Positions 1-64,000 are shown, counted from the stretch's first letter. The stretch: 64,000 nucleotides of DNA from Nitrospirota bacterium (GCA_963754875.1 CAVWHO010000020.1:224001-288000), one strand, 5' to 3'. The notes: generated from the sequence alone by a model not told the origin. Numbers and translations: made by a program.

Positions 1-312
1 CATGCAGGCGCCGAACAAGGCCGGGTAGAGCGCGAGATAAGCGCAGAGGGACAAGGTGATGAGGGATGCGGGAATGAGCGGAAAACCGCCATAAAAATGA
101 ATTGAATTCGTGACCCAGTGGACGGTGCCGCTAAAGAACACTATTCCCGTAATTCCGCCGAGCCAGAAGCCGGTCTTGACGTTCAGTTCCCTGAGCGCAA
201 AGAAAAGCGGAATAAAGGCAATCCAGGCAAGGAAATGGAGATTGAAGAGAGGGAAGGCTGCGGCGAGGAGAAGACCGGACAGCGCGGCGAGGGCCGTGGA
301 ACGGAGGTTCAT
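1..312 (-). CDS. lnt: Apolipoprotein N-acyltransferase, N-terminal part (runs off window start)
   Basis: Manual translation from ATG at 312: MNLRSTALAALSGLLLAAAFPLFNLHFLAWIAFIPLFFAL...GFWLGGITGIVFFSGTVHWVTNSIHFYGG...AYLALYPALFG, a typical Lnt membrane N-terminus. Not in the ORF track. Confidence 0.85.
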   Translation of the reverse strand, partial: MNLRSTALAALSGLLLAAAFPLFNLHFLAWIAFIPLFFALRELNVKTGFWLGGITGIVFFSGTVHWVTNSIHFYGGFPLIPASLITLSLCAYLALYPALFGACM

Positions 313-313
313 G

Positions 314-727
314 CTACTTTGCCGCTTTCTGTTCCTGCATCCATTTCAAGAGTCCGTCCTTCATGCTGCTGTTGATGGGCTCGCCCGCAGATGCTGAAAG
401 CGCCGGTTGCTGGTGCATTGGCCGCGGTTTGCGTGCAACACTTTTCCCAGATTTTGGATTTGGAGCTACGGACGGTTTCCTCGCCGCGGGCCGCTGCTGC
501 GCCGGCGGCCGTTTCTGCTCCTCCTGCACAGCGGGGCTGAGCGTAGAAATCGCATGGCGATACAGAATTTCCCGCTTCGGGCCTTCCATGATAATGACGT
601 AGCCGTCGAATGCCTTGATTTTTCCCGAAACACGGATCTTGTTCTGGAGCGTTACGGTTACGGGCGTCTGCTCGGTCAGATAGGTATTCAGCATCCGGTC
701 GAGGAGATTTGTTTCCATGGAAAACAC
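314..727 (-). CDS. Hfq-like (Sm-fold) RNA chaperone with long basic, Pro-rich C-terminal tail
   Basis: NLLDRMLN...PVTVTLQNKIRVSGKIKAFDGYVIIMEG..REILYRHAIST matches Hfq Sm1/Sm2 (YKHAIST) motifs. Start could be 718. Confidence 0.8.
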   Translation of the reverse strand: MFSMETNLLDRMLNTYLTEQTPVTVTLQNKIRVSGKIKAFDGYVIIMEGPKREILYRHAISTLSPAVQEEQKRPPAQQRPAARKPSVAPNPKSGKSVARKPRPMHQQPALSASAGEPINSSMKDGLLKWMQEQKAAK

Positions 728-736
728 CTCATGCTA

Positions 737-1222
737 CTACCGATTGATCGTTGTGATCGAATGTTTATAGTACAAGTGCTGCTTGCCGCTTTCTTTCAGA
801 AGGAGCGTGAAACTGTCATATGCTTCTATATTCCCCTTGATTCGTTGCCCGTTGATCAGATACAGCGTAAGGACCTGGTTTTCTCTGATAGCTTTATCGA
901 GAAACTCCTGTTGAATGTTCGGCCGTCCTGACGCCGCCTCGGATGAGGATTGCGTCTGATCAGAAACTGCCGGGACCGCTTGTGATGCGGGAAACGTGAG
1001 GAGCGTCTGCGGAGCGGTGAGGTAGGATATTTCCTGTTTCAAAAGAGTGATGATCTTGCCGCCTGCGTCAAGATTTATTTCGTACCTGCCGATCTCGCGG
1101 ATGATTCCCTCAAATTCGGTTTTGTTCATCTGGCCGATACGAAGCTTGATGCCGCTTGCTAAAGCCTGAGACAGGAACTGAGGTTCGACGGTTGCCTTTG
1201 TTTCTTCCTTCAATACTTCCAT
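737..1222 (-). CDS. Tandem Hfq-domain protein (degenerate N-terminal Sm domain plus canonical C-terminal Hfq domain)
   Basis: C-terminal NIQQEFLDKAIRENQVLTLYLINGQRIKGNIEAYDSFTLLL...HLYYKHSITTI is Hfq-like. N-terminal EPQFLSQ...FEGIIREIGRYEINL...LLKQEISYL aligns to the same pattern. Start 1222 chosen from the upstream promoter; the ORF track gives 1234. Confidence 0.78.
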   Translation of the reverse strand: MEVLKEETKATVEPQFLSQALASGIKLRIGQMNKTEFEGIIREIGRYEINLDAGGKIITLLKQEISYLTAPQTLLTFPASQAVPAVSDQTQSSSEAASGRPNIQQEFLDKAIRENQVLTLYLINGQRIKGNIEAYDSFTLLLKESGKQHLYYKHSITTINR

Positions 1223-1229
1223 TGAGAAA

Positions 1230-1258
1230 ATCATATCTGAAATTATTTACTTTTGCAA
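1230..1258 (-). promoter_or_regulatory. sigma70-type promoter TTGCAA-N17-TATGAT, 7 nt before ATG 1222
   Basis: Direct motif reading on the minus strand. Confidence 0.5.
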
Positions 1259-1471
1259 GAAAATTGTGCGGACCGCTTTTTCTTCTCCTTCAAGAAAAAT
1301 GACCCGTCACGGTCGTTCGCGATGAAGGTCGAAATATGGCACGATCATTCTTCCGGGGTGCCGGCTTTCCTCTGGTTCAGCGCGAACCGAAAGTGAAAAA
1401 GAACATCCCCCGCGTTCAATATTCATGCGGAAAATATCACTTTTCCGCCGCGGCAGAAAGCTTTTTCCTTA

Positions 1472-1500
1472 TTGACTTTTCGACGTGTATGGCCTATTAT
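1472..1500 (+). promoter_or_regulatory. sigma70-type promoter TTGACT-N17-TATTAT for queD-pmbA
   Basis: Near-consensus hexamers with a 17-nt spacer; ATG follows 8 nt later with no Shine-Dalgarno (SD). Confidence 0.55.
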
Positions 1501-1508
1501 CCAACGCT

Positions 1509-1877
1509 ATGTATGAACTTATGGTTGAATCAAAATTTGCAGCGGCCCATCAACTGCGGGGATATCAGGGCAAGTGCGAAAAACTCCACGGCCACAACTG
1601 GCGCGTGACGATTGCCGTGACCGCCGAACGGCTGGACGAAGTTGGGCTTGCAATCGATTTTCACGAATTGAAAGATTCGCTCCGCGAAGTGCTCGACCAG
1701 CTCGAACATACGTTTTTGAACGAAATATTCCCTTTTACGCAGATCAACCCGTCATCGGAAAACCTGGCCAAGTGGATCTACGACAACATGGCGAAAAAAA
1801 TCGATGACGAGAATGTCGAAGTCGCGAGCGTGACTGTCTGGGAGTCCGACACGGCGTCGGCGAGTTACTTCGAGTAA
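1509..1877 (+). CDS. queD: 6-carboxy-5,6,7,8-tetrahydropterin synthase
   Basis: FAAAHQL..Y.GKCEKLHGHNW, IDF, NPSSENLA and VWES motifs. Confidence 0.93.
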   Translation: MYELMVESKFAAAHQLRGYQGKCEKLHGHNWRVTIAVTAERLDEVGLAIDFHELKDSLREVLDQLEHTFLNEIFPFTQINPSSENLAKWIYDNMAKKIDDENVEVASVTVWESDTASASYFE

Positions 1878-1916
1878 GATCCGTTATGCTTTACCGCAGG
1901 GCGCAGAGGAGGCACC

Positions 1917-3254
1917 ATGGAAAGAAACACTGCGGAAAAGATTCTCTCTTTTGCCCGATCCCATAAGGCCGATGCAGCTGAAGTCTTTCTCCGGGCCTAT
2001 TCCTCCACATCCATTGAAGTAAAAGACCAAAAGGTTGATGCCTTCGACCGCGCTAAGGACATCGGGGCCGGGCTCCGTCTCCTCGTCGGGACGCGCATGG
2101 GTTTTGCCTTCACGACCGACCTCTCCGAAAATTCGCTCAAGACGCTTGCCCAGGCTGCGGTCACGAACGCGCAAAACACGGAGCCCGATCCGTTCCATTC
2201 TCTCCCCAACAAACCTGCAACGGCTTATCACAAGGTAAATATCTTTGATTCCGAAATCGTCAACCTGGGCGAGAAGGAAAAAATTGAACGGGTGATGGCC
2301 ATGGAACGGGAAGCTTTCGCCGTCGATGCGCGGATCAAGCGCATCCGCAAAGCATCAGCAACCTTCTCTGATGCCGAGACCCTGATCATGAATACCAATG
2401 GCGCTGAATCGTCGTACCGGAGCACTGCATGCTCATCGAGCATCGAGGTCGTTGCCGAGGACAAGGGCGAAGCGCAGGCGGGTTCCGACTTCGACGTAAA
2501 CCGCTTTTACCGGAAACTCCGGATTGAGGAAGTAGGCCGGAAGGCCGCGCAGAATGCCCTCGACCTGCTCGGCGCAAAGCACATCGATTCAATCAAAGCT
2601 CCCGTCATCCTTGAAGCGACGGTGGCCCAGGAGTTCCTCTCGATGATGGCAAGCGGCTTCTCTGCGGAGAGCGTACAGAAGAAGCGGTCGCTCTTCATGG
2701 GCAAGCTTGACCAGGAGGTAGCATCTTCGGTCATCACGGTGTTCGATGACGGGCTGCTTGAGGGCGGGCTCGGGACCGCGCCATCGGACGACGAGACCGT
2801 GCCGATGATAAAAAAAACCGTGATCGAACGGGGCTGGCTGGCCATGTTCCTTTATAATACGTACACGGCGAACAAAGACAAGACCGTATCAACGGGAAAC
2901 GGCATGCGCGGCGGGTTTAAGGGCATCCCCGGCGTGGGTCTGACGAACCTTTATGTTGATCCGGGAAAGCAATCTCTTGAAGACCTGATCGGTTCAATCG
3001 ACAAGGGCCTTTACGTGACGGAAGTCATGGGCATGCATACCGCCAATCCGATCTCCGGGGACTTTTCCGTGGGGGCGATCGGGTTCTGGATCGAGAAGGG
3101 CAGGAAAGCCTATCCCGTGCGCGAGATCACGCTCGCAGGAAACATCCTCGATCTCATGAAACACGTAGATGCCGTGGGCAGCGACCTTCGCTTTTCCGGA
3201 AGGCTCGGCAGCCCGTCGCTTCGAATCAGGGAACTTTCGATAGGCGGGAAGTAG
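1917..3254 (+). CDS. TldD/PmbA family protein (PmbA-like)
   Basis: G.GLR, DDG, SGDFS and GSPSLRI motifs; 445 aa; no obvious HExxxH. Confidence 0.88.
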   Translation: MERNTAEKILSFARSHKADAAEVFLRAYSSTSIEVKDQKVDAFDRAKDIGAGLRLLVGTRMGFAFTTDLSENSLKTLAQAAVTNAQNTEPDPFHSLPNKPATAYHKVNIFDSEIVNLGEKEKIERVMAMEREAFAVDARIKRIRKASATFSDAETLIMNTNGAESSYRSTACSSSIEVVAEDKGEAQAGSDFDVNRFYRKLRIEEVGRKAAQNALDLLGAKHIDSIKAPVILEATVAQEFLSMMASGFSAESVQKKRSLFMGKLDQEVASSVITVFDDGLLEGGLGTAPSDDETVPMIKKTVIERGWLAMFLYNTYTANKDKTVSTGNGMRGGFKGIPGVGLTNLYVDPGKQSLEDLIGSIDKGLYVTEVMGMHTANPISGDFSVGAIGFWIEKGRKAYPVREITLAGNILDLMKHVDAVGSDLRFSGRLGSPSLRIRELSIGGK

Positions 3255-3295
3255 GTTGCGTCCTGAACCAGCGTTTTGTTCCATAATTAAGTTGA

Positions 3296-3450
3296 GTGAT
3301 CTACCCCACGCCTGAAGGCGGGGGCTTCTCAGGTCAACGAAGGGCTTTAGTACGCCGATTCTCACTGAGCGTTACTTTCGGGCGATCCGCCCGTAGTTAA
3401 ATTTGTCCGAAAAGGAGAATGTTTTGAGCAGCATTGAAATCACGGTCAAC
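3296..3450 (-). ncRNA. Putative TnpB omegaRNA (reRNA) scaffold overlapping the tnpB 3' end and right end
   Basis: Position is established for TnpB systems; the region between the tnpB stop and the right-end hairpin is structured. 5' boundary approximate. Confidence 0.55.
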
Positions 3451-4500
3451 GATTTCTCTGCAACCTTGACAAGTCCACTCTCGATCTTTGAGTGTAAGCC
3501 CGTCGTTGATCCAGCCGCACGTTGCATGCCGCTTAGACGATGGGAAAAACCTGTCGATTTGACCGAACATGGTTCCACTCCATTCGGATTTGTACGCAAC
3601 CTGACGGATGAATTCAGACCAGCCAGCATCGCAAACGCTTTTTGCAATGCAGTGGTTCGCCGTCATGCCCTTCACATTCAAGTCCTCGGCAAAGATAGCT
3701 TGGTTCTCGCTTACCAGCCGGGAACTCAATTTGTGAAGGAAATCTTTTCTTTGATTCGCAATTTTTTCATGAAGCAGCGCGACCTTGTGACGCGCTTTGT
3801 TCCGGTTCGCGCTGCCCTTTACCTTGCGGGAAAGACGGCACTGAAAGAACTTCAAGCGATCTTCGGACTTGCGGAGAAACTTTGGGGACTCAACCCGTTC
3901 ACCATTGGAGGTTACGAGAAACGATTTGAGCCCCAGGTCGATGCCGATCTGATTACCAGACTTTTTCGGCTTTATTTTCTTTTCGACTTCACAAAGAACG
4001 GAGGCAAAATACTTTCCGGTCGTTGTCTTCGAGATCGTAATGCTCTTCAATGCGCCTTCAATCTTGCGGTGAAGAACGGCCTTGATCGGAGCGAACTTCG
4101 GAATACTGATAGTCCCAGAGTCAGTATCGACGGAAAAATGTTGAGGCACCAGAAACGATTGTCTGTCATGCTTGCTCTTGAACTTCGGGAACTCCGATCG
4201 CTTGTTAAAAAAGTTGTTGTATGCAACATCAAGACGACGCAGGGACTGTTGAAGCGCCTGAGAATTTACAGCGTTCAGCCACACAAATTCAGGGCTCTTT
4301 TTGAGATCAGTCAGCATCTTCGCCGTGTCATTGTACGTCAATCCCTGTTTCTTCTTGCCCTTATTCGTAGCGTAGTAATCAATGCGCTCACGCAGAAATC
4401 GGTTGTAGACGAAACGGCAGGACCCGAAATGATGAGCGAGAAATTCGGACTGCTTCGCTGTCGGGTTAAGCCGAAAACTGTAAGCTTTATTGATGAGCAT
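3397..4500 (-). CDS. tnpB: RNA-guided endonuclease TnpB
   Basis: HTH (AYSFRLNPT...FGSCRFVYN), RuvC D (GIDLGLK), E (AEDLNVKGM), D (DRDFNAAQNI); Zn ribbon HATC...CQGC. Confidence 0.95.
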   Translation of the reverse strand: MLINKAYSFRLNPTAKQSEFLAHHFGSCRFVYNRFLRERIDYYATNKGKKKQGLTYNDTAKMLTDLKKSPEFVWLNAVNSQALQQSLRRLDVAYNNFFNKRSEFPKFKSKHDRQSFLVPQHFSVDTDSGTISIPKFAPIKAVLHRKIEGALKSITISKTTTGKYFASVLCEVEKKIKPKKSGNQIGIDLGLKSFLVTSNGERVESPKFLRKSEDRLKFFQCRLSRKVKGSANRNKARHKVALLHEKIANQRKDFLHKLSSRLVSENQAIFAEDLNVKGMTANHCIAKSVCDAGWSEFIRQVAYKSEWSGTMFGQIDRFFPSSKRHATCGWINDGLTLKDREWTCQGCREIVDRDFNAAQNILLFGQI

Positions 4501-4784
4501 GATTTACAATATATCATGGTTTAATGTAAAAGGCAACTAAATTCTTAGCCCGCTTTGCGGGATGCGGCTTATATCCCCATAGCTAAAGCAAGGGGTCTTA
4601 CGCCGCGAGGTGATAAATAAGTATGAGATAGGCCAATCGTACTTCGAGCCGTTTAACCCCGCCCGTCACACGTCACGTATATCCAGATCACTGAGGGAAG
4701 CCCCCGAAGCGAGGCGTAGTTGTGGTTCCGCCTAACCTGTGCTTAACTATCCAGTGCGGCGGCCCCATGACATGGAGTCGCTTA

Positions 4785-5143
4785 TACCGCGGCCACTGGT
4801 GACAGTTCTGCCGCCAGCAGTTGCTGGATTTCCAAAGAAGCATGGCCGAATTCGAGTAGAAGAACATTCGGATCATCGCGGCTTCGTCTGATCCCTTGAA
4901 TAAGCTGCCAAGACTGTCGAACATTACGGTTTGACCTTTGCCGTGGGGTACGGCCTCGTCCCTAGAGCAGTGTCATCAATCACCGGGGCTTTCTGCAATC
5001 CCGCGAAAAACTTCCTCCATGCAACTGGATTTATCATCAGCCCGGGAGGAAAGATTGAGAACGCAGTATACAGCAGCAGGTCTATTGGAAGGCTCAGGCC
5101 CAAGTCTGCCTCGCTTTTATCAATACTTAGCACACCTCGATGA
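4785..5143 (+). pseudogene. Decayed selenocysteine-type peroxiredoxin-like (AhpC/TSA family) gene
   Basis: Reads YRGHW-TGA(4800)-QFCRQQLLDFQ..., then TAG at 4857 and a frameshift near 4905, continuing ...LTFAVGYG...FLHATGFIISPGGKIENAVYSSRSIGRL. 5' end degraded. Confidence 0.7.
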
Positions 5144-5219
5144 ACAAAGGACGAATTTTCCCCCAAGGACCGCTAATGTATTCTCGAAGGAAAGTTTGTA
5201 CCCACCGCAGAAGAATCTA

Positions 5220-6426
5220 GTGTAGTGTCTCACAAACGACTGGTGTTATCAGCCTTTTTCTTGCGAGAGCGAGGTAATGTGCAGCCTGGCTGAATTTTCT
5301 CCAATGTTTGTTTGCAGCGTCCAAGTTTCTTAACGATCGATTCAACGGTTGCGGTCCATACAAACGGTTTTGGGTCTTTGTTCCAAGCAGCCAAATACTC
5401 TTCGATAGCGCTCTTGAGCGCGTCCACGCTGACAAAGACTCCGCGACGTATTCGTTTTCCCGTCAGTTCTCCGAACCAACGCTCAACAAGGTTCAACCAG
5501 CTTGAACTGGTCGGGACGAAGTGGGAAACAAAACGTGGATGCCGTGTTAACCATCTCTGGACTTTGGGGTGCTTATGCGTGCCATAGTTATCCATCACTA
5601 TGTGCAGCTGCTTTTCGACCGGGAATTCAGCATCCAGTTGCTTTAAAAACTTGAGAAATTCCTGATGGCGATGCCGAGCATAACATTGACCGATCACTTT
5701 ACCTTGCGCCAATTCGAGCGCAGCAAAAAGGGTTGTCGTGCCGTTACGCTTATAGTCATGAGTCATGGTACCGCAACGCCCTTTTTTTAAAGGAAGTCCC
5801 GGTTGTGTACGATCTAACGCTTGAATCTGGCTTTTCTCATCCACACACAGCACTAATGCTTTTTCTGGAGGATTGAGATAGAGCCCGACGACATCGGTAA
5901 GCTTTTCCAAGAACCGTGGATCGCGTGACAACTTAAATCCCGTGGTTCTGTGCGGCTGAATATGATGACTTTGCCAGATCCTATTGATCGTTGCTTTGCT
6001 CACGCCCTGCTGTTCAGCCATCGTTCGGCAACTCCAATGGGTGGCTCCAGCAGGCTTCGTTTGCAGTGTGGCATTAATTATTTTATTAATTTTGGTTGCC
6101 GTTAACTCTGGTTTACGTCCGCGACCTGCCGCAACTTCCCAAAGGCAGTCCGGACCTTCACTACAGAACCGCTGCCTCCATAATGCAGCCGTTTTATAAT
6201 TGATTTGCATTTGCTTTGCGATGGCCTTGTCTTGTTGGCCATTCGCAGCGGCTAGAATAATTCGACACCGTTGAGCAACTTGTTGCGGGGTGCGATGAGC
6301 CCGCACCCATTGCTCTAGTTCTTGTCGATCAGACTCAGTAAGGTTTATGGTTAAAGCGTGTCGTGCCATGAACAGCATCCTATCACAAATCATGACATAA
6401 CACCAGTTAATTGAGAGACACTACAC
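5220..6426 (-). mobile_element. IS630-family insertion sequence
   Basis: Perfect 15-bp inverted repeat including target: ctagtgtagtgtctc (5217-5231) and gagacactacactag (6415-6429), extending imperfectly to about 33 bp. TA duplication within a CTAG target. Confidence 0.93.
5230..6369 (-). CDS. IS630-family transposase
   Basis: HWSCRTMA, VLCVDEKSQIQALDR, HDYKRNGTTTLFAAL, MDNYGTHK, SSWLNLVERWF (DDE triad intact). Confidence 0.95.
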   Translation of the reverse strand: MARHALTINLTESDRQELEQWVRAHRTPQQVAQRCRIILAAANGQQDKAIAKQMQINYKTAALWRQRFCSEGPDCLWEVAAGRGRKPELTATKINKIINATLQTKPAGATHWSCRTMAEQQGVSKATINRIWQSHHIQPHRTTGFKLSRDPRFLEKLTDVVGLYLNPPEKALVLCVDEKSQIQALDRTQPGLPLKKGRCGTMTHDYKRNGTTTLFAALELAQGKVIGQCYARHRHQEFLKFLKQLDAEFPVEKQLHIVMDNYGTHKHPKVQRWLTRHPRFVSHFVPTSSSWLNLVERWFGELTGKRIRRGVFVSVDALKSAIEEYLAAWNKDPKPFVWTATVESIVKKLGRCKQTLEKIQPGCTLPRSRKKKADNTSRL

Positions 6427-6463
6427 TAGGAAATTACACAGCGACCAGAGCAAGAAATTGTGC

Positions 6464-6512
6464 TTGACATTTATGTAAAAGTATAATAATATTTGCATAC
6501 TTTTATGTAAAT
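6464..6512 (+). promoter_or_regulatory. Promoter (TTGACA at 6464) overlapped by a 16-bp imperfect inverted repeat; probable ArsR operator
   Basis: ATTTATGTAAAAGTAT (6469-6484) and ATACTTTTATGTAAAT (6497-6512) are 14/16 complementary. Confidence 0.6.
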
Positions 6513-6545
6513 TGTTTTTCGTTTCGATATAAGGAGAAAAACAAA

Positions 6546-6887
6546 ATGCTCCCCATGGACAAGAGAATCGATCTCCTCAAAGTCATCGCCCACCCCATGC
6601 GCATCAAGATTCTCGAAGAGCTTACTCAAGGTGTGAAATGCGTAAGCGATTTCGAAGACTCCCTCGACATCAGCCAGCCGAATGTGTCACAGCACTTGAC
6701 CCTCCTCCGAACGAACGGAATCATCGATTTCTTCGTTGACGGAAGGCTCAAGTGCTATTTCCTCAAAGAACCTCTCATCCCTGATCTCCTGGGACTTCTC
6801 AAAAAAAAGTATAAAGAAGACATACCCGCACCGGCCTGTTGTCCGGTGACGAAAAAAGGAACTTACCCTGGCGAAAGGAGAAGATAA
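6546..6887 (+). CDS. ArsR/SmtB-family transcriptional repressor with C-terminal Cys-Cys
   Basis: AHPMRIKIL, KCVSD, SQPNVSQHLTLLR; C-terminal PACCP. Confidence 0.9.
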   Translation: MLPMDKRIDLLKVIAHPMRIKILEELTQGVKCVSDFEDSLDISQPNVSQHLTLLRTNGIIDFFVDGRLKCYFLKEPLIPDLLGLLKKKYKEDIPAPACCPVTKKGTYPGERRR

Positions 6888-6893
6888 GTCTGC

Positions 6894-7163
6894 ATGAAAA
6901 AGCACACAATTACTCTCTACGTGAACGACCCCATGGGCAAGCGCTGATTGTCCAATATGGATGCCGCTCGTGTGGCGGAGAAAGAGTTCGGCGCAGAAGT
7001 CGTCGTAATCAAGAAGACCTCGAAGGAGTATCAGGGGCAGCGAGACCCGCTTCCCTGTCCTTCCGTTGTCTTGAACGGGCGGCTCATCGCAAAGAAAGAT
7101 ACCATTACGTACCAAAGCTTGAAGACATCGATCATGTGCGACTGTGAAATAACACTCGTATAA
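6894..7163 (+). CDS. Putative selenoprotein, small thioredoxin-like fold (UGA at codon 18)
   Basis: ATG 6894 gives MKKHTITLYVNDPMGKR-TGA(6945)-LSNMDAA..., in frame with ORF 6948..7163. Thioredoxin-type cis-Pro motif CPSVVLNGRL. Hairpin GCCGC-UCGU-GUGGC 15 nt after the UGA. Confidence 0.68.
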
Positions 7164-7174
7164 AGGAGGGTGCC

Positions 7175-7531
7175 ATGCCAAAAACCGTAACTCTATATTT
7201 ATCAACATCGCCGTATTCCTACGAGAACACGCTGACGAGCGCCCGCATTGCCGAATCCGCTTTGAACAAGGGCCATACCGTCAACCTCATCGCATCGGCT
7301 GACGGCATCTACTGCTTTCTGACAAAGCAGAAGGCGAAAGGGATCCTGAATGCCGAAGAGGAATTCACCAGGCTCATACAAAAAGGCTTGAAGGTGTATC
7401 TCTGAGGCGGGTGCCTCAACTTTCGCCGTGCGGCGAAAGACGACTATCTTGCAGGTACAGAAGTAGGCTCGCTTAAAGGCCTGTTTGCAACCATGGGCGA
7501 GACGGACGTGTGGATTAATCTAGGTGCATAG
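7175..7531 (+). CDS. dsrE: Selenocysteine-containing DsrE/TusD-family sulfur relay protein (UxxC)
   Basis: SD aggagg; SPYSYE and ADGIY DsrE motifs; KVYL-TGA(7403)-GGCLNFRR...GSLKGLF...WINLGA-TAG(7529). Read-through gives a full-length 118-aa DsrE with UGA at the catalytic Cys position. Confidence 0.85.
7420..7439 (+). promoter_or_regulatory. Candidate bacterial SECIS hairpin in dsrE
   Basis: Perfect 8-bp stem CUUUCGCC-GUGC-GGCGAAAG starting 14 nt after UGA 7403-7405. Confidence 0.65.
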
Positions 7532-7540
7532 GAGGAGCAT

Positions 7541-7894
7541 ATGTCAAATGTTGCGATGATCTTAAAGAGATCTCCCTACGGCGATATCAACGCGGCCGAG
7601 GCTGTACGCCATGCCCTTGGCGCTGTGTCCGGTGAACTTAGCGTTGATCTCATCCTGATCGACGGCGGGGTGCTGCTTGCAAAGAAGGGGCAGGACGACA
7701 AGGGTACGGGTTTCACAAATCTCGAAGGCACTCTCAAGGACTGCGTCGAAATGGGAGTCGCCGTCTATGCCGACACTGCTTCGCTCAAAACGCAGGGTGT
7801 CCCGTCAAACGAGGTCGTCGAAAACGTCAAACTGGTCGGTGCCAAAGAGATCGCGGGACTGTTGAAGGAAGCAAAATCGACCATGATATTCTAG
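7541..7894 (+). CDS. dsrF: DsrF/TusC-family protein
   Basis: RSPYGD..AAEAVR.AL, DGGVLL..KGQD, VYAD..SL; lies between dsrE-like and dsrH-like genes. Confidence 0.8.
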   Translation: MSNVAMILKRSPYGDINAAEAVRHALGAVSGELSVDLILIDGGVLLAKKGQDDKGTGFTNLEGTLKDCVEMGVAVYADTASLKTQGVPSNEVVENVKLVGAKEIAGLLKEAKSTMIF

Positions 7895-7905
7895 AGGAGG
7901 CTGCT

Positions 7906-8187
7906 ATGTTCGTGATGATAAAGAGCGCGCCGGATACGACTGATGGAGCACTCGGATTGACCCTTGCGAAAGAAAGCGGGGCCGATCTTATCCTGCTGCA
8001 GAACGGCGTGTATTTTGCGAAAAAAGAACGGCTCGGCGATTTTGCCAGGACAGTGTATGTCCTGGATGACGACAAGAGGCTCCGGGGTCTCAAGGATTCC
8101 GAAATGGATGGGCGTGCAAAAAACATCGACTACGACAAGCTGACCGACATCATTACGGGCGGCGACAAGGTGGTCGGGATGTTTTAA
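7906..8187 (+). CDS. dsrH: DsrH/TusB-family protein
   Basis: LILLQNGVY, VYVLDDD.RLRGL and IDYDKL motifs; 93 aa. Confidence 0.82.
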   Translation: MFVMIKSAPDTTDGALGLTLAKESGADLILLQNGVYFAKKERLGDFARTVYVLDDDKRLRGLKDSEMDGRAKNIDYDKLTDIITGGDKVVGMF

Positions 8188-8212
8188 ATCTTGTTGTACA
8201 GGGGAGGTTATT

Positions 8213-9403
8213 ATGTCAAGGATCGTTGTGGTAGGGGGATCGTTCGGGGGATTGACAGCGGCCTTCGAGCTTAAACGACTGCTTGGGAAGAAAGCCGACG
8301 TGACCGTGGTGAGCGACGATGACCGGTTTGTGTTCCTGCCGTCGCTGCCGTGGCTCATCATGGGGTGGAGAAAGCCGGAAGATATTACCCTTAAGGTGAG
8401 CGAGATCCTGAAGCCCAAGGGGATCGAGTTCGTTCATGACGCGGCAAAGCAGATCGACGCCGATTCATCGAAGGTAACAACCTCAAAAGGAAAAGAGCTG
8501 CCCTATGACTTTCTCGTAATATCTACGGGACCGTATCTTTCCTTTGATGAGATTCCCGGGCTGGGACCTGATAAGGGCCATACCGACTGTACGTTTACAC
8601 TTGATCATGCATTAAGAGCCAGAGAATCGTGGAAAAAGATCCTGGAGAACCCCGGTCCGATAGTCGTCGGTTCGTCGCAGATGGTGAGCTGTTTCGGCCC
8701 GTCCTACGAGCTGGCGTTTGAGATGGACACCGAGCTTCGCCGTCGAAAAATGCGCCACAAAGTACCCATCCTCTATCTCACGTCTGAACCCTATCTCGGC
8801 CACATGGGGGTCGGTGGTCTCGGCAAATCAAAGCGCTTCATGGAAGACGAATTTGCCGAGCGGGACATCAAACCCGTCATCAGCCAAGCCATTGAAGAGG
8901 TAACGCCCGGAGAAATCAAACTCAAGGACGGCACAAAGCTACCCTTCAAACTTGCCATGATCGCGCCGCCGTTCAAAGGCGTGCCTGCCGTCATGCCGTT
9001 GGGAAATCCCCGCGGGTTCATCCCGGTTGACAAGAACTATCGTCATACGAAATTTAAAAATATTTTTGCCATCGGTGTTACCATGGCCATCGCACCGCCG
9101 GAGGCGACGCCGGTGCCGACGGGCGTTCCCAAGACCGGATTTATGACGGTGAAGATGGCGAAGATTGCCGCGGCAACTATCGCTGCCGGCATCACCGGGA
9201 AGACCCCGCCTCCTCCGTCGGAAATCGGCGTGGTTTGTCTCATGGACATGGGAAACACAGCCGCATACATGAAGGCCTATCCCGTGCTTCCGCCGCGCCA
9301 GAGTTCCTATACGAGGAAGACCATCTGGGCGAAGTGGATGAAGGTCCGGTTCGAGAAATACTTCCTCTGGAAGATGAAGAGGGGGCTCAGCAATCTGCCA
9401 TGA
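8213..9403 (+). CDS. sqr: Sulfide:quinone oxidoreductase family flavoprotein
   Basis: GGSFGGL FAD motif, FVFLPSLPW, SCFGPSYE (Cys1), VPKTGFM, VCLMDMG (Cys2), C-terminal amphipathic KVRFEKYFLWK. Confidence 0.85.
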   Translation: MSRIVVVGGSFGGLTAAFELKRLLGKKADVTVVSDDDRFVFLPSLPWLIMGWRKPEDITLKVSEILKPKGIEFVHDAAKQIDADSSKVTTSKGKELPYDFLVISTGPYLSFDEIPGLGPDKGHTDCTFTLDHALRARESWKKILENPGPIVVGSSQMVSCFGPSYELAFEMDTELRRRKMRHKVPILYLTSEPYLGHMGVGGLGKSKRFMEDEFAERDIKPVISQAIEEVTPGEIKLKDGTKLPFKLAMIAPPFKGVPAVMPLGNPRGFIPVDKNYRHTKFKNIFAIGVTMAIAPPEATPVPTGVPKTGFMTVKMAKIAAATIAAGITGKTPPPPSEIGVVCLMDMGNTAAYMKAYPVLPPRQSSYTRKTIWAKWMKVRFEKYFLWKMKRGLSNLP

Positions 9404-9546
9404 AGAAAGAGATATTGAAGCTGCACGCTGATTTTTGCAAGATATTTTCCAATCCCACGAGGCTTGAGATACTCTGCCTGCTTAGAGAAGGCGAACTGAC
9501 TGCCGGCGAGATCACTGAGAAGCTCGGCGTGTCACATGGCTATTAA
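9400..9546 (+). pseudogene. Truncated second ArsR-family regulator
   Basis: ATGA overlap with the sqr stop; MKKEILKLHADFCKIFSNPTRLEILCLLREGELTAGEITEKLGVS breaks off before the recognition helix. Confidence 0.8.
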
Positions 9547-9606
9547 ACTTACATCATAGGTGCAGGGCCAGGCGGTTATGTCGCCGCGATACGTGCAGCG
9601 CAGGCT
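9536..9606 (+). pseudogene. 5' fragment of a dihydrolipoamide dehydrogenase-like gene
   Basis: MAIKL(frameshift)IIGAGPGGYVAAIRAAQ, the canonical LpdA N-terminus. Confidence 0.7.
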
Positions 9607-10265
9607 CTTTCGTTCTTTGAGCTTCGGTGTAGATTTCATGGCTGAAAAGGTCAATGACATGCAGCGCATAGAACCTACGGTCATCTTTGATGTAGCGCGG
9701 CCCCACCAAGCCCATCTGGTGGATATTGTTGCACCCCAAGGCCTCGGTGAAGTAAGGGTATTCGACTCCTTTGGACGCATAGGCTGTTTTTTTAACGAGC
9801 CCTTTGCGTTTCAGCACTCGGTTTATCGTGCTGTCCGAAGGAAATGGTAGCCCCTGCTTCTTGAGCTCCCATTTGATGGCGGAAACGCCGATCTGGGCAT
9901 AAGGCGCATCCACCAGTTGCTGCCTGGTCAAAAGGATGCGCTTTTTCGCTCCCTCGTCGATCTCCGAGGGCCTTGTTTTGGGAGCCCGAGATTGTTCTTT
10001 GAACCAGCCTGCTGCTCCGGTTCGATATCGTATCAGCCATTTGAAGAACCACTTCTTGGATCGGTTCAGGCTGGTATAAACATCTTTGGGTGATTCGCCT
10101 CTTTGGATGTGTCGTTTGATAGGGGTCTGTCTGAGTGCGCTCTCCTTTAGTAATCTGAATAAGGAGAGCATGAATTGGGCCGAGAAGATGCTCTAGCCTA
10201 ATAAACACGATTTCGGGTAACCGATGTCTTGACCAGCCGGGTAACCGATGTCCTGAAACTTGTCA
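9607..10265 (-). mobile_element. Truncated IS481-like element (transposase pseudogene)
   Basis: KWFFKWLIRYR, SRAPK, PSDSTINRVLKR, HQMGLVGP (expected D replaced by G), truncated after YTEAQRTKE. End carries the repeated cgggtaaccgatgtc (10214-10228, 10238-10252). Confidence 0.72.
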
Positions 10266-10285
10266 GCTATACCATAATCCCTGCA

Positions 10286-11926
10286 CTACGAGTCTTGTTT
10301 CTTTTCATCCTCCCACACTTTTTTCTCGATCTCTTTTAACAAGCCTTCGAACGAACCCTGATTGATCGCTGAACAGACAACGCCCCTGAACCGGTTTGCC
10401 ATGGCTTTTGCCCAGAGGGGGTTTACGAGGTCCACCTTGTTCAGAACAACAATCTGGGGAATGTGTTCAAGGCCGATCTCCCTCAAGAGATTGTTCACCG
10501 AGTCCATCTGCTGCTCGAACCGGGGATTGCTGATATCAACTACGTGCAGGATCAGGTCGGCGTCCTGCATTTCGTCGAGCGTGGCACGGAACGCTCCGAG
10601 CAGGTCCTTCGGCAGGTCCTTGATGAATCCTACGGTGTCGGTGATGACGACCTCTCGGTCGCGCGGAAAGCGTAGTCTCCGCGTGGCCGTGTCGAGCGTG
10701 GCGAATAAAAGGTTTTCCGCCTTGACCTCCGATTTCGTCAGCGCATTAAAGAGCGTTGACTTGCCGGCATTGGTGTACCCGGCAATCGAAACGATGGGGA
10801 TCTCGCTTTTGATGCGCCGCTCGCGCCGCTGGTCTCTGGCCTTCCCGAGGGCATCGAGCTGCTTCTCCAGCCTCCGGATCTTGTCCCGCGCCCTGCGCAT
10901 GTCGACCTCGAGCCGCGTTTCGCCCGGGCCTCTTCCGCCGATGCCGCCTGTGAGCCGGGAAAGGGCAGTGGAACGTTCCGATAATCTCGGCAGGCGGTAT
11001 TTGAGCTGGGCAAGCTCGACCTGCACCTTGCCGTCGCCGCTGTGGGCACGGCGCGCGAAGATGTCGAGGATGAGCTGGGTGCGGTCGATGACGCGCATCT
11101 CGGTGATGTCGCCGATGGCCTTGACCTGGGCAGGAGACAGGTTCTGGTCGAACACGATCAGGTCCGCGCCGAGTTGCTGAGAACGGATGATGAGCTCCTT
11201 GAGTTTTCCTTCACCGAGCAGATACTTCGGGTTGATGTCATGCAGCCGCTGGATCACGGTATCCAGCACCGTGATGCCGTCCGTTCGTGCGAGTTCCTTC
11301 AGTTCCTCGACGGATTCCTCCTGCTCGTGCCTGCTCTTTTTCGATACGCTCACGAGGATGGCGCGGTCTTTTTTGGCTACTTCACGTGCTTCCTGTGCCC
11401 TCTCCATCTGGCGCTCGATGTCCGCGATGAATTCCGCGGCATCCAGCGCGATCGCATGTACGGAACGCGGCGGCATGACCTCATAAATTTTCTCTTCGGG
11501 ATTGGGCGGGACGAGATAGGCGATCGAGATGTTTCCGGGCAGCCCGTCGGCCTGGACCGCGAGTGCAGCCATGAAATCCAGCCGGAGCAGGGCAAGGTCC
11601 GTCAGGTCTTCCTGGTTCAGCGGCTGGCCCTTAAGATGGGTGTGGATGAAGCGGACGCCCCGCAGCCGTTTCGCGCCCAGGCGGTGCTCGGACAAGTCGG
11701 GAATGAGGATGTCCTTGTTCGTGCCGACAAGCACGTTGCGAACGCTGCCGGAGCGGTCGATGATGAGACCGATCTGCCTGCCCGTCTCTGCAGAGGCCTC
11801 GGAAAGAGCCCTCGCTGCCTCGGGAGTGATAACCGCGTCCGGCGGCATTCTCCTTCGATAGAGACGCTCGAGCAGTTTTACTTCAGCAGGTTTAAGACCT
11901 GTTGTTTCGCCGTGAATAGTTGGGAT
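10286..11926 (-). CDS. hflX: Ribosome-splitting GTPase HflX (long form with N-terminal extension); probable ATC start
   Basis: DRTQLILDIFA, GGIGGRGPGE, GYTNAGKSTL, LFATLD, DTVGF, NKVD. SD GAGGAG 6 nt before ATC 11926 (the ORF track uses TTG 11974). Confidence 0.93.
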   Translation of the reverse strand: MPTIHGETTGLKPAEVKLLERLYRRRMPPDAVITPEAARALSEASAETGRQIGLIIDRSGSVRNVLVGTNKDILIPDLSEHRLGAKRLRGVRFIHTHLKGQPLNQEDLTDLALLRLDFMAALAVQADGLPGNISIAYLVPPNPEEKIYEVMPPRSVHAIALDAAEFIADIERQMERAQEAREVAKKDRAILVSVSKKSRHEQEESVEELKELARTDGITVLDTVIQRLHDINPKYLLGEGKLKELIIRSQQLGADLIVFDQNLSPAQVKAIGDITEMRVIDRTQLILDIFARRAHSGDGKVQVELAQLKYRLPRLSERSTALSRLTGGIGGRGPGETRLEVDMRRARDKIRRLEKQLDALGKARDQRRERRIKSEIPIVSIAGYTNAGKSTLFNALTKSEVKAENLLFATLDTATRRLRFPRDREVVITDTVGFIKDLPKDLLGAFRATLDEMQDADLILHVVDISNPRFEQQMDSVNNLLREIGLEHIPQIVVLNKVDLVNPLWAKAMANRFRGVVCSAINQGSFEGLLKEIEKKVWEDEKKQDS

Positions 11927-11961
11927 GACGGTCTCCTCGGGATTTTCCTGTGTAAAAAGAT

Positions 11962-11987
11962 ACAGCGCAGGCAAACACCTGCGCTGT
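11962..11987. terminator. Hairpin between the upstream gene and hflX (terminator- or attenuator-like)
   Basis: acagcgcagg-caaaca-cctgcgctgt, 10-bp stem; T-rich tails on both strands. Confidence 0.5.
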
Positions 11988-12020
11988 TTTCATTGTATCA
12001 TAGTTTTGTGCGACGCAACG

Positions 12021-12497
12021 TTACTTCACAAGAAACACGATATCATGTTCCCGGGCGTGGTCTTTTACTTTGAGGCCGACGCTCTGGCCTGCCGAGGCCT
12101 GGTCTACGTGCTGGTGTTCATACTCCATGGATTCCACTGCTTGCGTAAAGTCTGTCACGTGTCCTTTTATGTGGATGGTAGCGCCGGTTTTGAGCTCTCC
12201 TTTATTGAGCTGGACAACCGCCACGCTGAGATGGCTGTAATAATGGGTCACCGTGCCGATGGCCTCCTCATTGGAGACAGGTTCTTCCAAAGGCGGCATG
12301 CTGCGCGGAGGCGGGCCTGGCTCTACGGTGGTCGGCTTCAGCGGAACAGCTTGCTCGAGCGAAGGCACTCTCTTTTTCGCAGCTTTTTTCTTAATGATTT
12401 TCTTTTTAGCAAGTTTTTTCTTGATTGTTTTCTTGGCGGGTTTTCGGGAAGCGGCTTTCTTTTTTGTTTTCTCGCCTTTTACTTTTTTTTTCGGCAT
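12021..12497 (-). CDS. Lys/Ala-rich N-terminal tail fused to a translation-factor domain II-like beta-barrel
   Basis: IGTVTHYYSHLSVAVV.L..GELK.G..IHIKG..TDFTQ.VESM...A.AGQSVGLKV..HAREHD.VF; SD ggaggagg. Confidence 0.78.
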   Translation of the reverse strand: MPKKKVKGEKTKKKAASRKPAKKTIKKKLAKKKIIKKKAAKKRVPSLEQAVPLKPTTVEPGPPPRSMPPLEEPVSNEEAIGTVTHYYSHLSVAVVQLNKGELKTGATIHIKGHVTDFTQAVESMEYEHQHVDQASAGQSVGLKVKDHAREHDIVFLVK

Positions 12498-12862
12498 TCG
12501 ATAACCTCCTCCGTATTCTTTCTCGCATTACAAGAATTCTACGTCATGAATCTTCTGATTGTTTTGCGTGGTTGTGAGCCACATCCAGTCGAGATATCTC
12601 CTGACAGAAAAACTGTCAGAATTCTAGCAAAAAAACCGCAAAATGCAAGTGCAAAAGAAGTTAAAATCGTAAGTTGAGGGCCGTGAATGTTAGCTTGACA
12701 GCTTCTGATAAATGTGAAATAATCGCCCAACAAATAGGAGGCCTCTCCCGCCGAAGTTCGACGGGGAGCTTTTTTTTGGTCCATATAGTTTAGTAGTATC
12801 GAAACATCATTACGAGTAGGGGTACTGGCCGAGTGCCAGATTGAGAAAGGAGAGGAGGGCGT

Positions 12863-14344
12863 ATGAAAAAAGGGATATCTGTAATGTTGTTTGCTCTGAT
12901 CGTTGGAAGTGTGTCACTGTTTGTGCCTGCTACAGTCTTTGCAACCGATGGTATGAATCTTGAGGGATACGGTCCGATTGCGACGGGTATGGGCGGCGCG
13001 TCCATGGCCTACGACAACGGCACCGCGGCAATGATGAACAACCCTGCAACACTCGGCCTTATGCCGGAGGGGAACCGGCTCGATGTGGCTTTTGGTTATC
13101 TGGGACCGAACATCAAGGTGAGTGTGCCCGGTCAGGAGACCACATCGCAATTGAATGCCTTCTATATGCCGGCCATCGGTTGGGTACAGAAGAGTGGGCA
13201 GTCGTCATACGGCGTTGGTGTGTTCGCTCAGGGCGGCATGGGAGCGCAATATTCGGCGGATTCATTCATGGCGGCGGGATCAGGTGACAAAGTCCGTTCC
13301 GAGTTGAGTGTCGGACGACTGATCATTCCGTATGCCTATCAGGTAGACAAGAACTTGATTTTGGCCGCGTCCGTTGATTATGTGTGGGCCGGTCTGGACC
13401 TGAAGATGGCGCTTCCGGGGGCAGCATTTCTTGACATGGCCGCTTTTCCGGGATCAACGCAAACCTACGGTACGGTGTCAGGAAGCATGATGGACGCCTT
13501 TGGCAGTCTGGTTTTTGGCGGCGGCGCGTTTCCAGCTGGTACGGTCAATCCTGCCAACCCGGTGAACTATGGTCGCTTTGATTTCTCCGATAACGACCCA
13601 TTTACTGGCAAGGCCATGGGATCCGGCTTTGCCGGCAAGCTCGGCGGCGTCTACAAGATAAACGATGCAGTATCCGTTGGTTTGACTTATCACAGCAAAA
13701 CCTGGCTCGGAGATCTGGAAACAAATGGCGCTCAGGTAAGCTTTAATGCGAATGTCGACTCGGGTGTTGCCGGCGGTGGTGCGCCAAACGGCGTATACGT
13801 CCCTGCCACAATCCCGCTCACGGGCAAGATCCAGATCAAGGATTTTCAGTGGCCCCAGATGATAGGCGCCGGCGTCTCTTATCAAGCGTCAGACAATCTG
13901 ATGGTCGTATTCGATTATAAGTGGATCAACTGGGCAGACGTGATGAAGAACTTTAAAATGGTTTTCACCGCGGACTCGACTCAGTCCAATCCTATGGCGC
14001 AGGCGGCTTTTGGCGGTACGGAACTTGATGCCACTCTGTTCCAAAAATGGAGGGACCAGCATGTGTTCATGATCGGCGCAGGCTACAAGGTTAGTCCCGA
14101 CTGGATACTGCGCGCGGGGTTGAATATCACCAACAATCCGATCCCTGACACCTATTTAAATGCATTGTTCCCGGCCATCGAAAAGAACCATGTGACGTTG
14201 GGCGCGGGCTATATGATCACCAAGGCCTCGAGCGTAGACGCATCCTTCACCTATGCTCCCGAGGTCAAGGCGACCAACGGTCAGGGCCAGACCATAACCC
14301 ACAGTCAGACCAATTCACAGGTCATGTACAGCTATCGTTTCTAG
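12863..14344 (+). CDS. OmpP1/FadL/TodX-family outer-membrane transporter
   Basis: Signal peptide, TDGMNLEGYGP..GMGGA, NNPATL, C-terminal YSYRF. Confidence 0.88.
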   Translation: MKKGISVMLFALIVGSVSLFVPATVFATDGMNLEGYGPIATGMGGASMAYDNGTAAMMNNPATLGLMPEGNRLDVAFGYLGPNIKVSVPGQETTSQLNAFYMPAIGWVQKSGQSSYGVGVFAQGGMGAQYSADSFMAAGSGDKVRSELSVGRLIIPYAYQVDKNLILAASVDYVWAGLDLKMALPGAAFLDMAAFPGSTQTYGTVSGSMMDAFGSLVFGGGAFPAGTVNPANPVNYGRFDFSDNDPFTGKAMGSGFAGKLGGVYKINDAVSVGLTYHSKTWLGDLETNGAQVSFNANVDSGVAGGGAPNGVYVPATIPLTGKIQIKDFQWPQMIGAGVSYQASDNLMVVFDYKWINWADVMKNFKMVFTADSTQSNPMAQAAFGGTELDATLFQKWRDQHVFMIGAGYKVSPDWILRAGLNITNNPIPDTYLNALFPAIEKNHVTLGAGYMITKASSVDASFTYAPEVKATNGQGQTITHSQTNSQVMYSYRF

Positions 14345-14379
14345 TAGAAAATAGTTTTGTAAAGACTGGTTTAGCAAAG

Positions 14380-14417
14380 GAGCAATCCTCCCGAAAATGG
14401 AGGATTGCTCTTTTTTT
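14380..14417 (+). terminator. Rho-independent terminator
   Basis: gagcaatcctcc-N7-ggaggattgctc followed by T7. Confidence 0.85.
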
Positions 14418-14505
14418 CTACTCTTAATCCGAATCGGGTGTCTTGCGTCTGTTTTCGAGTTGACTGCGTCCAGTGATTGGATTATCATTGCTGAACGTCC
14501 GCACT

Positions 14506-15534
14506 ATGAAAATTCTTATCATCAAACTTTCCGCGATCGGCGATGTTGTCCAGACTTTGCCTGCACTCGAAGCAATCAAAAAAACCTATCCCGACAGCGA
14601 AATAACGTGGGTGGTCGAGGAGGCCGCGGCAGGCATTCTGGAAGGGCATCCGCTCATCGACCGGCTGCTGGTATCGCACAGGAGAGCCTGGCTGCACTTG
14701 TTCAAAAATCCCTTCACTGCATGGCGGGGCCTGAGCGGTATCACCAGGTTCGTCCGCGAGCTGCGCAGCATCCGCTTCGACATCGCCATAGATTTCCAGG
14801 GGCTCTTCAAGAGCGGCGTCCTTATCGGTCTTGCCCATGGGGACCGAAAAATCGGATTCGACCGTACGCGCGAATTTTCTTACCTGTTCCTGAATGAGCG
14901 CTTGCCGGCCTATGACATCGAAAAACATGCGCTCGAGCGGTATCTCGACATCGCGCGGTACCTCGGCGCGAGGGATGTTTCTACGGCCTGTGCGCTGCCG
15001 ATCGAAGGGGAGCGGGAAAAGATCAAGCGGCGAATTGACGCAGTGAAGCCGGCGGGACGGCGTTTCGTGGTCATGAATCCCGGAGCGCGCTGGACAACAA
15101 AGCTCTGGCCGGAGAGAAACTTCGCAGAACTTGCGGACCGGTTGATTCAGGAAAAAAATGCAGTAGTCATCTTTACCGGAGGTCCGGACGACCGCAGGAT
15201 GATCGAGCGGGTAATTACTCTGATGAAGCACGGTGACGCTTTGAACTGGGGAGGGGAAACTACGCTCAAGGAACTGGCAGCGCTCGCGTCGCTATCCGAT
15301 CTGTTTATCACGACGGATACCGGCTCCATGCACCTTGCGGCGGCTGTCGGAGCGAAGGTCCTTGCGCTCTTCGGGCCCACGGCCCCGTGGAGAACCGGAC
15401 CCTATGGGAGCTCCAATACGGTTGTGCGCTCGGAGGTTGATTGCTCACCGTGTTTTCAGCGTACCTGCGGGAAAAACGTGAAGTGCATGACGGGAATTAC
15501 CGTAGCGGATGTCATGAAAAAACTGCCACTGTGA
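14506..15534 (+). CDS. LPS heptosyltransferase (GT9, WaaC/WaaF-like)
   Basis: MKILIIKLSAIGDVV, DFQGLFKS, TTDTGSMHLAAA, LFGPT. Confidence 0.9.
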   Translation: MKILIIKLSAIGDVVQTLPALEAIKKTYPDSEITWVVEEAAAGILEGHPLIDRLLVSHRRAWLHLFKNPFTAWRGLSGITRFVRELRSIRFDIAIDFQGLFKSGVLIGLAHGDRKIGFDRTREFSYLFLNERLPAYDIEKHALERYLDIARYLGARDVSTACALPIEGEREKIKRRIDAVKPAGRRFVVMNPGARWTTKLWPERNFAELADRLIQEKNAVVIFTGGPDDRRMIERVITLMKHGDALNWGGETTLKELAALASLSDLFITTDTGSMHLAAAVGAKVLALFGPTAPWRTGPYGSSNTVVRSEVDCSPCFQRTCGKNVKCMTGITVADVMKKLPL

Positions 15535-15709
15535 ACTAAAAATGCAGAATGACGAACGAGGGGGCCTCTCGCATTCTGCATTTTTTAATGTGTCAGTAAC
15601 GAACCAAATTCTTTTTCAATATGCGTTAGAAAAATTCTCGCAGCGGCGCAGAGTTCCGGCAACTCCAAGCCTGAACTCGGCTGCTTACGTGTCGATTACC
15701 GCTACCGTT

Positions 15710-16159
15710 TCAGCAGAGACCGATCCCGGCCGTCCTGTCGATATACTGCACGATCTGCTCCAGCGCCAAGCGCCGGTCATCGAGTGCCCAGAAAAAAAAG
15801 TCGTCCAGCGACTTAAAGGGACCAGCGGCCGAGCGATGGGATGCGAGGACGTCTGCAGCCGCTTTATCTGCAACCACCTGGCCTGAAGACATCAACTGGT
15901 CCATCTCCTTCGGGAAGCCGGCGTACCAGGCAGCGTAGCTTTTCCCTTTCATTTTGCTGATGCGGTCCTTGACCAGGTGCAGCACGAAATGATAGAGGTC
16001 CTTCTGGTCGGCCATCATGTGCTGCGAATCGATAAGTATGGAGTACATCCCGATGGCCAGGGTCATGTCCGAGTAGCGTCCTTTCTTGAATAGTTCCTCC
16101 AAATAGCCGTTGAGCTTCTCTTTTTTTTCAACGCTCGATACCGTTACAAGTTCGGGCAT
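15710..16159 (-). CDS. Hypothetical protein
   Basis: 149-aa ORF with a purine-rich SD-like region upstream; no family recognised. Confidence 0.6.
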   Translation of the reverse strand: MPELVTVSSVEKKEKLNGYLEELFKKGRYSDMTLAIGMYSILIDSQHMMADQKDLYHFVLHLVKDRISKMKGKSYAAWYAGFPKEMDQLMSSGQVVADKAAADVLASHRSAAGPFKSLDDFFFWALDDRRLALEQIVQYIDRTAGIGLC

Positions 16160-16618
16160 AGCACCTTTCCTCCCCAGTGAACACAAGTGATCAATATATT
16201 GATCGTATGATCATATACCAAGTCCCGGGGGGAAGCAATATTTTTCTCAACTCTGCTCATAAAACCAAAGCCATAGCCTCCCTTCGGCATCTCAAACCTG
16301 TCGAAGATTAGTCCCGTCAACTATCGTTTTGTGTAGAGATGAGGCGGGAACTTGCATCTTCGTTTACGTTGTATCAAATCAGACTGTTCCTCTTCAATCG
16401 AAAATCGGCGGCACGCAGAAAAATCACAAAAAAATGTATTTCTATCTTGAATAAAAAGCAGCTCAAAGTTATTTACTGCAATTTCTTTCACGGGTCGGAA
16501 CTTTGGTGCTTATATTTGTCCAACGTCCGACCCTTTTTACCTCTAGTTTGTTTCAAAAACGACTCGGCTATTAATAATTGTAATTGTTAATTGCTTGATT
16601 CGTTGAAGAAAACGATAC

Positions 16619-16634
16619 TGGCAAACATATTGCT
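16619..16634 (+). promoter_or_regulatory. sigma54 (-24/-12) promoter
   Basis: TGGCAAACATATTGCT fits TGGCAN-N5-TTGC spacing; AT-rich region upstream of the ligand-binding protein/MCP pair. Confidence 0.6.
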
Positions 16635-16778
16635 TTTACAATCTTAAACAAAGGTAAACAGATTAGAAACTAAATACATAGTTACGCCTCATCATTATTG
16701 AATTCCAAAACCACGGAACAAAAAAAAGAATATTGCGGCTTTCAATTACAAAGACCAAATAAGAGAGGGAGGTGCTGT

Positions 16779-17951
16779 ATGGTTGCTATTTGCAAGGAGA
16801 GATATATGCTGTTTGCCGGTATTGTCCTTGCCGGATTCATTCTCGTCGCAGGAGGCCCGATGTCAGCCAGTGCAGCTGAGAAGGGGGTCACGGACCATGA
16901 GATCGTGATCGGAATGTCAAATGCACTAACCGGCCCGGCATCGGCCCTCGGCAGCGGAGTCAAAGCCGGGGCCATGGCGTATTTCAAAATGATCAACGAT
17001 GCCGGTGGGGTGAATGGCCGTAAGATCAAACTTCTTAGTTATGACGATGGGTACGAACCGAAGAGGACGGTTGAGAATACGAACAAACTGATTGCCGAGG
17101 ACAAAGTCTTCGCCCTCTTCGGTTACGTCGGGACGCCGACGTCGTCGGCTATTCTGCCGGCCGTCAATAAGGAAAAGATCGTGTACTGGAGTCCCTTTAC
17201 TGGAGCTGAGTTCCTGCGTACGCCGGTAAGCAAAACAATTTTCAACGTGCGGGGAAGCTACTTTGATGAGGCGGAGACACAGGTAAAATACCTGACTGAG
17301 AAATTGGGAAAAAGCAGAATCGGCGTGTTTATCCAGAATGACGCCTACGGCCTGGCAGTCAAGGGAGGCGTCGCAAAAGCGCTTAAGAGCCGTCACCTGG
17401 ACATTGTTGGAGAGGGCACATACGAACGGAACACCGAAAACGTCGATGCCGGTCTGGCCAGCCTCAAGCCTTCTCATCCAGATGCGGTCATTATGGTGGG
17501 AACCTACAAGGCCATGGCTGCTTTTATAAAAAAGGCGAAAGCGCAGGGGTTCAACCCGCTCTTTCTGAATGTCTCCTTTGTGGGCACAGCGGCGCTGGTC
17601 AGGGAACTTGGCAACGAAGGAGAGGGCGTGATGATTACCCAGGTCATGCCGTCCCCTCATGACAGTTCGCTGGCCATTATCCGTCAGTACCAGAAGAACC
17701 TGAAAGCTGCGGGCCGCCAGGAATTGGATTATACCGATCTCGAAGGATATATCGATGCAGTCGCATTCGTTGAGGTGTTGAAGAAGGTGAACGGCCCGCT
17801 GACGCAGGACTCTTTCATTGCTGCGGCGGAGAAGCTGAACGTGACCACCGGCGGGCTGACATTCGCTTTTTCGCCATCGAATCATCAGGCCATGTCAAAA
17901 ATTTACCTGACGAAAATAGCAGGTACGAAGGTAGTTGATGTCAAGCACTAA
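16779..17951 (+). CDS. Periplasmic ligand-binding protein (type 1 PBP, LivJ-like)
   Basis: GMSNALTGP, INDAGGVNGRKI, DDGYEP, GYVGTPT; SD ggagg. Confidence 0.88.
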   Translation: MVAICKERYMLFAGIVLAGFILVAGGPMSASAAEKGVTDHEIVIGMSNALTGPASALGSGVKAGAMAYFKMINDAGGVNGRKIKLLSYDDGYEPKRTVENTNKLIAEDKVFALFGYVGTPTSSAILPAVNKEKIVYWSPFTGAEFLRTPVSKTIFNVRGSYFDEAETQVKYLTEKLGKSRIGVFIQNDAYGLAVKGGVAKALKSRHLDIVGEGTYERNTENVDAGLASLKPSHPDAVIMVGTYKAMAAFIKKAKAQGFNPLFLNVSFVGTAALVRELGNEGEGVMITQVMPSPHDSSLAIIRQYQKNLKAAGRQELDYTDLEGYIDAVAFVEVLKKVNGPLTQDSFIAAAEKLNVTTGGLTFAFSPSNHQAMSKIYLTKIAGTKVVDVKH

Positions 17952-17964
17952 GGAGGACTTTTCT

Positions 17965-19482
17965 GTGAGTACGCATCGAGGACAACAGGCAGCGTCCGCG
18001 CCGCAAGAACGCACAGGTACCCGGAAGCAGTCGATCGGTAAAACGTTTCAGCTTTCCAGCCTGATTTTCGTGGTTTCGCTGGTGTCTATTTTGGCACTCA
18101 TCGGTTTCAAGACGACGCGGGATCAAATTCGGGAACAGATGGATGCGCGAGGGGACGCCATGGTGAAATATATGGCGAAGACGAGCATTTACTATTATCG
18201 TAACTTCGACCTCGGTGCGCTCGACGGGTTTGTCAAGGAGATCATTAAAACGCCGGACGTCGTCTACGCCGTGTACTACGACGAAAAGAAAAATCCCGTC
18301 ACCATCTCGTCGAAAGAGCCGGCGAGCACGTCGGACCTCCTGATTTATGAAACGCCGGTGAAAGACGAGGCCGATAACCTTTTGGGCTACCTCTCGCTCG
18401 GGTACAGCAAGCGGGCCCTCATGGTAAGCGCACGGAAATCTTTTCTCATCATGGGGGTCAGCACGATCCTGGCACTGCTCGTGGTCGCTCTCGGCGTCCG
18501 TTATCTGATCAACAGGGTCGTTGTGCGGCCGATCAAGCAGGCAGTGACTGCGGCCGAACGGCTATCTCGCGGCGACCTTGCAGTGGCGATCGAGATTGAG
18601 AAGCAGGATGAATTGGGATATCTCCTGACAGTCATGCAAACGATGGTGGTCAAGCTCAGGTCGGTTGTGACCACCGTGAAGACGACGACCGACCACGTGG
18701 CATCGGGGAGCCAGTCGGTGCAGGCCAGCGCCGAACAGGTGTCTCAGGGGGCCTCCGAGCAAGCTGCTGAGGCCGAGCAGGTTTCGGCGTCCATGGAACA
18801 GATGGCTTCGAATATCGGACACAATGCCGAGAATGCCCGTGAAACAGAGAAGATCGCATTACAGGCTGCACAAGCGGCCCAGGAGGGAGGTCGGGCCGTG
18901 TCATTGACCGTATCAGCCATGAAGGAGATCGCCGGCAAGATAGGCATCATTGAGGAAATCGCCCGCCAGACGAACTTGCTGGCCCTCAACGCGGCGATCG
19001 AGGCCGCGCGCGCAGGGGAACACGGCAAGGGCTTCGCGGTCGTTGCGACGGAAGTAAGGAGACTTGCGGAGAAGAGCCACACCGCGGCCATCGAGATTCG
19101 GGATGTATCGGCCTCCAGCGTAGAAGTCTCCGAGAGAGCGGGGGAACTTCTGTCAAAGATCGTACCGGATATCCAGAAAACTGCCGGATTGGTCCAGGAG
19201 ATTTCCAGCGCCAGCAGCGAGCAGAAGATCGGAGTTGAACAGATTCGCAGTGCGGTGTCTCAGATGGATATGCTGATCCAGCAATTCGCAGGCACCGCAG
19301 GATCCATGTCCTCGACTGCCGAGGAGTTGGCTTCCCATGCGGAACAACTGCAACAGGCGATCGCGTTTTTTGCGATCGGTACGAAACAGACAAAGATTGC
19401 CGAAAGCCGGTTTACGGCGTATCCCATTGCGGGAAAGGAGGGAATGCCGCTTTCGTCTGAGGTCGATGTGAGGGTGGCGTAA
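17965..19482 (+). CDS. Methyl-accepting chemotaxis protein (2 TM, HAMP)
   Basis: IARQTNLLALNAAIEAARAGEHGKGFAVVA; GTG start after aaggagg. Confidence 0.93.
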   Translation: MSTHRGQQAASAPQERTGTRKQSIGKTFQLSSLIFVVSLVSILALIGFKTTRDQIREQMDARGDAMVKYMAKTSIYYYRNFDLGALDGFVKEIIKTPDVVYAVYYDEKKNPVTISSKEPASTSDLLIYETPVKDEADNLLGYLSLGYSKRALMVSARKSFLIMGVSTILALLVVALGVRYLINRVVVRPIKQAVTAAERLSRGDLAVAIEIEKQDELGYLLTVMQTMVVKLRSVVTTVKTTTDHVASGSQSVQASAEQVSQGASEQAAEAEQVSASMEQMASNIGHNAENARETEKIALQAAQAAQEGGRAVSLTVSAMKEIAGKIGIIEEIARQTNLLALNAAIEAARAGEHGKGFAVVATEVRRLAEKSHTAAIEIRDVSASSVEVSERAGELLSKIVPDIQKTAGLVQEISSASSEQKIGVEQIRSAVSQMDMLIQQFAGTAGSMSSTAEELASHAEQLQQAIAFFAIGTKQTKIAESRFTAYPIAGKEGMPLSSEVDVRVA

Positions 19483-19667
19483 ACTCGCTCTGCCTGTTTT
19501 TTACTCTCTTCATCACGGCGGGCGACGAACCGGCTGGGCACGCTCGCGGCGCAACTTGGTTCGTGCTCGGACCGGTCTTTTCCGCTTCGGAAGGCCTCTT
19601 GACTGCGCTGCGTCGATAGTTTAAAACTTGAAAAAAAAACATAAATCGGGTAAAGTCTCCAGTACTT

Positions 19668-20897
19668 ATGACGGAAACGGAGACACAACCCGCAGGCTGG
19701 CGCAAGGGGCTCACGCGAAACGTCGTGATCCTCGGCTTCGTCAGCCTTCTGAACGACGGCGCATCCGAGATGATCTATCCGCTGCTGCCGGTCTTTCTCA
19801 CGTCGGTGCTCGGAGCGGGGCCGGCGGCGCTTGGCGTGATCGAAGGGATCGCAGAGTCGACCGCATCATTGCTTAAGCTCTACTCCGGGTATGTCTCGGA
19901 CCGGGTGAAGAAGCGCAAAGGATGGATCGTTGCCGGTTATTCCATCTCGAACATCATTCGGCCGCTCATAGCGTTTTCTACGTCATGGCTCCACGTCCTT
20001 GCGCTTCGTTTCTCCGATCGCGTGGGGAAGGGGCTCCGGACTTCGCCGCGCGACGCAATCATTGCCGATTCGACACCCGCGGAATTCCGGGGTAAAGCGT
20101 ACGGGTTTCACCGTGCCATGGACCACAGCGGCGCAATCATCGGACCTCTTGCCGCGACAGCCCTGCTCCTTGTCTATCACGACAACCTGAAAACCATATT
20201 TCTGCTTTCCGTCATTCCTGGCGTTCTCGCCGTCGGCATGCTGCTTTTCGGACTCAAAGAAAAACCGGCGGAAGCCCCGAAATCCGCTGCCCCCGCGGCG
20301 GTGTTTAATTTCCGTTCTTCACTCCGTGAAATGCCGGGAGGTTTCCAAAAATTTCTCATTATCGTACTCGTTTTTACGCTCGGCAACTCAACCGATGCAT
20401 TCTTGCTGCTTCGGGCGCAGCAGCTCGGCGTTCCGGTCACGCTCCTTCCCCTGATCTGGGTAGTACTCCATATCGTCAAGATGATATCCTCGGTCCCCGG
20501 CGGGACCCTCTCGGACCGCATCGGCAGAAAGAAGGTGATTGTCGCCGGGTACGTTGTTTATGCTTTGGTATACGCCGGGTTCGGTGCAGCGACCCAGCAT
20601 TGGCATGCGTGGACGCTCTTCGGCCTGTACGGCATTTATTTCGGCTTTACCGAAGGCGTTGAGAAGGCGCTCGTGGCTGATTTTGCTCCCGTGCATTTAC
20701 GGGGATCGGCCTTCGGTCTCTATCATTTGGTCGTCGGTGCCGGCGCCTTTCCGGCGTCCTTGTTGTTCGGGTTCGTCTGGCAGCGTTTCGGCTCAGCCTC
20801 GGCCTTCGGAATGGGCGCGGGCCTTGCATTGCTGGCGGGCGTGATGCTTTCGGCCCTGGTCGTGAGGAAGCCGGGGGAAAACATCGCCCCTCAGTGA
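19668..20897 (+). CDS. MFS transporter
   Basis: SEMIYPLLP, DRVGKGLRTSPRDA, LSDRIGRK; multiple hydrophobic segments. Confidence 0.9.
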   Translation: MTETETQPAGWRKGLTRNVVILGFVSLLNDGASEMIYPLLPVFLTSVLGAGPAALGVIEGIAESTASLLKLYSGYVSDRVKKRKGWIVAGYSISNIIRPLIAFSTSWLHVLALRFSDRVGKGLRTSPRDAIIADSTPAEFRGKAYGFHRAMDHSGAIIGPLAATALLLVYHDNLKTIFLLSVIPGVLAVGMLLFGLKEKPAEAPKSAAPAAVFNFRSSLREMPGGFQKFLIIVLVFTLGNSTDAFLLLRAQQLGVPVTLLPLIWVVLHIVKMISSVPGGTLSDRIGRKKVIVAGYVVYALVYAGFGAATQHWHAWTLFGLYGIYFGFTEGVEKALVADFAPVHLRGSAFGLYHLVVGAGAFPASLLFGFVWQRFGSASAFGMGAGLALLAGVMLSALVVRKPGENIAPQ

Positions 20898-21072
20898 GGA
20901 AAGGAGACGGGGCAGCCGAGGTTGCCGTCTCCGACCCTGGTGCGAGGACTGTGTTTTCTCTCCCGTGCCGGCCTTTTTCGTCTGATGGCCATCAAGAGCG
21001 GGCATCAATTTCCCAACGCGATTGCCTGAGTGCCGTATCCGACAGGAATACTAGTCCCGATGGTTGTGAACT

Positions 21073-21630
21073 ATGCAAAATATTATAAAACTCTTGGCAT
21101 TTCTGTCAGCATCGATCGTAATCGTCCGCTTTTCACGTCTTTCTATGCGGAGTACCCGCTTTCACGGTTTTTACCGGTTTTTTGTCTGGGAATTCCTCTC
21201 AGCGCTCATTGTGCTGAATATCCAGTATTCGTTTCACAAGCCTGCAAGTGCGTACCAGATCATTTCGAAGTTTTGTCTTATTGTTTCGCTGCTCCTGGCA
21301 ATTCACGGGTTTCAGTTGCTGCGCAAGATCGGGAAGCCGGACAACCGGCGGTCGGACCCCGCCCTGTTCTGGGTCGAGAAAACGACCGTGCTGGTTGCTG
21401 AGGGGGCGTATCGATATATCCGGCACCCGCTTTATTGTTCGCTCATTTTTTTGACGACAGGAACATATCTTGAGTCCCCGACTAAGGCGGCCGGAGCACT
21501 GGCACTTCTGACGTTACTCAGTTTAATCATTGCTGCCAAGGTGGAAGAAAACGAGAATATTCAATTTTTCGGCGCTTCGTACCGAGAATACATGAAGCGG
21601 ACCAGGATGTTCATCCCTTTCGTGATTTGA
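21073..21630 (+). CDS. Isoprenylcysteine carboxylmethyltransferase (ICMT/PEMT) family membrane protein
   Basis: GAYRYIRHPLY, EE..N..FFG..Y..YMKRT..FIP. Confidence 0.85.
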   Translation: MQNIIKLLAFLSASIVIVRFSRLSMRSTRFHGFYRFFVWEFLSALIVLNIQYSFHKPASAYQIISKFCLIVSLLLAIHGFQLLRKIGKPDNRRSDPALFWVEKTTVLVAEGAYRYIRHPLYCSLIFLTTGTYLESPTKAAGALALLTLLSLIIAAKVEENENIQFFGASYREYMKRTRMFIPFVI

Positions 21631-21691
21631 CCGGCAATTTCACGAGATTGAACTAATGGCGTCAACCGGCACCAAAAAGAAAGAGGTCTTT

Positions 21692-22293
21692 ATGGGAACC
21701 TATACCGTAGCCATCAGCGGCGCAAGCGGAGCGCCTTATGCGCTCAGGCTGCTCCAGGTGCTGATTAAAAGCGGCCACTCTGTGAATCTCTCGATCTCGG
21801 GAGATGGGCTGTCGATCCTGAAGGATGAAACGGGTCTCATGCTCAAGGGTACTGAGACGGACATCCGGTTTTCACTTGGAGAGGCACCTCGATGCGAAAG
21901 AAGGGCAGATCAGTTATTTCGATGAGAACAACATGTACGCGGCAATCGCAAGCGGCTCCAACAAGGTGGATGCCATGGTGGTGATCCCCTGTTCCATGAA
22001 GACGCTTTCCGCCATTGCCCACGGCTATGCATCGACGTTGATCGAACGCGCGGCAGATGTAACACTCAAGGAACAACGCAAACTCATCCTTGTCCCGCGC
22101 GAGACGCCGCTTTCCGCCATTCATCTCCGGAATATGCTGACGCTTGCTGAACTCGGATGCTGCTATTATTCCCGCAATGCCGGCGTTTTACCAGCATCCC
22201 AAGACGGTCGCGGATATGGTCGATTTTATCGTAGGGCGCGTGCTTGATGCTATGGGGATCGAAAACGATTTGTCGCGGCGCTGGGGCATGTAA
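21692..22293 (+). CDS. ubiX: Flavin prenyltransferase UbiX (two apparent frameshifts)
   Basis: [42 protein letters not shown] across three frames. Confidence 0.82.
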
Positions 22294-22416
22294 AATATTT
22301 GCGTGAGGCAGGTTGGACGCTGCGTTCTTGCACCACATCCTCCTGCAGGCTCGGTCCTCCGCGCTGCGTCTTCTCGTCCTGCTCCTGGGGCCCGCCCCTT
22401 GTTACGCTGCTTCCGA

Positions 22417-22806
22417 TTAATGAAGGGCCGCCTTGACGAGGTGTTCGAACTCCTTTTTCCCGATCGGCTTATTGATGTACTCGAACACACCAAGACTCAG
22501 CGAACGGAAATAATTTTCTATGTCGCCATGGGCGGTCATCATGATGACCGGAATCGAAGGCCGGACCTGCCGGAGGGTCGTTACAAGATCGAGGCCGTTC
22601 ATATCGGGCATGCGATAATCGGTGATCACGAGGTCGATCGGAACGCCCTGACGGATGACGGTAAGCGCGGATAGTCCGTCCGGTTTAACAATGACGTTGT
22701 ACCCCATGTCGCTCAGTACTTCGCTGAATGTTCTTCTCGCTTCCGTTTCGTCATCCACGAACAAGATCGTCTTGCAGCTGCTATTCACCTTAGTTTCCGC
22801 ATTCAT
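22417..22806 (-). CDS. Single-domain response regulator
   Basis: ILFVDDE, DLVITDYRMPDMNG, MTAHG, YINKP. Confidence 0.9.
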   Translation of the reverse strand: MNAETKVNSSCKTILFVDDETEARRTFSEVLSDMGYNVIVKPDGLSALTVIRQGVPIDLVITDYRMPDMNGLDLVTTLRQVRPSIPVIMMTAHGDIENYFRSLSLGVFEYINKPIGKKEFEHLVKAALH

Positions 22807-23108
22807 GCAATTTCCCCCACTAGACCCCGGGTTGCTTCCGCAAACGTGACGATCCGGCAACCGGAATACAATTAAAGCCTTATTTATTTTATTACACTTG
22901 GCGGAAATAAAAGTCAACACGGATGCGATAAAAATTAATCATACCCATGCTAATAGCGACTAAAGAAGCAGTAAAGTTTTTCGATCAGGATAGTTTTCGA
23001 AGGGAGGGATTGCTTGCAGATGGCCCGCGGTGCAACTCCTTGCATGGCTGAATCTGTTATACTAAATACAGAACCCAGGGATAGGCATAAAAACGTGGGG
23101 AAGACCGA

Positions 23109-24809
23109 ATGAAAACATCAGCTGCTGAAGATCCTGAAATGAAATGTGTCGGAGAAGCAGCGAACATGGTCGATCAGAATTATCGGCTCGTCTTCGATTC
23201 GGCAGCTGACGGCATATTGCTCGTAGACGCTGATACCGGAGAAATCACGAATGTAAACCGTACTTTTGTGAAGCTGTCCGGCTATCCTCTCGATGAGGTT
23301 TTGGGAAAAAAGCTCTGGGAGATCGCAGCACTAAGAGCTACTGACACAAAATTCATTCTCGCTCAGATCAGGGAGGGACGGAAACGTGTTTATTCGGCCG
23401 ACCAGCAGATCGAAACACGTGACGGGAAACAGGTTAACGCTGAAATCCTGTGCAGTGTTTACGTTGCTGGGAGCGGCAAAGTAATCCAGTGCAACATCCG
23501 AGACGTAACGGAACGGAAATCGATAGAGCGGGCGCGGCCCAGATCAGAAGATCAGTTTCGCCGCATATTTGAAGGAAATCCGCAGCCGATGTGGATATTC
23601 GAGGGGGATTCTCTCGCCTTTCTGGCCTTGAATGACGCGGCAATCCAGATGTTCGGCTATTCGCGGGAAGAATTCATCACCATGACCATGCACAACGTAC
23701 TCAGTCCCTCGGAAGTTCCCGACTTTCTCGATAGTATCGGGAATGTCCACTCGCCGCTCCTGAAGCCCGATGTCTGGCACCTGCGAAGAAATAACGGTGA
23801 AGCGATAGAAGTTGAGATTGCATCGAATGAACTTCCATTTAACGGCAGGAAGGCCCGCTTTGTTGTGGCGACGGACGTTACGGCGCAGAAACAGGCGGAG
23901 CAACTGCTGAGGGAGAGCCGGCGGCTTCTCCAGGAAATGCTGAACGCGTTGCCGATCGGGGTCATGCTGACGGAAAGCACGGGGAACATCATCATCAAGA
24001 ACCCGGCAATGAAGCAGATCTGGGGAGGTGAACAAAGCTTCGGGAGGGACCGGTACGACGAATACAAGGGCCATTGGTCGGATTCGGGAAAAGAGATTGC
24101 AGCCAAAGAATGGGCTGTTACGCGGGCATTGCTTGAGGGGAAAACAACTCTCGATGAAATGATCGACATCAATATCTTCGATGGGACTCATAAAACGATT
24201 TTGTACTCCGCTGTCCCACTGAAGGATTCCGGAGGGAATATTGCGGGCGCCATTGTTGTGAATCAGGACATTACCGAGCGCAGACGCCAGGAAGAAGAAC
24301 TGAAACGGGTGCACGCCCTGCTGGAGCGCCAGGCGACCACCGATACGCTTACCGGCATTTTCAACAGGCTAAAATTCAACGAGTTGCTGGACATCGAAAT
24401 ACGGGGGGCTATGCGGTACAGGCATCCTTTGTCGTTGATCATGTTCGATATTGACCATTTCAAGTCCATTAATGATACCTATGGCCACTTGGTCGGCGAT
24501 GCCGTACTGAAGGAGATCACCAGCCTGGTAACGGGCAACATCAGAAACGTGGATGTTTTCGCACGCTGGGGAGGGGAAGAATTTGTCATCCTCTCGCCGG
24601 ACAGCTCGTTGAAAGCCGCGAACCAGGTGGCGGAAAAACTGAGGCGATTGATCGAGGTGTCGTCTTTCAGTAGCCCGTGCAAGGTAACGGTCAGCTTCGG
24701 ATTAGCGCAGTTCCAAGAGGACGATGTGGCTAACAGTTTCCTGAATCGGGCGGATGCAGCCCTCTACAGGGCAAAAAGCCTCGGCAGGAATCGGGTTGAA
24801 CCGTGCTGA
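23109..24809 (+). CDS. PAS-PAS-PAS diguanylate cyclase
   Basis: Three PAS repeats; DTLTG, DIDHFKSINDTYGH, RWGGEEF. Confidence 0.92.
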   Translation: MKTSAAEDPEMKCVGEAANMVDQNYRLVFDSAADGILLVDADTGEITNVNRTFVKLSGYPLDEVLGKKLWEIAALRATDTKFILAQIREGRKRVYSADQQIETRDGKQVNAEILCSVYVAGSGKVIQCNIRDVTERKSIERARPRSEDQFRRIFEGNPQPMWIFEGDSLAFLALNDAAIQMFGYSREEFITMTMHNVLSPSEVPDFLDSIGNVHSPLLKPDVWHLRRNNGEAIEVEIASNELPFNGRKARFVVATDVTAQKQAEQLLRESRRLLQEMLNALPIGVMLTESTGNIIIKNPAMKQIWGGEQSFGRDRYDEYKGHWSDSGKEIAAKEWAVTRALLEGKTTLDEMIDINIFDGTHKTILYSAVPLKDSGGNIAGAIVVNQDITERRRQEEELKRVHALLERQATTDTLTGIFNRLKFNELLDIEIRGAMRYRHPLSLIMFDIDHFKSINDTYGHLVGDAVLKEITSLVTGNIRNVDVFARWGGEEFVILSPDSSLKAANQVAEKLRRLIEVSSFSSPCKVTVSFGLAQFQEDDVANSFLNRADAALYRAKSLGRNRVEPC

Positions 24810-25220
24810 AAGATAGGAGAATGGCTTTCGCTGTCGGAAAGCGCGAATTACCCGGCCGGTTCGTTAATTACTTTATATTCCAGCTCGCTGAGTGCTTCGG
24901 TCACTATTTCCCCGTTCCCGGATCGTTCTTCACGAGTGAGGATCGTTTTTGCATTGATGATATTTTCGCTTGCGGTTCTCATGCTCTCCCTTTTCCTGAC
25001 TCCAGCTTTCCTGGTAACAAATAATTATAGAAGAGCAAATACAGTGCCATTTGTTTGTTCCCGAGCATCATTACCGCATGTCGCTGAAATGTCGAAGAAG
25101 TTTATAAACGGTATATGGACTATTTCGGGAAAAAGATGAAAGATGACGGAACTGGCGTCTGTCCGATGGACGCTGGTCGTTTGCCTGAAGGGGCTGCGTC
25201 GTCAATTGACCGTCTGCCAT

Positions 25221-25676
25221 TTACGCGTTGAATTCCGTGCCGCCGCTCTCGCCGAGGTTTTTTATCCAGGTGTCGATCATAGACGAATCCTGTTTTGCAA
25301 TCACGTCCTCCTCAACGAAGACGGGTGCCCCGATGCGGATTGCGATGGCGATCGCGTCGCTGGGCCGGGAATCGATATGGAACTCCTTGTTGTTGTGGAG
25401 CAGATAGAGCGATGCGTAGAAGGTGTTTTCGATCAGGTCGCTGATGACCACGCGGGCGATTTCAACTTCCAGGCGGTCGAACATGCTGACGATCAGGTCA
25501 TGGGTGAGAGGGCGGGCGGCTTTGACGTTGCTCAACGCCATGGCTATGGAGTTGCCCTCCGCTGCCCCGATCCAGATAGGGAGTATCTTTTTCCCTGATT
25601 CATCCTTCAGCACCACAATGTAACTGCTGTTCCGGCTGTCGAAAAGAATCGTATTAACATTCATCTGGACCCACAT
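25221..25676 (-). CDS. Bifunctional nuclease family protein (DUF151)
   Basis: LPIWIG..E, RPLTHDL, IDSRPSDAIAIA. Confidence 0.9.
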   Translation of the reverse strand: MWVQMNVNTILFDSRNSSYIVVLKDESGKKILPIWIGAAEGNSIAMALSNVKAARPLTHDLIVSMFDRLEVEIARVVISDLIENTFYASLYLLHNNKEFHIDSRPSDAIAIAIRIGAPVFVEEDVIAKQDSSMIDTWIKNLGESGGTEFNA

Positions 25677-25806
25677 TGCGTCACCCCGATTGTGATAATA
25701 AAATACCACACCCTAAATGGCAAGTAAAGGGATTATTTTATTGACATTTTTCAAAGATACGATATACTTTCTTGCCTGAAAACTGCGGGGGAAATGCTGA
25801 CCATTC

Positions 25807-27471
25807 ATGAAGCAAACGCTGACCGAAATCCTGCTCCAAGCCCTCGGTAGGGCTAAAGAAAAAGGCGAACTAAAGCTCGAAACGCAACCGGCAATTTCGC
25901 TCGATACGCCCCGGGACAAAAGCCACGGCGACCTTGCCACGACCCTTGCCATGACTTTGGCAAAACCCGAAGCCAAAGCACCGCGTAAAATCGCCGAGAT
26001 CATCGTCAGCAATATCCAGGATGAAGATGGGATCATCGAAAAAACCGATATAGCGGGCCCAGGTTTCATCAATTTTGTCTTCAGGCAAGACCGCTGGAAA
26101 AAGACGCTCTTTGAAATAGATGCTGACGGCGACGCCTATGGTCTTCAAAATATCGGCAAGGGTGAGAAGGTCCTCGTCGAATTCGTGAGTGCGAATCCCA
26201 CAGGGCCGCTTCACGTCGGCCACGGACGCGGCGCTGCAGTGGGAGATGCGCTCGCAAATCTGCTGGCAGCCGTGGGGTATGATGTCGCGCGGGAGTTTTA
26301 TATAAATGATGCCGGAAGACAGATACGTCTTCTCGCGCTGTCCGTGTACGCACGGTACCAGCAGGCGCTCGGCAAAGAATTTCCGTTCCCCGAGGACGGT
26401 TACCACGGCAGCTATATCGAGGAGATCGCCCAGGAATTTTTAAAGGTCCATGGCAATACCTTCCTGAATGTCCCTTTTGAAAAGTGCGAGCGCCAGTTCG
26501 GAGATTACAGCAAGGACGCCATGCTCGCCGATATCCGGACCGACTTGGAGGCTTTCGGCGTCCGATTCGACACGTGGTTCAGCGAGGCTTCGCTTCTTTC
26601 AGACGGATCGGTACAGCGCTCTCTCGACGAATTGATGGAGAGCCGGAACCTCTACGAGCAGGACGGGGCGTTGTGGCTTCGTTCCACTGCGTACGGTGAT
26701 GATAAAGACCGGGTTGTGGTGAAGAAGGACAAGAGCTACACTTATCTGGCAACGGACATCTCCTATCACCGGAACAAGCTGGCCCGGGGGTTCAAAACGC
26801 TCGTCAATGTCTGGGGAGCCGACCATCACGGCTACATTCCTCGCGTACAGGCTGTGATCCAGGCCTTCGGGCATTCCAGGGATTCGCTCCACGTCGTGCT
26901 CGTACAGCTGGTGGCAATACTGAGGCACGGCAAGCCGGTGCCCATGTCCAAGCGGGCAGGGACGTTCGTGACGCTCCGGGACGTGGTCCAGGATGTAGGA
27001 AGCGATGCTGCACGATACATTTTCCTCACGCGGCGCTCGGACAGCCACCTGGACTTTGACCTCGATATCGCCAAGGAACAGTCCCGGGAGAACCCGGTCT
27101 ACTATGTACAGTACGCGCATGCGAGGTTGGCGAGCCTGTTCCGCGAGGCGGAAACGAGAAATATAGCGATGCCCAAAGGCGATGCAGTCGATCTGTCGCT
27201 GCTCGACCTCGAGGAAGAGCAGAACCTCATCAAGATGCTTGCAAAATATCCCGAGGTCGTCGAAGAAGCCGTGTTGTCCTATGAGCCGCACCGGCTTGAC
27301 GTTTTATCTTCAGGACCTGGCCGGGCTGCTGCATAACTATTATTTCAAACACCGGGTGATCACCGAGGATATGGCCCGGACGGCAATAAGCTGTTTCTCA
27401 TGAAGCAGGTCAAGACCGTGATCCAGAGCGCGCTCACGATACTCGGCGTCAAAGCGCCGGAGAGAATGTGA
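25807..27471 (+). CDS. argS: Arginine--tRNA ligase (apparent frameshifts near 27300 and 27390)
   Basis: VEFVSANPTGPLHVGHGR, WGADHHGY, MSKRAG, YVQYAHAR; C-terminus ...LGVKAPERM recovered in another frame. Confidence 0.93.
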
Positions 27472-27570
27472 AAACAACAGGAGATAGGAGCCAGCTGTCA
27501 GAAGACAGAAGAACGGAACAGGCATTCGTGATCTTTTTCATCCTGGCTTCCGACTCCTGAAATCTGCTGA

Positions 27571-28710
<1,140 letters not shown>

Positions 28711-28789
28711 AGCACCGTGATGAACCGGGGTTTTTCATGTGTGCATCCTGCATCGTGCACAGAACCCATATTTCAAGGAGGAGCAGATC

Positions 28790-29128
28790 ATGTTTATCGC
28801 AACAGCATATGCAATGGGAGCACCGGGCGGTGCCGCAGCCCCGGGGGGTGGCGGAGGAGGATATTCGAGCCTCATCATGATGGCCGTCATTTTCGCGATC
28901 TTCTATTTCATCCTGATCCGGCCGCAGCAAAAAAAGATGAAAGAACACAAGAAGATGGTCGAAGATCTGAAAAAAGGCGACCGGATCGTTACCTCCGGCG
29001 GCATGTATGCCACGGTCGAGAACGCCACGCCTGACACACTGACGGTCAAGATTGCCGAAGGCGTCAAAGTGAAGATCACGCGCGGGTCCGTCGGCGCGGT
29101 GGTGAAGCCCGAAGAAGAAAAAGAATAG
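28790..29128 (+). CDS. yajC: Preprotein translocase subunit YajC
   Basis: FYFILIRPQQKK, LKKGD.IVTSGG; tgt-yajC-secD-secF synteny. Confidence 0.95.
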   Translation: MFIATAYAMGAPGGAAAPGGGGGGYSSLIMMAVIFAIFYFILIRPQQKKMKEHKKMVEDLKKGDRIVTSGGMYATVENATPDTLTVKIAEGVKVKITRGSVGAVVKPEEEKE

Positions 29129-29262
29129 AACACCCGTAAAGCTTTCTTACCCAAAGGTCGCAGAAGAAATGTCCAGATACGGCATTCAGGATTCACTATG
29201 CTGAGTTCTCGGCGATCTCCAGGTAAAAATTTTGAACTAAGAATCAGCAGGAGGCAAGGATA

Positions 29263-30837
29263 ATGAAGAAAAGTATCCAGTGGAGACTTGCGATCATCGC
29301 GTTATCGGTCCTGATCGCGCTGTTTTTATTTCTGCCGTCGACGCCGCTTTCACCGAAACTGCCGGGGTGGTGGCTCCAGAGCGTTCCCAAGATATCGCTC
29401 GGCCTCGACCTGCGGGGCGGGAGCCATTTGGTAATGGAGGTGGAAACGGACAAGGCCGTTGAGTCGTCCGTGGACAATATCGTCGCGGATCTTCAGACAA
29501 CGGCGGCATCGCAGCAGCTTGCCATCACGTTTAACAGGGCGGGCCTGGACATCACGGCAAAATTCGATGAGGCGCTTGGTGATAAAGCGGAGAAGCTCGT
29601 TAAGGACAGCTATGCCATCCTTGATCTTAAGTCCCAGGACAAAGGCGGACTGGTCTACAGCCTGAAGCCTGCCGAGGTGAGGCGACTGAAAGAGTCGGCG
29701 GTCCAGCAGGCGCTCGAGCGGACCCGCCGGAGGGTGGACAAGTACGGCGTTGCGGAGCCCCAGATCTATAAGCAAGAAAACGACCAGATCGCGCTCCAGC
29801 TTCCCGGCGTTAAAAATCCGCAGGAGGCCATCGCCTTCATCAAAACGGCGGGCAGGCTCGAGTTCAAGCTGGTCGATTCGGATTCCAACGACCTGCAGAA
29901 GGCCCTTGCCGGCAAGCCGCCGGAAGGGACCGAGGTCCTTTATGAAGAACGGGAAGGCGAGACCGGCAAGATATCAAAACAGCCGGTCCTGGTCTACAGC
30001 AAGACGCTGTTGACCGGCGACCGCCTGAAGGAAGCCAGGGTAGGGATCGACCAATACAATAAACCGGCGGTCTCTATTTCCTTCGACGGCGAAGGCGCGA
30101 AGGTTTTCGACCGCATCACCGGAGAGAACGTAGGCAAGCAGCTTGCAATCGTGCTGGACGGCGTGGTGCAGTCGGCGCCAAGGATCCAGGACCGGATCGG
30201 CGGCGGCAACGCCCAGATCACGGGGAACTTCACGCACGAAGAGGCCGCGAAGCTCGCCATCGTTCTGCGTGAATCGCTCCCGGCGCCGGTGAAGATCATC
30301 CAGAACATTACTGTCGGCCCGTCGCTCGGCCAGGATTCAATTGACAAGGGCGTCCATTCCGCGCTCATCGGCTGCCTTATCGTCATTATTTTCATGGTCG
30401 TATACTACCGGATGTCGGGACTCATTGCCGACTATGCCATCGTGCTGAACCTTGTCCTCCTCCTCGGAGCGATGGCGCTTTTGAACGCCACCCTCACGTT
30501 GCCCGGTATCGCCGGCATCATCCTGACCATCGGTATGGGCGTGGATTCGAACGTGCTTATGTTCGAGCGCATTCGTGAGGAGGTCCGCGCAGGCAAGCAG
30601 CCGCGTCCGGCCGTCGACGCCGGGTACGACAAGGCGTTTCTTACGATCCTCGATTCGCACGTGACGACGCTCATCACCGCCGCAGTGCTGTTCATGTTCG
30701 GCACCGGCCCTATTAAAGGTTTTGCTGTTTCGCTCAGCCTCGGCATCATCATCAACCTGTATTCCGCCCTCGTAGGCACGAAGGTGATATTCGACATCAT
30801 CAATACGCGGTGGAAGCTGGAAAAGCTGAGCATATAA
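29263..30837 (+). CDS. secD: Protein translocase subunit SecD
   Basis: LGLDLRGG, VGPSLG, TLTLPGIAGIILTIGMGVDSNV. Confidence 0.96.
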   Translation: MKKSIQWRLAIIALSVLIALFLFLPSTPLSPKLPGWWLQSVPKISLGLDLRGGSHLVMEVETDKAVESSVDNIVADLQTTAASQQLAITFNRAGLDITAKFDEALGDKAEKLVKDSYAILDLKSQDKGGLVYSLKPAEVRRLKESAVQQALERTRRRVDKYGVAEPQIYKQENDQIALQLPGVKNPQEAIAFIKTAGRLEFKLVDSDSNDLQKALAGKPPEGTEVLYEEREGETGKISKQPVLVYSKTLLTGDRLKEARVGIDQYNKPAVSISFDGEGAKVFDRITGENVGKQLAIVLDGVVQSAPRIQDRIGGGNAQITGNFTHEEAAKLAIVLRESLPAPVKIIQNITVGPSLGQDSIDKGVHSALIGCLIVIIFMVVYYRMSGLIADYAIVLNLVLLLGAMALLNATLTLPGIAGIILTIGMGVDSNVLMFERIREEVRAGKQPRPAVDAGYDKAFLTILDSHVTTLITAAVLFMFGTGPIKGFAVSLSLGIIINLYSALVGTKVIFDIINTRWKLEKLSI

Positions 30838-30848
30838 GATACAAAATC

Positions 30849-30929
30849 CACCACAGAGGCACGGAGACACGGAGAAAGACTTACTGCCTATTCAAGGACC
30901 AACTCTGTGATTTCCGTGATCTCTGCGGT
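30849..30929. repeat. Intergenic REP-like imperfect palindrome
   Basis: ccacagaggcacggagacacggag ... ctctgtgatttccgtgatctctgcgg; related short motifs near 31883 and 55140-55205. Confidence 0.45.
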
Positions 30930-30955
30930 TAAAAACAGAATTTCTGGAGGAGACA

Positions 30956-31864
30956 ATGCTTCAAATTTTGCATAAGACCAATATCGATTTCATGGGCTGG
31001 AAGAACATATCCTTTACGTTCTCCTCCCTGCTGATTATTCTCGGTCTCGTCGGCATAGTGCAGATCGGACGGGGCAAAGCGAACCTGGGCATCGACTTCG
31101 TGGGTGGCACCACTGTCCAACTCAGTTTTAAGGAGCCCATCCCCATTGACAAGGCCCGGGCTGCACTCGAGAAGAGCGGCTTTCAAGGATCGACGATCCA
31201 GCAGGTCGGCGAGGGCGGGAACAGTATCATGATCAAGCTCAGAGAGTCGGAAGGCACATCGGACAAGGTCCAGACTATGTTCAAGCAGGAATTTTCGGCT
31301 AATCCTTTCGAAGTCGTCAGCATCCAGGAGATCGGGCCGGTGATCGGCCAGTCGCTCCAGCGGCAGGCGTTGTGGGCCGGCGCGATCGGCATTCTCGCGA
31401 TCATAACCTATATCGCCTTCCGGTTCCAATTCAAGTTCGGCGTCGCCGCAGCCATCGCGACGGTCCATGACGTTCTTGCCGTACTCGGCATCTTCTTTAT
31501 ACTGCACAAGGAGATCAACCTGCTGATCGTTACGGCGCTCCTGACGCTCGCCGGATATTCACTGACAGACACGGTCGTGGTCTTCGACCGGATCAGGGAG
31601 AATCTGAAGCGGAACAGGAGAGACCCCCTGCCGAAGCTCGTAAACGACAGCATCAACGAAGTGCTTTCCCGGACCATCATTACGTCGTTTACGGTGGTGC
31701 TCGTGCTCATCCCGCTCGTGCTGTTCGGCGGCGACGTGCTGCATGACTTTTCCGTCGCGCTCCTCATGGGCGTGATCGTGGGCACCTATTCATCGGTGTT
31801 CGTCGCGAGCCCGATCCTGGTGGTGTGGCATGCGAAAGCGGGTGGAAAGTTGATCTCGAAGTAA
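30956..31864 (+). CDS. secF: Protein translocase subunit SecF
   Basis: LGIDFVGG, HDVL, GYSLTDTVVVFDRIREN, GTYSS. Confidence 0.96.
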   Translation: MLQILHKTNIDFMGWKNISFTFSSLLIILGLVGIVQIGRGKANLGIDFVGGTTVQLSFKEPIPIDKARAALEKSGFQGSTIQQVGEGGNSIMIKLRESEGTSDKVQTMFKQEFSANPFEVVSIQEIGPVIGQSLQRQALWAGAIGILAIITYIAFRFQFKFGVAAAIATVHDVLAVLGIFFILHKEINLLIVTALLTLAGYSLTDTVVVFDRIRENLKRNRRDPLPKLVNDSINEVLSRTIITSFTVVLVLIPLVLFGGDVLHDFSVALLMGVIVGTYSSVFVASPILVVWHAKAGGKLISK

Positions 31865-31921
31865 GAAGAAGGAAGATCATTAAACGCAGAGCTCGCAGAG
31901 AACGCGTTAGAAAAACTTACC

Positions 31922-31962
31922 AGGACACGGATTTGTTATAGAATCCGTGTTCTGTTTGTTTT
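31922..31962 (+). terminator. Probable terminator after secF
   Basis: ggacacggattt...aatccgtgttc stem followed by a T-rich tail. Confidence 0.55.
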
Positions 31963-31975
31963 ATAATATCACCTC

Positions 31976-32656
31976 ATGGTAAAGAAACTTTCAGTTTCCA
32001 TTCAAGTAGCCGGCACCGATGCCAAAGTTCTTTCCGAAACCGACTTGCTTCAACTGTCCTGCGGGATTTACGGCTGCACGTCCAATTGCTGCACAAAAAG
32101 CGCTCCCATCATCCTGAACCCCTACGAGATCGCCCTTATCTGCCGGGAAAGCAAGCTGAGCTACGAGGATTTCCTCGATATTGTGGAAACGGACCGGGCC
32201 AGGGGTTTTCCACTCGTCATGTTGCCGCGTGACCCCGCATGCCACTTTTGGACGGGAAGAGGATGCCGTATATACCAAGCACGTCCGCTCGCCTGCCGGC
32301 TGTTCCCGCTCGGCAGGGTGTTCAACAACGGCCAATCCTACATTGTGCTGCCGCAACTCAATGTTTGTTCAGGACTTGCGCCCTCTCCTGCAAAAACCCT
32401 AGCGGATTATCTGCGGGAACAGGATACTTCCACGTCTATTCAAATGGCCGACCGCTGGATCGAGTTTGTGAACGAGATCGAACTGCAGCCGCTTCCTGAT
32501 AAACCGGTCACTTCCATTGCCTTTCATATGCTCGTGTACAGTCCCGATACACCGCCTGCTGTCGGCGGTGTTGATCCTACGTTGGACCTCGAAGGTCGCT
32601 TCCTCATGCGTCTTGTCACGGCGCGAGAACAGCTGCCGCGTTTTTTGACCCGTTGA
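31976..32656 (+). CDS. YkgJ-family cysteine-cluster (putative Fe-S/Zn) protein
   Basis: C....C...CC, CHFW...GCRIYQARPLACRLFP, C.G. Confidence 0.85.
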   Translation: MVKKLSVSIQVAGTDAKVLSETDLLQLSCGIYGCTSNCCTKSAPIILNPYEIALICRESKLSYEDFLDIVETDRARGFPLVMLPRDPACHFWTGRGCRIYQARPLACRLFPLGRVFNNGQSYIVLPQLNVCSGLAPSPAKTLADYLREQDTSTSIQMADRWIEFVNEIELQPLPDKPVTSIAFHMLVYSPDTPPAVGGVDPTLDLEGRFLMRLVTAREQLPRFLTR

Positions 32657-32730
32657 TTAACGAAACTACTTATCGTGATGCGCCGTCTGGGGAGCAGCGA
32701 CCGTATCTCCGTTGAGAGGAGGATGAATAG

Positions 32731-35264
32731 ATGCGCACACGGATCATCCTGATGAGCGGTATCGGCGCCGGGGTGCTCTTCTGGTTTCTGGACGCTTTTG
32801 CGAACGCAGTGCTTTTCAAGAACGGCACGCTCCTGGGTCAGTTGTTCAAACCGACACTCCATGACGTGGGGACGAGACTGTTGGCCATTGCCGTTGCCGC
32901 CATCTTCCTCACGATCGTCCAGAAAACGGTATCGGTGCAAAAACGGGCAGACGGAGCATTACGAGAGAACGACGAACAGTATCGCCTGGTGATCAACAAC
33001 ATAAACGATATCGTTTATCTGGCCGCCATCGGCGATCATGCCCGCAGGGGGAAGGTAGAGCTGGTCGGCGGACGCATTGAGCAGATCGTGGGATACCGGT
33101 CTGAAGAGTTCATCGAAGACCCGCAGTTATGGTTTCGAATCATGCACCCCGACGATGTACCGGTAATTCGCCAGTCTACAAAAAAGATCATTGCCAGCGG
33201 CAAAGCAGGCTCCCGGACATATCGCGTCCGCCACAAGAACAGCGGAGGGTATCTCTGGATCGAAGACAAGGTGATGCCGCGGTTCGACGGCAGCGGCACG
33301 GTCACCGGCTTTTTCGGAGTCGCCCGGGATATATCGGATCGTAAACGCCTGCAGGACGCCATCAAAACTGCCGTCATGCGGGCGGAGGATGAAAAAGCGA
33401 GGAGCGAAAGCATTCTTGAGGCCATCGGCGACGGTGTCAGCATCCAAGACAATGATTTCGTGTCCTCTACCAGAACCAGATCCACAAGAGTCTCGTGGGC
33501 CATCACGAAGGCGAGTTCTGTTTCCAGGCCTATGAAAAGAGGGAGCAGTGCTGCAATGGATGTCCCGTCGCCCTTGCCTATGCAGACGGGAAAATCCATA
33601 CCGTAGAGCGGTCAGCACCGTCCGGGTCCGGGCTTCTCTATCTGGAAATAACCGCCTCCCCGCTCCTGGATTCAACAGGCGCGATTATTGCCGGTATCGA
33701 GGTTGTTCGGAACATCACGCTGCGTAAAAAAGCAGAGAAGAACCTTAAAGAGTCGGAGGAAAAATTCCGCACTCTCTTTGTAGAATCAAAAGACGTGTTC
33801 TATATCAGCACGCTCCAGGGGAAATTTACGGACATCAATCCGGCGGGTGTAAAACTCTTCGGATATGACTCCAAAGAAGAACTTCTCAGCATCGATATCG
33901 AGCGTGATCTGTATGTGTACCCGGCCGAAAGAAAACGGTTCGTCGATATCGTTCAGGAGTCAAATTACGCAAAGGATTATGAAGTGCTTATGAAACGGAA
34001 GAACGGGGAGAAACTGACCGTTCTTATAACCAGCACGCCGCTCAGGAGCGAGCGGGGAGAGGTTATCGCCTTCCGCGGGGTCATCAGAGACGTCACCGAA
34101 CAGAAGAGACTCGAACACGAGTTGTTGCATTCGCAGAAAATGGAAGCAATCGGACTTCTTGCCGGCGGCATAGCGCACGACTTCAACAACATCCTCACCG
34201 CCATCCTCGGTTATGCAAATCTGCTCAGAAAAAAAATAAACGATGATCAATTGAAAGATTATCTAGAGCAGGTCGTCGAGGCAGCGGAACGGGCGTCCCA
34301 TTTAACGAAGAGCATCCTTACCTTCAGCCGGAAGCAGATGCTGAATCCGCAGCCGGTCGATTTGAATGAAATCGTCGGAAGAGTGCAGAAGTTTCTCGCG
34401 CGCCTTATCGGCGAAGACATTGCACTGAAGGCCGTGCTTGCCGTCGCTGATCTCATGGTCATGGCGGACGGAAGTCAGATTGAGCAGGTGCTGATGAACC
34501 TTGCAACAAACGCCCGCGATGCAATGCCGGGCGGCGGCTCGTTGATCATAGAAACAGCGAGGATTAGATTGGATGAAGAGTTTGTTAAGGTGCATTCCTA
34601 TGGAACACCCGGGGTGTATGCTCTTCTCTCCGTGAGTGACACAGGCACGGGCTTCGACGAGTATGAGCGGCAACGGATTTTCGAACCTTTTTTTACGACC
34701 AAAGAGTTCGGGAAAGGCACGGGCCTGGGGCTGTCAATCGTCTACGGCATTATCAAACAGCATAGGGGATATATCAATGTCTACAGCGAGATAAAGCACG
34801 GGACCACATTTAGAATATACTTGCCCCTCATGGAAAAGAAAGCTGAAGACTCGACCATTATTGAAGCTGCAACCGTTTCCCCGGGTGGATCGGAGACCAT
34901 ATTGCTGGCGGAAGACGAAGCGAGTGTCAGGAAACTCAACACGCTTATTCTTGAAGAGGCCGGATATACGGTTATAGCGGCACGGGACGGCGAAGAGGCG
35001 GTGCAAAAGTTCATCGAGAACAGAGATCGGATCAATCTCATCATCCTCGATGTCATCATGCCGAATAAAAGCGGCGAAGAAACGTATCAAGAGATCCGGC
35101 ATATAAGCCCGTCGGCAAAAGCGTTCTTTACGAGCGGCTACACTGCCGACAGCATCCACGGCAGGGGCATGCTCGGTGCTGAAGAAAATATCACATCCAA
35201 GCCAGTCGCCCCGACCGAGCTCTTGCGCAAGGTGCGCGAGGTCCTTGACAGGCTGGCTGGTTGA
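32731..35264 (+). CDS. Multi-PAS hybrid histidine kinase/receiver (apparent frameshift near 33460)
   Basis: ORFs 32731..33606 and 33495..35264 join; LAGGIAHDFNN, NARDAM, TTKEFGKGTGLGL, C-terminal receiver. Confidence 0.88.
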
Positions 35265-35416
35265 TGCGAGAAGGAATGAATCGCCCCTTCGTTGTTGTTC
35301 TCTTCCCCCCCCATCCCTTAACTTTTGTTGACATGACCATGCGCACCCTATATTATATATACTAGCAGCGAGTGAGCAGTATCATACTGATGATGTATTT
35401 CAGCCAGGTATCCCCT

Positions 35417-37834
35417 ATGTTGGCATCCCGTACGATTATCCCGGTGTTTCTCCTGCTCTTCCTGGCGGCCTGCGGCCCGAAGAAGACTCTTCCGATTGAT
35501 ACAACCGGGAGTACGGGACCAAGCCGCTCTGCGCACAATCCTCTCGCACGACAATATTCAATACCCGCACTCATAAAAGACCCGGAGCTGAGGCTGAGGG
35601 CCGCTCTCGATGCCTCGCGGGCGGGAAATTATGAAACCGCGTTGCGCTTTTCCCGGCGCGTCGTGGAACAGTATCCGGGGACGGCCTGGTACAAACGAGC
35701 GCTCTTCGTGTCCGAACAGGCATTGATTCAGCTCGATCGCGCGTCTGAAGCCGATGCAGCCATGCTTCGCGTAGGTGAAGAATATCCTGCGCTTGCCGAT
35801 TACGCAGTTTATCTGCTCGCAGACTATCATTACTCCAAGGCCCGGTACAGCCGGGCCGTTGCCCTCTATCAGGACGTGATGGAAAAATATCCGCGGAGTT
35901 CCCTCGCCGTTCAGGCAGCGTACCGCCGGGGCCTTGCTCTTCTCGCATCCTCGTCCTATCTTCCCGCTATCGACGCATTTGAAAAATTTCTGGAGGACTA
36001 TCCGCACTCCGATCTTGCGCCAAATGCCGGCATCGGGCTCGCGCGGGCGTTGGCCGCCGAAAAACAACTGGACCGTGCAGTGCTTGCCTACCGCGAAGTG
36101 TGGACACGGTATGCCGGCACCGACGCGGACCAGGAAGCGGGGCAGGCGCTCCGGGAATTGAAAACAAGCGGCGTCCCCGTTACCGACTTCACGGCCGGAG
36201 AATTGTACGAACGAGGGAAAAACCTTTTTCGGTTGAACCAATACGACAAAACGGTAGATACGTTCAGAAAGCTGCTTGATCGTGAGCCGTCCTTTCCAGC
36301 CCGCGCAGAGGTGCTGTTTCGGACCGGCGTCTCACTGTTCAATCTCGCAAAACGCAGCGATGCCGCCGTGGTCCTGGAAAAGATGGTGCGCGACTATCCT
36401 GCTGATCCCCGGACGCCGGAAGCGCTCTACTGGCTCGGCAAGTCGTACAGCACGCTTGGAGACTGGGACCGGGGTGTTAAGACGTTCCAGAAGATCCTTG
36501 ATCGTTTTCCGGGGAGTGACTGGGCGGATGATGCGCTGTTCCTCACCGGGAACATCTATCGCGAAGCAGGCGACGTAAAAAAGGCGCTTAACTATTATGC
36601 ACGTCTGGTGGAGGAATATCCAGACAGCAACTTCGCCGACAGCGCCCTATGGTGGGGGGCCTGGTCCTCCTATACCGCCGGCAACTATAAAAAAACAGAA
36701 CAGGACCTGCAGGAGCTCATCAGCCGCTATCCCCATTCCTTTCTCGTCAACCAGGCGCGTTACTGGCAGGGTAGGGCCGCAGAAAAAAGAGGCGATCCCG
36801 TCCGCGCGATAGGGTACTATGGGCGGGTCCTTAAGGAAGGCCCCTACACTTATTATGGGAACCGCTCCGCGGAACGGAAACAACGGCTCGAGGCCGCCGG
36901 TACCGTGGAGAATGCCGACGCTAGTGCCGAACCGGAAGCGCTCTGCGTTAATGTCTCCTGCGCTGAAGACCTCTTGAGTTCCTTCGAGACCGATGACGGT
37001 CCTCCGGAATGGACTGAAGAGACGAAGCAGGTACTGGCCGCCAATCCCTCATTCCGGAAGACACTCGAACTGATGCAGCTGGACTTGAAAAAAGAGGCGG
37101 CGCAGGAGCTGTGGTCACTGCAGGACACCACGCCGAGAAAACGGGGTATGCTGATCGGTCTCAGCAAGGCGTTCTTCGAACTCGGCGATTACAACCGTTC
37201 GCTCATACTGGTGCTTAGAAATTATGAGCGATATCTGCCGGCGCCTGCCAAGGGGGTCACCGAAGACCTGTGGCTGCTTGCCTATCCTCAGGGCTACTGG
37301 GAGACCATCCTGTCCTATTCCCGCAAATACGGCCAGGACCCTTTATTCATTGCCGCCGTTATCCGTGAGGAGAGCCAGTTTTCCCCCAATGCGCTTTCAC
37401 CGGCTGGGGCAAGAGGTCTGATGCAGGTTATGCCGACAACCGGGGAGCGTGTCGCGCGGCTGATCAAACTCAAGGATTTCGACCGGGGGAAACTCTTCGA
37501 TGCAGACACCGCGATCAATATCGGAACATGGTACATCGGCCAATTGATGAAACGGTTCAAAAACGATCCGCTCCTCGTTGCTGCGGCGTATAATGCAGGG
37601 CCCGAGGCCGTGGCCGCTTGGCTCGCAAAATACGGATACCAGGGAGAGCACGAGGCTTTTGTCGAGGCGATCCCCTTTGCCGAGACCCGGGGATATGTAA
37701 AAAAAGTATTGCGGAATTACGCGGAGTACAAAAGGATATACGGCAATCCGAAGGAACCGACGGCGAGTGCGCAATCCCAGGACCAAGACGGGACAGTATC
37801 GAAGAATACGGCAAGGAACATCCAAAATCCATAA
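35417..37834 (+). CDS. TPR-containing soluble lytic transglycosylase (lipoprotein)
   Basis: Lipobox LAAC; TPR repeats; IREESQF, GARGLMQVMP, AAYNAG, ETRGYV. Confidence 0.9.
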   Translation: MLASRTIIPVFLLLFLAACGPKKTLPIDTTGSTGPSRSAHNPLARQYSIPALIKDPELRLRAALDASRAGNYETALRFSRRVVEQYPGTAWYKRALFVSEQALIQLDRASEADAAMLRVGEEYPALADYAVYLLADYHYSKARYSRAVALYQDVMEKYPRSSLAVQAAYRRGLALLASSSYLPAIDAFEKFLEDYPHSDLAPNAGIGLARALAAEKQLDRAVLAYREVWTRYAGTDADQEAGQALRELKTSGVPVTDFTAGELYERGKNLFRLNQYDKTVDTFRKLLDREPSFPARAEVLFRTGVSLFNLAKRSDAAVVLEKMVRDYPADPRTPEALYWLGKSYSTLGDWDRGVKTFQKILDRFPGSDWADDALFLTGNIYREAGDVKKALNYYARLVEEYPDSNFADSALWWGAWSSYTAGNYKKTEQDLQELISRYPHSFLVNQARYWQGRAAEKRGDPVRAIGYYGRVLKEGPYTYYGNRSAERKQRLEAAGTVENADASAEPEALCVNVSCAEDLLSSFETDDGPPEWTEETKQVLAANPSFRKTLELMQLDLKKEAAQELWSLQDTTPRKRGMLIGLSKAFFELGDYNRSLILVLRNYERYLPAPAKGVTEDLWLLAYPQGYWETILSYSRKYGQDPLFIAAVIREESQFSPNALSPAGARGLMQVMPTTGERVARLIKLKDFDRGKLFDADTAINIGTWYIGQLMKRFKNDPLLVAAAYNAGPEAVAAWLAKYGYQGEHEAFVEAIPFAETRGYVKKVLRNYAEYKRIYGNPKEPTASAQSQDQDGTVSKNTARNIQNP

Positions 37835-37861
37835 AATCCGGGGTGGCGCAGGGAGCTAGGC

Positions 37862-38116
37862 ATGCCGACAAGTCGGAGCGGGAAAAATAGTGAGAACGAG
37901 CTTGAAGTGCGTTTCGGCGTGATAGAAAATCGGGTGAAGGCGCTTGTGGTGGAAAACAAGGGTCTCAAAGCCCGCATGAGTGAACTGGAAGAGGAACTGG
38001 CACAAGCAAAACGAGAGGCCCTGGAGCTGGAACACTTCCTCGGCAAGAAACTGCATATCCGGGAAAAAATCGAGAGGGTCCTGCAGCAACTCGATACGGT
38101 CGGCATCAAGAAATAG
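37862..38116 (+). CDS. Small coiled-coil protein, ZapB-like
   Basis: Heptad pattern ENRVKALVVENKGLK...IREKIERVLQQLD. Confidence 0.55.
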   Translation: MPTSRSGKNSENELEVRFGVIENRVKALVVENKGLKARMSELEEELAQAKREALELEHFLGKKLHIREKIERVLQQLDTVGIKK

Positions 38117-38156
38117 GGACGAGTCGCCGGGGCGTGCCGGCACCCGTGATATCGCC

Positions 38157-39059
38157 ATGAACCAGAATGATATTTTTTATAAAACGCTCCTCGACAATCT
38201 TTACGATGGCGTCTATTTCGTGGACCGCGACCGGAATATTACCTACTGGAGCAAAGGCGCCGAACGCATAACCGGATATACAGCTGCTGAAGTGCTCGGC
38301 AGATCCTGTTCCGATAATATCCTCCTGCACGTTGACAAAGACGGGAACAGCCTGTGCACGGAGATCTGTCCGCTCTTGAACACAGTAAACGACGGCAGGG
38401 TCCGGGACGCCGATGTCTATCTGCACCATAAGGATGGACACCGCGTGCCCATCACGATGCACGTTGCTCCCATTCATGACGACCAGGGCTCGATCATCGG
38501 CGGCGTGGAGATCTTTACCGACAATACGCCGGCCGTAATTGCACTCGGACGGCTTGCGGAGCTCGAACGGCTGGCCTACGTTGATGAACTCACCGGGCTC
38601 GCGAACCGGCGTTACGCCGAGATCACGCTGAGGTCGCGGATCGAAGAACTACAGCGATATGGATGGCGTTTCGGCGTTCTTTTTATCGACATCGACCATT
38701 TCAAGGACATCAACGACCGGTTCGGTCACGACCGCGGGGACGAGGTGCTGAAGATGGTTGCCAAGACGCTCCAGAACAGCGTCCGGTCCTTCGATGTCGT
38801 CAGCAGGTGGGGCGGGGAAGAGTACGTGGTAGTGATCGCGAACGTGGAAGGGAACGAACTCACTGCCACGGCAAACCGCTGCCGGCTGCTTGTGGAGAAG
38901 TCCAGTATTCCGAAAGTCCCCTCACTCCGCGTCACAATCTCCCTCGGCGCTACGCCTGCCCGCAGGGACGACACGATCGATTCGCTCATCAAACGCGTGG
39001 ACATGCTCATGTATAAAAGCAAACAGGCAGGCAGAAACCGGTTGACGGTGGAAGAATAA
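38157..39059 (+). CDS. PAS diguanylate cyclase (GGEEY variant)
   Basis: PAS; DELTGLANRR, DIDHFKDINDRFGH, RWGGEEY. Confidence 0.9.
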   Translation: MNQNDIFYKTLLDNLYDGVYFVDRDRNITYWSKGAERITGYTAAEVLGRSCSDNILLHVDKDGNSLCTEICPLLNTVNDGRVRDADVYLHHKDGHRVPITMHVAPIHDDQGSIIGGVEIFTDNTPAVIALGRLAELERLAYVDELTGLANRRYAEITLRSRIEELQRYGWRFGVLFIDIDHFKDINDRFGHDRGDEVLKMVAKTLQNSVRSFDVVSRWGGEEYVVVIANVEGNELTATANRCRLLVEKSSIPKVPSLRVTISLGATPARRDDTIDSLIKRVDMLMYKSKQAGRNRLTVEE

Positions 39060-39081
39060 TCAAGAGCAGAGGACCTCCTCT

Positions 39082-39813
39082 TTGGACATTATTACCGCAC
39101 AAAAACTTGTTAAAGACTACGACGGCCTCCGGGCCGTGGACAGCATCGACTTTACGATCAAGCAGGGTGAGTGTTTCGGCTTTCTCGGGCCGAATGGCGC
39201 GGGCAAGACGACGGTCATGCGCGTTATTTCCTGTTTCCTGCCGCCGACCGGCGGCTTGGTAACGGTCTTTGGCATGGAGGTGACTAACGGAGCGAGCGAG
39301 ATAAAAGCGAGGATCGGCGTGATGCCGCAGGACAACAACCTCGACCCCGATCTTTCGGTGATCGAAAATCTCGTCGTCTATGCTCGCTACTTCGATATCC
39401 GGAAAAAGGACTCGCTCCGTCTGGGTCGTGCGCTCCTGGAATTCGTCGAACTTCAGGACAAGACCGGCGTCAAGATCGACGAACTTTCCGGAGGAATGAA
39501 ACACAGGCTGTTGCTCGCCCGTTCGCTCGTCAACGATCCGGAGATCCTGGTCCTCGACGAGCCCACGACGGGCCTGGATCCCCACAGCAGGCGCGCGGTC
39601 TGGGACAAGCTCAACCATCTCAAGAAAAAGAACACTACGCTCCTGCTCACGACGCACTACATGGAAGAAGCGGAAAAGCTCTGCGACCGAGTCGCCATCA
39701 TGGATTCGGGCAAGATCGTGGCCGTCGACACGCCTGCCGATCTCATCGCGACCCATGGAGGCAATCTCGAAGATGTGTACCTCAAACTGACGGGGAGGAG
39801 CCTTGCGGATTAA
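39082..39813 (+). CDS. ABC-2 exporter ATP-binding protein (NodI-like)
   Basis: GPNGAGKT, LSGGM, LDEPTTGLDP, TTHYMEEA. Confidence 0.92.
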   Translation: MDIITAQKLVKDYDGLRAVDSIDFTIKQGECFGFLGPNGAGKTTVMRVISCFLPPTGGLVTVFGMEVTNGASEIKARIGVMPQDNNLDPDLSVIENLVVYARYFDIRKKDSLRLGRALLEFVELQDKTGVKIDELSGGMKHRLLLARSLVNDPEILVLDEPTTGLDPHSRRAVWDKLNHLKKKNTTLLLTTHYMEEAEKLCDRVAIMDSGKIVAVDTPADLIATHGGNLEDVYLKLTGRSLAD

Positions 39814-40558
39814 GCGCGCCTTCAGGGTCTGGCAGCGGCACTGGCTGGTCTATACCAAACTCTATCGAACAAGTTTTGCCCTCAATTTTGCCGAACCGGC
39901 GCTTTATCTGGTCGCCATGGGGCTTGGGCTGGGCTCGTTTGTAAAAGACATTCATGGCCAGCCGTACATAAAATTCATCGCGCCCGGCATCGTGGCCTCG
40001 TCTTCGGTATTCGCGGCAGTGTACGAGTGCACCTACGGCACGTACATACGCATGACGTTCCAGAAAACGTTCGACGCGATCCTCGCCACGCCGATAAGCC
40101 TCGACGACCTTGTCATGGGCGAGCTTCTCTGGGGCGCCACCAAGAGCGTGATCTTCGGAATCACCATCACCATCGTAATAGCCCTTTTCGGGCTTGTCGA
40201 TTCTCCACTCATCGTGTGTGTGGTCCCCTTTGTCTTTTTGGGCGGACTTATCTTCGCGGAACTCTCGCTCATATTCTGCGCCATCGTACCGGGCATCGAT
40301 TTTTTCAGTTACTTTTACACGCTTTTCATGACGCCGCTGTTCCTTTTTTCCGGTATTTTCTTTCCCCTCGACGCCATGCCGCGCGTTGTCGCTGATCTCG
40401 CCTTCTTTACGCCTCTGTACCACCTGGTCAACATCTGCCGTGCTTTTTCTTCAGGCACGGTCATGAATGCCCTCTGGAGCATCGTCTGGATCATTGTCGT
40501 TACGGCACTCCTTGCGCCGTTCCCGTTCAAGCTTATGCGAAAAAGGGTCATCCCGTAG
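39803..40558 (+). CDS. ABC-2 exporter permease (NodJ-like)
   Basis: FIAPGI, ILATP, FSGIFFP, PLYH. Confidence 0.9.
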   Translation: MRIKRAFRVWQRHWLVYTKLYRTSFALNFAEPALYLVAMGLGLGSFVKDIHGQPYIKFIAPGIVASSSVFAAVYECTYGTYIRMTFQKTFDAILATPISLDDLVMGELLWGATKSVIFGITITIVIALFGLVDSPLIVCVVPFVFLGGLIFAELSLIFCAIVPGIDFFSYFYTLFMTPLFLFSGIFFPLDAMPRVVADLAFFTPLYHLVNICRAFSSGTVMNALWSIVWIIVVTALLAPFPFKLMRKRVIP

Positions 40559-40852
40559 TTGCCTTCCTGTGCCTGGGGAGGCGGCCCTCGATGGTTCCGC
40601 GGGGACAACCGAGGCGCTTATCACAGAACGGCACTTCCTCCTTTTCGCCGGGATGGGGTATGCGGTCGGCCCAGCGGAAAAAAGCGGGGATAAGGGCGAG
40701 GGGACAAGCCGCCAGGAAGGTTGCGAAAAACGCGGATAAAGGGGTGATAGGGGTCCCGAAAAATGATATGATGATCAACTATGATATAATAATTAACGAA
40801 CCGAATGATTCAGTACGATCACGGTTTTCCGCTCTTGGTCCGGACATCAGGC

Positions 40853-41860
40853 ATGCAAAAAACAGCCCCAACACGATTGCTTCTTGCCGGAGATATCGGC
40901 GGCACGAAAACACGGCTCGGACTCTTTTTACGTTCTCGGAAAGGTCTCAGCATGGTAGTTTGCCGGACCTTCCCGTCCCGGGACTATAAGGGCCTGGAAA
41001 CCATAATCAGCGAATTCCTGCAAGACTACAGGCAGGTCTCGGCTGCGAGTTTCGGCGTTGCTGGCCCGATTGTCAAGGGAAGCGTACTAGCCACTAATCT
41101 TCCCTGGGCGTTTTCGGAACGCTCCCTCATCCGTTTTCTCGCAATTCCGCATGTCGCACTGATCAACGATCTCGTTGCAAACGCTTACGGCATCACGGTC
41201 CTTTTGGGAAAGGACGTTGCCATTTTGCAGAGAGGCAGGAAGATTCAGGGAAACGTCGCCCTGTTGTCTTCGGGTACGGGGCTCGGCTCTTCCATCCTTT
41301 TCTGGGACGGCGCGAAGCATGTGCCATCTCCTTCCGAGGGAGGACACATTGATTTCGGTCCGAAGAACCGTATCGAGCTGGATCTTCTTGAGTTTCTTTT
41401 TGAACGGTTCGGCCACGTAAGCTATGAACGGATCCTCTCCGGACCCGGGCTCTTGCATATTTATCAGTTCTTGAAATATACACGCAAATACGGCCCTGAG
41501 CCGGCGTGGCTTGCCGATCAATTCCAACATGCAGACCCTGCTGCCGTCATTGCCGAAGCAGCCAGACTCCGGAAGAGCCGCCTCTGCTCCAAGGCGCTGG
41601 ACATGTTCGCTTCCATCTACGGCGCCGCAGCAGGCAACCTCGCGCTTCAGGTCATGGCCATGGAGGGAATCTACCTGGGCGGCGGCATTGCGCCGAAGAT
41701 CATCTGGAAACTGAGAGACGGAACGTTCATGAAGGCATTTACAAGTAAAGGGAGGCTTTCCTCCATTGTCGAGCATATTCCCGTAAAAGTCATCATGAAC
41801 GATAACGCCGCATTGCTCGGAGCTGCCGTCCATGCTGCCCGGCTGATTACGGAGAGATAA
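40853..41860 (+). CDS. glk: Glucokinase
   Basis: AGDIGGTKT, GVAGP, TNLPW, IND, GTGLG, SEGGH, GGIAPK. Confidence 0.92.
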   Translation: MQKTAPTRLLLAGDIGGTKTRLGLFLRSRKGLSMVVCRTFPSRDYKGLETIISEFLQDYRQVSAASFGVAGPIVKGSVLATNLPWAFSERSLIRFLAIPHVALINDLVANAYGITVLLGKDVAILQRGRKIQGNVALLSSGTGLGSSILFWDGAKHVPSPSEGGHIDFGPKNRIELDLLEFLFERFGHVSYERILSGPGLLHIYQFLKYTRKYGPEPAWLADQFQHADPAAVIAEAARLRKSRLCSKALDMFASIYGAAAGNLALQVMAMEGIYLGGGIAPKIIWKLRDGTFMKAFTSKGRLSSIVEHIPVKVIMNDNAALLGAAVHAARLITER

Positions 41861-41915
41861 GATCATAACTCTTGTATGCAGACGTCTCGCTTCTCGCCCA
41901 AGGCTGTACGCGGCA

Positions 41916-42767
41916 ATGCTCCTGATTGTGCTCTGTGTCCGTGCTTCGCTGTCATCCGGAGAAGAACCTGCTCATCCTGTTGACCGTGCGTATCAGAAGG
42001 TTCAACAGCCCGGCGAATCACAACAGCAAGCAACAGTTGCACTGGATAAGGAGTATTTCATCGGGTATTGGTCTGACACAAAAAACATCCTGACCTCTCC
42101 GGGCAGATGGGAATCATCGGACTGGATTACAGCATCTCTGGTGACCGGCGCAGCAGCAGGACTGTTCACGCAGGACGACAAAATCAAGACGTGGGTGCAA
42201 AAAAACAAAACCGGTTCCACTTCACACCTGGCTGATGGTACCTCGAAGATGTATACATACTCCTTCCCAGCCATTGCAGGACTCGGTGTGTACGGGTATT
42301 TGGCCGCAGATCAAAAAGCAACGACTGCGTTTTTGCTCGGGACGGAGAGCGCCATTATCACGGCCGTTTTTGTCCAGAGCTTAAAGCGTTCGACCGGAAG
42401 GCACCGGCCTTATACGGGCGACTCGCACGATACATGGTCCGGTCCGACCCTTTCCGGCCACAATGACCATTTGTCGTTCCCCTCCGGAGACGCTTCAACG
42501 GCCTTTGCGATGGCGTCTGTCGTGGCTTCCGAATACGACAACATGATAGTGCCGCCCCTGGTTTACACGGTGTCAGTGCTCGTGGCTCTCGAGCGTGTGT
42601 ATAACAACGCCCACTGGTCTTCCGATGTATTCCTCGGCTCGGCCATCGGTTATTTTACCGGGAAGGCGATTGTACGGTATCACACGGGCATGAGAGAAAC
42701 CCATTTGTCGATCGTGCCTCTGGTAAACGGAAAAGAACTGGGTTGTCTTTTGTCTTACCAGTACTAA
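41916..42767 (+). CDS. PAP2-family phosphatase-like protein
   Basis: K...GRHRP, SFPSGD, R....HWSSDV. Confidence 0.8.
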   Translation: MLLIVLCVRASLSSGEEPAHPVDRAYQKVQQPGESQQQATVALDKEYFIGYWSDTKNILTSPGRWESSDWITASLVTGAAAGLFTQDDKIKTWVQKNKTGSTSHLADGTSKMYTYSFPAIAGLGVYGYLAADQKATTAFLLGTESAIITAVFVQSLKRSTGRHRPYTGDSHDTWSGPTLSGHNDHLSFPSGDASTAFAMASVVASEYDNMIVPPLVYTVSVLVALERVYNNAHWSSDVFLGSAIGYFTGKAIVRYHTGMRETHLSIVPLVNGKELGCLLSYQY

Positions 42768-43055
42768 TGCAGGGACGGGGACCGAGGAAAAATTTGCTGA
42801 TATATATCAGGTTTTATTTTATGTATTCTTTGACATGCATTTTATCTCTCGTTGCCGCATAAGAATAAGGAATGGACACATTGAGCACCGCCTCTGTGCC
42901 GTACTTTTCGGACAAACAATAAGGAAACCGGCCAATGCTTACCACCGGATGCGGCTGGGCCTTTATAAAAAAATACCTACTGCATGGCTCAAGTGGCAGC
43001 GGTCGTGATATCTGGCCGATAGCTCTTTTACTCCTACTCTTATCGGAGACGAACG

Positions 43056-44243
43056 ATGATCAACATTAAGGACATCCAGCAGGCAGGAAAAGACATAGCA
43101 GCTTATATTCATAAAACGCCGTTGATCCGCTCCAACGCCCTGAGTGGGCTTGCCGGCGCCGACGTTTACCTGAAGCTTGAAAACCTGCAAAAGACGGGCT
43201 CCTTTAAAGTGCGGGGGGCGTTCAATAAAATGCTCCATGTGCCGCAGGGGAGGGTGGTTGCTGCATCCATGGGCAATCATGCGCAGGCCGTTGCCTTTGC
43301 ATCATACCAACTCGGCAAAAAGGCGACAATCGTGATGCCCGCGACCGTTTCCCTGGTAAAGGAGGAAGCGACCAGAGGGTATCATGCCGACGTCATTCTC
43401 TTCGGCGAAGGATTCAAAGACGCCCTGGAACATGCCTTACAGCAGAAAGACGCTGCTTTCATCCATGCATTCGATGACGATGAGGTCATTGCCGGTCAGG
43501 GGACCATCGCGCTCGAAATCTTTGAAGAGCTGGAAAACGTCGATGCGGTATTCGTGCCAGTGGGCGGGGGCGGGCTTGTCAGCGGGATCGCGACGGCAGT
43601 GAAGGCGTTGTCCCCGAAGACCGCGGTGATCGGCGTCCAGGCCGAGGCGGCGCCTGCTGCACGGTTGTCACATCAGGGAAAAAAAATTGTTGAGCAGCTG
43701 CCGCTCCCCACGATCGCAGACGGGATTGCCGTCGCGCGGCTGGGCGAGAAGACCTATGAGCTCATCAACAATTATGTCGATGATATCTACCTCGTCTCAG
43801 AGGGAACAATTGCCCGATCCATCCTTCTCTTCCTCGAACGCAAGAAGCTCGTTGTAGAAGGCGCGGGGGCGGTAACGCTCGCGGCCCTGATGGAGAACCG
43901 AACGCGGTTTGAGAACAAGCGGGTGGTACTTATCTTGAGCGGCGGAAACATCGATTTCACGATCATCGACAGAATCATCAGGAAAGGACTTGTCACCAGC
44001 AACAGGATAGGGGTATTTGAAGTGGTCCTCGACGATATTGCCGGCAGTCTACATGACGTGATCGACATTATCGCATCCCTTCGCGCCAACGTTCTCGATA
44101 TCCTTCACGACCGGCTCGCGCCGGACCTTCCTATCGGGAAGGCAAAGGTCGTGTTTACCGTGGAAATCCGTGGCAAGAAGCATCTCGAAAAAATATTTGA
44201 GGACCTCGCGGGAAAAGGTTATGCCGTAGGAGAAAGAAAATGA
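43056..44243 (+). CDS. ilvA: Threonine ammonia-lyase with ACT domain
   Basis: KLENLQKTGSFKVRGA, SMGNHAQ, AGQGT, VGGGGL, SGGNID. Confidence 0.92.
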   Translation: MINIKDIQQAGKDIAAYIHKTPLIRSNALSGLAGADVYLKLENLQKTGSFKVRGAFNKMLHVPQGRVVAASMGNHAQAVAFASYQLGKKATIVMPATVSLVKEEATRGYHADVILFGEGFKDALEHALQQKDAAFIHAFDDDEVIAGQGTIALEIFEELENVDAVFVPVGGGGLVSGIATAVKALSPKTAVIGVQAEAAPAARLSHQGKKIVEQLPLPTIADGIAVARLGEKTYELINNYVDDIYLVSEGTIARSILLFLERKKLVVEGAGAVTLAALMENRTRFENKRVVLILSGGNIDFTIIDRIIRKGLVTSNRIGVFEVVLDDIAGSLHDVIDIIASLRANVLDILHDRLAPDLPIGKAKVVFTVEIRGKKHLEKIFEDLAGKGYAVGERK

Positions 44244-44290
44244 ATGGATAGCTATCGGGGAAACAGCCGTTCTGCTATACTTAACAAAGT

Positions 44291-44953
44291 ATGAAATTGT
44301 CTGACAGGATCCTCTCGGGTCATCCGATCACGATGAAACAAAAACGAGAGACAGGATTGCATATCAATATTCTACCAGGCGAATACTATTCCGCAAGGGA
44401 ACCCGTCACGATACGCACGCTCCTCGGGTCCTGCGTTGCCGCTTGCCTCTATGACCCGGTGAACAAGGTGATCGGCATGAACCATTTTCTTCTGAGCAAT
44501 CGGAGATATGCACGGAACATGCCCGTGGTTTTGAGCGAAGCAGGCCGCTACGGCATCCACGCCATGGAGCTTTTGATCAACGATATGCTGAAGCTCGGCG
44601 CGAAGCGGACCAACCTGCGCGCGAAAGTTTTCGGCGGCGGGTCCATTTGTCTTGCCTCCGAAGCGAGAGACAATTTTTTCTGCGTCGGCGAGGTGAATAT
44701 CCGTTTCATTCGTGAGTTCCTGAAAAATGACGGCATACCGCTTGTTGCCGAAGACCTGGGAGGCGAGAAAGCGCGCATAATCCATTTTCTCTTTGACGAC
44801 TATTCGGTTCACGTGAAGAAAATCGGAACAACAACTGCGCCCAAACTGGCTTTGACCGAGCGGCAGTTCTGGCTCAGGGGCATAGAGGAGCATGAACGCG
44901 CAAAACCCCAGGCGGAAGTGTGGGAAAAACAACAAGGTGTCGAGTCTTCATGA
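44291..44953 (+). CDS. cheD: Chemoreceptor glutamine deamidase CheD
   Basis: TLLGSCVAACLYD, GMNHFLL, RYG..AME.LIN, AKVFGG, DLGG. Confidence 0.92.
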   Translation: MKLSDRILSGHPITMKQKRETGLHINILPGEYYSAREPVTIRTLLGSCVAACLYDPVNKVIGMNHFLLSNRRYARNMPVVLSEAGRYGIHAMELLINDMLKLGAKRTNLRAKVFGGGSICLASEARDNFFCVGEVNIRFIREFLKNDGIPLVAEDLGGEKARIIHFLFDDYSVHVKKIGTTTAPKLALTERQFWLRGIEEHERAKPQAEVWEKQQGVESS

Positions 44954-45817
44954 TTATTTGCTCAATAGCTTATACACGGCAGAAAAGTCCATTTCCCCGA
45001 GGCCATTCTTTATTGCCAGCGCATAGATTTCTTTGGCCGCGTTAGCAGCAGGTAATGCCACGCCCGTCTCGTAGGCCGTGTCTGCGGCCAGATGCAGGTC
45101 TTTGTGCATCCACTGGAGAGGAAACTCAGTCTCGAACTTACCCTCTTCTATCTTAGAACGTTTCAAAGCGAGAAAGGGAGCAGCAACCGGGGAGGCAGAC
45201 AAGGTAGTGAAGAGCTGCTCTTTGCTGATTCCGAGCGCTTCTCCAAGCACGAGCGCTTCTGAAAACGCCACCATGGCCTGGCCAAGCATGATGTTGTTCA
45301 CCATCTTCATGGCTGTACCCATGCCCTGTCCGCCCACATGAAACACGGCTTTACCCATGGCTTCGAGGAGGGGACGCGCTTCTTCCACATCCTTTTTCTC
45401 TCCGCCTACAAAGAAGAGGAGTTGGCCCTGTTCGGCCGGGATCTTGGAACCGGCGACCGGCGCGTCGATGAACCTGACCTTGCGCTGCTTTGCTTCGTTC
45501 GCCACAAGCTTCGAAAATGAAGGATTAACGGTACTACAGTCGATCCAGAGCGAATCCGGGGCAAGGCTTCCCAGGAAGCCATTCTTGTCGAGCAAAGCCG
45601 TTTCAGCCACGGCGTCGGGTTTTGCAAGCATGGTGATAACGACCTTGACCTTCTTTGCCAGATCTGCAGGCGACGGTGACCACTGTGCACCCATTGCGAG
45701 CAGCGGATCAGCCTTTTCTTTGGTCCTGTTATGGACGACCAACTCATGTCCCTTTTTCTGCAGGTTTGCCGCCATGCGGCTTCCCATGATTCCCAGGCCG
45801 ATAAATCCGACTTTCAT
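44954..45817 (-). CDS. NAD(P)-dependent beta-hydroxyacid dehydrogenase (3-hydroxyisobutyrate dehydrogenase/GarR family)
   Basis: GFIGLGIMG, DAPVAGS, MKMVNN, KDL. Confidence 0.9.
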   Translation of the reverse strand: MKVGFIGLGIMGSRMAANLQKKGHELVVHNRTKEKADPLLAMGAQWSPSPADLAKKVKVVITMLAKPDAVAETALLDKNGFLGSLAPDSLWIDCSTVNPSFSKLVANEAKQRKVRFIDAPVAGSKIPAEQGQLLFFVGGEKKDVEEARPLLEAMGKAVFHVGGQGMGTAMKMVNNIMLGQAMVAFSEALVLGEALGISKEQLFTTLSASPVAAPFLALKRSKIEEGKFETEFPLQWMHKDLHLAADTAYETGVALPAANAAKEIYALAIKNGLGEMDFSAVYKLLSK

Positions 45818-46356
45818 AGAGCCCTCCTGTTTGAAAGCGATTCTTAAATCCCGCCCCAACATCCGTCGCAAGGCTAAGGACGTCTTTCCCGCACTTCTCC
45901 CTTGTCAACTTTCTTCTGTTGCTGTTCCGGTTTTCTGATAATGATGCGCGGTTCACGCATCTTCCGGACCGGGAGATTTTCCGGCGGCTGAGATCGGAAA
46001 ACCGATGCTTCCCGCTCCTTTATCAGTCTCCGCTCGTTCTTCAAAACTTCGGGCTGAATTTTCCGGAACCGTTCCGGCGGCAGAGTCTGATTGTCCGGCA
46101 GGACGTTGGAGAATTGACTACGGCGCTGAACCCGCCTGCTGTGGTTTCTCCGGGTTCACCTGGGGACGGCGCTCAGTGACTTCAGGCCGAATAGGTTCCC
46201 GCTCAGAAATCGGTGGATGGTCTCCTCACCTTCTTTATTGGTATTTTACCTTATTTGACCGATGATTGTCCAACAAGTTGAATTTATCATGCCGCAATAA
46301 ACAAAATTTTTATGCAGCAACTTGACTTTGGCGCCATATTTGGTAAGAATTACTTT

Positions 46357-47202
46357 ATGAAAAGGAAAATCCTCATGACCGCATTTATCATCGCTCTCAG
46401 TATCGCCATGAGTGTGGGTATGACCCCTGCCAACGATGTCTTGCGTGTAAGCGACAACACAGTTACAACGTTCAAAGAGATGATCCGCGATGCGAAAAAG
46501 ACCAACCTCATTTTTGTCGGTGAAATCCATGACATCCCGGAATATCACCGGCTGGAGCTTAAAGTGATCAAGGCGCTCCATGAGTCTGATGCGCCGCTGG
46601 TCATCGGACTGGAAATGTTCAGGGCTGACAGCCAAAAAGCGCTGGACAATTGGGTGAACGGCGGTTTGTCGCTCGACAATTTCCTGCCTATTTATTATGA
46701 TAACTGGCGGCAGGGCTGGCCGTTGTACAAAGATATCTTTTCCTATGCACGCGAGCACCGGATATCCATGATCGGGCTGAACATTCCCGATGAGATCGCA
46801 AAAACAGTAGCGCGCAAGGGTTTTACGTCACTCACCACAAATGAGAAAAAACAGTTGCCCCCGGGCATCAGCTGCGATATCGACCCGACTTACATGGAAT
46901 TCATCAAAAAAGCTTACGCAGGTCATGCGCGAGCGGTGGATAAAAAATTTCTAAACTTTTGCGAAGCGCAGATGGTGTGGGACAAGAGTATGGCCTGGCA
47001 CCTTATTGAATATCTAAAAAAACATCCCGGTAAGACCGTGATTGTCCTTGCAGGCGTAGGACATGCATGGAAACGCGGCATTCCTGAACAGGTGTCCCGG
47101 CTTTCGAAGTATACGTCCACCGTCATTCTGCCGCTCATCCCGGACCAGGTGGAACTGGAGAGCATTACCCTTCAGGATGCGGACTATGTAGTGCTTCGTT
47201 AA
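46357..47202 (+). CDS. ChaN/PhuW-family (heme-uptake-associated) secreted protein
   Basis: FVGEIHD, GLEMF, AQMVWD..MA, LAG.GH...GIP. Confidence 0.82.
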   Translation: MKRKILMTAFIIALSIAMSVGMTPANDVLRVSDNTVTTFKEMIRDAKKTNLIFVGEIHDIPEYHRLELKVIKALHESDAPLVIGLEMFRADSQKALDNWVNGGLSLDNFLPIYYDNWRQGWPLYKDIFSYAREHRISMIGLNIPDEIAKTVARKGFTSLTTNEKKQLPPGISCDIDPTYMEFIKKAYAGHARAVDKKFLNFCEAQMVWDKSMAWHLIEYLKKHPGKTVIVLAGVGHAWKRGIPEQVSRLSKYTSTVILPLIPDQVELESITLQDADYVVLR

Positions 47203-47239
47203 CGAAGGAGAACACCTCTCGGCCCTTATCACCCGTCGA

Positions 47240-47524
47240 TTATTTTATCTTCTTGATGAATTCCTCAACAGGGACGGCGGGGAGGGACATAAGCTGCACC
47301 GACCCTCGCGAACCGATCTCAACGGACATCCTCATGACGGTTTCGTTGTCGGGCGCTTCGACTACATTCACAAAATCGTAAGGTCCCATCACGACATACT
47401 GCCTCAGTATTTTTACTCCCATTGCCTCGATCTCCCGGTTGACTTCCTGGATCCGTTCAGGCTTTTGCTTGATGGTCCTTCTCCCTTCGTCTGTCAGGTT
47501 GCTCAGAATGACATAATACGGCAT
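47240..47524 (-). CDS. GYD-domain protein
   Basis: LTDEG..TIK, MGPYDFV.VVEAPD; SD aaggagg. Confidence 0.85.
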   Translation of the reverse strand: MPYYVILSNLTDEGRRTIKQKPERIQEVNREIEAMGVKILRQYVVMGPYDFVNVVEAPDNETVMRMSVEIGSRGSVQLMSLPAVPVEEFIKKIK

Positions 47525-47792
47525 AGTTATTCCCTCCTTTTTAATTAGCATTAATGGGGTATCCACTTCGCTCAGGTAACCCCAATATGTAGAAACGTAT
47601 TCTGACAGAACCACTCGGGCATGTCGTGCTAAACGAATGAAATATTGTCTCTCCTGAGGATCTAATCGGGTGCCTGGTGTTAAGTACTTCACAAGCAATT
47701 GTAGCTACCTGAGTCAAGGGGATACCCACCTTAGCATTTTTACCCAGAGAAAAGACCGGTTGATACTTTTGATTTCTGATGTAATCATCTTT

Positions 47793-47924
47793 GATGAACT
47801 CGTAAAAAGTCGTCATTCCCGCTTATCGGGAATCATGTTGCCATTCAACACTCTGATAAAATACGATTCCGGACAAGCCGGAATGACGGTCCTTCGGCGA
47901 TTTTAGACTTTTTACGAAACCGTC
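47793..47924. repeat. MITE/REP-like nested palindromic element
   Basis: Outer inverted repeat gatgaactcgtaaaaagtc / gactttttacgaaaccgtc enclosing gtcattcccgc...gggaatc and gattccgg...ccggaatgac. Confidence 0.7.
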
Positions 47925-48181
47925 ATCTTTTTATTCCTATTTAATTATAACTGATTTTGCATAGCCCATGGTAAGGCATTTAATTAATGTGACGATCGTC
48001 CCTGAACAGTTCCAGTCATCCCCCAGACGGAATCTGAATTTGCTCCCCTGGACATCAACTCGGTGATCAAAGAAGGATGTAAGATGATTCACCTTGCCAT
48101 TCATGTCAAGTTGTGATATCTAAAGGTTAGAGATGAAAAGCGATCAGACCTCGGTCAATCGCTCACTGGTCCTGAACCGAG

Positions 48182-49381
48182 ATGAACAACACTCAAAAAT
48201 TATCCTCCCTTCAGGTATTTAAAGCATTTCTTAAGCTCGGTCTGACCTCCTTTGGCGGTCCGGTCGCACATCTCGGCTATTTTCGTGATGAGTTCGTCGC
48301 TCGACGCAAATGTTTGAGCGAGCCTGCCTATGCCGATCTCGTAGCCTTATGTCAGTTTCTTCCCGGACCGGCAAGCAGCCAGGTGGGTATAGGAATCGGC
48401 CTTTCTCAGGCAGGGATAGGCGGTGCTTTCGCAGCATGGGCCGGTTTTACGTTGCCATCGGCGTTGGCCCTTATCCTTTTCGCGTATGGCGTTACCGCAT
48501 TAAAAGGCGGGGTCGAACATATCGGTTGGCTCCACGGCCTGAAGGTCGTGGCGGTAGCGGTGGTGGCCCAGGCCATTTGGGGAATGGCAAAGGCATTGTG
48601 TCCTGACCGGTCCCGGGGAACGGCAGCCATCCTGGCAGCCGTTTTCATGCTGGCATGGCCGAGCTCGTGGGCGCAGATCGTGATGATTCTCCTGGGTGCG
48701 TTGTTCGGGTTGGTGTTTCTAAAAGTGGATACGGTCTCCGACCATACCTCCCTAGATATCCCGATCAGCCGCGTTGTAGCAGTATCCCTCCTGGGCCTGT
48801 TTGGTGCTCTCCTCATTGTCATTCCGCTATTCGCCAGCCAAGTTCCAAATCATACCCTTACGCTGATCGACAGGTTTTACAGGACCGGCTCCTTAGTCTT
48901 CGGCGGAGGCCATGTAGTCCTACCGTTGTTGCAAGCTGCGGTTGTATCTCCGGGCTGGATCAGTAAGGACCTGTTTCTGGCTGGTTACGGGGCCGCTCAA
49001 GCAGTACCTGGTCCGCTCTTCACGTTCTCCGCCTATCTTGGTGCAGTGATGCAACCCGGCCCCAGTGCTTGGGTCGATGGGATTATTTGCCTGGTTGCTA
49101 TTTTTCTGCCGTCTTTTCTCCTCGTTCTCGGGATACTTCCCTTTTGGGAGAAGCTGCGCAGAAGAAAAGGCGTGCGCAGCGCCTTGATGGGGGTGAACGC
49201 CGCGGTTGTCGGGCTTTTGTTGGCAGTGTTCTACGACACGGTATGGACCAGCGGCATCATTTCTGCAAGAGATTTTATTCTCGGACTTGTCGCCTTCGGC
49301 CTCCTTTCCCTCTGGAAAGTCCCGCCGTGGCTGGTAGTCGCGGTCACTGCCCTCGGGAGCGCAGCATTAGCTGCGATATAG
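48182..49381 (+). CDS. chrA: Chromate efflux transporter (CHR family)
   Basis: SFGGPVAHLG, CQFLPGPASSQ, FGGGHVVLPLL, AQAVPGPLF. Confidence 0.93.
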   Translation: MNNTQKLSSLQVFKAFLKLGLTSFGGPVAHLGYFRDEFVARRKCLSEPAYADLVALCQFLPGPASSQVGIGIGLSQAGIGGAFAAWAGFTLPSALALILFAYGVTALKGGVEHIGWLHGLKVVAVAVVAQAIWGMAKALCPDRSRGTAAILAAVFMLAWPSSWAQIVMILLGALFGLVFLKVDTVSDHTSLDIPISRVVAVSLLGLFGALLIVIPLFASQVPNHTLTLIDRFYRTGSLVFGGGHVVLPLLQAAVVSPGWISKDLFLAGYGAAQAVPGPLFTFSAYLGAVMQPGPSAWVDGIICLVAIFLPSFLLVLGILPFWEKLRRRKGVRSALMGVNAAVVGLLLAVFYDTVWTSGIISARDFILGLVAFGLLSLWKVPPWLVVAVTALGSAALAAI

Positions 49382-49421
49382 CCGGCACAATTGAGCGAGC
49401 ACGTAACTCAAGGAGAATGAC

Positions 49422-50213
49422 ATGCACCATAAACCCATCGAAAGCAGCTGCTGGTTGCCGGCTTTTTTTATCGTATTTCTGTTGTTAGCCGCCTTTTTCC
49501 CGGCTGCGGCATGGGCAGGCCCACCATTCGTTACCGATGATCCCGAGCCCGTTGAGTACCATCACGGGGAATTCTACCTCTCTTCCCAATATGCGAACAA
49601 CAAGGGCGGACAGGAAGGGACCTTGCCCCATTTCGAGTACAACTACGGAGTACTCCCCGATGTCCAATTGCATCTCCTTGTCCCAATCGCTTTTGTCCAT
49701 CCGAATGGAGGACCGACCGTGTACGGCCTTGGCGATACAGAGGTTGGGGTAAAGTATCGCTTTGTCCATGAGACGGACACATTACCTCAAGCGGGCACCT
49801 TCCCAATTGTGCACATCCCTACCGGGGGCAGCGATCGCGGCCTCGGGAACGGCCATGTTCCTTTGTTCCTGCCGATCTGGGTCCAGAAAAGCTGGGGACC
49901 ATGGACGACCTACGGCGGCGGTGGTTATTGGAACAATCCCGGCAAAGACAACAAGAACTTTTGGCAACTTGGCTGGCTGGTGCAGCGTGACATTACCAAA
50001 GCGATCACTCTGGGCGCTGAGGTATTCTATTTCGGCAAAGATACGGCCGATGGCCGTGATAGGACAGGTTGCAACGTCGGCGGCATCTTTAACTTGAGCG
50101 AAGAACATCACATCCTTTTCTCGGGAGGGAGTGATATTACGGGAGACAACAGATTATCTCTCTATCTCGGCTACCAATGGACCTTCGGGCCTCATGGGGA
50201 AGAAAACAATTAA
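49422..50213 (+). CDS. Putative outer-membrane beta-barrel transporter
   Basis: Signal peptide, AGPPFVTDDPEPV, GLGDTEVGVKYRF, C-terminal YLGYQWTF. Confidence 0.7.
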   Translation: MHHKPIESSCWLPAFFIVFLLLAAFFPAAAWAGPPFVTDDPEPVEYHHGEFYLSSQYANNKGGQEGTLPHFEYNYGVLPDVQLHLLVPIAFVHPNGGPTVYGLGDTEVGVKYRFVHETDTLPQAGTFPIVHIPTGGSDRGLGNGHVPLFLPIWVQKSWGPWTTYGGGGYWNNPGKDNKNFWQLGWLVQRDITKAITLGAEVFYFGKDTADGRDRTGCNVGGIFNLSEEHHILFSGGSDITGDNRLSLYLGYQWTFGPHGEENN

Positions 50214-50385
50214 GGACACGCTTTATGAACAGCATATAGCAAGGATGCGAGAGCCAATTTTCTCGATCAATAACTTACTTGCCATGACGCTATAATGATT
50301 CATCTTGCCTTTCTCATGAAGTTATGCTATATAAACTATAGAGGGAATCGATCGAATGATCGCTTGATAATAACGGCAGGGGACG

Positions 50386-50574
50386 ATGAAGTCAGAAACG
50401 GGCAAATCGAAGAAACAACACCAGACGACGAGTTCAAAAATGAAGCCTACCTGTGGAACCCTGTCGTATCTTGCTGAATGCCGGGGCATAACGAAAAAAA
50501 CCGATCTGTCCCGGTGGGCAGCGCCGCCGGACAGTATCAATAAAATCGTTCGCAAGTATCCCGCCGACTCATAA
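50386..50574 (+). CDS. Possible small basic protein (62 aa)
   Basis: SD-like agggga before the ATG; stop codon lies in a terminator hairpin; no family recognised. Confidence 0.4.
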   Translation: MKSETGKSKKQHQTTSSKMKPTCGTLSYLAECRGITKKTDLSRWAAPPDSINKIVRKYPADS

Positions 50575-50589
50575 GACGGCGGGTTTTTT
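50560..50589 (+). terminator. Rho-independent terminator upstream of the cooT-like gene
   Basis: cccgccg-N10-cggcggg followed by T6. Confidence 0.75.
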
Positions 50590-50628
50590 ATTTTCAAGCT
50601 GTTTCAGAGAAAGGACGAGGACTAAACC

Positions 50629-50817
50629 GTGTGCGACTTAAAGGCTTATGTAAAAAAGGACGATAAAGAAGAGCTGCTGCTCGAGTCGGTCAATCTCATT
50701 CGAGCGGAACATGGCGAGGTGACTGTCAGGAACCTCTTCGGGGAAGAAAGGAAAGTTCGCGGAGAAGTACGCGAAGTCTCGCTCGCCAAGAACCGCCTTC
50801 TTGTGGAACAGGTTTGA
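50629..50817 (+). CDS. CooT-family nickel-binding protein
   Basis: MC..KAY....EELLLESV......V..RNLFGE; 62 aa; Cys2. Confidence 0.8.
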   Translation: MCDLKAYVKKDDKEELLLESVNLIRAEHGEVTVRNLFGEERKVRGEVREVSLAKNRLLVEQV

Positions 50818-50879
50818 TCGGTTCGTCGTGCTTATCTGTAACAGTTCTCTCATTCAGCATGTCGCTGAATGAATCAATA

Positions 50880-51896
50880 TCAAGTCGATGAAAGTTTCAT
50901 CTCTCTCTTGCCCTGAATCCTGCTATCCTCAACGACACGGATTTTATCCAGCTTAAATTCTTTCATGAGTGATTTTATGTTTTCGCGCCGCTGACCTACG
51001 GCAAGAGAGATATCCTTGGGGTTTACGGAAAACTCTGCTGTAGTGTTTTCTCCTGTCCTCTTTTTCAGTGCAGACCGCATCTTATCCAGGAAAATTGCAG
51101 ACTCAACGAGCTGTCTAAAGGCAGGGTGAAAAGGGCCGGCAAGGATAGTACCCGGCTTCTCCAGCTCTTCCGTTGATTGCAGTCCTATTCGGATTACATC
51201 GATACCCGCGTGTTCAACTCTTATTACAGCATCTCGGCATAAGGCATACGGCCTCATCGAGTGTGAACGGCCGATATGATCCGTTTCTGTAAAGTTTTTC
51301 AAGCGGTGTGCCTTTGATTACGAGCACAGGATAGAGCCGGACGAAATCGGGTTTCATCGAATGACGGTGTCGATGGTCTTTCTGAAGAAAGTTATTTGCT
51401 CGTATCGCCCGGGAGGCCCGGCATGAGTTGAAGCCCGACTGTAAATTCATGCTCTTTAAGAAGCTTTTACCGCGTTTATCGTATCGTCTGCCGCTGTGAC
51501 CGCGACCGGCGTTGATCAATACGGTGTCATCCATGGATTGAGCGCCGAGTTCAATGACCGTAACATGATGCTCTTTGAGGAGTGATAGTATCTCCTTGCT
51601 GATGCAGTCAGGACGCGTGGAAAGCCTGATAGTGCGGACTCGTGCTGACTGAATAAAGGGACGGACGGTTTCGAGATAGGTTTGCTGTACTTCGAGTGGC
51701 AGAGCGGTAAAGCTTCCCCCGTAGAATGCAATTTCGACAGCGTTCAGCGGAACGATGAGTGCTTAAATAGCGATTGATCTTGTCAGGGATGGTTGATGCA
51801 TCATCGGGGTCGGTTCTGTCCCGTAATATTTTTCTGGTTGCAAAATACGCACTGATGCGGGCAACCGGAGTGGGGGATGAAGAAAGGGATGATCAT
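50880..51896 (-). CDS. Radical SAM protein (Elp3-like), multiple apparent frameshifts
   Basis: IIPFFIPHSGCPHQCVFCNQ, FVRLYPVLVIKGT, IRIGLQ, AGPFHPAFRQLVES; follows rnc. Confidence 0.78.
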
Positions 51897-51970
51897 GGGA
51901 ACAGTTGGCAGAAGAGAGTAGATAGGAGACAGGGGAGGAACTGGATTATTTCCCTGTACTCGTTTGCTGC

Positions 51971-52669
51971 CTACTGCTGTTTGTCTTCTCGAAGTCTTTC
52001 CAGCGCTTCTTTTGCCGCTTTCTGTTCGGCTTCCTTTTTGCTTTTGCCGATGCCGTGACCGTATACGTTTTCCTTTAACGGAAAGCTCGACTTCAAACTG
52101 TTTCTGGTGATCGGGGCCGGTCTCGGACACGATCCGGTATTCGGGAAGCTGCTTCAGCCGCTCTTGGCACAGTTCCTGGAGTTCGGTCTTGTAATCGAGC
52201 GTGCCGCGGGACGTGCAGGTTTTTTTAACCATCTCTTCGAAGAACCGGATGACGAATGCTTCCACAGCTGCATTGCCTGCATCGAGATAAATGGAGGCGA
52301 TGAGCGCTTCAAGACAGTTCGCGAGCAAGCGAGTCCTTGTCCCTTCCGCCGGTCTGTTCTTCTCCTTTGCCGAGCAGCAGGTAGCTGCCAAGACCGATTT
52401 CCCGGGCAACGGAGGCGAGGGCGGGCTCGCTCACGACAGCAGCGCGCAGCCGCGAGAGGTCGCCCTCGTTCGAATCGGGACAGTTTTTCATCAGGTATTG
52501 ACTGATCACGAGACCGAGAACGGCGTCGCCGAGGAACTCGAGCCGTTCGTTGTGGGCAGGAAACCCGGTTTTCGTTTGCAAAGGACTTGTGCGTCAGCGC
52601 CCGTTCGAGCAGTTCCGGGTCCTTGAACTGATGGGAAATCCGATGCTGCATGTCCGAAAGGGGCGGCAT
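51971..52669 (-). CDS. rnc: Ribonuclease III (multiple apparent frameshifts)
   Basis: [46 protein letters not shown]. Confidence 0.9.
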
Positions 52670-52670
52670 G

Positions 52671-53914
52671 TTATTTGCGGAAGCGTTTAAAGATCAGGCA
52701 CGCATTGGTGCCGCCGAAGCCGAAGGAATTCGACATAGCCACATCCACCTGCACGTGTCTCGCTTTATTGGGGATATAGTCCAGATCGCACTCTGGATCG
52801 GGGTTATCGAGGTTGATGGTCGGCGGCAGGACGCCGCGGTCCAAGGCCAGGACGGAGACAACGGCCTCGACGCCGCCGGCAGCGCCGAGCAGGTGGCCGG
52901 TCATGGATTTCGTGGAGCTGACCGGTATCTTATAGGCATAGTCGCCGAAGACGGTCTTGATGGCAATGCTTTCGAGCTCGTCGCCGTACTTCGTGGATGT
53001 GCCGTGTGCATTGATGTAGCCCATTTCCGTGGGAGCGATGCCTGCGTCCTTGATCGCCAGTTTCATGCACCGCGCGGCCCCTTCGCCGTTCGGAGCCGGG
53101 GAGGTTATGTGGTAGGCGTCTCCCGAGGCGCCGTAGCCGATCAGTTCCGCATGGATGCGCGCACCTCGCGCTATTGCGGACTCCATTTCTTCGAGGATCA
53201 ACGACGCCGGAGCCTTCGCCCATGATGAACCCGTCGCGGTCGGTGTCGAAGGGACGGCTTGCGCGCTGGGGCTCATTGTTCCGCGTGGACAGGGCCTTCA
53301 TGGCATTGAATCCGCCGACGCCGAGCGGGCAGATGCAGGACTCGGTGCCGCCGGCGATCATGGCATCGGCGTCTCCGCGCTCGATGGTCCTGAACGCTTC
53401 GCCGATGGAGTGGGTCCCCGTTGCACATGCCGTGACGACACAGATGTTAGGACCCTTGGCGCCGTAGCGGATGGAGAGTATCCCCGCAGCTTCATTGATG
53501 ATCAGCATGGGGATAAAGAAGGGGGTTATCTTGCGAAAACCCCGCTCGAGATAGACCTTGTGGTACTTTTCAATGGCAGGGAGTCCGCCCATGCCCGCGC
53601 TGACCATGACACCGACGCGCTCCGCATTCTCCTCGGTGATCTTGAGTCCCGCACGAGTCCATGGCCATCTGGCTTGCGGCTATCGCCAGATGAATAAAGC
53701 GGTCCATTTTTTTGATCTCTTTGAGCTCGATGTATTTCTCGGGCTCGAAGCCGTGGATCTCGCCTGCGATCTGCGTCGGAATATTCTTGTCCTCGAACTG
53801 CGTGATCGGGCCGATGCCCGACTTGCCGTTGATCAAGCCTTCCCAACTTGTTTCCGTATCAAGTCCGACCGGGGTGATCATCCCGATGCCGGTGACGACA
53901 ACTCTTCTTTTCAA
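52671..53914 (-). CDS. fabF: 3-oxoacyl-ACP synthase II (two apparent frameshifts)
   Basis: [44 protein letters not shown]. Confidence 0.93.
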
Positions 53915-54041
53915 AAGAGGGTTCCTCCTGGATAAAAATCCGAAAAGCCAAAAAACCAGCCCCCGCTCGAGCGGAAGAGGTCTTCTGGCTTTTTGGAATT
54001 ATGGTTCCTGTAGTTTGTATTTCCGTTGCTGGAGAACGCCG

Positions 54042-54308
<267 letters not shown>

Positions 54309-54358
54309 TTAAGACTTGATTGATCGTGTATGGTGCGTTGTGAAAATCGATTACTCGT

Positions 54359-55099
54359 TTACATGTACATTCCGCCGTTCACGTGGATCACCTGGCCGGT
54401 GATATACGACGCCCACGGCGAGGCGAGGAACCTGACGGCATTTGCCACGTCCTGCGGCGTGCCGAGCTTGCCCATGGGAATCTGCTTCGCCAGCTCCTGC
54501 CTTACATTCTCGGACAGAGCCTGGGTCATGGCCGTATCGATGAAGCCCGGGGCAACGGCATTTGCCGTGATGCCTCGGTTCGCGTATTCACGGGCAATGG
54601 TCTTTGTCAGCCCGATGAGGCCGGCTTTGGAAGCTACATAGTTAGCCTGGCCGGCGTTCCCCATCGCGCCGACGATCGAGGCAATATTGATGATGGTTCC
54701 CGCACGCTGCTTGGACATGTACTTGAGTGCAGCCTTCGTGCAGAGGAACGAACCTTTCAGGTTGATGCTGAGCACCAGGTCCCAATCCTCATCCTTCATA
54801 CGGAGGATGAGGCCGTCGCGGGTGATGCCTGCATTATTCACCAGGATATCAATTCTGCCGAACTTTTCTATTACCTGGTCGATCATGGCCGTGACATCAG
54901 CGGAAGCGGCCACGTTCGCCTTGAGGGCCAGTGATTTTCTGCCTTTGGTCTCGATATCTCCGGCGGTTTTTTGTGCGGCATCGAGGTTAACATCGCAGAT
55001 GGCGACATCGGCGCCATCGTTCGCAAGAGCAAGGGCGATGTCCCTGCCGATCCCCTGGGCAGCTCCGGTGACGAGGGCGATTTTACCAGATAAGCTCAT
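54359..55099 (-). CDS. fabG: 3-oxoacyl-ACP reductase
   Basis: TGAAQGIG, NNAGITRD, GNAGQANYVASK, PGFIDT. Confidence 0.96.
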   Translation of the reverse strand: MSLSGKIALVTGAAQGIGRDIALALANDGADVAICDVNLDAAQKTAGDIETKGRKSLALKANVAASADVTAMIDQVIEKFGRIDILVNNAGITRDGLILRMKDEDWDLVLSINLKGSFLCTKAALKYMSKQRAGTIINIASIVGAMGNAGQANYVASKAGLIGLTKTIAREYANRGITANAVAPGFIDTAMTQALSENVRQELAKQIPMGKLGTPQDVANAVRFLASPWASYITGQVIHVNGGMYM

Positions 55100-55217
55100 G
55101 AACTCCTCCAGAGACAATTCAAAGATCCAGCCATACTCCTCGCAGACATCCGAAAGGCAGATGCACGTCTTGAGTCAATTTCCTGGCGTCCTCTGTGTCG
55201 TTGCGAGAATTATACAG

Positions 55218-56150
55218 CTATATTCCCAGTGTGGTCAGTGTGTCGTTCATGCTCTTCTGGTCTTCGACATTCAGAATTTTTGCGTCTTTGGCGATCCGCC
55301 TGACAAGACCCGAGAGCACTTTGCCGGGGCCGATTTCAATAAAGGTGTCGCATCCGTCAGCTACCATCGCGCTGATTGAGTCTTCCCAGTACAGGGGAGC
55401 GCTGATCTGTTTGACGAGCGACGGCCTCAGCTCCGATGCCGTGCGCAGGAACTTGGCGTCGGCGTTGTTCACGATCGGGAAACGGAGGTCGCGAATCGTT
55501 GTTTTTTCCAGCTCCCGCGCAAGTGCGATGCCGGCCTGTTTCATCAAGGCACAGTGTGAGGGAACGCTTACCGCGAGAGGGATGACTTTTTTCGCCCCTC
55601 TGGATTTTGCAAGCTCCATCGCTTTTTCGACAGCAGCTGTTTCGCCGGCAATTACTATTTGGCCCGGAGTGTTGTAATTTGCAGGGGCAACTATACCATT
55701 TTTAGCAGCTTCAAGGCAAGTTTTTTCTACGTCCTGCCGGTCCATGCCCAGAATAGCGGCCATGAGTCCCGATCCCGCGGGAACTGCTTCCTGCATAAAT
55801 CGCCCTCTTTTTTGGACCAATGCCACGGCGTCTTTGAACTCGAAGCCATCTGCCGCGGTGATTGCCGTATATTCGCCGAGGCTGTGACCGGCTGCAGCCG
55901 CTGCCGTCAAACCTCTCCGTTCAAGAGGCTGCAAGATCGCCATACTCGCCGCCAGAATGGCAGGTTGTGTGTTTTCCGTGAGGTTCAGTTTTTCGACAGG
56001 GCCGTCTATGCACAGACGCGCAAGATCATACCCGAGCGCGGTACTTGCTCTGTCGAAAACTTCTTTGGATTCCGGGAAATTCTCTATAAATTCTTTTGCC
56101 ATCCCGACATACTGGGAACCCTGGCCGGGAAAGATGAATGCGATTTTCAT
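55218..56150 (-). CDS. fabD: Malonyl-CoA:ACP transacylase
   Basis: FPGQGSQ, TQPAI, GHSLGEY, EIGPGKVL. Confidence 0.96.
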   Translation of the reverse strand: MKIAFIFPGQGSQYVGMAKEFIENFPESKEVFDRASTALGYDLARLCIDGPVEKLNLTENTQPAILAASMAILQPLERRGLTAAAAAGHSLGEYTAITAADGFEFKDAVALVQKRGRFMQEAVPAGSGLMAAILGMDRQDVEKTCLEAAKNGIVAPANYNTPGQIVIAGETAAVEKAMELAKSRGAKKVIPLAVSVPSHCALMKQAGIALARELEKTTIRDLRFPIVNNADAKFLRTASELRPSLVKQISAPLYWEDSISAMVADGCDTFIEIGPGKVLSGLVRRIAKDAKILNVEDQKSMNDTLTTLGI

Positions 56151-56270
56151 GAAGTATGACCTCGAAAAATCTTGAGCGCTGCAGTTTGTCGCAGCTTAAA
56201 GAGATAAAAGGCTACCGAGGGATAACCCGTATTCTTTGCTTTATCTGAAGACAAAAGAACTTGTATTCAG

Positions 56271-57461
56271 TTATCCCCGCATTTCCCGGATCTTCTTGAT
56301 CATAATCGGGACAACTTCGTGGACGTCACCGACGATGCCGTACGTAGCCACGTTAAAGATGGGCGCGTCAGGATCTTTGTTGATGGCCACAATCACTTCC
56401 GACGACTGCATGCCGGCAACGTGCTGGATAGCACCGGATATTCCGCAGGCAATATAGAGCTTAGGGCAAACGGTCTTGCCGGTCTGACCTACCTGGTGGG
56501 GATAGGGGACCCATCCTTCGTCAACAGCGCCTCTCGTCGCAGCAACGGCGCCGCCGAGCGCCTTGGCGAGTTCTGCAACAAGCTCGAAGTTTTTAGCGCT
56601 ACCCAAACCACGGCCTCCAGCCACGATAATATCGGCCTCACATATGTTCACCGTCTCTCCGATCTCTTCTATGGTTTTGATGACTTTGGTGCGGAGATCG
56701 CCGGACTGGGTATAGCGCACGTTAATAACGTCCCCGGTCCGGGAGTCGTTGTGCGGAGCTGGTTTCATGACCTTGTGTCTGACCGTTGCCATCTGCGGAC
56801 GGTGGTTCGGGGTTACAATGGTGGCCATAATGTTTCCGCCGAAGGCAGGCCGGGTCTGGTGGAGGTGGCCGGTTTCCGCATCAATATCGAGGGCCGTACA
56901 ATCGGCAGTCAACCCGGTGTACAGTGATGACGCAACTTTGGGGAAGAAGGAGCGGCCGATCGCTGTTGCGCCGGCAAGGATGACCTCCGGTTTATGTTGT
57001 TTCGCAAGCGTTGTCAGGACCGCAGCATAAGAATCGTCGTTGAAATCCTTGAGTGCCGGGTCGTCGGCAACATAGACAATGTCTGCGCCGTGGGCGATGA
57101 GATCCTGCACCTTGTCCTTGATGCCGTGACCGATGAACACGGCAGAGAGCTTTGTTTTCTTTTTGTCGGCGAGCTTCCTGCCCTCACCGAGGAGTTCCAG
57201 GGCCACGCTGGCGACGTCCCCTTTGTGTTGTTCTGCGAAGACCCACACGCCCTTGTAGGCTGACAGATCGGCAGCCGGCGCCGTAGCTTCGTCAATCTTC
57301 TCGATGGCTTTGAATTCGCAGACTTCAACGCAGGCCCCGCACATGGTGCAGGCCTCGGTTATGAATGCCTTGCCCTCTCGCATTTCGATTGCGCCGAAGG
57401 GGCAAGCCGTCACGCAGGTTTCGCAGGACGTGCACTTATCGGATATGACTCGAACGCTCAC
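56271..57461 (-). CDS. etfA: Electron transfer flavoprotein alpha subunit with N-terminal 2[4Fe-4S] ferredoxin domain
   Basis: CTSCETCVTACP and CTMCGACVEVC; GLTADCT, TRPAFGGN, QVGQTGKTV, GISGAIQH. Confidence 0.94.
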   Translation of the reverse strand: MSVRVISDKCTSCETCVTACPFGAIEMREGKAFITEACTMCGACVEVCEFKAIEKIDEATAPAADLSAYKGVWVFAEQHKGDVASVALELLGEGRKLADKKKTKLSAVFIGHGIKDKVQDLIAHGADIVYVADDPALKDFNDDSYAAVLTTLAKQHKPEVILAGATAIGRSFFPKVASSLYTGLTADCTALDIDAETGHLHQTRPAFGGNIMATIVTPNHRPQMATVRHKVMKPAPHNDSRTGDVINVRYTQSGDLRTKVIKTIEEIGETVNICEADIIVAGGRGLGSAKNFELVAELAKALGGAVAATRGAVDEGWVPYPHQVGQTGKTVCPKLYIACGISGAIQHVAGMQSSEVIVAINKDPDAPIFNVATYGIVGDVHEVVPIMIKKIREMRG

Positions 57462-57567
57462 GGGGAACTCCTTAAGCCAGAAGACAGATGTCAGAGGACA
57501 GATGACGGATTGTTACTCTCATCTTACGGTTTTGTCTGGTTTCTGAATCTCGCTTTTGTCATCTGTT

Positions 57568-58353
57568 TTAAATAAACGATTGCTCTTTCAACTTTGAAAT
57601 GACAGTAGTGATTTGATCTTCCATGCTCCCGGTCAGAACCTCTCGCTGGCCGCGGGCCGCGGGCGGGAATATTTTTACGACCTTCGTGGGAGAACCCTTG
57701 AGCCCGCATTTGCTGTCGTCGGCGCCGATATCCTTGGCGTTCCAGCTGGTTACCTTCAGGCTTTTGGCCTTCATCTTGCCCTTGAGAGAAGGTACGCGGG
57801 GTTGGTTGATTTCTTTTACAACCGTGATGAGCGCGGGAAGGGACGTTTCAACGACATCATATCCCTCGTCCATCAGCCGTTCAGCCAACATCTTTTTCCC
57901 CTCGATTTGTTCGATCTTCTTTATATACGCGACGAAGGGAATGCCGAGCATATCAGCAGTTTCCGGACCGACTTGCGCTGTGTCTCCATCGATTGCCTGT
58001 TTGCCGGCAATGATCAGGTCGTAATCAGCTATTTTCTTAATTCCCTGGGAAAGAGCATAGGACGTGGCCCAGGTATCCGCACCGGCAAATGCCCTATCGG
58101 AGAGGAGCACGACGTCGTCTACTCCGAGAGAAATGGCTTCTTTCAGCGCCTCAGCCGCCTGGGGCGGGCCCATGGTGACTGCGGTAACCTTGCCGCCGTG
58201 TTTTTCCCGAAGACGGAGAGCCTCTTCGATGGCATACATGTCAAAGGGGTTGATGATGCTCGGAACCCCGTCGCGGATAAGCGTGTTGGTCTCGCGGTTT
58301 ATTTTGACTTCCGATGTGTCCGGAACCTGTTTTACCAGGACGATGATGTTCAT
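57568..58353 (-). CDS. etfB: Electron transfer flavoprotein beta subunit
   Basis: KQVPDT, INPFD, DRAFAGADTWAT, GKQAIDGDTAQVGP, GLKGSPT. Confidence 0.95.
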   Translation of the reverse strand: MNIIVLVKQVPDTSEVKINRETNTLIRDGVPSIINPFDMYAIEEALRLREKHGGKVTAVTMGPPQAAEALKEAISLGVDDVVLLSDRAFAGADTWATSYALSQGIKKIADYDLIIAGKQAIDGDTAQVGPETADMLGIPFVAYIKKIEQIEGKKMLAERLMDEGYDVVETSLPALITVVKEINQPRVPSLKGKMKAKSLKVTSWNAKDIGADDSKCGLKGSPTKVVKIFPPAARGQREVLTGSMEDQITTVISKLKEQSFI

Positions 58354-58419
58354 GTATCCAATCCTTTTCTACGAAAGCACGAAGGGGTTTTTTTGACTTA
58401 ACGACTCTGTGCTGATTTT

Positions 58420-59577
58420 TTATTTCGTTCTTGTAGCTTCCTTAATCATGTCCAGCGCGACAACATTGCGCTGGATCTGGTTCGTGCCCTCGTAAATCTG
58501 GAGGATCTTGGCATCGCGCATCATTTTTTCGACCGGGTATTCCTTCATATATCCCGAACCGCCCATGACCTGGACCGCATCGGTGGTTACTTTCATCGCC
58601 ACATCGGTGGCAAACAGCTTGGCCATGGCCGAGGCGCGTGAAACGTCTTTTGCCCCGCTGTCGATAAAGCGCGCAACGGAATATACGAGAGAGCGTGCGG
58701 CTTCGGTTTGGGTTTGCATGTCGGCAAGCATGTGCTGGACGGCCTGGAACGAGGTGATCGGCTGGCCGAACTGGACCCGTTGCTTTGCAAATTTGATCGC
58801 TTCGTCAATGGCCCCCTGCGCAACACCTACGCCCTGGGCGCCCACACCCGTGCGGGAGCTATCGAGTGTCTTCATGGCAACGATGAACCCCATGCCTTCC
58901 TTGGCAATAATGTTTTCCTTAGGGATGCGGCAATTGTTGAAAATGAGTTCCGTGGTAGATGAAGCCCGAATGCCCATTTTGTTTTCCTTCTTGCCGAAGG
59001 TGAAGCCCGGCGTGCCCTTTTCCACGATGAATGCCGATGCGCCACGCGGACCTTTTGACCTGTCGGTGATTGCGATAACCGTGTAAATATCGGCTTCACC
59101 ACCGTTCGTGATCCACTGTTTGGTGCCGTTCAGTACGTACTCGCTGCCATCGAGCTTTGCCGTAGTCTGTACACCGCTGGCATCGCTGCCGGCGTTGGCC
59201 TCTGTTAGTCCGAAGGCCACGAGTTTCTTACCAGTCGCGATGTTGGGAAGATATTTTTTCTTCTGGGCGTCGGTGCCGTGGAGCAAGATGGGATACGTGC
59301 CGAGCGCATTGGCGGCATAGCTCGTCGAAACGCCCACACAGGCCTTGGAGAGCTCTTCTACGGCGATACAGAGTTCGAGGGATTGCTTGCCCAGCCCGCC
59401 ATATTCCTCGGGAATAAAGATGCCGAAGAGATCGGCCTGAGCCAGGGCTTTCATGATGTCGGTCGGAAATTTGTTCTGTTCATCGAGCTCGGCGCGAACG
59501 GGAACGATCTTTTCCACGGCTATCTGCCGGGCAAGGTCGCGTATCATGATCTGTTCTTCTGTCAGCAAATAGTCCAT
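58420..59577 (-). CDS. Acyl-CoA dehydrogenase family protein (Bcd-like)
   Basis: FGLTEANAGSD, KQWITNG, KMGIRAS, RVQFG, RDAKILQIYEGTNQIQR. Confidence 0.95.
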   Translation of the reverse strand: MDYLLTEEQIMIRDLARQIAVEKIVPVRAELDEQNKFPTDIMKALAQADLFGIFIPEEYGGLGKQSLELCIAVEELSKACVGVSTSYAANALGTYPILLHGTDAQKKKYLPNIATGKKLVAFGLTEANAGSDASGVQTTAKLDGSEYVLNGTKQWITNGGEADIYTVIAITDRSKGPRGASAFIVEKGTPGFTFGKKENKMGIRASSTTELIFNNCRIPKENIIAKEGMGFIVAMKTLDSSRTGVGAQGVGVAQGAIDEAIKFAKQRVQFGQPITSFQAVQHMLADMQTQTEAARSLVYSVARFIDSGAKDVSRASAMAKLFATDVAMKVTTDAVQVMGGSGYMKEYPVEKMMRDAKILQIYEGTNQIQRNVVALDMIKEATRTK

Positions 59578-59632
59578 TAAATCCTCCGCACGGTATCAAC
59601 AATTAATAATCTCAAATATATTTTTTCTTGCG

Positions 59633-60616
59633 TTACCAACGTACAAGAGCTGAAGCCCACGTCAGTCCTCCACCGAATGCTTCAAAAAGGAGGAGATGAT
59701 TTTCTTTAATTTTGCCGCTCCGGACCGCTTCGTCAAGGGCCATGGGGATGGAAGCGGCCGAGGTATTGCCGTATTTAGGAAGTGTCAGCACAACTTTTTC
59801 CATTGGCATATTGAGACGTTGTGCCATGGCTTGAATGATCCGCAGGTTCGCCTGGTGAGGAACGAGGAAGTCGATCTCTTCCGCTTTTACCTTGTTATAC
59901 TCCAGTGCTTCCTGGACGACGCCCTCAAGAGCCCTCACCGCGGCTTTGAACGTTTCATTGCCTTTCATCTTTATAAAATGCATGCGTTTATGGATTGTTT
60001 CGTGAGAGGTCTGGGTTCTGTGCTCCGCCGCCGGGAACATGGATCAAGGTTTCCCTGCGAACCGTCGGAATGGATGTGAGTGGAGAGAATGCCGCGCTTG
60101 CCCGTGTGCCGTTGGATGACTGCCGCACCTGCGCCGTCTCCGAAGAGAATGCAGGTCGAGCGATCCTCCCAGTCCGTATACCGCGACAGGACCTCGGCAC
60201 CGACGAGCAGGATGTTTTTATACATTTCAGATTTGATGTATGCGCTTGCAACGGACATCCCGTAGATAAAGCCTGAACAGGCGGCATAGATATCGAAGGC
60301 AGCGGCTTTTCGTGCCCCGAGTCTTTCCTGGAGCACGCACCCCAAGCTCGGCAGGATCATGTCCGGTGTCATGGTTGCTACTATGATAAGATCGATTTCT
60401 TCAGCGGCGAGCCCCGCGGCTTTGAGGGCTTTTTTGCTCGCTTCATAGGCAAGGTCCGATGTGGTCTGTCCCTTTTCCTGCGATCCTGCGCTCTTTAATG
60501 CCTGTTCGCTCGGTGATCCATTCGTCGGTGGTGTCAATAAGCTTTTCCAGATCCTGGTTCGTAATAATTTTTTTAGGTGCAAAGGATCCGGTTCCTGTTA
60601 TTCGTGCGTGAATCAT
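59633..60616 (-). CDS. fabH: 3-oxoacyl-ACP synthase III (apparent frameshifts)
   Basis: [48 protein letters not shown]. Confidence 0.92.
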
Positions 60617-61626
60617 TTAGTTCTCGTCAGCTCCATATTCTTTTCAATGTCCTCATGAATGTGTTTATTAACCTCGCTCTTGGCAAGCTCGGCGGCGACA
60701 CGAATCGCGTTCTTGATCGCCCGTCGGACGAGCGGCCGTGGCTGATGATGCTGATGCCGTTGATGCCCACGAGTGGTGCGCCGCCGTATTCCGCATAGTC
60801 GACCCGGCGTTTGAGCGAATCGAACGCCGGCCGCATTAACAGATAACCGAGTTTTCGCACCAGGCTCTTGCCGATACCCTCGCGGATAAAGAGGCCTATG
60901 GCTTCGACAACGGATTCGGAGACCTTGAGCACGACGTTCCCGACAAATCCGTCGCAGACGATCACATCGGCGTTGCCGGACATAACATCACGGCCCTCGA
61001 CGTTTCCGATGAAATTAAGCGAGGTCTCGGTCAGGAGTTTGAAAGCTTCCTTGGTCAGTTCGTTCCCTTTGGTTTCCTCCTCCCCGATGGAAAGGAGCCC
61101 CACACGGGGATTTGGAATTCTTAACAGATACTTCGCGTAGACTTCGCCCATAATGGCGAATTGCAAGAGGTGGTTTGGCTTGCAGTCCACGTTCGCGCCC
61201 ATATCGAGGATAATGGACGTGCCTTTAGTGGTCGGCATGAAGGTGGCAATGGCAGGCCGTTCCACGCCCTCAACCGACCCCAGAACAAAGAGCGAGGTTG
61301 CCATGGCTGCGCCGGTATGTCCCGCACTGATCACGGCGACTGCCTCTCCGTTTTTGACGAGATCGTTGGCCACCCGGATGGACGAATTTTTTTTCCTGCG
61401 AAAGACCGTAGCAGGCGAATCGAGCATGTCCACGACTTCGGCGGCATTTTGAATCTCTATGGGAAGCGTTTTTGCTTGAGGGTGCTTGTCTAATTCTGCC
61501 CGGACAATCTGTTCGATACCGACCAGGATTATCCCGACCTCCGTACTCCATTGCAGCCTGCACGGCACCTGCGATGACGGCATGCGGCGCGTTGTCCCCC
61601 CCCATTGCATCAACGGCAATCTTCAT
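60613..61626 (-). CDS. plsX: Phosphate acyltransferase PlsX (apparent frameshifts)
   Basis: [47 protein letters not shown]. Confidence 0.92.
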
Positions 61627-61644
61627 TCAGACTCCCTACAATAT

Positions 61645-61690
61645 AAAAGGCAAAGGGTCATACGGAAAAACAGTATCATCCCTTTGCCTT
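61645..61690 (-). terminator. Hairpin or terminator after rpmF
   Basis: 11-bp stem aaggcaaaggg/ccctttgcctt with a short T tail on the minus strand. Confidence 0.5.
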
Positions 61691-61705
61691 CGAACATGCT
61701 TCTGA

Positions 61706-61891
61706 CTATATCTGCTGAACAGTCATGACCTCACGGCCGTTATAGGTGCCGCAGGACAGACAGGCATGATGAGGCTGTTTGACCTCCTGACACTGCGGGC
61801 AGACCGTCAGGTTCGGGGCCATGAGTTTTTGTTTTTCTGTGCGTCTCTTGTCCCTGCGGGACTTGGAATGTCTGTGTTTTGGATTTGCCAT
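61706..61891 (-). CDS. rpmF: 50S ribosomal protein L32
   Basis: MANPKHRHSKSRRDKRR, CPQC...PHHAC.SCG.YNGR. Confidence 0.96.
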   Translation of the reverse strand: MANPKHRHSKSRRDKRRTEKQKLMAPNLTVCPQCQEVKQPHHACLSCGTYNGREVMTVQQI

Positions 61892-61908
61892 TTTTAGTAA
61901 TACTCCTT

Positions 61909-62426
61909 CTATTTTTTTAATAAATCCTTTAAAGCGGCAAAAGCACCGAAATCTCCCGGCCCACTCTGCTGGTGACCGCATTGCGTTTTGTTCAGATCCG
62001 TTCCGCAGACGCTGCAGAGCCCCTTGCATTCAGGATTGTGAAGCGGGACCATGGGGACGGCGATGAGCAACTGCTCCTTTACAATACTCGATCGGCTCGA
62101 TTTCATCGCCTTGATAGAACTCTATGTCGAGTTCTCCGGAAACCAGCTCATGCTCCGGCGCCGCACCAAGCGAATTGACCGGGGCCAGGTCAACGAGTCA
62201 ATTCGTTGTCTATCTTATAAGGAAAGCTTATCAGGCAACGGCTGCATTCAAGAACGGCAGTTGCCTGTACTCGCCCTGAAATATGGAGGATGCCTCTTCC
62301 TTCCGGTTTGATTCGCAGATCCGCTGTAAACTCCGCGATGTCAGCGCCCTTGTCGAACAAATCGAGCTTCTGCGCAAGCTCCAGGGTAAGCCCCTCTGGC
62401 GGTATGTCGTTGATTTTGATAGCCAT
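61909..62426 (-). CDS. YceD/DUF177 family protein (apparent frameshifts)
   Basis: ECSRCL, EQLLIAVPM.PLH..ECKGLC.VCG.DLN, FAALK; upstream of rpmF. Confidence 0.85.
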
Positions 62427-62521
62427 TTCTTTTTATTACCGGGGCTGTAAGATTGGAATTATATAGAGACAGCCATGTTTTGTCAAGAAAAAATACCGTT
62501 CTTTGCCCTGACCCAAGATAA

Positions 62522-62537
62522 CGGCATTGCTCTTGCT
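62522..62537 (+). promoter_or_regulatory. Possible sigma54 promoter
   Basis: CGGCATTGCTCTTGCT has GG-N10-GC spacing. Confidence 0.35.
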
Positions 62538-62743
62538 ATTATTTATTATCGATGTTTTTTGTGCTTAGTAACAACCCATGGCTTTTGTGCCGCAGAACGG
62601 CAGTGCAGGATGTTGCAATTTGTTTGCTAGTTTCTATCCAGCTGCAAATGCACGTATACCCTAAAAATACCCTATCTGATGTGTTGACTTCACTGGGCGA
62701 TTTAACTAAAATTTTAAACCTGCCAAAACTCAGGAGGCATTCA

Positions 62744-63396
62744 ATGAGAACAAAATTGCTGCTTCTGTTCGGTCTTTGTTGCTTCCTTTGTTTTTGTTGT
62801 CGGCACAACACGGCTATGCAGCCATCTATAAGTATTTAGACAAGGACGGTGTGATCTGTTTTGCAAACGATCTCCAGTCCATTCCTGAACAGTTCCGTGC
62901 GAACGCTAAAGTCGTGAGTGACGATACAGATCAGGAGAACCAACAATCGATGCATAACCAGCAGATACCAGGACAGACCAACGGGAAATCACGAGGATGT
63001 TCCCCCGGAATAGCCCATAATAGGGCAGTCGATACTCGGAATGAAAATAGTTTTTTCAATAATCGCATGCTTCTTACGGCAATTGTCGTTGTGAGCGCCG
63101 GCTTCGCTTTTATTATTCTGGGGATGCTTGAGACTGATCACAAAAAAACGATTGCGTCGTTCGCGTAACTCTTCTGTGGGCAGTAGCGCTCTATCTTCTC
63201 ATTGCGCATGCCGGCGACGCGCTTCGTATGATTCGAACATTCGGCGGTACAAGTCGACGAGGTGAAGCACCAGTCTGAGGAAAAAGGAAAGAAGGCCGCA
63301 AAAGCCGATAAAAGCCATGAGGACAATTTGTGGAACAGGTCGGACAGGCTTCCTCAACCGATATTCCGGAAGACAGTTCGAGAGAAAAAAGAGTAG
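62744..63396 (+). CDS. DUF4124-like secreted/membrane protein (frameshifted; end approximate)
   Basis: SD aggagg; AIYKYLDKDGVICFANDLQSIPEQFR; downstream transmembrane segments. Confidence 0.6.
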
Positions 63397-63411
63397 AGTG
63401 TACGTGCAAGA

Positions 63412-64000
63412 TCAATTGTTTTCAGTAACCTCTCGGATGGAAGCGTAAATGACTTGCAGCGCGCGATTCAGTTCCTTCAAGGATATTGAAAGCGGAGGCA
63501 TGAGTACGATCACATTGCCAAGCGGCCGGATGATGAGACCCCGCTTCCGACATTCAACAATGACCTTGATCCCGATTTTGCTTTCCGCGGGATAGGGTTC
63601 CTTCGTCAACCTGTTTTTTACCAGTTCGATGCCAACCATGAGACCTTTCTGTCTGACCTCACCCACGTGTTCCAGTGCTTTGAACTGTTTTAAGCCTTTT
63701 GCTAATTCGGTTATCTTTGGCTGAATTTTCGAGAGGATATTCTCCTTTCGATACAGGTCGATGCTGGCGATTGCGGAAGCGCAGGCGAGCGGGTTGCCGG
63801 TGTAGGTGTGGCCATGGAAAAAGGTCCTGAACTCCCGGTATTCACCCAGGAAGCCGCCGTAGATGTCGTCGGTCGTGAGCGTGGCCGCAAGCGGAAGGTA
63901 ACCGCCGGTGATTCCTTTGGCTATGCACAGGATGTCGGGTGCGACTCGTTCATGTTCGCAGGCGAACATTTTTCCTGTTCTGCCAAAACCGGTCGCGACC
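63412..64000 (-). CDS. bioA: Adenosylmethionine-8-amino-7-oxononanoate aminotransferase, C-terminal part
   Basis: VATGFGRTGKMFACEHE, AKGITGGYLPLAAT, FFHGHTYTGNPLAC, IRPLGNVIVLMPPL. Confidence 0.9.
   Translation of the reverse strand, partial: VATGFGRTGKMFACEHERVAPDILCIAKGITGGYLPLAATLTTDDIYGGFLGEYREFRTFFHGHTYTGNPLACASAIASIDLYRKENILSKIQPKITELAKGLKQFKALEHVGEVRQKGLMVGIELVKNRLTKEPYPAESKIGIKVIVECRKRGLIIRPLGNVIVLMPPLSISLKELNRALQVIYASIREVTENN

What the first reader, a model, noticed from the sequence alone, without database searches (positions are those of the whole stretch)
55218..60616. Acyl-CoA dehydrogenase-EtfB-ferredoxin/EtfA module inside the FAS-II operon: candidate new, possibly electron-bifurcating, enoyl-ACP reductase
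Seen: the co-directional order yceD-rpmF-plsX-fabH-[acyl-CoA dehydrogenase-etfB-etfA]-fabD-fabG-acpP-fabF-rnc, with gaps of only about 55-120 nt around the insert, and no fabI/fabK/fabV/fabL in the window. EtfA carries two CxxCxxCxxxC motifs. Established: plsX-fabH-fabD-fabG-acpP-fabF is normally contiguous, and in many Firmicutes the enoyl-ACP reductase fabK lies just upstream of fabD. Bcd-EtfAB and CarCDE (whose EtfA-type subunit has a ferredoxin domain) reduce enoyl-CoAs with NADH while bifurcating electrons to ferredoxin. Inference: this trio may perform the enoyl-reduction step of fatty-acid synthesis on ACP-bound substrates and couple lipid synthesis to ferredoxin reduction. Alternatives are acyl-CoA primer supply for FabH or anaerobic desaturation.
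Basis: partly seen in the sequence, partly recalled or inferred. Interest (0 to 1): 0.85.

Follow-up and report, generated by a model that had tools for sequence, protein, structure and literature searches.

The report
New fat-synthesis reductase in anaerobic bacteria
Three genes for a flavin enzyme and its ferredoxin-carrying electron-transfer partner sit inside the fatty-acid synthesis operon of this Nitrospirota bacterium, and among the sampled Nitrospirota they occur in the genomes where no known enzyme for the last step of that pathway was found, so they likely carry out that step in an undescribed way that may also store energy as reduced ferredoxin.

Summary
Observation confirmed: intact acyl-CoA dehydrogenase (ACAD), EtfB and two-cluster ferredoxin-EtfA genes lie between fabH and fabD. 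In 161 Nitrospirota genomes, 88 carry single-copy orthologues of both ACAD and EtfA. None of the 88 has a canonical FabI, FabK over cut-off, FabL-like or FabV. Of the other 73, 72 have FabI, FabK or a FabL-like enzyme. FabK (4 of 4) and FabL-like (5 of 5 fetched) occupy the same fabH-fabD slot. Two single-contig genomes with the module have FabZ but no crotonase, thiolase, MaoC, HgdD, FabK or FabX match, leaving enoyl-ACP as the evident substrate. Published bifurcation motifs are present. Best reading: a new enoyl-ACP reductase class (about 0.75), electron-bifurcating (about 0.5 overall). Against: no assay, expression or ACP-binding evidence; FabX-like or other weak FabK-model hits in 64 of the 88; a Bacillota branch keeps the module away from fab genes, beside FabI or FabK. 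No paper found in six searches of the open library. This scan noted the same module earlier in other genomes.

The parts
62458..62486 (-). sigma-70-type promoter-like site (TTGACA-17-TATAAT, 12 of 12) just upstream of yceD; candidate start of the operon transcript
   Evidence: consensus match only
61909..62426 (-). yceD (DUF177), in pieces through single-base indels
61706..61891 (-). rpmF (ribosomal protein L32)
   Evidence: PF01783; start read
60617..61626 (-). plsX, frameshifted in this assembly
59633..60616 (-). fabH, frameshifted in this assembly (three single-base indels)
58420..59577 (-). acyl-CoA dehydrogenase-family flavoprotein, 385 aa; predicted catalytic subunit (Glu363 in YEGT); member of a distinct clade
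57568..58353 (-). EtfB, 261 aa, with RAFAG (87), DGDTAQVGP (122) and SPT (221) motifs of bifurcating Etfs
56271..57461 (-). EtfA, 396 aa, N-terminal ferredoxin domain with two [4Fe-4S] motifs (CarE architecture) and Arg204 aligned with the b-FAD arginine
56209..56228 (-). weak terminator-like hairpin in the etfA-fabD gap (such sites are not above chance in the region)
55218..56150 (-). fabD, malonyl-CoA:ACP transacylase
   Evidence: TIGR00128 over cut-off
54359..55099 (-). fabG, 3-oxoacyl-ACP reductase
   Evidence: TIGR01830 over cut-off
54042..54284 (-). acpP, acyl carrier protein (8 basic, 19 acidic residues)
52671..53914 (-). fabF, frameshifted in this assembly

Best explanation
The ACAD-EtfB-ferredoxin/EtfA trio in the fab operon is likely the enoyl-ACP reductase of type II fatty-acid synthesis in these anaerobes, and is predicted to work by flavin-based electron bifurcation. 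Steps: (1) FabZ makes trans-2-enoyl-ACP (gene shown, reaction established). (2) NADH reduces the b-FAD of EtfB (motifs shown, chemistry inferred from Bcd-EtfAB, CarCDE and Ldh-EtfAB). (3) One electron goes through the a-FAD of EtfA to the ACAD flavin, the other through the two [4Fe-4S] clusters of EtfA to ferredoxin (inferred). (4) After two rounds the ACAD flavin reduces the enoyl-ACP, with Glu363 as proton donor (residue shown; direction and ACP specificity inferred). Net, by analogy with Bcd-EtfAB: enoyl-ACP + 2 NADH + 2 oxidised ferredoxin gives acyl-ACP + 2 NAD+ + 2 reduced ferredoxin. The reductase role on ACP has about 0.75 (this plus the first rival); with bifurcation about 0.5.
For: Position: between fabH and fabD in the window; 38 of the 80 best loci have a fab gene within 6 kb on the same strand, with titles from Nitrospirota, Desulfobulbaceae and other deltaproteobacteria, Actinomycetota, Margulisbacteria/Saganbacteria and Omnitrophota. 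Where the operon is broken up, etfA still lies directly before fabD in 33 of 33 genomes fetched (33 of the 55 module genomes outside the window's family). Complementary distribution in 161 Nitrospirota genomes (26 families): ACAD orthologue (72% identity or more) in 88 and EtfA orthologue in 88 with the same family tallies, one copy each. None of the 88 has FabI at 280 bits or more, FabK over cut-off, FabL-like or FabV (the same search finds FabV in 6 of 81 clostridial genomes). Of the other 73, 54 have FabI, 3 more FabK and 15 a FabL-like enzyme: 72 of 73. By family, 16 have the module and all 10 others a known-type reductase. Slot exchange: FabK lies between fabH and fabD in 4 of 4 genomes and the FabL-like SDR in 5 of 5 fetched of 15. 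Substrate source: no crotonase at E<=1e-25 in 49 of the 88. Single-contig genomes G082 and G102 have FabZ but no thiolase, HgdD-type dehydratase, MaoC or FabK/FabX-length NMO protein, only two SDRs each and, in 3 of 3 fetched of 4, zinc-type MDRs. Conservation: in four intact operons of other families the ACAD is 71-75% identical, level with FabG, FabF and AcpP and above FabD. Bifurcation motifs named in PMC9232219 are all present, and DGDTxQVGP is in 45 of 45 full EtfBs. The ACAD clade (89 rows, SH-aLRT 100) has helix E of MCAD length, not the one-residue-longer helix of Bcd and CarC, and five clade-specific Lys/Arg positions.
Against: No enzyme assay, expression or interaction data. The fold model is indistinguishable from CoA-acting Bcd (TM 0.94), and net charge is not more basic than in the CoA-context outgroup (median -2 against -3). 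Weak hits to the FabK model occur in 64 of the 88 module genomes; the one examined is FabX-like, and its absence from the window's genome is probably an assembly gap, since its neighbour tyrS is missing too. Within the 88, G093 has a divergent FabI-like gene in a PKS-like cluster (158 bits) and G018, G116 and G011 have untested FabK-model hits of 191-258 bits. Outside Nitrospirota, 7 of 40 genomes with the clade have FabI (5) or FabK (2), all in a Bacillota branch whose module is not next to fab genes. Among the 20 fab-linked ones, G193 has a 314-320-bit FabK-like gene and three Desulfobulbaceae have divergent FabI-like genes (115-165 bits). Related genomes are not independent. The best NCBIfam match is acryloyl-CoA reductase (478 bits, cut-off 640), recalled as non-bifurcating despite similar Etfs. 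Helix E length is no strict rule: VLCAD also has the longer helix.
Confidence: 0.5

Rival explanations
1. Same job (enoyl-ACP reductase), but without energy conservation: the Etf passes both NADH electrons to the ACAD, or the ferredoxin domain is an input that feeds electrons from reduced ferredoxin.
For: All genomic evidence for the reductase role fits equally. Best NCBIfam match is acryloyl-CoA reductase AcrC, below cut-off; that enzyme is recalled as non-bifurcating. One locus (L110) has an EtfA of 333 aa without the ferredoxin domain.
Against: All motifs that PMC9232219 ties to bifurcation are kept; 35 of 36 full EtfAs keep both cluster motifs; closest structures are bifurcating CarE, CarD and Bcd.
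Confidence: 0.25
2. A FabX-like NMO flavoprotein (or another unrecognised enzyme) is the true enoyl-ACP reductase, and the module is an accessory, for example its electron partner.
For: Weak FabK-model hits in 64 of 88 module genomes against 2 of 54 FabI genomes outside G042; FabX-like genes lie between acpP and fabF in L086, L112 and L115; 3 of 4 FabX cluster cysteines align in the G001 protein.
Against: Single-contig G082, G102 and G105 have the module and no NMO-family match other than in frames of about 494 aa, the size of IMP dehydrogenase. FabX is a dehydrogenase/isomerase whose cluster domain replaces the NAD(P)H site of FabK (PMC8626469, passages). An ACAD would be superfluous.
Confidence: 0.07
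3. The module does the reduction of the elongation cycle, but on CoA esters, with acyl groups shuttled between ACP and CoA by a transacylase.
For: Fold and sequence are those of CoA-acting enzymes; no net charge shift; the fabD link is the most persistent one.
Against: Needs an extra transfer step in each cycle for which no gene is evident; FabK and FabL, which it exchanges with, act on ACP (established knowledge).
Confidence: 0.06
4. It supplies butyryl- or branched acyl-CoA primers to FabH.
For: Next to fabH in intact operons; closest solved ACAD is butyryl-CoA dehydrogenase.
Against: No thiolase, crotonase, MaoC or HgdD match in G082, G102, G048 and G085; the ACAD leaves fabH in many genomes; it leaves the missing enoyl reductase and the slot exchange unexplained.
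Confidence: 0.05
5. It is a catabolic or respiratory CarCDE/Bcd-like complex for outside enoates or beta-oxidation, co-located with fab genes by history.
For: CarE architecture; 3-11 AMP-binding enzymes in each of five single-contig genomes; the Bacillota branch holds the module apart from fab genes and beside FabI or FabK.
Against: Universal and single-copy in 16 families, including 1.6-2 Mb genomes; the window's genome has a separate beta-oxidation cluster with its own ACAD and Etf on contig C11; exclusion with known reductases.
Confidence: 0.04
6. It runs oxidatively on acyl-ACP as an anaerobic desaturation entry, like FabX.
For: ACAD-family acyl-carrier dehydrogenases exist (RedW, PigA and MbtN models match below cut-off).
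Against: No isomerase in the operon; many module genomes have a FabX-like protein already; these genomes would then have no found enoyl reductase at all.
Confidence: 0.03

Closest known systems
Bcd-EtfAB, bifurcating butyryl-CoA dehydrogenase complex (C. difficile 5OL2; A. fermentans 4L1F, 4KPU)
   Same: Three-gene order ACAD-etfB-etfA; ACAD 53% identical, TM 0.94; catalytic Glu; EtfB and EtfA bifurcation motifs.
   Different: In a biosynthetic operon, without thiolase, hydroxybutyryl-CoA dehydrogenase or crotonase neighbours; EtfA carries a ferredoxin domain; the ACAD forms its own clade with a shorter helix E.
CarCDE, caffeyl-CoA reductase-Etf complex of Acetobacterium woodii (6FAH)
   Same: EtfA is full-length similar to CarE with two [4Fe-4S] motifs (423 bits); EtfB best matches CarD.
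   Different: The ACAD scores 327 bits against CarC and 427 against Bcd; no CoA transferase or ligase gene in the operon; a housekeeping distribution.
Enoyl-ACP reductases FabI, FabK, FabL, FabV
   Same: Predicted reaction; the same operon slot as FabK and FabL-like enzymes; complementary distribution.
   Different: Unrelated fold, three subunits, FAD and Fe-S cofactors; predicted use of 2 NADH and ferredoxin.
Carrier-protein-dependent ACADs (RedW, PigA, AnaB, MbtN)
   Same: Precedent that the ACAD fold accepts carrier-bound thioesters (NCBIfam and PDB names).
   Different: They oxidise, in secondary metabolism; scores are far below cut-off (268 of 650, 248 of 500, 88 of 700 bits).
FabX of Helicobacter pylori (PMC8626469)
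   Same: An Fe-S flavoprotein acting on acyl-ACP at the same redox step.
   Different: TIM-barrel NMO family; dehydrogenase/isomerase; a separate gene in many of these genomes.

Membership tests
Bifurcating EtfAB | EtfB DGDTAQVGP b-FAD motif | tested here: met
   Residue 122; DGDTxQVGP in 45 of 45 full EtfBs; definition from PMC9232219 passages
Bifurcating EtfAB | EtfB RxFxG (NADH site) and SPT motifs | tested here: met
   RAFAG at 87, SPT at 221; 41 and 42 of 45
Bifurcating EtfAB | EtfA arginine at N5 of b-FAD | tested here: met
   Arg204 in TRPA aligns with the TRPA arginine of CarE and of A. fermentans EtfA
Bifurcating EtfAB | NADH-dependent ferredoxin reduction coupled to substrate reduction | not testable with these tools
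   needs enzymology
Bcd-EtfAB (butyryl-CoA dehydrogenase) | ACAD fold with catalytic Glu in the YEGT motif | tested here: met
   Glu363 invariant in 57 of 57 rows; fold match
Bcd-EtfAB (butyryl-CoA dehydrogenase) | Crotonyl-CoA pathway (thiolase, crotonase) in locus or genome | tested here: not met
   None in the operon; no crotonase match in 49 of 88 genomes; no thiolase in 4 of 5 single-contig genomes
Bcd-EtfAB (butyryl-CoA dehydrogenase) | One-residue-longer helix E of short-chain Bcd (link to a shallow cleft recalled from Djordjevic 1995, paper not read) | tested here: not met
   Gap in 89 of 89 clade rows, 3 of 26 outgroup rows; ungapped against MCAD, one residue shorter than 5OL2, 4L1F, 1BUC and 6FAH
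CarCDE | EtfA with N-terminal two-cluster ferredoxin domain | tested here: met
CarCDE | Catalytic subunit orthologous to CarC, with caffeate-activating genes | tested here: not met
   CarC ranks 20th among solved sequences; no such genes in the operon. CarC itself was not in the tree.
Acryloyl-CoA reductase AcrABC | NCBIfam equivalog cut-offs | tested here: not met
   478 of 640, 243 of 475 and 364 of 600 bits
Known enoyl-ACP reductases (FabI, FabK, FabL, FabV) | SDR or NMO TIM-barrel sequence family | tested here: not met
   Only ACAD and ETF families match
Enoyl-ACP reductase as a function | Fills the pathway gap: present where no known reductase is found | tested here: met
   0 of 88 module genomes against 72 of 73 others in Nitrospirota; not met in the Bacillota branch
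Enoyl-ACP reductase as a function | Basic surface that binds the acidic ACP | tested here: inconclusive
   Clade-specific K23, R28, K117, K236, R303 and invariant R178, but no net charge shift; no coordinates to map them; complex tool not available
Enoyl-ACP reductase as a function | Reduces trans-2-enoyl-ACP in vitro or complements a reductase mutant | not testable with these tools
   needs experiment

The most novel reading that the evidence does not exclude
A widespread, undescribed class of enoyl-ACP reductase in anaerobes of several phyla, built from a Bcd/Car-type complex retargeted to acyl carrier protein, that bifurcates electrons so that every two-carbon extension of a membrane fatty acid yields reduced ferredoxin: electron bifurcation inside a core biosynthetic pathway.
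Probability: 0.5. Interest if true: 0.9.

Novelty: new variant of a known kind. Interest (0 to 1): 0.8.

Why it matters
It would close a pathway hole: more than half of the sampled Nitrospirota genomes (88 of 161), and fab-linked relatives in other anaerobic phyla, have FabZ-type fatty-acid synthesis but no recognisable enzyme for its last step. It would add a structurally unrelated class to the enoyl-ACP reductases and show an acyl-CoA dehydrogenase acting as a reductase on carrier-bound chains. If it bifurcates, it puts this mode of energy conservation into anabolism; the flux is small against catabolism, so the gain is probably modest (inference). It also means that these genes, which sources label butyryl-CoA dehydrogenase or AidB-like, should not be read as evidence of butyrate metabolism or beta-oxidation in metagenome bins. 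The claim is directly testable: Desulfogranum marinum DSM 2058 carries the fab-linked module (L120).

Tried and rejected
RNA runs: no RNA holder listed; no evidence either way. Net charge comparison: no difference. FabV searches had no positive control at first; one search supplied one, and a real FabV found nothing in the window's genome. The seven other classical SDRs of the genome were scanned; none has FabI or FabL among its best 25 families; epimerase-length SDR matches were not scanned. The three NMO-family matches over cut-off were IMP dehydrogenase and thiamine enzymes. A zinc-free quinone reductase-like MDR exists in the window's genome (L206); not excluded as an enoyl reductase, but no such protein was seen among 3 fetched of 4 MDRs of G082 and G102. 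The absence of FabX in the window's genome was rejected as evidence, because tyrS is missing too. The terminator-like site before fabD was not taken as evidence against co-transcription: 16 sites found, 12.8 +/- 4.2 expected. Literature: searches listed no paper describing this module in a fab operon (listings and abstract starts only); one search listed nothing on ACP docking in ACADs. The library holds only open-licence PubMed Central papers and bioRxiv, no supplements were read, and a description elsewhere is possible.

Full report
1. Observation. The window is part of contig C20 of a 4.3 Mb, 90%-complete assembly. Its closest named relatives are titled Nitrospirota. On the minus strand the order is yceD-rpmF-plsX-fabH-ACAD-etfB-etfA-fabD-fabG-acpP-fabF-rnc. 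The three inserted genes are intact, with gaps of 55, 66, 106 and 120 nt. A 12-of-12 sigma-70-like promoter lies before yceD. yceD, plsX, fabH and fabF have single-base indels against a close relative; I read these as assembly errors (inference).

2. The proteins. The ACAD is closest to bifurcating butyryl-CoA dehydrogenases (5OL2, 427 bits; 4L1F) by sequence and fold and passes no NCBIfam cut-off. EtfA matches CarE over its whole length, two cluster motifs included, and EtfB matches CarD best. PMC9232219 (passages read) names DGDTAQVGP, RxFxG and SPT in EtfB and an EtfA arginine as features of bifurcating Etfs, and shows that the ferredoxin domain is needed as a relay in Ldh-EtfAB. All are present here; DGDTxQVGP is in 45 of 45 full EtfBs and both cluster motifs in 35 of 36 full EtfAs. 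In a tree of 115 ACADs, 89 rows at 64% identity or more form one clade (SH-aLRT 100) apart from 26 others, several of which sit beside thiolase, crotonase or hydroxyacyl-CoA dehydrogenase genes. The clade lacks one residue in helix E that Bcd and CarC have and MCAD lacks. From memory of the M. elsdenii Bcd structure paper (not read) this residue makes the cleft shallow; PMC10925408 (passages) ties helix E to cavity size. VLCAD keeps the longer helix, so this is a hint only. Five Lys/Arg positions are clade-specific, but net charge is unchanged.

3. Is a known reductase missing? In the window's genome FabI, FabK, FabL and FabV were not found by profiles or by real proteins from other genomes, but the assembly is incomplete. 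I therefore searched one sample of 161 Nitrospirota genomes (160 at 92% completeness or more plus this one) with each query. The ACAD matched 93 at E<=1e-95; I set aside 5 with 41-47% identity, leaving 88 at 72% or more, two of them partial. EtfA matched 88 with the same family tallies, one copy each. FabI matched 55: 54 at 280-357 bits, all outside the 88, and one divergent copy (158 bits) in a PKS-like cluster of G093. FabK passed its cut-off in 4, all outside the 88. A FabL-like SDR (best PDB match 3OIC, best NCBIfam FabL below cut-off) had 15 orthologues, all outside the 88, plus two 33-34% matches that I set aside. FabV was found in 0 of 161, while the same search found 6 of 81 clostridial genomes. 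So 0 of 88 module genomes and 72 of 73 others have a known-type reductase. Kin are not independent; by family it is 16 with the module and 10 of 10 others with a known type.

4. Slot and linkage. FabK lies between fabH and fabD in 4 of 4 genomes and the FabL-like gene in 5 of 5 fetched of 15; 4 of 4 FabI loci fetched had no fab gene nearby. In many module genomes the operon is split and the ACAD has moved, often behind hpt-queD-pmbA, yet etfA stays directly before fabD in 33 of 33 fetched of the 55 outside the window's family. Of the 80 best loci across the species collection, 38 show a fab gene within 6 kb; many others are short or of the split type.

5. What else could be the substrate? No crotonase was found at E<=1e-25 in 49 of the 88. 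Among five single-contig genomes (G085, G082, G102, G105, G048), thiolase and MaoC were found only in G105 and HgdD in none. FabZ was found in 5 of 5 (G000, G082, G102, G105, G048). G082 and G102 (1.8-1.9 Mb) also gave no FabK/FabX-length protein, two SDRs each and zinc-type MDRs. There the only evident enoyl thioester is enoyl-ACP, and the only evident enzyme to reduce it is this module. Activation of outside enoates is not excluded (5-6 AMP-binding enzymes).

6. Results against. (a) Weak FabK-model hits occur in 64 of the 88. The one examined is FabX-like; similar genes with a four-cysteine tail lie between acpP and fabF in three other phyla-level loci. PMC8626469 (passages) describes FabX as a dehydrogenase/isomerase without the NAD(P)H site, and three single-contig module genomes lack it, so it cannot be the general reductase, but it is untested here. 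(b) Of 40 genomes of other phyla with the clade, 5 have FabI and 2 FabK; all 7 are in a Bacillota branch (11 rows, support 92) not linked to fab genes. That branch may have another or a redundant job. Of the 20 fab-linked ones, none has FabI at 300 bits or FabK over cut-off, but G193 has a 314-320-bit FabK-like gene and three Desulfobulbaceae have divergent FabI-like genes, one seen in a separate KS/FabZ/FabG cluster. (c) Nothing here shows ACP binding, expression or bifurcation.

7. Mechanism. Most likely NADH reduces EtfB's b-FAD; one electron goes by the a-FAD to the ACAD and one by the EtfA clusters to ferredoxin; the reduced ACAD adds hydride and proton (Glu363) to trans-2-enoyl-ACP. Genes, motifs, linkage and distribution are shown; substrate, direction and coupling are inferred. 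PMC6085437 (passages) describes Bcd-Etf and Car as the bifurcating enoyl-CoA reductases and contains neither 'fatty acid' nor 'Nitrospir'. Odds: reductase on ACP 0.75 (bifurcating 0.5, not bifurcating or ferredoxin-fed 0.25); FabX-like or other enzyme 0.07; CoA shuttle 0.06; primer supply 0.05; catabolic 0.04; desaturation 0.03.

8. Known or new. It works like Bcd-EtfAB and CarCDE but fails their context and orthology tests, and it belongs to no known enoyl-ACP reductase family. Six searches of the open library (listings only) showed no description; subscription papers and supplements were not seen. Earlier notes of this scan report the module in other genomes, one marked as partly fallen without detail; I used them as leads only and ran the tests above myself. 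Verdict: a real, conserved feature; new variant of a known kind of complex, likely a new class of enoyl-ACP reductase; interest 0.8.

Noticed in passing
L012:220-8139 (G000 contig C16): A single 2639-aa ORF joins an FAD oxidoreductase, an acyl-CoA dehydrogenase and an ETF-alpha domain; ORFs of similar size match in many genomes of the family and in family f5. It looks like a whole ACAD-Etf-oxidoreductase chain in one protein.
   Followed up: partly
L157:6037-6846 and orthologues in G094, G117, G136, G174: A divergent FabL-like SDR (162 bits, cut-off 328) fills the fabH-fabD slot and has orthologues in 15 Nitrospirota genomes without FabI or FabK; a candidate uncharacterised enoyl-ACP reductase in its own right.
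   Followed up: partly
L086:11167-12147, L112:11197-12171, L115:6309-7271: FabX-like genes with a four-cysteine tail sit between acpP and fabF in actinobacterial and Margulisbacteria operons that also hold the module; possible anaerobic unsaturated fatty-acid route.
   Followed up: partly
L135:4346-5449 (G001) and L136 (G048): A FabX-like protein next to tyrS aligns with only three of the four cluster cysteines of H. pylori FabX.
   Followed up: no
L094, L096, L098, L101, L118, L123: A Bacillota branch keeps ACAD-etfB-ferredoxin/etfA as a stand-alone operon in genomes that have FabI or FabK; its substrate is unexplained.
   Followed up: partly
L089, L095, L104, L113, L116: A branch titled Lentisphaerae/Verrucomicrobiota has the clade's ACAD with neither etf nor fab genes within the locus; their Etf genes were not looked for.
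   Followed up: no
L090:8040-8888, L092:8101-8919: An ORF of about 280 aa without a Pfam match lies between etfB and etfA in two related loci where the module follows fabG-acpP-fabF.
   Followed up: no
window 51800-62430 and G000 as a whole: Single-base indels break yceD, plsX, fabH and fabF (rnc is also in pieces), and tyrS is not found in the assembly: the genome sequence has errors and gaps.
   Followed up: yes
L011 (G000 contig C11): A separate beta-oxidation cluster with its own ACAD (frameshifted), EtfAB and a membrane Fe-S oxidoreductase.
   Followed up: partly
G162: The one genome of 161 with neither the module nor FabI, FabK or FabL-like match (by elimination); may be an assembly gap.
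   Followed up: no
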